A stretch of DNA of 28,336 nucleotides from a virus. The DNA lies in IMG/VR virus record IMGVR_UViG_3300015608_001846, positions 60,001 through 88,336 of that record; one strand, written 5' to 3'. This document shows, in pieces, positions 1 through 28,336 of this stretch. Numbering within the stretch: the stretch's first letter is position 1; each line of letters starts with the position of its first letter. The notes below the pieces were generated by a model. It saw only the letters and a list, made by a program, of their open reading frames with translations. It made no database searches and was not told the DNA's origin. Made by a program: the position numbers and the translations under genes.

Positions 1-280
1 ACACAATTTCGTCATCAAGCGTAAGTTGTCCAGCCTCAATCCAGCCACGTTGAGTCATGACGAGGTGATCAGAGGTGAGTTTAATGACACCAATGTCAGT
101 GTCAAGCTCAATCACGTCTTTCATGCCATTGCATACTGCGGCGACAATTACATCCTGTTCGAGCTCACCAGTCTCTTCATTATACGAAGGAAGCGTGACA
201 CCGATCATCTGATCGTCAACGATCTCTTTGATCGTGATTTCGCCTTCATCGGTCATGACCTTTGCATCGCCAGTCAAGCA
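1..280 (-). mobile_element. Intein (third in dnaE), N-terminal region only; continues beyond the window
   Basis: Cys codon at 280..278 directly after extein ...KKTYS. Block A-like CLTGDAKVM and block B-like LTSDH (TxxH). The window cannot show whether it is contiguous or split. Confidence 0.7.
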
Positions 281-637
281 CGAGTACGTCTTCTTCAGGA
301 TCTCGTTGATTCGTGGGTCACCCCACTCCAGCTCCTTGCCAGCCCTTGCTTCCAAGTAAAGCTTGTCAACGTTTGCCGCGAGAGGTCCAGGTCGGTAGAT
401 CGACGTCAGCGTCGCTATGTCAATGATGCTCTTCGGTTTGGCCTTGACGAACAGCCTTTGCGCACCTGAAGAGGTGAGCTGGAAGATGCCTGCCCACTTG
501 GCCTTTTCATACACCTCATACGGAGATCGGTCGTTGAAGTCGATGACATCGGGAGACATGTGCCGCTCGTACCAGTCCTTGATGTCGGCGAACGTGGGTT
601 TGCACTTCGAAATGTCAGTGACCTTGGTCGGTTTCAT
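1..637 (-). CDS. dnaE: DNA polymerase III alpha (DnaE) fragment D: 119-aa extein followed by the N-terminal part of a further intein. The ORF runs off the left edge and is absent from the supplied ORF track.
   Basis: Own translation of the minus strand from ATG 637..635: MKPTKVTDISKCKPTFADIKDWYERHMSPDVIDFNDRSPYEVYEKAKWAGIFQLTSSGAQRLFVKAKPKSIIDIATLTSIYRPGPLAANV...INEILKKTYS, then CLTGDAKVMTDEGEITIKEIV...IKLTSDHLVMTQRGWIEAGQL. GIFQLxS and YRPGP are canonical DnaE motifs. AGGAG lies just upstream of the ATG. Confidence 0.85.
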   Translation of the reverse strand, partial: MKPTKVTDISKCKPTFADIKDWYERHMSPDVIDFNDRSPYEVYEKAKWAGIFQLTSSGAQRLFVKAKPKSIIDIATLTSIYRPGPLAANVDKLYLEARAGKELEWGDPRINEILKKTYSCLTGDAKVMTDEGEITIKEIVDDQMIGVTLPSYNEETGELEQDVIVAAVCNGMKDVIELDTDIGVIKLTSDHLVMTQRGWIEAGQLTLDDEIV

Positions 638-1655
638 GGACTCCTACGCTGGACTGTCGATCGGTCCCGTCTGGGTTTGACGATTCATCGATGGGTGCTA
701 GCCCAGCGGGAGCGTACCGCCAGCGACACCCATCGTACACTCGACTGGCACGGATGATGTTTAGCATCGTCGACTTGCTGATCCCGAGGTGCCTCTGGGC
801 CGCCGACGCTGAGACGAACACCGCGACGATCGATCCTTCGTCATTGATCTGGTGCACGCACTTCGAGCGGGCCGCCGACAGCAGCGCCTTCGTCTCACCA
901 GAGAGCCTGCGACCCTTCAACGATCGTGAGATGATCGATCTTGTTTCATCTGAGTGGCCCGGGCGCTCCCGTATGGTCGAGCGCGCCCACGACCGACGAC
1001 CGTCCCCTGGAACCGTTGAGCTCGGGCGACGGCCCGACAGGATCGCAGACATGTGAGCGCGGCTGACGCCCGCTGCGCGAGCAGCATCGGACACGGAATC
1101 GTGCACGGCGACGACATTGCCGTCGAGGTCAAACTCGATGACCTGGGTGCAATTGATTCGACGGTGGTTCTGCTGGCGTTTGGCCCTGACGAGGCCCAAG
1201 CGCTCGATGCGATGGCCTGCGATCTCTTGCGCCTTCCGGCCCGAGCTCGTCGACAGCCTACCGACGATCTCAGCGGCCACGCCGAGGTACTGGGCTGCCG
1301 CTGCCGTCGACTCGAACGTCAATCGATCTCCGGCCGGCGTCCACAGCGCGATGGGCACCCGATTGATCCCCGACAGACCGGCGCCCCCTGTCGTCATGTT
1401 GCTTGCGATGTCTGACGCCAGCGGATCAGCGACGAACGTGTGAAGTTCACTGACCAGCCTCCTCTCCTCGGAAAATGCAAGTTCTTCACTGTCGGTCGAT
1501 ACCACGATGCGCCTGTCCAGGCCCAACGCTGCTGAAATTGCAGCGTGCTTCCTGTTACGTCTGACGTTCAGAACGCGTGACGGGCTTCCTTTGCCCACGT
1601 AGTATGCACGCGGCTGCTCTTCCTTCGTGTAGTCGACATATACGCAGAATTTCAT
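615..1655 (-). CDS. GIY-YIG family homing endonuclease with NUMOD1/IENR1-like HTH repeats and NUMOD3-like motifs
   Basis: N-terminus FCVYVDYTKEEQPRAYYVGKG (GIY..YIG spacing), then conserved Arg (RRNRKH) and Glu (FSEERRLVSEL). Three HTH-like repeats: AAQYLGVAAEIV, AARAAGVSRAHMSAIL, AAQRHLGISKSTMLNII. HSDETRSIISRSLKGRRLSGETKALLS is NUMOD3-like. The ATG overlaps the stop of the upstream dnaE piece (ATGA at 1652..1655). Sampled 60-nt lines are about 70% GC, against 40-58% in the flanks. Confidence 0.8.
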   Translation of the reverse strand: MKFCVYVDYTKEEQPRAYYVGKGSPSRVLNVRRNRKHAAISAALGLDRRIVVSTDSEELAFSEERRLVSELHTFVADPLASDIASNMTTGGAGLSGINRVPIALWTPAGDRLTFESTAAAAQYLGVAAEIVGRLSTSSGRKAQEIAGHRIERLGLVRAKRQQNHRRINCTQVIEFDLDGNVVAVHDSVSDAARAAGVSRAHMSAILSGRRPSSTVPGDGRRSWARSTIRERPGHSDETRSIISRSLKGRRLSGETKALLSAARSKCVHQINDEGSIVAVFVSASAAQRHLGISKSTMLNIIRASRVYDGCRWRYAPAGLAPIDESSNPDGTDRQSSVGVHETDQGH

Positions 1656-2527
1656 CGATGTTCAAGCGGAAATCGGAGATCATCATCGACGGTCACAGCA
1701 GCTACAGCCTTCCAGGATCCGTCCTCGAGCATGACTTCTGCGGTGCTCTTCAACCTATGCACCTCGCCTGAAAGCTCGATCTCAACAAGTCCGACCTGTC
1801 TTTCTTTTTGGATGATGAGTTCGATTGTCCGCTCAATGAGTCGCAAAGTTTCTAGACCCAGTAGGTCGTATTTGATGAAATTGCCGATGTACTCGAGGTG
1901 CTTGAAGTTGACGCCCTCGACCCAGGGCGACTGTGGTTCGCCGCCGGAACAGATCAGTGGCATCTTCGACGGCAGGTCATCGCAGATGAGGACACCGCCG
2001 GCGTGGCGGCCCAAGGACCGGTTCTGCTTGAACAGGATCTGGATCGACTCTGCGACCTGCGGGTGACGATCGATGAACGCCTTGAACGACGGAGAGTGGG
2101 CGATGGCATCCTCGTACTTCAAGACGAAGAGGTTCTTGTCGTCGCCGTGCTTCATCGTCGCCCGACGGACGTCGTCCTCGACGGTGCGAGTGGCTGCGTT
2201 GGTCTCCTCGAAGGGAACGCCGTAGAACTTGCCGATGTCCTTCACTAGTGTCTTAAGCTTAAGTGTAATGTAGTTCGAGATGGGCACCACGTTCTCAAAG
2301 CCGAAGAAGACACGCAGTTGGTCAAGGACCTTGTCGCGGTCAGCGAGGTCAGTGTCAATATCTGGGGCACCCGAGTTATGGGTCAGCGTCCAGTCGTGAC
2401 CATTATCAGACACCCAAAATGTGTGTTGATCTTTAACCTCAATGTCAATAAGGTCCAATTCCTCATCAACGACTTCGATGCTCTCGATCTTACACGTGTT
2501 TACAGATGAGACGCTCTGTGTCTGCAT
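1652..2527 (-). CDS. dnaE: IntC (split intein 2, C-half) fused to DnaE fragment C (palm region with catalytic PDxDxD)
   Basis: MQTQSVSSVNTCKIESIEVVDEELDLIDIEVKDQHTFWVSDNGHDWTLTHN, then SGAPDIDTDLADRDKVLDQL...GRHAGGVLI...YDLLGLETLRLIERT. The ...HN/S junction is a canonical intein C-terminal splice site. PDIDTD matches the DnaE catalytic Asp motif (E. coli PDFDVDF). Confidence 0.85.
   Translation of the reverse strand: MQTQSVSSVNTCKIESIEVVDEELDLIDIEVKDQHTFWVSDNGHDWTLTHNSGAPDIDTDLADRDKVLDQLRVFFGFENVVPISNYITLKLKTLVKDIGKFYGVPFEETNAATRTVEDDVRRATMKHGDDKNLFVLKYEDAIAHSPSFKAFIDRHPQVAESIQILFKQNRSLGRHAGGVLICDDLPSKMPLICSGGEPQSPWVEGVNFKHLEYIGNFIKYDLLGLETLRLIERTIELIIQKERQVGLVEIELSGEVHRLKSTAEVMLEDGSWKAVAAVTVDDDLRFPLEHR
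2375..2527 (-). mobile_element. Split intein 2, C-terminal half (IntC2, about 51 aa or shorter)
   Basis: Ends TLTHN (codons to 2375), followed by Ser +1 (2374..2372). Strongly acidic (EVVDEELDLIDIE). Confidence 0.75.
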
Positions 2528-3428
2528 AGTTTCTGTGTTCCAGGTTCGGGATCAAATCGTACACTCCAAGTCGTCGAAGTTCATTGTAGAAGTCGTCCAT
2601 GTAGATGACATCGATGTGTTGGCCTGAAGTCACGATGGCTTTTCGGGCACGTGAGTTTGAATTTAGTAGCTTTGAAAAACGTGATTTACCTTCACGCACT
2701 CCCTTTAGCTCAACGTACCTGTCTTCAGCGCTGAACCAAAAATCAGGAGTGTAGCACTTCTCAACGCCATCGACGACGACATGAAACGCTTTCGCCTCAT
2801 ACTTGGGCGTCACTCCCAAGACGTGCACACAGTATCTGTAGTAGTCAGCCTCAAACGAACTCTTGAAGTATGGACTGTCCACGATGTCAGTACGAAAACC
2901 AGACCGTCCGTTCACATGGGACGCAACCATACCACGCGACTGCGCTTCACGTGTACATCGCTTTCCGCAGAAACGTGGCGTGTAACTCTTCTTTGTGGTG
3001 ATCGGTTTGTCACACATCTCGCAATTGTGCACATGAACATCAACACGTGAAACTGAAAAGCACTTGGGTGAGCAGAACTTTTGTGTTGCCTTTTTGGATG
3101 TGAACTCACGTTTGCAACTCACACACGTCAACACCAACGTCGCAATTTTGGTCAATGCTTTCGCCGTGTGCTTGTATCTACAGGCATTCGAACACAGTTC
3201 ACGAGCGCTGTGACACTTGGACACATAAAACTCATTGCCGCACTCAACGCATGTTTTGACTAACCTCGTCAAAAGAGGCGCACGGGATGCTAGCTTCTTT
3301 TGGGCCCAAGCACAAGCGTCAGAGCAATACTGTCGTCGTAACTTATTGCCAGAACCCTTACCCTTGGGCTCATAGTCAAATCGAAACGTGAGTCTGCAAT
3401 GTTTACATTGTTTCTCAATGATGTTCAT
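2490..3428 (-). CDS. Free-standing putative homing endonuclease: four tandem zinc-ribbon modules plus a C-terminal PD-(D/E)XK-type nuclease domain
   Basis: Four repeats of CxxC-x13-23-[FYL]CxxxC: CKHC..YCSDAC, CVEC..LCSNAC, CVSC..FCSPKC, CEMC..FCGKRC. C-terminus SSFEADYY...CYTPDFWF...RYVELKG gives an E...PD...ExK signature. Lies between IntN2 and IntC2 on the same strand and overlaps both neighbours. Confidence 0.6.
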   Translation of the reverse strand: MNIIEKQCKHCRLTFRFDYEPKGKGSGNKLRRQYCSDACAWAQKKLASRAPLLTRLVKTCVECGNEFYVSKCHSARELCSNACRYKHTAKALTKIATLVLTCVSCKREFTSKKATQKFCSPKCFSVSRVDVHVHNCEMCDKPITTKKSYTPRFCGKRCTREAQSRGMVASHVNGRSGFRTDIVDSPYFKSSFEADYYRYCVHVLGVTPKYEAKAFHVVVDGVEKCYTPDFWFSAEDRYVELKGVREGKSRFSKLLNSNSRARKAIVTSGQHIDVIYMDDFYNELRRLGVYDLIPNLEHRNYADTERLICKHV

Positions 3429-3912
3429 GATGGTACGTATACATCACGTCATCGATCGTCAAGTCTGACGTACGTTTCTTTGTTGGTTTTCCATCAAGTC
3501 CAACCACGAGCCACTCGTGGTTTCCCGAGCACGTGAAGGTGGAGCCGTTCACCTTCACCCGGTATGTTTTCTCGTGTTTCATCGTCACCACGTGGGTGAC
3601 CTCACGAGACGAACCATCTTGTGCAATAACGCTATCACCGACCCTGATATCTCGAAGCGCTGACGTTGACCCGCCAGACATCAAAACGCGCGTTTCAGGT
3701 GAAAGGCAGCGATGGACAGATAGAAACCTTGCGAAAGGCAGGTCCCACTTCAACGGGTCCAAGTCAGTGATGTAGAGGACGTAGGCAACGAGAGAGCCAC
3801 CGCCTGAGTTATGGACTGCGACGCCTTCCACATTGTAGGTGTGGCTGTTCTCAACGCAGAGGTCTACGACCTCACCCTTATACGGAACGACTGTCTTGCT
3901 TTTGAGCTTCAT
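3415..3912 (-). CDS. dnaE: IntC1 (35 aa) + 33-aa DnaE micro-extein (fragment B) + IntN2 (97 aa) in one 165-aa ORF
   Basis: From ATG 3912: MKLKSKTVVPYKGEVVDLCVENSHTYNVEGVAVHN | SGGGSLVAYVLYITDLDPLKWDLPFARFLSVHR | CLSPETRVLMSGG...TCSGNHEWLVV...HHEHH. The extein matches the conserved DnaE stretch GSxAGSLVAY..ITD.DP......ERFLNPER. The track ORF start at 3954 is less likely because it lies deep inside the upstream gene. Confidence 0.85.
   Translation of the reverse strand: MKLKSKTVVPYKGEVVDLCVENSHTYNVEGVAVHNSGGGSLVAYVLYITDLDPLKWDLPFARFLSVHRCLSPETRVLMSGGSTSALRDIRVGDSVIAQDGSSREVTHVVTMKHEKTYRVKVNGSTFTCSGNHEWLVVGLDGKPTKKRTSDLTIDDVMYTYHHEHH
3418..3708 (-). mobile_element. Split intein 2, N-terminal half (IntN2, 97 aa)
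   Basis: Cys1 codon at 3708..3706 after extein ...SVHR. Block A CLSPETRVLM, block B CSGNH. The ORF stops without any C-terminal intein blocks. Confidence 0.8.
3808..3912 (-). mobile_element. Split intein 1, C-terminal half (IntC1, 35 aa)
   Basis: MKLKSKTVVPYKGEVVDLCVENSHTYNVEGVAVHN aligns by eye with the cyanobacterial DnaE IntC pattern (..YDIGVE.DHNF....G...HN). Asn codon 3810..3808, Ser +1 at 3807..3805. Confidence 0.8.
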
Positions 3913-4903
3913 GGTATGCGTTCGCCTTCTTTGAATAGGCGCGTAGGTCCACATCCAATACTACCTTGTACGACCGAGCGTTTGCATTGCACCAGCTCGC
4001 CAAAGCTTCAAGCTTCGCACACCAGGTCAACGGAGATGCATCGATCCAACGCTGCCCCTTTACCTCAACGATAACACCATCGACCACGAAGTCTGGATAA
4101 TAGTCGTGTTCCTTGCCATCGATAGGATCCACGTAAGGTACCGAAAAACCACACCGAACTGCATGTTTCCCGTTGTCAACACACCAGAGCAGAAACGCCA
4201 GTTCTAGCTTCGAGTGGTAGACAGTGACTCCTTCATACAGACCAACGTGTTTATAGACGCCCCGTCCGCCGACCCGGTCGCGGTAATCTGGATCGGATGC
4301 CCACTTGTTACGCATGATGCAAGCCATGTTCTCTTTGTACGCTGGGTCGCTCACTGTTCGTTTTTGTGCCTCTCGCATCACCTTGCCTTGGTCACCCACC
4401 CACAAGGCGCGTGAATTCTCTCGGTGCCTCTCAAGGGTCTCGGGACGGTTCTGAGCGGCAAGTTGAGCCCTGGAATTGATGGCACGGACCTCTTCGTCCC
4501 ACTGATGATGTTTGCGATAACACGATGGACATGCTTGGACGTGGTGACGCCGAGAAAACAGTTTCTTCGCAACACTGACGTATACCACCGAACAATGAAT
4601 GCATCTGACCTGAACTCGTGCCTTCTTTGAGTGTTTGTTCCATTCGTACTCGTCCCACGCAAAACCGATGTAGGGTTTGAAACCCGTCAACGTTGCACGA
4701 CGAGCATACGTCGTTCGATTGATACCGAGGATGGGCTCCAGTAACGACCACAAACGCTGTGTGATGAGCTGCGAATCATCGACACGAAGCGCTTCAATCA
4801 CCACACCCATTTGCTCGTGCGTCAGGAGAATTATCTTAGGCTTCTTCCCTTTGAACCGGGTGCTAGCACGTTCGCGTGCTTCCCGCGTCTTCCGACCATC
4901 CAT
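3878..4903 (-). CDS. Free-standing putative homing endonuclease with a C-terminal PD-(D/E)XK-type nuclease domain and a different N-terminal DNA-binding region
   Basis: C-terminus YHSKLELAFLLWC...HDYYPDFVVDGVIVEVKG gives E...PD...ExK (TnsA/restriction-endonuclease-like). Zinc ribbon CIHC...CPSC. Lies between IntN1 and IntC1 on the same strand. Confidence 0.6.
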   Translation of the reverse strand: MDGRKTREARERASTRFKGKKPKIILLTHEQMGVVIEALRVDDSQLITQRLWSLLEPILGINRTTYARRATLTGFKPYIGFAWDEYEWNKHSKKARVQVRCIHCSVVYVSVAKKLFSRRHHVQACPSCYRKHHQWDEEVRAINSRAQLAAQNRPETLERHRENSRALWVGDQGKVMREAQKRTVSDPAYKENMACIMRNKWASDPDYRDRVGGRGVYKHVGLYEGVTVYHSKLELAFLLWCVDNGKHAVRCGFSVPYVDPIDGKEHDYYPDFVVDGVIVEVKGQRWIDASPLTWCAKLEALASWCNANARSYKVVLDVDLRAYSKKANAYHEAQKQDSRSV

Positions 4904-4926
4904 GCTTCGCAGGTATGGAACGTGGG

Positions 4927-5139
4927 TCAGGTAAACTTCGGAAACAAAAGCTTTGTCGGCGCTTTTGGAACGTCATCTTCATCGCTAAGCCCATGTTGTT
5001 CCCACAATTGCTCATCAAGCAAACGAAAATCGATCGCGTCGAAGAGTTTCAAAAGATCAAGAGGCTCTTCAGAACTTGAAGATGACTCGAACTTCGCAAT
5101 CAAAGCAACGGTTTCAGCTTTGTATTCTTTGATTTTCAT
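4927..5139 (-). CDS. Hypothetical small acidic protein (70 aa)
   Basis: The ORF's ATG overlaps the stop of the IntN1-bearing dnaE piece (ATGA at 5136..5139). Acidic, serine-rich; no recognisable motif. Confidence 0.45.
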   Translation of the reverse strand: MKIKEYKAETVALIAKFESSSSSEEPLDLLKLFDAIDFRLLDEQLWEQHGLSDEDDVPKAPTKLLFPKFT

Positions 5140-12839: not shown

Positions 12840-13496
12840 TTACCGGTAGCAAAGTTGATCACAGCCCAATTTGACGCAAAACTCTCTCACGTCGTAGGGT
12901 GTTGGACCATCGAGCACGTCAGCCTTGATGTATTCGCTCATCAATGAATCAAGGTGATTGACGTGTTCGAGTCCGATGCTGTGACCGAACTCATGCGCTG
13001 CCACTAACGTCCACAGCTTAGTATCTAACATGCGATCAGCGACTAACCAGGCAACGCGGTGTATCGACAGCAGCGGCGTCACTGTCATCCCTAAGACGTA
13101 CTTACCGCTTGATTCGTCCCAGTCCTTGACCTGGTCAGTGTTAGAGAACGTCTTCCGAAAGATGACAGCACGTTGTGAACGAGGAGGGTGATCAAGACTG
13201 TCTTGAGGACAACCCAACATATCCTTTGTCGATAGCTTTCGACACCACGACAGCTGGCCACCCAAGGCGATCTCCCACAGACGAATTCCATTCGTGATCT
13301 GTTTCACCTCATCAGGCGAAAACCCACGGTCAATGTAGACGCTGGTTGATACAGTCGCCTTCAATGTTTTGAAGGCGGATGTTTGATCAGTTGCAGGCGT
13401 AGGTAACGTTGCCGGGCACGTTCCTGTCAGAGTGCACCCAAACAACACAAAAACACAGACGGCCGCGGCAACGATCGTCCTACGCAGGCTTGACAC
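12840..13496 (-). CDS. Secreted lipoprotein zinc metalloprotease (metzincin, matrixin-like)
   Basis: HEFGHSIGLEH plus the downstream SLM Met-turn. N-terminal signal peptide with lipobox VLFGC. GTG start 5 nt downstream of AGGAGG. Confidence 0.8.
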   Translation of the reverse strand: MSSLRRTIVAAAVCVFVLFGCTLTGTCPATLPTPATDQTSAFKTLKATVSTSVYIDRGFSPDEVKQITNGIRLWEIALGGQLSWCRKLSTKDMLGCPQDSLDHPPRSQRAVIFRKTFSNTDQVKDWDESSGKYVLGMTVTPLLSIHRVAWLVADRMLDTKLWTLVAAHEFGHSIGLEHVNHLDSLMSEYIKADVLDGPTPYDVREFCVKLGCDQLCYR

Positions 13497-13550
13497 TTCG
13501 GCCTCCTATGAATCATAGGTAGGCTAACTGACCGGTCTTGTTGCTTTTAT

Positions 13551-13877
13551 TCAGGTCTCTTCAACGTGCTGCGAAAGACGATGTTGGATGACATCGATGT
13601 CAGTCTCAGCTGACTTAAGACGATCGATCGATGCCATCAATCGACGAACGGTCTTAGCCTTTCTCGCAGGGCGCCACTTGAAAGTGTGTTTGCGACCCAA
13701 CAACGACTCCAGCCGCGCAACTCGAGCTGTATCGTAGGCCTGCCATCGTAGCAACGTCTTAAGGCTACTACGTAGCTGATCAACGTTTTCTTTTGAAGGT
13801 TCATCAGCCAACGTTGCTTCTACCGCTTGCGTCTGTACGTACTTTTTTTCAAGCATAGCGTGATCATAACCTCTCAT
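13551..13877 (-). CDS. Hypothetical protein
   Basis: Open frame with protein-like, helix-rich composition; no motif recognised. Confidence 0.5.
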   Translation of the reverse strand: MRGYDHAMLEKKYVQTQAVEATLADEPSKENVDQLRSSLKTLLRWQAYDTARVARLESLLGRKHTFKWRPARKAKTVRRLMASIDRLKSAETDIDVIQHRLSQHVEET

Positions 13878-13882
13878 GTGGC

Positions 13883-14698
13883 CTAAGTTTCAGACCCCTT
13901 TAGCCTATTGACGCTCGTAGAAAAACTGATCGGGTCGTTGTCAAAGACGACAAACCGTCGACCCAGCTTGCGAGCTGCCATGGCTGTGGTGCCTGCGCCT
14001 GCGAAGAGGTCAATGACAACGTCACCAGGTTGCGTATGAACCTCAATCATCACTTCGTGCAAACGTTGGGTCTTTTGCGTTGGATGCACCTTGCCTTGCA
14101 TCATCTCATTGATGTCGGTCCAGACGTTGGACCGGCGATACAACGGACTCTTTGCTGGGTATTTCTTGTTGAAACCAGCGTAACCGCGCAATTCATTGAG
14201 ATACGGCACGTTGAACGTCGCCGGACGTTTAGCGCTTCCATTGACAAAATACGCACACTCCTCGCGAGTAAAGAGGTAGTTGTTCTGCACACCGTAGCCA
14301 CGGCGCTTTTTCCAGGTGATGAGATTGGCTAGCTCAAATCGACCTGCCGACTCGACTTCGGCCACGTAGCGAAAAAACGGTCGAAACCCGGGTTTGCCGA
14401 TCCCACCCCAAACGTAGAATGCACCCCCGGGAACGAGCCGAGTTTGCCACAAGCGCGTCCAGCACAACATCCAGTCGACGAATTCAACGTCTGTCGTCTT
14501 GATCTTGTCCCAGCGATTAGAGACGATGTTTCCGTACGGCGGGTCTGCAATGACGAGTGGCACTCGATCGGGTAACTGGACCCGGTTCCACACGTCATCG
14601 ATGACCTCTGGTGTTGTCGAGTCACCCAAGACGACTACGCCGTCTTTAAAAGACTCAACGTCCACTTGGTTCACACCCAAGCAACGATCGAACGTCAC
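13883..14698 (-). CDS. DNA methyltransferase, beta-class N6-adenine or N4-cytosine (motif IV before motif I)
   Basis: VIADPPYG (motif IV), then HPTQKTQRLHEVMIEVHTQPGDVVIDLFAGAGTTAMAARKLGRRFVVFDND (motif I). The start is uncertain: several GTG candidates between 14665 and 14698. Confidence 0.9.
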   Translation of the reverse strand: MTFDRCLGVNQVDVESFKDGVVVLGDSTTPEVIDDVWNRVQLPDRVPLVIADPPYGNIVSNRWDKIKTTDVEFVDWMLCWTRLWQTRLVPGGAFYVWGGIGKPGFRPFFRYVAEVESAGRFELANLITWKKRRGYGVQNNYLFTREECAYFVNGSAKRPATFNVPYLNELRGYAGFNKKYPAKSPLYRRSNVWTDINEMMQGKVHPTQKTQRLHEVMIEVHTQPGDVVIDLFAGAGTTAMAARKLGRRFVVFDNDPISFSTSVNRLKGSET

Positions 14699-14837
14699 GT
14701 TTCATGTCCTCACGGCCTTGCTGGTAGGCACGGTCGAGCATTGACAGGATGGTTTGGGCGTCCAATCTCTGGAGGCCATGGCCATCGTGCCAGGCATTGG
14801 GATCTTTGTCGTAGCAGCTTTGGGCCCACTCATTCAT
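14655..14837 (-). CDS. Hypothetical small protein
   Basis: ATG at 14837 (MNEWAQSCYDKDPNAWHDG...). Fills the gap between the metallophosphoesterase and methyltransferase genes. Confidence 0.4.
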   Translation of the reverse strand: MNEWAQSCYDKDPNAWHDGHGLQRLDAQTILSMLDRAYQQGREDMKRDVRSLLGCEPSGR

Positions 14838-14937
14838 CGGCTGCAACAGGTGGACTTGGTTGTGCGTCCAGACCCCGGGCCCTTGAAGACGTGGGTCAGG
14901 CCCAATGCTGTCATCCCCGTCTTTTCGATGAAGTATT

Positions 14938-15783
14938 TCACGGCAATTCTACCAGGCTCGCCAGCACGGGAGAACCGTACTCAGCTGCACCAACATGAAC
15001 TTCGAGGTTAGGAAGCACCTTGCCGTCATACTTTCCATGGGTGTGTCCGCATAGGACAGTGAAATGGACGTTAGGCATTGCTCGAGCTGCTGACAGCAGC
15101 ATATCACCACACAGTTTTGATGTGAACCATGGTTGCGCGTTACTGTCACCAACCTTCCCCTTGAACACATGAGATTCCTCGAAAGGAGGCACGTGTGTGG
15201 CAACAACGATGTGTTTGTGATAACGAACGGCAGCCTTGATGCCATCGGCCATGTGTTTGACGCCTTCCGACGCCAACCGTCGGATCGTCGAGATCAATGA
15301 CGAACGATCCATGATGTTGCCGTTGTTGATGAATGCCCTGCCTCCGCTGTGCTGAACCAGGTCCCGAATGTACACCCAGTCAGCCATCATGAACCGAGAG
15401 TTCAGAGCGTCACCGTTCAACGCATCGTACCAACCATCATGACCGACCAGCGCAGTCGCTGCGCTCAACGGGACGTATGACGTCGTCGCCAGGTACTTCA
15501 AGTGTTGTGATGTGTTGTTGAGTTCGTTCATCTGCTTACGAACGGTCTCAATGTCGCTAGAGTAGTAGTCGTGGTTTCCCAGCACGAAATAGATGGGTCG
15601 TTGTACGACGCGTTCCATCGCTGAGAGGTGGTAGACCAGATTTGAAGCGTTGGAAATGTCTCCCGTGATCACGATAGCTGTAGGATCGTTGACAACGAGC
15701 CCCTCAAAGAAGTTGATCAACCTCGCAGGTTGATTGATGTGATCGAGGTGACAATCGGTCGTCCATGCATACTTGCCCATCAC
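14938..15783 (-). CDS. Calcineurin-like metallophosphoesterase
   Basis: Ordered motifs DCH, ITGD, LGNHD, ATHVPP, CGHTHG. Confidence 0.85.
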   Translation of the reverse strand: MMGKYAWTTDCHLDHINQPARLINFFEGLVVNDPTAIVITGDISNASNLVYHLSAMERVVQRPIYFVLGNHDYYSSDIETVRKQMNELNNTSQHLKYLATTSYVPLSAATALVGHDGWYDALNGDALNSRFMMADWVYIRDLVQHSGGRAFINNGNIMDRSSLISTIRRLASEGVKHMADGIKAAVRYHKHIVVATHVPPFEESHVFKGKVGDSNAQPWFTSKLCGDMLLSAARAMPNVHFTVLCGHTHGKYDGKVLPNLEVHVGAAEYGSPVLASLVELP

Positions 15784-15838
15784 TCACACTCCATGTATCT
15801 TATAACTTACTTCGACTTCGAGGTTACCCTGTTAACAA

Positions 15839-16644
15839 TCACACAAACATTCCCTCGAGGGCCCCAGCAATCAATCCATTCTGGACTATGGGACGATCGT
15901 GCCAGTGTTGTTCCTGATCGATGATCGAGTTGGTGAACGTCGATCGGACGAACTTGTAACGTCCCTTGACAACACCGTCCTCTTCCCACTTGATGTACAA
16001 TCCCTCCATGTCTTCAGACATGTCTGTGTGTTCAACGACAGCTACAGGGTCTTGGCGTGATTCGAGTGCGGCTTTGATCAAGTTATCATTACGATCGTCA
16101 CTGATGAAGTTTGAGTGCGTGATCAACCGCTCAATGTCCCTCAAACAGCGGATCTTGCCTTCGTAGACGACGGGACTGGTTCGATGGCAAGGCTTCCTAA
16201 CAACTTAGGGCGAGAAGGCGTGTCAAGGAATGCAGCCGTTTCGACGTCTAGGACGTCGAACTCCATGAAGTAATGGGGCAACGCATCGTAAAACACGGTG
16301 TGCTTTGCAAACATCCATTCGCCCATGAGAACATAGCGTGTTCCCAAAATCGATCGAAATGATACCTGATGGGTCGACGCCCATTGTTTGAACAATTCGA
16401 ACTGCTTTTCACGTGGTCCTCCATGCAAATAGTGACCACGTGATTGCAGGTGAAGGATACCCTCGTCATCGAATGAGATGCCCGAATTCGATCCGTCGAT
16501 TTTTTCTTCAATGATCAAGTGCTTTCCAACAAGCTCTGTCACTGGGACAGCTTCAAGATCATGATCGTCATGTTGAAACCTCGATCCTTGAACGTGGCGC
16601 GTCCTCGGGTACTTCCACAACTTCTTTGTTGGGTTGATTTTCAC
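15839..16644 (-). pseudogene. ATP-dependent RNA ligase-family nucleotidyltransferase interrupted by a -1 frameshift; could be a pseudogene, a recoding event or a sequencing error
   Basis: Upstream frame: KYPRTRHVQGS, EKIDGSN (KxDG motif I), YVLMGEWMF (III), FMEFDVLD (IV), ...LAIEPVP then a stop at 16141. The -1 frame reads SPVVYEGKIRCLRDIERLITHSNF...EGLYIKW (V)...KFVR. The shift window is about 16141..16205, most plausibly at the CCC near 16174. Confidence 0.75.
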
Positions 16645-17360
16645 GGTGTTTTTTCCAACGCTTTAACGCTGCCAAACGATAACGTTCTCTCTGTTCGGGT
16701 GTTCGCGTTTTTCCACGTAATTTTTCACGAACATCGTCTGTGATCTTCTTGCCCTTGAGGGCATTACTGATCTTCTCACGATGATCTTTTGAAAGATTCT
16801 TGCCCCGATTCGTAGCGCCTTGTTTGAAGCGCGCCTCATCAGACAATTTGTATGATCCTCGAATCTTTCCAGACGCGACGCTGCTCAATTTAGCCTTGTG
16901 TTCATCTGACAAATGACTTCCGAGAAATCGTTTTCGAACTCGTTCTGCAATTTCAGCACCGTGACGTTTTGCAGCGTCACTTATCTTTTTTCGCGCTTCA
17001 GAACTAAAAACCCTCCCTTTGTTGGCGTTGCCATTTTCTGGCGAACTTCGAGAATGGGAGATACACCACCAAACCCTCCTCCGTTAAGGTTGTAACCATT
17101 ACCCGTACTCAATGAGTTCAATTCAGCAATGAGTCGGATTTCTTCTAAGCACGCTTCCTCAGGAGAGGGCCACTCTGAAACGATCGCAAATTCAAACGCA
17201 TCAACACCGTGTTTTTGCAACGCTCGAGCGATATATATGTCTGTCCCCCGCGGCGAGCATATGACTTATGATGATACCACCGTCGAGCAGGATTAACAGT
17301 TTGTCCAACGTAGACTTGTCCAGTCTCCTTGTTTCGAATTGTGTACACGAAAGCTTTCAC
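16568..17360 (-). pseudogene. Decayed GIY-YIG homing endonuclease gene with at least two frameshifts
   Basis: Three ORF pieces. 17145..17360: FVYTIRNKETGQVYVGQT (GIY-YIG). 16981..17220: QKHGVDAFEFAIV...EEIRLIAELN...GYNLNGGG. 16568..16912: NUMOD3 repeats SDEHKAKLSS, SKDHREKISNALKGK. The first shift is at the (AT)4 tract 17231..17238. The second is near 17040..17075, where the alternate frame reads FSSEARKKISDAAKRHG. The 3' end overlaps the RNA ligase start. Confidence 0.75.
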
Positions 17361-17383
17361 TGAACTTACCGTATACTACAAAC

Positions 17384-17609
17384 TCACTTTGTAATTTCGC
17401 TCAAGATGTCCTCCGCGACCTGCGCCGGGTCCGCAACATCCCTGATGGGCCGACCGACGACGATAAGGTACGCCAACGCCGTCCTTGACGGCCGTCAGCG
17501 CTGTCAAGCGCACGTCGACGTAGTGCATCGACTCAGCACCTGACTTCAAGATGAACGGTTTATCGGGTGGAGCATGCAGCACCGAGTTTGTGCGTAAGGT
17601 CTCCAACAC
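17384..17609 (-). pseudogene. pyrF: C-terminal remnant (about 75 codons, one frameshift) of an orotidine-5'-phosphate decarboxylase-like gene
   Basis: Frame 1: ...DKPFILKSGAESMHYVDVRLTALTAVKDGV. The +1 frame continues AYLIVVGRPIRDVADPAQVAEDILSEITK-stop. This aligns by eye with the E. coli PyrF C-terminus FKLVTPGIR...[38 protein letters not shown]. Confidence 0.4.
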
Positions 17610-17805
17610 GAGACTCTTCGGATAGTCTTCTCCTGATCACGATGTCTTCGATAGTCGATCGCTTTTCGAGCCAAGCAGTGTACTCTTCCCATGACATGCC
17701 AAGGTACTCGTGCAACGGACCCGGGTAGGTGCTGTCGTGCCAAGCATCGATCTCATCATCAATGTTGACTCGATTGCCTGACAAAGCACGTTGCATCAAG
17801 TTCAC
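17560..17805 (-). CDS. Hypothetical protein (81 aa)
   Basis: GTG start 5 nt after GAGGTG. The product contains DDEIDAWHDS...LHEYLGMSWEEYTAWLEK. The 3' end overlaps the pyrF-like remnant, so the true stop or extent is uncertain. Confidence 0.5.
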   Translation of the reverse strand: MNLMQRALSGNRVNIDDEIDAWHDSTYPGPLHEYLGMSWEEYTAWLEKRSTIEDIVIRRRLSEESRVGDLTHKLGAACSTR

Positions 17806-17814
17806 GTCATCACC

Positions 17815-18036
17815 TCAAAACTTCTCAGTCTCTGGACAACCGTCCTCATCTGCCAAAACGACATAGGTGCCGTGACTATGCCAAGTTGCAGTGAGAGGAA
17901 GCAACGGCGCACCCAAGTCATCAAACATGACAAAACCTCCATTTGCTCCACACCTAGTGCACAGCCAATGTGGGTTGACACATGTTTGACCGTCAGCAGA
18001 CAAGTCGACTTCAATCCAACGATGGTTCAAGATCAT
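17815..18036 (-). CDS. Hypothetical Cys-containing small protein
   Basis: ATG at 18036 (MILNHRWIEVDLSADGQTCVNPHWLCTRCG...). More protein-like than the alternative ORF 17802..18014. Confidence 0.4.
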   Translation of the reverse strand: MILNHRWIEVDLSADGQTCVNPHWLCTRCGANGGFVMFDDLGAPLLPLTATWHSHGTYVVLADEDGCPETEKF

Positions 18037-18613
18037 TTGTTCTCTCGCGGTGGGCCTTGATGAGGCTAATTGCATGTTCCCAAGACGTTGTTCGCACAAC
18101 ACCTGAAGCTGTCAGGTCGACGTTCCGGTTGTAGGGAGCGTCCCACAGCAATGCTAAGCCATCAGGCCAGTGTTGTTTCCACTTGACACAGTGTTCATCC
18201 GAATCATCGATGAAAACGTCGCCACAGACGTAGTGCTTGCCTTCCGTGTGAACAATGCGTGACTTCGGAATGTTGAAATGTTGGTTCAACCACAAGGTCC
18301 TTTCGTACGACCAGTGTGGTGCCGTCATGGGCGACGTAACGATGACAACTTCACCCAATGATTCGAGGCATGACATTGCTGTCTGCGCCTCTGGGTACGC
18401 CAAAAAGTTGGCACACCAACCTGACTTCGCCTGTTCTTCTTTTGCTAGGTGTTTTAGGTGAGATTTACCGACGATGGTGAAAAGGTCCCAATGCGTCACT
18501 TCTTCGTGGGTGTGTCGATCGCCAGTCTCTCGTTCGATCAGATCGAAACACGCAGAGCAATAATCTGCAAGGAGACCGTCACAGTCGACAAGGATCCGAA
18601 AACGTCTGTTCAC
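18011..18613 (-). CDS. 5'(3')-deoxyribonucleotidase (NT5C-type HAD phosphatase)
   Basis: ILVDCDGLLADY (DxD nucleophile motif), VVIVTSP, WLNQHF, GDVFIDDSDEH. The layout is typical of the NT5C family. Confidence 0.7.
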   Translation of the reverse strand: MNRRFRILVDCDGLLADYCSACFDLIERETGDRHTHEEVTHWDLFTIVGKSHLKHLAKEEQAKSGWCANFLAYPEAQTAMSCLESLGEVVIVTSPMTAPHWSYERTLWLNQHFNIPKSRIVHTEGKHYVCGDVFIDDSDEHCVKWKQHWPDGLALLWDAPYNRNVDLTASGVVRTTSWEHAISLIKAHRERTNDLEPSLD

Positions 18614-18643
18614 GCCTAAAACTACAACGCTTGCACGACAAGT

Positions 18644-18886
18644 TCAAACCTCGAGCACTCTTGCTGTGCCGGTTCGAGTATCGAATTCCACAACAATCAA
18701 TTCTTCGTGTTTGACGTACTTCGAAACGACGCTGTGCAATTGATCCTGGATCTGTTCCCGAAATCGATCTAGTTCCCAATCTTTAGCCTCGGGAACTAGG
18801 CACACGTTGTCCATCTCTTCGTCAACGATCTCATCGATCGTTTGCTGGACCGCGTCAGGAGACTTAAACGTCACTGTGAATTTCAT
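18644..18886 (-). CDS. Hypothetical acidic protein (80 aa)
   Basis: Clean ATG ORF on the coding strand; no motif recognised. Confidence 0.55.
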   Translation of the reverse strand: MKFTVTFKSPDAVQQTIDEIVDEEMDNVCLVPEAKDWELDRFREQIQDQLHSVVSKYVKHEELIVVEFDTRTGTARVLEV

Positions 18887-18937
18887 GGTTCTTCACCGTT
18901 CCCAATCGCACGCCGTGCATCGCTCAACAAAGGCAGA

Positions 18938-19861
18938 CTAAAAAGAACCAGGTTGGACCTGAAAACACGCCAATCCCATCCGGCGCCATTCATCAACGAC
19001 CTGATTACGATCATCAAGGACAAACAGCACGTTGTACCTACCTGCAACATGGGCATCGAAAAGCTCACGCTTGACGATGCTGTCCTTGCGCTGGTCTCCC
19101 TCGGGCCGCATGTGAAGCTCGTACGGGATGACGACGTCCTTGAACTGACAATGCTTCTCGATGAACCTGACCGTCTGTTCACGGTACTTGGCATCGCGGC
19201 CCGACATGAAGACGATCTTGACGTCCTGGGCGTGCATCGCCAGGACGCAAGCGATGACCGCCTTGTTCGGGAGATCGACCTCATCGCATCGACTGGCGTC
19301 GTACGGCGAACGGTCGCCCATCAGCGCCAGCGTACCGTCAAGGTCACACATGATCGCCCGAGGCAACGATTCATCCTGATCGATCGATCGGAATCCATCA
19401 CGAGGCGCGTAGTACGTCTCCGAATCCTTGAGTGACCGGCCCTTGTCGAGACCAGCAGCAAGGGCCATGCCGTAGATGACCTTGTCAGGGACCCGAGCGG
19501 CGCCCGTACGAAGGGCGTTCCGACGCAGGCACTCTTCGACAGGGACGTTGAAGGCCTTTTGGATCAGCTTGACGTCCCCGATCGATTCAGCGAACCGGTG
19601 CAGCTTCTTGACTGTCGTCGGCACGAGGTGGGTGTCATCAAGGATGACATCGTACCCCGACTCGAGGGCCGTCTTCAGGAGCTGCTCCTTCGCCTGGCGA
19701 ACGTAATCCTCGTTCGCCTTGCTGTAGGTGCCCCCAACCATCGCACGAAGGTCATCACGATTGATGCGCTTCCAACGATCGGGTTCGCGCTCAAGCAATG
19801 CGCGAGCGTAGGTCGACTTGCCGCTAGCGGGCAATCCTTGGGTGATGATGACAGTTCTCAT
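18938..19861 (-). CDS. pnk: Polynucleotide 5'-kinase/3'-phosphatase (T4 Pnk/PseT-like)
   Basis: N-terminal P-loop GLPASGKST. C-terminal HAD phosphatase CDLDGTLA ... FMSGR ... LDDRNQVVDEWRRMGLACFQV. ATG 19861 overlaps the upstream stop (ATGA). Confidence 0.85.
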   Translation of the reverse strand: MRTVIITQGLPASGKSTYARALLEREPDRWKRINRDDLRAMVGGTYSKANEDYVRQAKEQLLKTALESGYDVILDDTHLVPTTVKKLHRFAESIGDVKLIQKAFNVPVEECLRRNALRTGAARVPDKVIYGMALAAGLDKGRSLKDSETYYAPRDGFRSIDQDESLPRAIMCDLDGTLALMGDRSPYDASRCDEVDLPNKAVIACVLAMHAQDVKIVFMSGRDAKYREQTVRFIEKHCQFKDVVIPYELHMRPEGDQRKDSIVKRELFDAHVAGRYNVLFVLDDRNQVVDEWRRMGLACFQVQPGSF

Positions 19862-20439
19862 TCGTTGTTCCTCGACAGTGCCTTGCATAGACGTTCAAGC
19901 ACGTCTAGATCTACGCCAGTGATGTATAAGGTCACTGACCCCTCATCAGCTGCAAAGACAGCAACGTTCTTTAGGTTGAATCTGGTGACGACGGCGTTCG
20001 ATTTGGCGACTTGAGCGTTGCACCTTTCATCATGTTCGAACTTCAAGCGTTGACGTTCTAGCCTCTGTTCAGCTGCGGCTGCCAGCGTTGCCCGGTGTTC
20101 TGACGCCCTGACGACCCATGCTGCGACGTTCATAGCACACCAGCGGCCGCGTCGGCGGACGGGCAGGACCACTGGGTGAGCGTCAGGACGATCAAGCGAC
20201 AACGTGCCATCAGCGATCCGGACACGCGTTGAGTGCCCGTTGACAGACAACGTCTGCCACTCTTTGTCTGACTCCAGAGGGCCTAGAGAAAACTCGTAGC
20301 CCAATGCGGATAGGTGTCCTAACAACCAGTTGCGAGTGTTTCTAGAGACCTCTTCTAGCCTGCAGGGACCAACACGCGATGAACTAGCCACTGGAATACG
20401 TGCCTTCTGGTTCGTTGGTTCGTCTTTAACGACTACCAC
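19858..20439 (-). CDS. Hypothetical protein (193 aa)
   Basis: Long open frame on the coding strand, GTG start; no motif recognised. Confidence 0.5.
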   Translation of the reverse strand: MVVVKDEPTNQKARIPVASSSRVGPCRLEEVSRNTRNWLLGHLSALGYEFSLGPLESDKEWQTLSVNGHSTRVRIADGTLSLDRPDAHPVVLPVRRRGRWCAMNVAAWVVRASEHRATLAAAAEQRLERQRLKFEHDERCNAQVAKSNAVVTRFNLKNVAVFAADEGSVTLYITGVDLDVLERLCKALSRNNE

Positions 20440-20454
20440 ACCTACGTAGCAATT

Positions 20455-20922
20455 TCACCGACGAGAACACAGCTCGAGCGGCCAAAACGTACCGAAGATG
20501 CGGTCCCAAAAGAAGACCAGCATACCGAAATTGACGTTGTGATCGGCGTGATGCGCCATGTGCAACTGTCGGATGTCACGCAACGAACCAGCAGCGTTCC
20601 TGTGGAACGCTGCATGCAGCATATCGTGCGAGATCCCGTAGGTTAGCATCATCACCACAAACATTTCGATCGTCGACGGAACCACGAACGGAGCAACCAC
20701 TGCAACAACGACGACTGTTACGACGAGCGCCGGGAGGGTGAACAACAGGCCACCGAACCACCGTTCGATAAATCGAAGCCTGGTTCGAACTCTCAACCCT
20801 CCCCGGTGGTGCTGCATGTGCATGCGGTGCAACGGCCCCATCACTCGATGATGCAACGCACGATGGATCAAGTAACCCAACAGGCTGATGATGACCCACA
20901 AGGTGACAAGCGTCGACAACAT
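20455..20922 (-). CDS. Fatty acid hydroxylase/sterol desaturase-superfamily membrane di-iron protein (short form), paralog 2
   Basis: Histidine boxes HRALHH, HMQHH, HDMLHAAFH, HMAHHADH. C-terminal NFGMLVFFWDRIFGTF. Hydrophobic segments. Confidence 0.7.
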   Translation of the reverse strand: MLSTLVTLWVIISLLGYLIHRALHHRVMGPLHRMHMQHHRGGLRVRTRLRFIERWFGGLLFTLPALVVTVVVVAVVAPFVVPSTIEMFVVMMLTYGISHDMLHAAFHRNAAGSLRDIRQLHMAHHADHNVNFGMLVFFWDRIFGTFWPLELCSRR

Positions 20923-20957
20923 TGTGTTACAGTCTTAAAACAAGACCAACGACAGTT

Positions 20958-21482
20958 TCACACGTTGGTTCGAACATTTTTGACTGCTGACGAATCCTTG
21001 AACGATCCAAACAGCTTGTCCCAGGCGGCGGTGACGACGCCATAGTTGCGTCGCATGTGCTTGTGGTGCACAAAGTGAAACCGTTGCAGCGGCTCGTACC
21101 AACCAAAACGCGACATCCAAGAACATTCGATATGAAGGTTGTCGTGCACGATATCGTTGACCACGCCGAAGCCCGCCAGGCCCACTGCCGCAGCAGCCAC
21201 AAACCACAACGACACGCCGATAAACAAAGCGATCGATCCTAGCACGACCACAATAAGCAGCAACGGTGGCGTAAACAGGAACGTACCGCTATTGAACCAC
21301 GAGGCCGTCCGATAACGAGGCGACGTCAGGTCTGCGGGAGGATACAGCTCAAGGTGGTGTTGCATGTGACCACGCCAGGCTGGGCCCATCCAGCGCTGGT
21401 GGAGGGCCCAGTGAATTCCATGACCGATCAGGCTCGAAGCGAACACTGAGATGACAAAGATGATCAGGAGGCTTAACAGCAT
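20958..21482 (-). CDS. Fatty acid hydroxylase/sterol desaturase-superfamily membrane di-iron protein (short form), paralog 1
   Basis: Histidine boxes HGIHWALH, HMQHH, VHDNLH, FHFVHHKH. C-terminal NYGVVTAAWDKLFGSF. Confidence 0.7.
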   Translation of the reverse strand: MLLSLLIIFVISVFASSLIGHGIHWALHQRWMGPAWRGHMQHHLELYPPADLTSPRYRTASWFNSGTFLFTPPLLLIVVVLGSIALFIGVSLWFVAAAAVGLAGFGVVNDIVHDNLHIECSWMSRFGWYEPLQRFHFVHHKHMRRNYGVVTAAWDKLFGSFKDSSAVKNVRTNV

Positions 21483-21519
21483 GCCAGTATGTATGACAGC
21501 CTGTAGACCTCCTGATCGA

Positions 21520-22485
21520 TCAACCGTGTTTTGTCAGGTACCTGTCAGTCAGGTCGACCAGCCAGGCATCCAGCATCGCTCGGTCGGGCTCTTTACGTAG
21601 GTGTGAGGTGACATAAAGCTCATCACACTCTGCCACGAGACGTTCTGCTTCCTCGATCAAAGAATCGAGCTCGCGGCCGCCCATCTTGATAGCCAAGAGC
21701 TCCTCACGATCAGGACGCTTGACGATGACACCCATCCCACTCATGATCTCTTTGCACATACGCATCAAGCGGATGAGATGCGAACCGTGCTTGGTGTCAT
21801 AACCAAACTTGAGCTCGAGGTTCGCTCGAGCAGGGTTACGGGTCTTCAACCACGTCTGGTACTGCGTCCATCTCGTTGCTGCAGCTTGATACTGGTGTTC
21901 CTTAGTGTACAAGGTGATCAGGTTCTTGGGCAAGCCGGCCTGTTGCATCTCAAGCTCTGATTTCCACTGTGCCTGCGCAGCACCCAGTTCGCTGGGAGAC
22001 AGCTTAGTCTCTGCCGAGAGGCCGAACTTCTCCCGTGACGGGGGCTCAGTCGGAGGGTTGGTGATCCACTCACGATGGGTCTTGATTCGCTTCAGTTGGG
22101 TGTGAGCGTAACCAGAGAAGGTGTGCTTAGCTTTTTTTGAGATGAAATCGTTCCGTTTGTCCCTCAACTCTTCGCCGAAGGCATCACAGGTCAGCACGTC
22201 AAAATCATCGACGTGCAGGACCTCAATGATGTTTGGGTTGCAGTCAGCGGCGAGCTTGACGAACTTGTCGAGCGAATAAACGACCTTGTCGACACCATCT
22301 GTCTTTGAGCCCATGTGCTCGAATTGTTGCTCAAATCGTTGCACAAAGCCAAAGTACGCTTCTTTGGGCTTTATGCAAACACCCTTGAAGTCTTCGTCGC
22401 TTTGAGGCGTGTTCAAACCGTACGCGTACGATCCGTGCCTCACTAACAAGATCGTCCGTCTATCAACATCAAATTGCATCAGCAA
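21520..22485 (-). CDS. Pol-beta-superfamily nucleotidyltransferase (predicted nucleotidyltransferase / RlaP-like, as far as I recall the family name)
   Basis: HGSYAYGLNTPQSDEDFKGV (GS...D.D NTase motif), NPNIIEVL, FSGYAHTQLKRIK. Confidence 0.65.
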   Translation of the reverse strand: MLMQFDVDRRTILLVRHGSYAYGLNTPQSDEDFKGVCIKPKEAYFGFVQRFEQQFEHMGSKTDGVDKVVYSLDKFVKLAADCNPNIIEVLHVDDFDVLTCDAFGEELRDKRNDFISKKAKHTFSGYAHTQLKRIKTHREWITNPPTEPPSREKFGLSAETKLSPSELGAAQAQWKSELEMQQAGLPKNLITLYTKEHQYQAAATRWTQYQTWLKTRNPARANLELKFGYDTKHGSHLIRLMRMCKEIMSGMGVIVKRPDREELLAIKMGGRELDSLIEEAERLVAECDELYVTSHLRKEPDRAMLDAWLVDLTDRYLTKHG

Positions 22486-22554
22486 ACCTTGCTTTCGTTG
22501 CTCTAAATTACTCGCACAACATCACACATCGTTTACCAAAATGCACAATGAACC

Positions 22555-23169
22555 TCACCTGTTGATCCAGGCCGCCGCGGCATTGATGATCCTGGGGTGT
22601 GCGTTAACCAGGACATCGCGCCAAGGAACATCGTGGAGGGGCTCCAGACCCATTCTGGTGATCATCTCCCAACGTTTTGGGCGCCCTTCACGCAGGAGCG
22701 ACGGGTTCAAGATGAAAAGGCGCATCGCCTCAGCCATCACTTCGTACGGATTGGGCTCGTAACCTGACACGGGTGCCTCAACCTTGGCAACTTTCTTGAT
22801 ATCGTCGATCGATGATCCTTCAGTCGACCGCTTCAGCAGTTCAAAGTGTGTGTGGTGCCCGATCTCGTGTGCCAGGATGCCAGGCGCGGTCAGGTCAGCC
22901 TTGAAACCGGTGAACGACCACGCGAACCCAGGCGTCTTGACGGGTGCCCGCGACCTTTTGAGGTTGACAAAGACGATCCCGTTCCAATACCATCCATTGT
23001 TGTGCCAAGGATTCTTGCCCGGGGGTTTCTTTGCATCGTCGGGCACAAAGAGGTACTCTCGAGGATGCGAGATCCCATTGAGGTCAAGGAAGGCCTGTGC
23101 GTAGAGGATCGCCTCACGGATCACAACGTACTTGTCATATGTGACGGGATCAACGACAATGGGTCCCAT
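22555..23169 (-). CDS. Putative HExxH zinc-dependent hydrolase (zincin-like), otherwise hypothetical
   Basis: GILAHEIGHHTHFE plus a downstream acidic EVMAEAMR. No signal peptide. Confidence 0.5.
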   Translation of the reverse strand: MGPIVVDPVTYDKYVVIREAILYAQAFLDLNGISHPREYLFVPDDAKKPPGKNPWHNNGWYWNGIVFVNLKRSRAPVKTPGFAWSFTGFKADLTAPGILAHEIGHHTHFELLKRSTEGSSIDDIKKVAKVEAPVSGYEPNPYEVMAEAMRLFILNPSLLREGRPKRWEMITRMGLEPLHDVPWRDVLVNAHPRIINAAAAWINR

Positions 23170-23217
23170 GGCAGGTTCATCCTACCACAAGACCCTCTGA
23201 CGTTTCACAGCGTCTTA

Positions 23218-23631
23218 TTACTTGATTTCGACCTTAAACGTTGCAGACCTCGTCGTCAGGGGGACAAGCTCGATCCGCAACACACCATCGGCTAGCGTCG
23301 ACGTCGTCTTAGCGACGTCGTACTCTGTCTGGAGACGAAACCTCTTCTCGACCTTCGTGTTATCCCTTGTGAACGAAAGCATCAAGACGTCATCCTCAAT
23401 GATGAGGTTGATGTCAGAGCGCTTGACGCCCGGCACATCATACGTCATGATGTGCCTTCCATCGATGACTTCGAACTTATACGGATCGGAAGCTAGCGCG
23501 CCGAGATCCCTGATGGAATGTGTCATCGTCCAGCTGGGAAATACGTCACCGATATCGCCAAAGATCCCAGAAAAATCAAATGGTCTCTTGTTAATAGAAC
23601 GGTTCATCTTCTTACCGTAAGACGCCAGCAT
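23218..23631 (-). CDS. hsp20: Small heat shock protein (Hsp20/alpha-crystallin domain)
   Basis: YDVPGVKRSDINLIIEDDVLMLSFTR...FRLQTEYDV...STLADGVLRIELV is the canonical alpha-crystallin-domain pattern. Confidence 0.8.
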   Translation of the reverse strand: MLASYGKKMNRSINKRPFDFSGIFGDIGDVFPSWTMTHSIRDLGALASDPYKFEVIDGRHIMTYDVPGVKRSDINLIIEDDVLMLSFTRDNTKVEKRFRLQTEYDVAKTTSTLADGVLRIELVPLTTRSATFKVEIK

Positions 23632-23646
23632 TTCTTATTTCACCTT

Positions 23647-23670
23647 CCTGTGCAGCCTTGATTGCACAGG
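23647..23670 (-). promoter_or_regulatory. Hairpin (8-bp stem, 8-nt loop) abutting the hsp20 Shine-Dalgarno sequence
   Basis: cctgtgca-gccttgat-tgcacagg. On the minus strand the 3' arm runs straight into AAGGTG, 9 nt before the hsp20 ATG. Confidence 0.3.
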
Positions 23671-23713
23671 ATCACGATAACCATCCTAGCGTTGGTGTAC
23701 AGGCCTATGAACG

Positions 23714-24163
23714 TTAGCGTGCGGTTGGGTACTCAATTCCCTCAAATTCGACATTGAATTCAACGAACGTTGAAGAGGTACACTCCTGAACGGGACGTTC
23801 GGCATAGTCGAGGGGCGTAAAGCTCAAACGGTGAGGAAAGACTCTCATCTTCCAACGTTCAATTAACGTACCATTTTGGTCAAGATAACAAAGTTCACAT
23901 GCTCGATAGACATCGTAACTCGCCATCCAGGCGCAGAGATCTTTGTTCAGCTCCACGTCCGTCGTATTGCAAAATTCGACGTGCATCGTACTGACATCAA
24001 GCCCACAGTTCTTACCTTTGTCATGACATTCTTTGGTTGGGCGTCTCTTAAACTGAGGTAATTCAACACGTTTAGCGAGGAAAGAATCGATGCCCTCGAT
24101 CTTGATCATCCATCGCAGTGTTGATTTAGATTCAAATCTTTTCACGAGAACATTAGGAACCAT
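23714..24163 (-). CDS. Hypothetical protein
   Basis: Open frame; first ATG at 24163 (MVPNVLVKRFESK...). The track start at 24208 is a TTG directly after the upstream stop. Confidence 0.5.
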   Translation of the reverse strand: MVPNVLVKRFESKSTLRWMIKIEGIDSFLAKRVELPQFKRRPTKECHDKGKNCGLDVSTMHVEFCNTTDVELNKDLCAWMASYDVYRACELCYLDQNGTLIERWKMRVFPHRLSFTPLDYAERPVQECTSSTFVEFNVEFEGIEYPTAR

Positions 24164-24211
24164 TTTCAATGATTCTACTACACGACGCGAGCCGTGTTTT
24201 GCCGGCAATCT

Positions 24212-24472
24212 CTACCAGGACTCGACGTGATCAAGCTTGAAATCGCCCTGGATCAGGAGGGCTTTCAACTGCGACATCCTCGCATCATCGACGCTCTTGA
24301 CTTTGCCACCCGACAAGAAGTCATATGCGACGTGGTCACCCTCAATGAACTACACGTTGATTTCTTGGCGCTTGTTATTGTAGTAGACGCCACCCAGGAC
24401 GATCTTGGGTGCCTTGGCACCGGCGAAAGCCTCTTTGATCAAGCGACGCAACGCACCAACTTCCAGACGCAT
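24212..24472 (-). CDS. Small motif-family protein (86 codons) interrupted by one in-frame TAG at 24350..24352
   Basis: Own translation: MRLEVGALRRLIKEAFAGAKAPKIVLGGVYYNNKRQEINV-TAG-FIEGDHVAYDFLSGGKVKSVDDARMSQLKALLIQGDFKLDHVESW-TAG. It is not in the ORF track because each half is under 60 aa. Confidence 0.45.
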
Positions 24473-24485
24473 GGAAGTAACTAGA

Positions 24486-24854
24486 TCAGTAGCCGTTCTT
24501 AATTCGATCAAAGTTGACGACACCCTTCTTCATGTAGGCCTCGTAGAGTTCATCCACCGTGACGCCGCTGGCAATCACGAGTTCGAGGTACAGGTGGAGA
24601 GCATCGACGAGCTCTTCGACGTAGGCTTCACGGTCAACTTCTGGGAGTTCAGTCGCTCGGTGCGACTTTGCGTTCTTGAGGTGCTGTCCGGCCTCGAACA
24701 ACTCTTCCATGAGGTGATTCCTGATGTCTTTCAGGAACTGCTGACCCTTCTTGGAGGTGATGTCTGTCGGAAACTGCGGAAAACCGCGTTTCACCTGTAA
24801 CAGGTACATGAATTCACATTGTTGCTGCCACATCTCATAGAGACGATCGTTCAT
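24486..24854 (-). CDS. All-alpha NTP pyrophosphohydrolase (MazG / dimeric dUTPase-like)
   Basis: LMEELFEAGQHLKNAKSHR...EAYVEELVDALHLYLEL...YMKKGVVNFDRIKNGY resembles the E..E...E..D acidic helix pattern and the K..N..R...GY tail of this superfamily. Confidence 0.5.
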   Translation of the reverse strand: MNDRLYEMWQQQCEFMYLLQVKRGFPQFPTDITSKKGQQFLKDIRNHLMEELFEAGQHLKNAKSHRATELPEVDREAYVEELVDALHLYLELVIASGVTVDELYEAYMKKGVVNFDRIKNGY

Positions 24855-25129
24855 CAGTTGGAATCCGACGGATCATCGTCGCCTCCGAGAATCAGCTTGA
24901 ATCCGCGCTGGCCTTGCAGGCGGCGCGCCTCGGCCACGAGGCGATCGTGGCCTTCTTTCACCTGCTGGACGTACTCCGGATCTTGAACAAGGAGCGAATC
25001 ATCGTCTTCATCCACACAGAGCCTCACCTGTCGCAGCAGGTCAGCTCCGTCGACTCCGGTCAGGATCGCTTCTTGAAAGATCTGGATCAGGCGTAGCGAG
25101 ACGCTGTCAGCAAAACGAAATTTCTTCAT
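24854..25129 (-). CDS. Hypothetical acidic protein
   Basis: ATG at 25129 after a purine-rich stretch. Its stop overlaps the next start (TGATG). Confidence 0.5.
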   Translation of the reverse strand: MKKFRFADSVSLRLIQIFQEAILTGVDGADLLRQVRLCVDEDDDSLLVQDPEYVQQVKEGHDRLVAEARRLQGQRGFKLILGGDDDPSDSN

Positions 25130-25145
25130 GTTCTTCTTTCTTATC

Positions 25146-25751
25146 TTACGCCACGGCAAGCGCTTGTATCGTGTTCTGAAGGTCTTGCCCGTCTAATGCA
25201 TTTCCCAAACACGTCCATCCCGGCCGGTGTCGACGGGCAAACAACTCGACGCGTGTCGTATTGGGAAACATCACGTCAAGACGATCTTGTAGGATTTCAG
25301 GTTTGGTTGAGTGTCTGACGTTGAGATCAAACCCTACGCTACGTTGACTGTGATCTTGCAAAAGCGGATAGACGCTCTTTCCAGACACTCCGATCAACGC
25401 AATTTCATGCGATTGACGAAACAACCGGCCCATGCCGACGCGCGTTGAGTTGTTGGGATTCGCTTCTTTGGCGTGGTCTTTCTTCAATTTAACCCACACC
25501 CACGTCTGACGTAACGAAAAACCCCAGGCATGCAACACATCAATGCCTCGGACTAGCAATGACCCGGGCACCCACAAGGCCAACAAGCAACCGTTAGGAT
25601 CGGCGATGTCACGTACAGGTAAGGCTGCAATCTGCGCAGGGCTCATGGTTGTGTACTGCGAGGCTGCTGAGCGCCGCGTCCGGCAGCGCATCTTTTTCAG
25701 TTCGTCATTGAATCCCCACGCGGGATCAGCAACGATGACCTGAGCCTTCAT
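25146..25751 (-). CDS. MT-A70-family N6-adenine DNA methyltransferase (variant DPAW motif IV)
   Basis: VIVADPAWGF, YTTMSPAQIAALPV, LALWVP, LHAWGF, WVWVK, HEIALIG, HSTKPE, VELFARRHRPGW. Confidence 0.85.
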   Translation of the reverse strand: MKAQVIVADPAWGFNDELKKMRCRTRRSAASQYTTMSPAQIAALPVRDIADPNGCLLALWVPGSLLVRGIDVLHAWGFSLRQTWVWVKLKKDHAKEANPNNSTRVGMGRLFRQSHEIALIGVSGKSVYPLLQDHSQRSVGFDLNVRHSTKPEILQDRLDVMFPNTTRVELFARRHRPGWTCLGNALDGQDLQNTIQALAVA

Positions 25752-26344
25752 CTCGTCCTCGCTGCAAAACGTGTGAGCGTCGTCGTGATCCGATCGTGGA
25801 CCTCATCACGCGTTCCCTGGCTGTCAATCAGTTCGTGATCCAGCGGGTTCAATTCGACCCAATTGTAATACGCTGTCCTCACGGCGTCCTGCAGGACCTG
25901 ATCGCGTTCATATGAATCGTCGATCGTGTTTCTCTTCCGTGAAGGACCGTGCAAGACACACGTCAGGTGAGCTGACACGATCAACTTGTACATCATCCAT
26001 GACAGGTAGAAGTTGGTTTGTGAGGCGATGCCGTATGCCATCGCCGACGTCTTCCAGCGATCAAGGACGACAAAGTCACATGTCAACCACAACCACAACA
26101 GGTACGTGGACTGAAAGATGAACTTGTTGATAAAGTGCACGAACTGAAAGAGGTTTGGGTGACGCCGAGCGCTACCAGAGCGCAGCATGCTGTACAGCAA
26201 CGGATGCGTCAGGCGATCGTTCCATGGAACCTCGACTCGCACCACCCGATCACCGTACCTGCGCAACGTGTGCGCTAACATCTTTGATTGGGTCGCCTTC
26301 CCCGTCTTGTCTGGGCCTTCGATTGCAATGATCTTTGCAAACAT
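25748..26344 (-). CDS. tmk: Thymidylate kinase-like P-loop kinase
   Basis: IAIEGPDKTGKATQSKMLAHTL (P-loop), VVLDRWKTSAMAYG (DRY/S..AYQ-like). ATGA overlap with the MT-A70 gene. Confidence 0.7.
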   Translation of the reverse strand: MFAKIIAIEGPDKTGKATQSKMLAHTLRRYGDRVVRVEVPWNDRLTHPLLYSMLRSGSARRHPNLFQFVHFINKFIFQSTYLLWLWLTCDFVVLDRWKTSAMAYGIASQTNFYLSWMMYKLIVSAHLTCVLHGPSRKRNTIDDSYERDQVLQDAVRTAYYNWVELNPLDHELIDSQGTRDEVHDRITTTLTRFAARTR

Positions 26345-26393
26345 GAGTCATCCTCGCTTGAATAGTAATCAGAAAGTGACTTGTGTGAACAAA

Positions 26394-27395
26394 CTAGCCC
26401 GGTTGTTGAGCAGGCACAAAAACCGACTCACCTGGGATCATCTTGCGATGACTCATCCATCCCCTGAAGTTGCCGCTGAACACATCTCTGACGTCAATGT
26501 CAGAAAGATCACACGAGACCGGTCCCTGTTTTCGAAGGATCAAGTATGCATCGTCTCGTGTCATCGGTCGAGCAACGTGTTCCGTGGGTGACATGTGACC
26601 AGAACTGACCAACCTATCGTACAGCGCGACGTCGGCTGATATGTCACGCTTTCCTTCATGGGTCAGGTACGAGACCCGAGCACAGCGCCCGATTGACACC
26701 TTGATTGCTGTCGATAGTTCAAGCATCGTTCGTCCATCAACAACCTGCTCATCGTGTTCCGATGAATCATCAGTCACCACGAGTTCATCGGGTTGCAACA
26801 GGGGAAGGTGCCACTCACCGTGTTTTAATTGCCGCGGATTCGATTCTTGCATTGCGACGTACATCAGCTCTGCGGGCTTCTGGATCTCTGGTTGCGCCAT
26901 CGAATCACGACGCAGCGCAAAGAAATTGTCGTACTCAGTCGCAGTGACGATGATCGTTTGCCAGCAGAAAGGCTCGATCAACCGATTCGCCAGCTGCTTG
27001 TGCACGCCCATCTTGGCAAGGCGATTCGCATGAAAACACGCATCCTCCTTGGCCAATCGCCAGACCTCACGTGCCAGCTTTGTGTTAGTTTCATCGAGGT
27101 CTTCGCTCGCCTGCATGCCGCTCTTGTTCTTTCCAAATGCGTCTGGGACGAAGGGGTCGCCCAACACCGACTGGATCCTCTTCTCAACTGGGATCGCTCT
27201 CGATGAAGCGCTGTTTCGAGAAAACATCCGATGGGTATTAAATTCCGCGAGAACAAGCCTCGGGATTGTCACCTCCATCGTCGTCAATCTGACCCCGGAA
27301 GGACTCAAGCTGTCTGCCAGGACCTTTGCGCCATATGCCATGTAAACCCCTATCCTTGACCCAAAAAGTTTTTCTCGAACCAACCGGTGTTTCAC
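26394..27395 (-). CDS. thyX: Flavin-dependent thymidylate synthase ThyX-like
   Basis: FNTHRMFSRNSASSRAIP fits the ThyX signature RHR..S....S.R (T replaces the first R). Later HMSPTEH fits H.SP.EH. The likely true start is ATG 27341 (MAYGAKVL); GTG 27395 is also possible. Confidence 0.75.
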   Translation of the reverse strand: MKHRLVREKLFGSRIGVYMAYGAKVLADSLSPSGVRLTTMEVTIPRLVLAEFNTHRMFSRNSASSRAIPVEKRIQSVLGDPFVPDAFGKNKSGMQASEDLDETNTKLAREVWRLAKEDACFHANRLAKMGVHKQLANRLIEPFCWQTIIVTATEYDNFFALRRDSMAQPEIQKPAELMYVAMQESNPRQLKHGEWHLPLLQPDELVVTDDSSEHDEQVVDGRTMLELSTAIKVSIGRCARVSYLTHEGKRDISADVALYDRLVSSGHMSPTEHVARPMTRDDAYLILRKQGPVSCDLSDIDVRDVFSGNFRGWMSHRKMIPGESVFVPAQQPG

Positions 27396-27399
27396 TGCC

Positions 27400-27684
27400 T
27401 CAGGTGTCTAAGGTCTGAATGTTACGATGGATGATGTCCTCTGATTCCGCCAACATGTTTCGCAAACGAACATAGTCTTCAGGCTTGACTATCGTGCACT
27501 CATAGTGCCCGTAGCGCGAGCCCCTGTTGAAGACGTACCTGACTGCATTGATCACGCGGCGCCACCACGGCGCATACTGCTCGAGGTGAACCTCGAGGAT
27601 CAGATCACCGTTTTCATCGTCAAGCGTGAACCTGACATGATGGCTCATGTCATTGCACACACAATCAAAATGCTCGACCTGCAT
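27400..27684 (-). CDS. Hypothetical protein
   Basis: Clean ORF on the coding strand; no motif recognised. Confidence 0.5.
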   Translation of the reverse strand: MQVEHFDCVCNDMSHHVRFTLDDENGDLILEVHLEQYAPWWRRVINAVRYVFNRGSRYGHYECTIVKPEDYVRLRNMLAESEDIIHRNIQTLDT

Positions 27685-27725
27685 GCGATCGATGGTACAC
27701 TGAGACCGAGCCTAGTTCAACGTTA

Positions 27726-27995
27726 TTAAACCTGTCGGACAAATTGGTACAGCTTGGCCTCGAGGAGCTCATGAACCTCTTCTTCGAGTTCCTCGAGCAC
27801 CTTGTTGGCGACTGTCATCGATTCTCGTTGCTGTGTGGCATCACGTGACTTGCTAACGACGATGAACCGTTTGATGTGTTGTCGGATCTCGTCAACGTAA
27901 CGTTCTGTCGCTTGTCGCAGGACGAACTCTGGCACGCCTTGAAGGTACTCTTCACGGATCAACGACCGCAACTCGTCGATCGTCATCTTCATCAA
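27726..27995 (-). CDS. Hypothetical helical protein with the recurring N-terminal motif
   Basis: MMKMTIDELRSLIREEYLQG... ATG overlaps the upstream stop (ATGA at 27992..27995). Confidence 0.55.
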   Translation of the reverse strand: MMKMTIDELRSLIREEYLQGVPEFVLRQATERYVDEIRQHIKRFIVVSKSRDATQQRESMTVANKVLEELEEEVHELLEAKLYQFVRQV

Positions 27996-28333
27996 CGAAT
28001 CTCAGCGTTGCTGAAGTCGCCGCCGATCAAGCTCTCTTCAACGTCCGAAATGTTTTGCAGGATACGCTTGACCAACTCTCTCGCGGCGCGATCGACCTGA
28101 TCGTCCCATTCGTCACGTGATGACATCGAAGGATCTTCTTTTGAGTACATCTCCTTCGCTTCAGCTGCCCACTCATCGACCAACGCCTCGAGGCGACTAG
28201 TCATGTCAAGTGAAACAACGGGTGAATAATCACCCTCTGCAAACGGCTCAGGTTCACCAGGACGTTTGCCTTGAATGGCTTCTTTGATGATGCTACGTAG
28301 TTCGTGTTGAGTGAGCTTGACAGGTTGTTTCAT
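27992..28333 (-). CDS. Hypothetical acidic protein with the recurring N-terminal motif
   Basis: MKQPVKLTQHELRSIIKEAIQG...; complete ORF with its ATG at 28333. Confidence 0.55.
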   Translation of the reverse strand: MKQPVKLTQHELRSIIKEAIQGKRPGEPEPFAEGDYSPVVSLDMTSRLEALVDEWAAEAKEMYSKEDPSMSSRDEWDDQVDRAARELVKRILQNISDVEESLIGGDFSNAEIR

Positions 28334-28336
28334 TTT

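What the first reader, a model, noticed from the sequence alone, without database searches (positions are those of the whole stretch)
545..1807. Intein-less break in dnaE occupied by a compositionally foreign GIY-YIG endonuclease, flanked by extra tails that look like relics of a decayed split intein
Between DLLGLETL... (fragment C) and ...GIFQLTS (fragment D) the gene is cut by a 346-aa GIY-YIG/NUMOD ORF.
- Its ATG overlaps the fragment C stop (ATGA at 1652..1655).
- Its last 23 nt overlap the fragment D start (ATG 637, AGGAG upstream).
- No splice-competent Cys1, TxxH or terminal HN is present, so the two pieces must associate non-covalently. The established precedent is nrdA of Aeromonas phage Aeh1, split by mobE.

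Two further observations.
1. The endonuclease ORF is about 65-70% GC in the 60-nt lines I sampled, against roughly 40-58% in the flanking dnaE and nuclease genes. This suggests recent foreign origin.
2. Fragment C has a ~51-aa tail (KERQVGLVEIELSGEVHRLKSTAEVMLEDGSWKAVAAVTVDDDLRFPLEHR). Fragment D has a ~31-aa leader (MKPTKVTDISKCKPTFADIKDWYERHMSPDV). A contiguous DnaE has only a short linker here.

The tail resembles an intein block A region lacking Cys1: compare C-L-S-x-x-T-x-V-x-L-x-D-G with LKSTAEVMLEDGSWK. The leader resembles the IntC core: compare TFADIKDWYERH with VVDLCVENSH in IntC1. They may be remnants of a split intein now used only as an association tag.
Basis: partly seen in the sequence, partly recalled or inferred. 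Interest (0 to 1): 0.7.

Follow-up and report, generated by a model that had tools for sequence, protein, structure and literature searches.

The report
Half-intein tails on split DnaE
A phage DNA polymerase gene is cut in two by a selfish nuclease gene, and the two protein pieces carry leftover halves of a dead split intein that can no longer splice. These leftovers most likely just help the pieces assemble, which would show how protein splicing can decay into simple non-covalent docking.

Summary
The layout is real. dnaE fragment C (1652-2527, minus strand), a 346-aa NUMOD-type homing-endonuclease ORF (615-1655) and fragment D (ATG 637) overlap exactly as described.

Three details are wrong or overstated:
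- The ORF is 61.5% GC, not 65-70%.
- "GIY-YIG" is supported only at motif level.
- Only 12-14 residues of the leader are extra. "TFADIKDWYERH" is native DnaE.

The core idea holds, with different block assignments. The 49-aa tail is homologous to the C-terminal half of a split-intein N-fragment (block B to its end):
- hhalign P=2.5e-11.
- NrdJ-1 intein E=4e-6.
- 1395 hits among 1.84 billion proteins; eight of ten checked carry Pfam intein/Hint domains.

Block A/Cys1 is absent, and the block-B Thr/His are lost family-wide. The leader resembles the first strand of an intein C-fragment.

At least 76 clusters of relatives keep the tail, with varied, lost or replaced nuclease genes between the pieces. 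Two lineages have tail and leader fused in frame.

The tail also matches the C-terminal extension of phage T4 gp39 (gene 39/60 split; structure 8YO3).

Best reading: a mobile tail-nuclease-leader cassette whose half-intein ends dock non-covalently. This is a new variant of a known kind, and function is untested.

The parts
2372..2527 (-). IntC of the preceding canonical split intein, at the start of dnaE fragment C (MQTQ...TLTHN, followed by +1 Ser)
   Evidence: Translation. Alignment with relatives. IntC set.
1802..2371 (-). Native DnaE palm segment of fragment C (SGAPDIDTD ... KYDLLGLETLRLIERTIELIIQKE), ending just after the third catalytic Asp motif
   Evidence: Pfam DNA_pol3_alpha match to profile end 260/260. 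75-90% identity to relatives.
1655..1801 (-). 49-aa tail (C-terminal extension) RQVGLVEIELSGEVHRLKSTAEVMLEDGSWKAVAAVTVDDDLRFPLEHR. It is a remnant of the C-terminal half of a split-intein N-fragment, with block-B Thr/His replaced by Lys/Ala.
   Evidence: Absent from contiguous relatives. hhalign against IntN gives P=2.5e-11, with clean controls. NrdJ-1 intein E=4.4e-6. 1395 hits in 1.84 billion proteins, with Pfam intein/Hint domains in eight of ten checked. Block B column counts. AlphaFold pLDDT 92-96 over the tail core.
1652..1655 (-). ATGA overlap: fragment C stop (TGA) and endonuclease start (ATG), implying translational coupling
   Evidence: Sequence.
615..1655 (-). 346-aa free-standing homing-endonuclease-like ORF. 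The N-terminal domain (about aa 1-100, nt 1356-1655) has a GIY-YIG-like motif only. The C-terminal half carries NUMOD1, NUMOD3 and I-HmuI/I-TevI-type DNA-binding modules (about aa 166-314, nt 714-1160).
   Evidence: Homologues sit at the same position in L008, L012 and L015.
641..645 (-). AGGAG ribosome-binding site for fragment D, inside the 3' end of the endonuclease ORF
   Evidence: Sequence.
596..637 (-). Leader (N-terminal extension) of fragment D, MKPTKVTDISKCKP. It resembles the first beta-strand of a split-intein C-fragment (KIxSI type). Relatives read M[AS]KITSIT...
   Evidence: hhalign places it on the first IntC strand, weakly (P=0.008).
281..595 (-). Native DnaE finger-domain segment of fragment D (TFADIKDWYERHMSPDVIDF ... 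ILKKTYS)
   Evidence: Pfam DNA_pol3_finger match from residue 15. Alignment.
2..280 (-). IntN of the next canonical split intein (CLTGDAKVMTDEGE...), cut by the window edge. It is the closest intein relative of some tails (DHLVMTQRGW against DQLVMTQRGE).

Best explanation
The dnaE gene of this uncultivated jumbo phage (contig 322,887 bp) is interrupted at the palm-finger junction by a three-part cassette:
- a 49-codon in-frame extension on the upstream piece (the tail);
- a free-standing NUMOD-type homing-endonuclease gene;
- a 12-14-codon in-frame extension on the downstream piece (the leader).

The tail is the C-terminal half of a split-intein N-fragment, from the block B region to its end. 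It lacks block A/Cys1 and has lost the block-B Thr and His. The leader looks like the first beta-strand of a split-intein C-fragment that lacks blocks F and G.

Protein splicing is therefore impossible at this break. Fragments C and D are made as separate polypeptides. They probably come from one transcript: there is an ATGA start/stop overlap, an internal AGGAG, and no promoter- or terminator-like site on the coding strand.

The mostly acidic tail and mostly basic leader most likely fold together into a small beta-rich "half-Hint" knob outside the polymerase core. That knob would dock or chaperone the two pieces non-covalently. It would be like the gp39/gp60 "TOPRIM insertion" of phage T4 topoisomerase II and the tails of Aeh1 NrdA.

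Shown: the anatomy, the homology of the tail to inteins, the loss of catalytic residues, conservation across relatives, nuclease turnover and in-frame fusions.

Inferred: the leader's origin, tail-leader pairing, the assembly function, and how the cassette arose. I favour ectopic movement of a nuclease gene together with the flanking ends of a split intein over decay in place.
For: Anatomy.

Extras defined against contiguous relatives. 17 of 18 contiguous homologues read ...ELILIKE-GNPKPTF.... 60 of the 90 loci then held were scored contiguous without any insertion at this site.

Tail is intein-derived:
- hhalign of a 76-sequence tail profile against the IntN of these phages: prob 97.3%, P=2.5e-11, aligned to columns 50-97 of 124. 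Reversed and shuffled controls gave P>=0.037.
- hmmsearch against PDB sequences: NrdJ-1 split intein E=4.4e-6 at residues 64-106; weaker DnaE, DnaX and VidaL inteins.
- The same profile found 1395 proteins at E<=1e-3 (50 at <=1e-10) among 1.84 billion. Ten were checked with Pfam and eight carry intein/Hint domains (in RecA, helicases, RNR, DnaE and others). Where it could be mapped, the stretch falls on Intein_splicing positions about 50-93.
- The AlphaFold model of tail plus leader has pLDDT 88.5. Its Foldseek list is enriched for inteins (rmsd 1.2-1.7 A over about 40 residues), but no single hit is significant.

Catalytic residues lost. At the block B columns, inteins have Thr 18/19 and His 19/19. 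Tails have Thr 3/76 and His 1/76.

Selection and mobility:
- At least 76 clusters of fragment-C-like proteins end in this tail.
- Every split relative whose D fragment I read (11 distinct arrangements) starts it with M[AS]K[IV]TSIT-like leaders.
- The intervening content varies: NUMOD ORFs, 554-559-aa Vsr-like homing endonucleases, unrelated ORFs, or about 300 nt with no ORF.
- In-frame fusions of tail and leader exist in a syntenic phage (P0010/L005) and in P0065.
- Exteins are 75-90% identical, tails only 18-50%. The two tail types are interleaved when ranked by extein similarity.

Charge. Tails have net charge -1 to -6 in 12 of 13 cases. Leaders are 0 to +3 in 12 of 13. This matches the anionic IntN / cationic IntC capture step of split inteins (review PMC11766414).

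Precedents:
- Aeh1 NrdA tails are essential for activity, and their intein origin was speculated without any database match (PMC3045599).
- The T4 MobA element adds a C-terminal and an N-terminal extension, with nuclease replacement, nuclease loss and re-fusion (bioRxiv 10.1101/2022.08.31.505936).
- In the T4 structure the gp39 and gp60 extensions form one about 70-aa pendant domain (PMC11461880).
- The gp39 extension matches the DnaE tail profile: E=9.6e-4 against PDB, hhalign P=7e-8.

The same arrangement occurs on 11 contigs from several samples.
Against: - There are no experimental data for this protein.
- The AlphaFold model did not place the window's leader as a docked strand. The leader region has pLDDT 76-87 and almost no strand.
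- The leader-IntC similarity is short and weak (P=0.008).
- In Aeh1 the tails were not needed for heterodimer formation, only for higher-order assembly and activity. In T4 the fused insertion had little effect on activity. So "association tag" may be too simple.
- Tails evolve much faster than the exteins.
- Single tails get no Pfam Hint hit.
- No relative with a complete intein at this exact site was found, so the donor intein and the route of origin remain open.
Confidence: 0.65

Rival explanations
1. The tail and leader are neutral baggage. They would be pieces of flanking intein sequence that hitch-hiked with the nuclease gene and persist only because removing them cleanly is hard. Fragments C and D would then associate through the native palm-finger interface alone.
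For: Tails diverge fast: 18-50% identity against 75-90% for exteins. Aeh1 tails are dispensable for heterodimer formation. The T4 insertion has little effect on activity when fused. The AlphaFold model does not dock the leader.
Against: The length, hydrophobic pattern and G/DG/DD positions are kept in at least 76 clusters. Tail and leader are retained after nuclease loss (L022) and in in-frame fusions. The opposite net charges are conserved. The tail core is predicted as a confident fold. Aeh1 tails are essential for activity.
Confidence: 0.2
2. The about 60-aa module is an older native insertion domain of this DnaE clade, contiguous as in P0010 and P0065. Nuclease genes later landed inside it repeatedly. 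Its intein likeness would reflect ancient shared ancestry of Hint-like beta modules, not a recent intein remnant.
For: Contiguous in-frame versions exist in two lineages. The split point corresponds to the canonical nuclease insertion point of inteins, which is a tolerant loop.
Against: Most relatives have no insertion at all. The fused L005 version keeps a GGGAG-N7-ATG relic exactly at the leader start. Tail types are discordant with extein similarity. Some tails are close to the neighbouring canonical IntN, for example P0088 DQLVMTQRGE against DHLVMTQRGW. The same re-fusion route is described for the T4 MobA element.
Confidence: 0.1
3. An unconventional split intein is still active. The tail and leader, perhaps with help from the exteins or the nuclease protein, would ligate C and D by non-canonical chemistry.
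For: Inteins with atypical nucleophiles and atypically split inteins exist (review PMC11766414). The tail is genuinely Hint-derived.
Against: About half of the Hint fold is missing: block A and blocks F/G. There is no conserved nucleophile at the tail start or at the +1 position. Block-B Thr/His are lost family-wide. The in-frame fused variants keep the module as part of the mature protein. T4 gp39 and gp60 are known to remain separate subunits.
Confidence: 0.03
4. The interruption is a group I intron carrying the nuclease ORF. The "tail" and "leader" would then be read-through of intron RNA, not protein.
For: GIY-YIG/NUMOD nucleases are often intron-encoded. An intron would explain extra in-frame codons on both sides.
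Against: Rfam gives no hit at the gathering threshold over the whole window, and none at E<=10 over 300-2100. The tail- and leader-coding RNA folds no better than shuffles (z +0.70 and +0.49). The tail is conserved as protein at 18-50% identity, with a fixed stop position, in at least 76 clusters, and is homologous to inteins. Fragment D has its own ribosome-binding site and ATG. In-frame fusions exist. One caveat: a 1-kb ORF inside an intron loop lowers the sensitivity of the Rfam scan.
Confidence: 0.02

Closest known systems
Phage T4 topoisomerase II genes 39/60 split by the MobA element (C- and N-terminal extensions; "TOPRIM insertion", PDB 8YO3)
   Same: A free-standing homing-endonuclease cassette splits an essential replication gene. 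It adds an in-frame C-terminal extension of about 44 aa upstream and an N-terminal extension downstream. The nuclease can be pseudogenised, replaced by GIY-YIG or Vsr types, or lost, and the gene can re-fuse while keeping both extensions. The two extensions form one small pendant domain thought to aid assembly. The gp39 extension matches the DnaE tail profile: E=9.6e-4 against PDB and hhalign P=7e-8. It is also the top, though non-significant, Foldseek hit.
   Different: The host gene differs (DnaE palm/finger junction against the TOPRIM domain). There is no translational bypass cassette here. The DnaE leader is much shorter (12-14 aa against 44-45 aa). Neither of the two T4 papers I read describes the extensions as intein-derived: PMC11461880 never uses the word "intein", and the preprint says the mobA insertion has neither intron nor intein safeguard. 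The direct T4-to-intein signal is weak (P about 0.005), so the link runs through the DnaE tails.
Aeromonas phage Aeh1 NrdA-a/NrdA-b split by mobE (Friedrich 2007; Crona 2011, PMC3045599)
   Same: An essential gene is split by a free-standing nuclease gene with no intron or intein. Oppositely charged C- and N-terminal tails came in with the mobile element, stay in the mature proteins and are essential for activity. The authors speculated that they might be remnants of a degenerate split intein.
   Different: The Aeh1 tails are short and gave no database match, so their origin is unknown. Here intein homology is demonstrable. The charge polarity is reversed: the Aeh1 upstream tail is basic, the DnaE tail acidic. 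Function is proven experimentally in Aeh1 and untested here.
"Fractured genes": split inteins with a free-standing nuclease gene between IntN and IntC (Dassa et al. 2009, PMC2677866), e.g. NrdJ-1, gp41-1, DnaE-1/2/3
   Same: The genomic grammar is the same: host fragment, intein-derived piece, GIY-YIG or Vsr-like nuclease gene, intein-derived piece, host fragment. It occurs in phage-like DnaE, with overlapping reading frames. Four such canonical split inteins lie in this very gene. The NrdJ-1 intein is the best PDB sequence match of the tail.
   Different: Those inteins keep all six motifs and the catalytic Cys1, Thr/His, Asn and +1 residue, and they splice. Here only about the last 45 residues of IntN and about the first 10 of IntC remain, without catalytic residues.
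Capture step of naturally split inteins (Npu/Ssp DnaE; Shah et al. 2013 as summarised in PMC11766414)
   Same: A disordered anionic part of IntN and a cationic IntC recognise each other electrostatically before folding. The tail is mostly acidic and the leader mostly basic. By alignment they correspond to the IntN C-terminal half and the IntC start.
   Different: There is no subsequent catalysis. That the IntN C-half plus the IntC start suffice for stable binding is my inference, not something shown here.

Membership tests
Canonical (splicing) split intein, Hint superfamily | Block A with Cys/Ser/Ala1 at the extein-IntN junction, and the N-terminal half of IntN | tested here: not met
   The tail begins RQVGL directly after native ...ELIIQKE. 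It aligns only to IntN columns 50-97 of 124. There is no conserved nucleophile at the tail start in 76 tails.
Canonical (splicing) split intein, Hint superfamily | Block B TxxH | tested here: not met
   The window has K..A at these columns. Tails have Thr 3/76 and His 1/76, against Thr 18/19 and His 19/19 in inteins of the same phages.
Canonical (splicing) split intein, Hint superfamily | Blocks F/G with terminal (H)N followed by a +1 Cys/Ser/Thr | tested here: not met
   The leader is 12-14 aa, has no HN, and joins native PTF directly. The position before Phe varies among relatives (T/S/K/N/I/H/E/A).
Canonical (splicing) split intein, Hint superfamily | Sequence and fold homology to the Hint domain | tested here: met
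   Met for the tail only, as the C-terminal half of IntN. hhalign P=2.5e-11. NrdJ-1 intein E=4.4e-6. 1395 hits, with Pfam intein/Hint domains in eight of ten checked. The Foldseek list is enriched for inteins but not individually significant.
Nuclease-split gene with cassette-derived C- and N-terminal extensions (T4 39/60-MobA, Aeh1 nrdA-mobE type) | A host ORF is split by a free-standing homing-endonuclease gene, with in-frame extensions absent from uninterrupted homologues | tested here: met
Nuclease-split gene with cassette-derived C- and N-terminal extensions (T4 39/60-MobA, Aeh1 nrdA-mobE type) | Extensions persist through nuclease replacement, nuclease loss and secondary re-fusion | tested here: met
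   NUMOD, Vsr-like, other or no ORF lies between the pieces in relatives. P0010 and P0065 are fused.
Nuclease-split gene with cassette-derived C- and N-terminal extensions (T4 39/60-MobA, Aeh1 nrdA-mobE type) | Extensions stay in the mature proteins and are needed for assembly or activity | not testable with these tools
   This needs proteomics and biochemistry. Only conservation, charge pattern and a confident fold prediction are available.
GIY-YIG homing endonuclease | Catalytic domain recognised by the family model (Pfam PF01541) or by fold | tested here: inconclusive
   No Pfam hit at E<=10. No PDB sequence hit. hhalign against I-TevI and against a Pfam-positive GIY-YIG protein is not significant. 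AlphaFold pLDDT is 55. Invariant Y6, Y19, G21, R27, H37, E64/E70 and N86 in six homologues fit the family's catalytic pattern as I recall it from I-TevI.
GIY-YIG homing endonuclease | Modular NUMOD / helix-turn-helix DNA-binding region after a linker | tested here: met
   NUMOD1 1.6e-7, I-HmuI NUMOD-like 4e-7, NUMOD3 4e-4, I-TevI DNA-binding domain 6e-5. phrog_314 homing endonuclease 1e-10. Foldseek I-HmuI E=0.095.
Group I intron with an internal nuclease ORF | Conserved catalytic RNA core flanking the ORF | tested here: not met
   No Rfam match at gathering or at E<=10. Flanks fold like shuffles. The flanks are conserved as protein.

The most novel reading that the evidence does not exclude
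The IntN C-terminal half plus the first IntC strand would be an autonomous, non-catalytic docking module. It would travel with homing-endonuclease genes as a tail-nuclease-leader cassette. It would also be the common origin of the unexplained extensions on several nuclease-split phage proteins: these DnaE pieces, the T4-type topoisomerase gp39/gp60 insertion, and some ribonucleotide reductase fragments (P0142). That would be a general evolutionary route from protein splicing to purely non-covalent complementation.
Probability: 0.4. Interest if true: 0.8.

Novelty: new variant of a known kind. Interest (0 to 1): 0.62.

Why it matters
Three solutions are known for genes broken by selfish nucleases: RNA splicing, protein splicing, and ad hoc "tails" that reassemble the pieces. 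The origin of such tails has been an open question. Crona et al. (2011) guessed at degenerate inteins but found no sequence match.

Here the match exists and is statistically strong. This makes the hypothesis directly testable in a large natural family with split, nuclease-less and re-fused forms.

The work also ties the tails to the classic T4 gene 39/60 split, for which a structure (8YO3) is available.

Practically, a natural non-splicing half-intein pair could serve as a small heterodimerisation tag. It could also define the minimal binding unit of split inteins.

Tried and rejected
- **Group I intron.** Rfam gathering scan of the whole window and an E<=10 scan of 300-2100 found nothing. 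RNA folding of the tail and leader regions gave z +0.70 and +0.49. Rejected.
- **Close relatives among cultured phages.** megablast of 1-8000 found nothing. tblastn of fragment C found only DnaEs below 33% identity. tblastn of the tail gave only chance-level hits.
- **DNA alignment of the window junctions with the fused L005 allele.** Too diverged to map breakpoints.
- **Pfam on single tails.** No Hint family recovered beyond one weak Vint hit. Profile methods were needed.
- **AlphaFold with paired tail+leader rows from other loci.** The accepted run had almost no leader information.
- **Foldseek of the 80-aa module.** No individually significant hit.
- **Confirming the GIY-YIG fold.** Pfam at E<=10, PDB phmmer and hmmsearch, hhalign against I-TevI and against a Pfam-positive GIY-YIG protein, and AlphaFold plus Foldseek were all negative or low-confidence.
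- **Homologue search with the nuclease ORF.** Returned only 4 proteins. The search with the T4 gp39 C-terminus returned only 6, which limits those profiles.
- **A complete intein at this exact DnaE site.** None was seen among the 120 listed homologues or the fetched loci.
- **Promoter and terminator scan of 400-2100.** Nothing on the coding strand.

Full report
**1. What is in the window**

On the minus strand the window holds a dnaE gene in pieces.
- Fragment A is 5136-6836: the PHP domain and the start of the palm, ending in an IntN.
- A nuclease-like ORF follows at 3878-4903.
- Fragment B is 3415-3954: IntC, a short extein, then IntN.
- A second nuclease-like ORF follows at 2490-3428.
- Fragment C is 1652-2527: IntC, then palm up to KYDLLGLETLRLIERTIELIIQKE, then 49 extra residues.
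- A 346-aa ORF lies at 615-1655.
- Fragment D starts at ATG 637: 12-14 extra residues, the finger domain, then another IntN that runs off the window edge.

Fragment C, as encoded here, was found on 11 metagenome contigs, the longest 322,887 bp. There dnaE continues with fragments E and F. This is an uncultivated jumbo phage. GenBank phages have nothing closer than 33% protein identity.

**2. Check of the observation**

The overlaps are exact. ATGA at 1652-1655 joins the fragment C stop to the ORF start. The ORF's last 23 nt overlap fragment D. AGGAG sits at 641-645.

There is no promoter- or terminator-like site on the coding strand between the pieces. One transcript with translational coupling is therefore likely.

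*GC content.* The ORF is 61.5% GC. It is the richest 1-kb stretch of the window (mean 52.5%, sd 2.9%). Its GC3 (0.709) equals that of dnaE fragments A and C. The excess is at codon position 2, from a Gly/Ala/Arg/Pro-rich protein.

The homologous ORFs in relatives L008, L012 and L015 are AT-richer than their flanks (GC3 0.455, 0.361, 0.181). So the window's copy is compositionally odd for its family. Acquisition from a GC-richer donor is plausible but unproven.

*Nuclease identity.* The C-terminal half carries NUMOD1, NUMOD3 and I-HmuI/I-TevI-type DNA-binding modules and matches a PHROG homing-endonuclease family. The N-terminal domain could not be confirmed as GIY-YIG by any model or fold test. 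Only a conserved motif pattern fits.

**3. Which residues are really extra**

I searched with fragment C's extein and tail joined to fragment D's leader and extein. This found contiguous relatives at up to 71% identity. 17 of 18 that I aligned read ...RLIERTIELILIKE-GNPKPTFDDIKAWYEKHMAPDVIDF.... Among the 90 loci then held, 60 were scored contiguous with no insertion at this site.

KPTFADIKDWYERHMSPDV is conserved DnaE, and the Pfam finger match starts at residue 15. Only MKPTKVTDISKC(KP) is extra. The 49-aa tail is truly extra.

**4. The tail and leader form a conserved family**

Among the 120 best homologues, 76 clusters are fragment-C-like proteins. Each stops 45-60 residues after ...ELI[IL]xK, with a tail of conserved pattern (G-hEhEh-G-xxxRh-xxxxhxLxDG-xxxxhxxL-xxDDh-xPhE). 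There are two subtypes.

Every split relative whose downstream piece I read (11 distinct arrangements) starts it with M[AS]K[IV]TSIT-like residues before the native F-x-D-I-K-x-W-Y.

What lies between the pieces varies:
- homologues of the window's ORF (L008, L012, L015);
- 554-559-aa Vsr-like homing endonucleases (L007, L009);
- unrelated ORFs (L010, L023, L025, L027, L036, L042, L071, L078);
- about 300 nt with no ORF on the coding strand (L022).

Two lineages have tail and leader fused in frame with no nuclease gene. One is P0010, in a phage with the same local gene order (L005). It keeps a GGGAG-N7-ATG relic at the leader start. The other is P0065.

Exteins are 75-90% identical to the window, but tails only 18-50%. 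The two tail types are interleaved when relatives are ranked by extein similarity. The extensions therefore behave as part of a mobile cassette, not as part of dnaE.

**5. What the tail is**

Four lines of evidence agree.
- A 76-sequence tail profile aligns to the IntN profile of the canonical split inteins of these phages. Probability is 97.3% and P=2.5e-11, over 47 columns that correspond to IntN columns 50-97 of 124. One reversed and ten column-shuffled controls gave P>=0.037.
- A 63-row tail profile (A5) searched against all PDB sequences hits the NrdJ-1 split intein at E=4.4e-6. The match covers residues 64-106, VELEIDTLHGVKTIRCTPDHPVYTKNRGYVRADELTDDDELVV. Weaker hits are the DnaE, DnaX and VidaL inteins.
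- The A5 profile searched against 1.84 billion representative proteins finds 1395 at E<=1e-3, the best at 1e-19. I checked ten with Pfam. Eight carry intein/Hint domains, in RecA, UvsW/DEAD helicases, ribonucleotide reductase, DnaE and others. Where it could be mapped, the stretch falls on Intein_splicing positions about 50-93 of 155.
- An AlphaFold model of the window's tail plus leader is confident (pLDDT 88.5; 92-96 over the tail core) and beta-rich. Its Foldseek list contains many inteins at rmsd 1.2-1.7 A over about 40 residues. No single hit is significant for so small a query.

At the block B columns, inteins have Thr 18/19 and His 19/19. Tails have Thr 3/76 and His 1/76. The window has Lys and Ala there.

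The tail is therefore the last 45 or so residues of an IntN. It is not the best assignment.

**6. What the leader is**

The extra residues (consensus MAKITSITK) resemble the first strand of the IntC pieces in this very gene. Fragment F begins MTNIKSITPVGKHQTFDLEV, and other IntCs read ...KIKSIKR... hhalign places the leader on that strand, but weakly (P=0.008, 9 columns).

Blocks F and G are absent. I regard the IntC origin of the leader as probable, not shown.

**7. How it most likely works**

Splicing is excluded by anatomy, so C and D stay separate polypeptides. Tails are net acidic in 12 of 13 cases, and leaders are neutral to basic in 12 of 13. Split inteins associate by electrostatic capture between an anionic disordered IntN region and a cationic IntC (PMC11766414).

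I infer that tail and leader fold together into a small half-Hint knob that docks, or chaperones the assembly of, the palm and finger pieces. The break lies in a loop after the helix that follows the third catalytic Asp motif (DLLGL). That placement rests on my own knowledge of DnaE structures.

*Caveats.* The AlphaFold model did not dock the window's leader. In the two experimental precedents the tails matter for higher-order assembly or expression rather than for simple pairing.

**8. Comparison with what is known**

*Aeh1 nrdA/mobE.* Crona et al. showed that its cassette-derived tails are essential. They speculated about a degenerate intein origin but found no database match (PMC3045599).

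*T4 MobA element.* A 2022 preprint described it as a C-terminal extension, nuclease gene and N-terminal extension, with nuclease replacement, loss and re-fusion. This is the same natural history seen here. The preprint states that the mobA insertion has neither intron nor intein safeguard.

*T4 structure.* The 2024 T4/T6 topoisomerase structures show the gp39 C-terminus and gp60 N-terminus forming an about 70-aa pendant "TOPRIM insertion". The paper never mentions inteins (PMC11461880).

*Unexpected link.* The DnaE tail profile hits exactly the last 40 residues of T4 gp39, which is 516 aa long. The hit is E=9.6e-4 against PDB. hhalign gives P=4e-7 with T4 alone and P=7e-8 with a four-sequence profile. 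The same PDB chain is the top Foldseek hit. The direct T4-to-intein signal is weak (P about 0.005, same register), so that link is transitive and provisional.

*Other hosts.* Two non-DnaE proteins with a tail but no upstream block A also turned up: P0142, a ribonucleotide reductase fragment, and P0163.

*Fractured genes.* Dassa et al. (PMC2677866) described fractured genes, including phage-like DnaE, with intact split inteins and GIY-YIG or Vsr-like nucleases. The present locus has the same grammar, with the catalytic half of the intein gone.

**9. Origin**

Two routes remain open.
- (a) A nuclease gene sitting between IntN and IntC moved ectopically and carried the adjacent IntN end and IntC start with it.
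- (b) A full split intein at this site lost block A and blocks F/G.

I favour (a), at about 60:40, for three reasons:
- No full intein was found at this site.
- Tail type is discordant with extein similarity.
- Some tails are very close to the neighbouring IntN of fragment D.

**10. Verdict**

This is a nuclease-split gene with cassette-derived extensions, which is a known kind. What I have not seen reported in the papers searched is twofold. The upstream extension is provably the C-terminal half of a split-intein N-fragment stripped of its catalytic residues. And it is conserved across a large family of jumbo-phage DnaEs, with a probable tie to the T4 gene 39/60 split.

I rate it a new variant of a known kind, with interest 0.62.

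Noticed in passing
window 1-6836 and beyond (L001:5692-17124): The whole dnaE is in at least six pieces (A-F). They are joined by four canonical split inteins plus this one intein-less break. Every gap holds nuclease-like ORFs (TnsA/endonuclease-I-like, Vsr-like with zinc fingers, and others). The gene spans about 11.4 kb.
   Followed up: partly
L091 (phage T4 NC_000866) 3778-3900, minus strand; PDB 8yo3_C residues 477-515: The C-terminal extension of T4 gp39 (EKEDGEWFTFELNGDTIIVNENDEVQINGKWITVGELRKNL) matches the DnaE tail profile: E=9.6e-4 against PDB and hhalign P=7e-8. Neither of the two T4 papers I read calls it intein-related. Relatives P0275-P0277 carry a canonical IntC and this extension on the same topoisomerase fragment.
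   Followed up: partly
P0142 (488 aa) and P0163 (281 aa): These non-DnaE proteins end in the same kind of tail without an upstream block A/Cys1. In both the tail comes shortly after the end of a canonical intein. P0142 is a ribonucleotide reductase fragment; the host protein of P0163 is not identified. The half-intein tail may recur in several split genes.
   Followed up: partly
L005:8840-8920: In the fused (nuclease-less) allele, the linker between tail and leader contains GGGAG 7 nt before an in-frame ATG at the leader start. This looks like a relic ribosome-binding site and start codon of a former separate fragment D.
   Followed up: partly
window 615-1655 compared with L008:3967-4890, L012:5189-6376, L015:5396-6142: The window's nuclease ORF is GC-richer than its flanks (GC3 0.709, GC2 0.527). 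Its homologues in relatives are AT-richer than theirs (GC3 0.455, 0.361, 0.181). The window copy also has an about 80-aa Arg/Ala/Gly/Ser-rich insert with an extra NUMOD-like module.
   Followed up: partly
P0065 and P0111: P0065 is a contiguous DnaE with a shortened tail-like plus leader-like insertion at this site. P0111 has a different, unrelated about 60-aa insertion at the same site. This loop seems to be a hotspot for insertions.
   Followed up: no
L008:3026-3967, L009:6001-6855, P0006-P0008, P0011 (columns 270-297): Some relatives carry a Cys-rich insertion of about 25 aa (pattern HC...C.GC...C, zinc-finger-like) in the palm segment of fragment C. The window lacks it.
   Followed up: no
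window 6846-7280 (minus strand): A recombination endonuclease VII ORF (Pfam 6e-18) with a TTG start lies immediately upstream of dnaE fragment A. It is AT-rich (42% GC).
   Followed up: no
L001:17854-18780 (outside the window): A second free-standing nuclease ORF (308 aa), which Pfam does recognise as GIY-YIG, lies just downstream of dnaE fragment F after a methyltransferase gene.
   Followed up: no
L001:12531-12628 (outside the window; C-terminal end of fragment D's IntN): The IntN of fragment D has a long extension after the Hint part (KDYTYLSGAALEDEQAGEAVSNVRKDVLNKK; acidic in its middle, basic at its end). It is conserved in relatives (YLSGAMLEDEQ). Its function is unknown.
   Followed up: no

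What the first reader, a model, noticed from the sequence alone, without database searches (positions are those of the whole stretch)
2490..4903. Nuclease genes inside both split inteins carry an E...PD...ExK signature rather than a classical homing-endonuclease fold, and one has four tandem zinc modules
Both intervening ORFs end in a domain with a PD-(D/E)XK signature.
- 3878..4903: S-KLE-LAF ... YYPDFVV ... VEVKG.
- 2490..3428: S-SFE-ADY ... YTPDFWF ... VELKG.

This is the TnsA / restriction-endonuclease-like arrangement. It is not LAGLIDADG, HNH, GIY-YIG or His-Cys box. As far as I recall, the free-standing nucleases reported with fractured genes belonged to a Vsr-related EDxHD family, and I do not see that motif here.

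The N-terminal halves are unrelated to each other. One ORF has four tandem CxxC-x13-23-[FYL]CxxxC modules, a modular zinc array that could read a long target. The other has a single CxxC...CxxC ribbon plus helical repeats.

The picture is two diverged paralogous catalytic domains with swapped DNA-binding modules, at insertion sites 33 codons apart. That looks like a homing-endonuclease family diversifying in situ.
Basis: partly seen in the sequence, partly recalled or inferred. Interest (0 to 1): 0.65.

Follow-up and report, generated by a model that had tools for sequence, protein, structure and literature searches.

The report
New nuclease type inside split inteins
Two selfish nuclease genes lodged inside broken self-splicing elements (split inteins) of a large phage's DNA polymerase gene cut DNA with a restriction-enzyme-like domain related to T7 endonuclease I and TnsA, a type I could not find reported for intein-associated homing endonucleases.

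Summary
On the minus strand a phage dnaE gene is broken by two split inteins 33 codons apart. Each holds a free-standing gene: ORF A (3878-4903) and ORF B (2490-3428). Both end in a PD-(D/E)XK domain. The E...PD...ExK residues are invariant in 22 and 26 relatives, down to about 30% identity.

Profile and fold searches place ORF A with TnsA_N/T4-gp4-like nucleases and ORF B with T7 endonuclease I. Neither fits the Vsr-like EDxHD family. ORF B has four invariant CxxC...CxxxC zinc modules.

Across related phage contigs, ORF-A-type genes sit only at dnaE site 1. Four-module ORF-B-type genes sit only at site 2. Either site is empty in many relatives, which is the pattern expected of homing elements.

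The same ORF-B-type domain also occurs in frame inside contiguous dnaE inteins, in one phage-like contig and in Saccharibacteria/Patescibacteria genomes.

The "paralogues diversifying in situ" idea is not supported. Each nuclease domain scores higher against stand-alone phage nucleases than against the other, and the two elements are distributed independently.

Verdict: a new variant of the known "fractured gene" arrangement, using a nuclease type I found in no accessible paper on inteins. Cleavage is untested.

The parts
5412..6836 (-). dnaE N-extein (PHP domain plus start of the Pol III alpha domain), ending ...LVGPGRG
   Evidence: Pfam PHP and DNA_pol3_alpha, profile positions 2-66. Boundary.
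5136..5411 (-). N-half of split intein 1 (91 aa, CFVPETRVLM...CTKDH...), including the stop codon
   Evidence: Pfam Intein_splicing and Hint hits. Lengths.
4927..5139 (-). Small acidic ORF (70 aa) between intein half and ORF A. Its ATG overlaps the intein stop (ATGA).
   Evidence: Sequence. A 78%-identical 58-aa ORF sits at the same place in L166. No family hit.
3878..4903 (-). ORF A, a 341-aa free-standing nuclease: helical N-terminus, one Zn ribbon, helical repeats, C-terminal PD-(D/E)XK domain
   Evidence: The AF2 model has pLDDT 86.
4520..4603 (-). ORF A zinc ribbon (C101, C104, C125, C128)
   Evidence: C101, C104 and C128 are invariant and C125 is at least 90% conserved.
3899..4261 (-). 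ORF A nuclease domain (residues about 215-335; E234, D271, E280, K282), TnsA_N/gp4-like branch
   Evidence: Invariant residues. Pfam TnsA_N hits in 18/22 family members. Foldseek top hit is TnsA 1t0f, probability 0.98. The ORF-A profile scores 64 bits on gp4-like proteins.
3808..3912 (-). C-half of split intein 1 (35 aa from the internal Met, ...VAVHN)
   Evidence: ORF translation. Nearly the same intein-C is seen in L147/L151.
3709..3807 (-). 33-codon dnaE extein piece SGGGS...FLSVHR between the two inteins
   Evidence: Pfam DNA_pol3_alpha positions 65-102.
3415..3708 (-). N-half of split intein 2 (97 aa, CLSPETRVLM...CSGNH...), including the stop codon. It overlaps the ORF B start by 14 nt.
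   Evidence: Pfam Hom_end_hint E=6.5e-12. Sequence.
2490..3428 (-). ORF B, a 312-aa free-standing nuclease: four zinc modules plus a C-terminal PD-(D/E)XK domain
   Evidence: The AF2 model has pLDDT 90.6.
2955..3407 (-). ORF B array of four CxxC-x14-23-CxxxC modules (residues 8-158)
   Evidence: Each module is modelled as a beta-hairpin plus helix. phrog_1271 'HNH endonuclease' matches only this region, E=1.4e-14. Mycobacterium phage Gaia gp136 also matches it.
2493..2921 (-). ORF B nuclease domain (residues 170-312; E193, D229, E240, K242), T7 endonuclease I-like branch
   Evidence: The family profile hits T7 endonuclease I (1m0d) at E=2.4e-5 with the catalytic residues aligned. Pfam Phage_endo_I hits in 13/26 members. 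Foldseek hits are PD-(D/E)XK folds.
2375..2527 (-). C-half of split intein 2 (up to 51 aa, ...WTLTHN). It overlaps the ORF B end by 38 nt.
1652..2374 (-). dnaE extein piece 3 (SGAPDIDTD..., rest of the Pol III alpha palm domain)
   Evidence: Pfam DNA_pol3_alpha positions 101-260, E=5e-17.

Best explanation
ORF A and ORF B are two independent free-standing homing endonuclease genes. Each is lodged at the endonuclease position of its own split intein in the dnaE gene of a large, probably jumbo, phage.

Each protein joins a sequence-reading N-terminal part to a C-terminal Mg-dependent PD-(D/E)XK nuclease with the catalytic set E...D...ExK.
- ORF A has helices, one zinc ribbon and helical repeats. 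Its nuclease belongs to the TnsA_N / T4-gp4 branch.
- ORF B has four tandem treble-clef-like zinc modules. Its nuclease belongs to the T7 endonuclease I branch.

Inferred mechanism: during co-infection the N-terminal modules bind the conserved dnaE sequence of an allele lacking the insert. These sequences are GPGRG|SGGGS for ORF A and F(L/S)xxxR|S..PD.D for ORF B. The nuclease cuts nearby. Recombinational repair from the donor genome then copies the nuclease gene together with both intein halves. Protein trans-splicing restores the polymerase, so the insert is tolerated.

Shown here: fold and motif assignment, conservation, site linkage, and presence/absence polymorphism.
Inferred: DNA binding by the modules, site-specific cleavage, oligomeric state, and homing itself.
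For: 1. Catalytic residues are invariant across both families.

2. Profile matches:
- ORF-B family versus T7 endonuclease I 1m0d gives E=2.4e-5. FkSsfE, YTPDF and vElkG align to the segments that hold E20, D55, E65 and K67 (residue numbers from my own knowledge).
- ORF-A family gives TnsA_N hits in 18/22 and Phage_endo_I in 14/22.
- ORF-B family gives Phage_endo_I hits in 13/26.

3. The AF2 models are confident (pLDDT 86 and 90.6) and show a helix carrying E followed by strands carrying D and ExK.

4. Foldseek PDB hits are PD-(D/E)XK nucleases. TnsA and I-Bth0305I are on top, each at probability 0.98.

5. Site linkage:
- ORF-A types are found only at dnaE site 1, including 28-30%-identical ones in L007 and L008.
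- 25 of 25 four-module ORF-B types counted are flanked by dnaE pieces, and every locus checked places them at site 2.
- 54 of 58 three-module relatives are not flanked by dnaE pieces, and at least one of the other four (L157) is a four-module protein miscounted by the pattern. L121 lies between an epimerase gene and a VWA gene.

6. Polymorphism:
- Site 2 is empty where ORF A is present (L001, L006, L007, L008).
- Site 1 is empty where ORF B is present (L087-L099, L167 and others).
- Both sites are empty in L109, L141 and L153.
- L004 has a split intein at site 1 without a nuclease.

7. The same ORF-B-type domain lies in frame inside contiguous dnaE inteins.
- L199 has one at site 2: 285 aa, no stop codon.
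- Saccharibacteria/Patescibacteria dnaE ORFs of 1445-1452 aa have one.

8. The zinc modules are shared with HNH homing-type endonucleases.
Against: - There is no biochemical evidence of any kind.
- Both window proteins fall below the Pfam gathering scores: 19.6 and 13.7 bits versus 29.1, and 19.6 versus 26.5.
- Foldseek E-values on the whole multi-domain models are weak, 0.04-0.06.
- The closest characterised relatives are not sequence-specific. T7 endonuclease I is structure-specific. T4 gp4 is reported as a non-specific DNase (PMC7824862).
- DNA around the empty sites is too diverged at synonymous positions to define a target or a symmetry.
- No promoter-like signal above chance lies upstream of either gene.
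Confidence: 0.75

Rival explanations
1. One reading: the two nucleases are paralogues that arose by duplication at this locus, then swapped DNA-binding modules and moved 33 codons (in-situ diversification).
For: - The two nuclease domains are remote homologues: hhalign probability 73%, E=3e-5 over 103 columns.
- The two intein N-halves are 32% identical.
- The dnaE genes of these phages carry several EndoI-like nucleases at different sites.
Against: - Each domain scores higher against stand-alone nucleases elsewhere than against the other: 64 versus 5-18 bits, and 29-64 versus 8-10 bits (19-24 for the distant L007/L008 members).
- Their Pfam affinities differ.
- The nearest relatives of ORF A (L001, L006) have site 2 empty. 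The nearest relatives of ORF B (L167, L087) have site 1 empty.
- The window is the only fetched locus that carries both nucleases.
Confidence: 0.07
2. They are homing nucleases, but the target is a pre-existing nuclease-less (mini or split) intein allele rather than the intein-less dnaE site. The nuclease gene alone would move into resident inteins, as in the gene-breaking model of Dassa 2009.
For: - L004/L005 carry a split intein at site 1 with only an 85-nt gap and no nuclease.
- L147/L151 have the intein-1 C-half with no adjacent N-half.
- Fusion states exist: P0091 is nuclease plus intein-C in frame, and L199 is fully in frame.
Against: - No nuclease-free contiguous mini-intein was seen at site 1 or 2 among the fetched loci. 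Most nuclease-free alleles are intein-free.
- The nuclease-less split intein may equally be a product of nuclease loss.
Confidence: 0.2
3. They are not site-specific mobile nucleases. They would be phage housekeeping nucleases (junction resolvase like T7 endonuclease I, or packaging/head-completion nuclease like T4 gp4) that merely sit between dnaE fragments.
For: - The nearest characterised families are a resolvase and a head-completion nuclease.
- phrog_218 'head closure' matches ORF A at E=3.5e-8.
Against: - Housekeeping versions are about 140-150 aa single-domain proteins. ORF A and ORF B carry 170-215 extra residues of Zn and helical modules.
- They are absent from many close relatives of the phage.
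- They are tied to particular codons of dnaE across 30-75% sequence divergence.
- The domain occurs in frame inside inteins.
Confidence: 0.06
4. They are decaying, inactive passengers left over from past invasions.
For: Homing-cycle theory predicts endonuclease decay after fixation. Truncated or fused variants exist: L199 has lost three and a half zinc modules.
Against: - Both ORFs are full-length with all catalytic and zinc ligands.
- These residues are invariant or at least 90% conserved in 22-26 diverged relatives.
- The sites are polymorphic, not fixed.
Confidence: 0.07

Closest known systems
[quoted passage not shown] 2009, PMC2677866)
   Same: - A DNA-metabolism gene (dnaE was among the eight host types) is broken by a split intein.
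- A same-strand nuclease gene lies between the halves.
- The setting is phage or metagenomic.
- The nuclease is bipartite: a DNA-binding part plus a catalytic part.
   Different: - The nucleases reported there were GIY-YIG or Vsr-like only. Here they are canonical E-D-ExK domains of the TnsA_N and T7 EndoI branches.
- There are two such cassettes 33 codons apart.
- There is an extra small ORF in cassette 1.
- The genes overlap, rather than being preceded by a 27-51 nt spacer.
I-Bth0305I / EDxHD (Vsr-like) homing endonucleases (Taylor et al. 2011, PMC3239194)
   Same: - Restriction-endonuclease-like core fold. 3R3P is the top Foldseek hit of the ORF B model, probability 0.98.
- C-terminal catalytic domain behind an N-terminal DNA-binding region.
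- Phage-borne and associated with self-splicing elements.
   Different: - The catalytic set there is E170/D196/H213/D222 with a histidine base. Here it is E/D/E/K with no conserved histidine in the core.
- There is no sequence-level match to 3R3P, Vsr or DUF559.
T7 endonuclease I (Pfam PF05367; PDB 1M0D, 1FZR, 2PFJ)
   Same: The ORF-B family profile aligns over about 67 residues, including all four catalytic positions, at E=2.4e-5. 13/26 relatives hit PF05367.
   Different: - T7 endonuclease I is a 149-aa single-domain, structure-specific junction resolvase that forms a domain-swapped dimer (own knowledge).
- ORF B adds a 160-residue zinc array and sits in an intein.
- The window protein is below the Pfam gathering score.
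TnsA N-terminal domain / T4 gp4 head-completion nuclease (PF08722)
   Same: - The ORF A domain is nearest to these. TnsA is the top Foldseek hit.
- 18/22 relatives hit PF08722.
- tblastn hits fall on cyanophage 'gp4 head completion' genes.
- gp4 is described as a TnsA-like REase-fold nuclease (PMC7824862).
   Different: - There is no Tn7 partner gene.
- gp4-like proteins are about 140 aa and reported as non-specific.
- ORF A has about 215 extra N-terminal residues and a fixed position inside an intein.
- The window protein is below the gathering score.
I-Ssp6803I, the classical PD-(D/E)XK homing endonuclease (PMC3384342)
   Same: A homing endonuclease with a canonical PD-(D/E)XK active site.
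   Different: - I-Ssp6803I is a small tetrameric enzyme encoded in cyanobacterial introns, with no separate DNA-binding modules.
- No sequence or top-50 fold match to it was found.
Modular free-standing phage endonucleases with Zn-finger or NUMOD DNA-binding parts (I-TevI-type GIY-YIG, zinc-ribbon HNH enzymes such as Mycobacterium phage Gaia gp136)
   Same: - The same kind of zinc modules (phrog_1271 E=1.4e-14; Gaia gp136; many BFVD hits).
- The same logic of swapping catalytic cores onto DNA-binding arrays.
   Different: The catalytic core here is PD-(D/E)XK rather than HNH or GIY-YIG.

Membership tests
PD-(D/E)XK (restriction-endonuclease-like) superfamily | Conserved acidic and lysine catalytic residues: E on the first helix, D at a strand start, (D/E)xK on the next strand | tested here: met
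   E234/D271/E280/K282 are invariant in the ORF-A family. E193/D229/E240 are invariant and K242 is at least 90% conserved in the ORF-B family. Their positions on the helix and strands of the models fit.
PD-(D/E)XK (restriction-endonuclease-like) superfamily | alpha-beta-beta-beta-alpha-beta core fold similar to solved members | tested here: met
   Predicted only. Confident PDB fold matches are TnsA for ORF A and I-Bth0305I for ORF B (probability 0.98, E 0.04-0.06); the weaker hits are mostly PD-(D/E)XK nucleases (bunyavirus and influenza cap-snatching endonucleases, RecE, SSO0001) mixed with unrelated folds.
T7 endonuclease I family (PF05367) | Score above Pfam's gathering threshold (29.1 bits) | tested here: not met
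   ORF A scores 19.6 bits and ORF B 13.7 bits. At family level, 14/22 and 13/26 members hit at E<=0.01.
T7 endonuclease I family (PF05367) | Alignment of the catalytic residues E20, D55, E65 and K67 | tested here: met
   The ORF-B profile versus 1m0d, 2pfj and 1fzr aligns all four (E=2.4e-5). The ORF-A profile aligns only the D/E/K segment (E=0.057).
T7 endonuclease I family (PF05367) | Domain-swapped homodimer with structure-specific junction cleavage | not testable with these tools
   Only monomer models were made. No biochemistry is available.
TnsA N-terminal nuclease family (PF08722) | Score above the gathering threshold (26.5 bits) | tested here: not met
   ORF A scores 19.6 bits, although 18/22 relatives hit at E<=0.01, best 4.7e-7. 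ORF B and its family have no hit.
TnsA N-terminal nuclease family (PF08722) | Tn7-like context (TnsB/TnsC partners) | tested here: not met
   The neighbours are dnaE fragments and intein halves only.
EDxHD / Vsr-like homing endonucleases | Conserved E, D, H, D catalytic set with a histidine base (I-Bth0305I E170, D196, H213, D222) | tested here: not met
   There is no conserved histidine in either nuclease core, and lysine is present instead.
EDxHD / Vsr-like homing endonucleases | Detectable sequence similarity to Vsr, DUF559 or 3R3P | tested here: not met
   No such hit in Pfam or in PDB sequence and profile searches up to E=1-10. Only superfamily-level fold similarity was found.
Fractured-gene arrangement (Dassa 2009) | Conserved enzyme gene broken by a split intein, with a same-strand free-standing endonuclease gene between the halves | tested here: met
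   It occurs twice in the dnaE gene of the window.
Fractured-gene arrangement (Dassa 2009) | Endonuclease of GIY-YIG or Vsr-like type, preceded by a 27-51 nt non-coding spacer | tested here: not met
   The nuclease types differ. ORF A has a 23-nt spacer after an extra small ORF. The ORF B start overlaps the intein stop by 14 nt.
Homing endonuclease (functional class) | Fixed association with one insertion site, with occupied and empty alleles among homologous host genes | tested here: met
Homing endonuclease (functional class) | Site-specific cleavage of the empty allele and copying of the element by repair | not testable with these tools
   This needs enzyme assays or co-infection experiments.
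I-Ssp6803I-type PD-(D/E)XK homing endonucleases | Sequence or close structural similarity to I-Ssp6803I | tested here: not met
   It is absent from the PDB sequence and profile hits and from the top 50 Foldseek hits.

The most novel reading that the evidence does not exclude
T7-EndoI/TnsA-like PD-(D/E)XK nucleases form a previously unrecognised, intein-associated homing endonuclease family. For one dnaE site, all the intermediate states of 'a free-standing nuclease becoming an intein domain' are preserved in nature:
- intergenic and free-standing (three zinc modules);
- free-standing inside a split intein (the window);
- fused to the intein C-half (P0091);
- fully in frame in a contiguous intein (L199; also Saccharibacteria dnaE at another site).

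In this reading the tandem zinc modules act as a modular, count-variable DNA reader that sets target choice.
Probability: 0.4. Interest if true: 0.72.

Novelty: new variant of a known kind. Interest (0 to 1): 0.6.

Why it matters
Homing endonucleases are usually sorted into about six structural families.

For inteins, the papers I could read list these types:
- LAGLIDADG and HNH, in frame;
- GIY-YIG and Vsr-like, in split inteins;
- recently, an endonuclease VII-like type.

A canonical E-D-ExK nuclease of the T7 endonuclease I / TnsA kind would add another catalytic type. It is seen here free-standing in split inteins and in frame in contiguous inteins of phage and CPR-bacterial dnaE.

It would also give direct comparative material for the long-standing question of how endonucleases enter inteins and how genes become split.

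The tandem zinc-module array, whose module number tracks genomic location, is a candidate modular DNA-recognition scaffold. That could interest enzyme engineers.

All of this rests on sequence and predicted structure. Cleavage specificity is untested.

Tried and rejected
- Megablast of window 1-8000 against 50,697 phage records found no match. No cultured relative is available.
- tblastn of the full proteins against the same records found only domain-level hits.
- Single-sequence PDB searches found nothing meaningful. Family profiles were needed.
- Whole-model Foldseek against PDB gave weak E-values because the models are multi-domain. T7 endonuclease I itself was not recovered, probably because its chains are domain-swapped (inference).
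- The promoter and terminator scan of 1500-7500 found nothing above shuffled expectation.
- I compared DNA around site 1 in empty versus occupied alleles for a conserved or palindromic target. The sequences are too diverged at synonymous positions to say anything, and I did not do this for site 2.
- NCBIfam and PADLOC gave no useful family and no defence-system match.
- No NUMOD3 hit was found for the ORF A helical repeats. The resemblance to the NUMOD3-containing intein nucleases (P0134) remains a lead only.
- Literature searches found no report of an EndoI/TnsA-type nuclease in inteins. The library lacks most subscription journals and InBase, so prior description cannot be excluded.

Full report
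**Layout.** All genes of interest are on the minus strand. In order they are:
- dnaE N-part (PHP plus start of the Pol III alpha domain) fused to an intein N-half, 5136-6836;
- a 70-aa ORF, 4927-5139;
- ORF A, 3878-4903;
- an ORF holding intein-1 C-half, a 33-residue dnaE piece and intein-2 N-half, 3415-3954;
- ORF B, 2490-3428;
- intein-2 C-half plus the rest of the palm domain, 1652-2527.

Pfam confirms the dnaE and Hint assignments. The breaks fall at DNA_pol3_alpha profile positions about 65/66 (site 1) and about 101/102 (site 2). Both inteins keep Cys1, a TxxH-type block B and an HN|S C-terminal junction. The rest of the window has phage-type genes, all on the same strand: PNKP, ThyX, DNA methylases and an epimerase. 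Relatives lie on viral contigs of 180-310 kb. The source is therefore probably a jumbo phage.

**Observation.**
- ORF A has 37 database relatives and ORF B has 33, all unnamed.
- In alignments reaching 33% and 32% identity, the E, PD and E of the motif are invariant. The K is invariant in the ORF-A family and at least 90% conserved in the ORF-B family. The zinc ligands are invariant or at least 90% conserved.
- This rules out chance and argues for selection on catalysis.

**What the domains are.**
- Single-sequence Pfam hits are weak and below gathering scores. ORF A: Phage_endo_I 19.6 bits and TnsA_N 19.6 bits. ORF B: Phage_endo_I 13.7 bits.
- Across families the signal is consistent. TnsA_N hits 18/22 and Phage_endo_I 14/22 ORF-A relatives. 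Phage_endo_I hits 13/26 ORF-B relatives, and TnsA_N hits none.
- The ORF-B profile matches T7 endonuclease I structures at E=2.4e-5. FkSsfE, YTPDF and vElkG align to the segments holding E20, D55, E65 and K67. The mutant entries 1fzr and 2pfj differ from wild type exactly at the E and K of the VETKG motif, which fits those numbers (residue numbers from my own knowledge).
- The ORF-A profile matches endonuclease I only marginally, at E=0.057.
- AF2 models are confident (pLDDT 86 and 90.6). They show a helix bearing E followed by strands bearing D and ExK.
- Foldseek against PDB returns TnsA on top for ORF A and the I-Bth0305I catalytic domain on top for ORF B (probability 0.98 each). Its E-values are weak, 0.04-0.06, and the lower hits mix other PD-(D/E)XK nucleases with unrelated folds.
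- The EDxHD set (E170, D196, H213, D222 in I-Bth0305I) is absent. There is no conserved core histidine, lysine is present, and there is no sequence hit to Vsr, DUF559 or 3R3P.

**Two branches, not local paralogues.**
- The families align to each other only over about 103 C-terminal columns (hhalign probability 73%, E=3e-5).
- The ORF-A domain profile scores about 64 bits on 140-aa stand-alone phage proteins. These are strong TnsA_N members (77 bits). In cyanophages they are annotated gp4 head-completion protein, which is described as a TnsA-like REase-fold nuclease (PMC7824862). The same profile scores only 5-18 bits on ORF-B types.
- The ORF-B domain profile scores 45-64 bits on other EndoI-like phage nucleases, 30 bits on a T7 endonuclease I fragment and 29 bits on the gp4-like protein. 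It scores only 8-10 bits on the close ORF-A types and 19-24 bits on the distant L007/L008 members.
- Duplication at this locus is therefore unlikely.

**Evidence for mobility.** I reconstructed the spliced dnaE junction region and mapped it on all fetched loci.
- ORF-A types sit at site 1 in W, L001-3, L006 and L166. They also sit there in L007 and L008, where the nuclease is only 28-30% identical. In L001, L006, L007 and L008 site 2 is uninterrupted.
- Four-module ORF-B types counted are flanked by dnaE pieces in 25 of 25 cases, and every locus mapped (also L167) places them at site 2. In most of these loci site 1 is uninterrupted.
- Both sites are empty in L109, L141, L145, L153 and L154.
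- L004/L005 have a split intein at site 1 with an 85-nt gap and no nuclease.
- The window is the only fetched locus with both nucleases.
- Three-module ORF-B relatives (about 255 aa) are mostly not flanked by dnaE. The one locus checked with Pfam, L121, lies between an epimerase gene and a VWA gene.
- Module number therefore tracks location.

**Wider family.**
- A full-database search with the ORF-B nuclease domain found only 146 cluster representatives at E<=1e-3. Most are 300-320 aa with the same architecture.
- The long hits are dnaE proteins.
- P0112 has a contiguous 285-aa intein at site 2 with the ORF-B-type nuclease in frame, and only half a zinc module is left. This was verified on DNA as L199, with no internal stop.
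- P0091 is a four-module nuclease fused in frame to the intein C-half and dnaE.
- P0178, P0167 and P0134 carry a contiguous intein in the finger domain. It holds a zinc ribbon and, at least in P0134, a NUMOD3 motif, followed by the EndoI-like domain.
- A scan of species-representative genomes found this last arrangement in Saccharibacteria/Patescibacteria MAGs. The dnaE ORFs are 1445-1452 aa with no internal stop. The WEADF, YTPDFY and YEIKG motifs are kept.
- Other EndoI-like nucleases occupy another split intein of dnaE in L166, and the slot just upstream of dnaE in L006, L161 and L166.
- A DUF7487 protein matched by the ORF-A (TnsA-like) nuclease profile lies between nrdD and nrdG in L009.
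- BFVD shows many phage proteins that combine zinc arrays with HNH, DUF559, TnsA_N or endonuclease I cores.

**Literature.**
- Dassa 2009 found only GIY-YIG and Vsr-like nucleases in fractured genes.
- Reviews list PD-(D/E)XK homing enzymes only as the I-Ssp6803I type, alongside EDxHD.
- A 2025 survey lists the intein-associated types as LAGLIDADG, HNH, VSR-like and GIY-YIG, plus a new endonuclease VII-like one.
- I found no report of an EndoI/TnsA-type nuclease in inteins. The searchable library is incomplete.

**Verdict.**
- The fold and family interpretation and the homing reading are supported by comparative evidence.
- The in-situ diversification idea is not supported.
- Cleavage, target, oligomeric state and DNA reading by the modules are inferred, not shown.

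Noticed in passing
window 4927-5139 (-): A 70-aa strongly acidic ORF lies between the intein-1 N-half and ORF A, and its ATG overlaps the intein stop (ATGA). A 78%-identical 58-aa ORF sits at the same place in L166, but the ORF is absent in L001. It has no family hit. It may be a partner or regulator of ORF A.
   Followed up: partly
window 615-1655 (-) and 1-636 (-): There is a third break of dnaE with no recognisable intein. The palm piece ends at 1652. Next comes a 346-aa ORF with NUMOD1, I-HmuI-NUMOD and I-TevI DNA-binding hits; it looks GIY-YIG-like by eye, but no GIY-YIG domain was detected. The finger-domain piece then starts near 636 and runs into yet another intein N-half (CLTGDAKVMTDEG...) at the window edge.
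   Followed up: partly
window 6846-7280 (-): An endonuclease VII-type ORF (Pfam E=6e-18) lies directly upstream of dnaE. In L006, L161 and L166 the slot just upstream of dnaE holds a 264-275 aa EndoI-like nuclease instead. This suggests an intergenic hot spot for free-standing nucleases.
   Followed up: partly
L166 8531-9835 (-); L004 9900-11189 (-): An opposite-strand ORF of about 430 aa (weak REase_MTES_1575 hit in L004) lies between intein-like pieces of dnaE a few codons after site 2. It may be yet another nuclease type in a split intein.
   Followed up: no
L166 11575-12264: A 229-aa EndoI-like nuclease (Phage_endo_I E=7.8e-5; 59 bits with the ORF-B domain profile) sits in a further split intein between the palm and finger domains of dnaE.
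   Followed up: partly
L147 5520-6011; L151 5520-6005: The middle piece (intein-1 C-half, 33-residue extein, intein-2 N-half) is present, but the genes upstream are unrelated. The dnaE N-part with the intein-1 N-half must lie elsewhere, so this is a fully dispersed split intein.
   Followed up: no
L199 1158-5273: The same dnaE ORF ends in a second intein N-half fused in frame to a DUF559 (Vsr-like) nuclease. The dnaE C-part follows as a separate gene. EndoI-like and Vsr-like nucleases therefore coexist in one gene, in different fusion states.
   Followed up: no
L009 and L025 5302-6384: A 360-aa DUF7487 protein, matched by the ORF-A (TnsA-like) nuclease profile at 39-42 bits, lies between nrdD and nrdG. 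This is a classic position for free-standing phage homing endonuclease genes. Pfam lists DUF7487 as of unknown function.
   Followed up: partly
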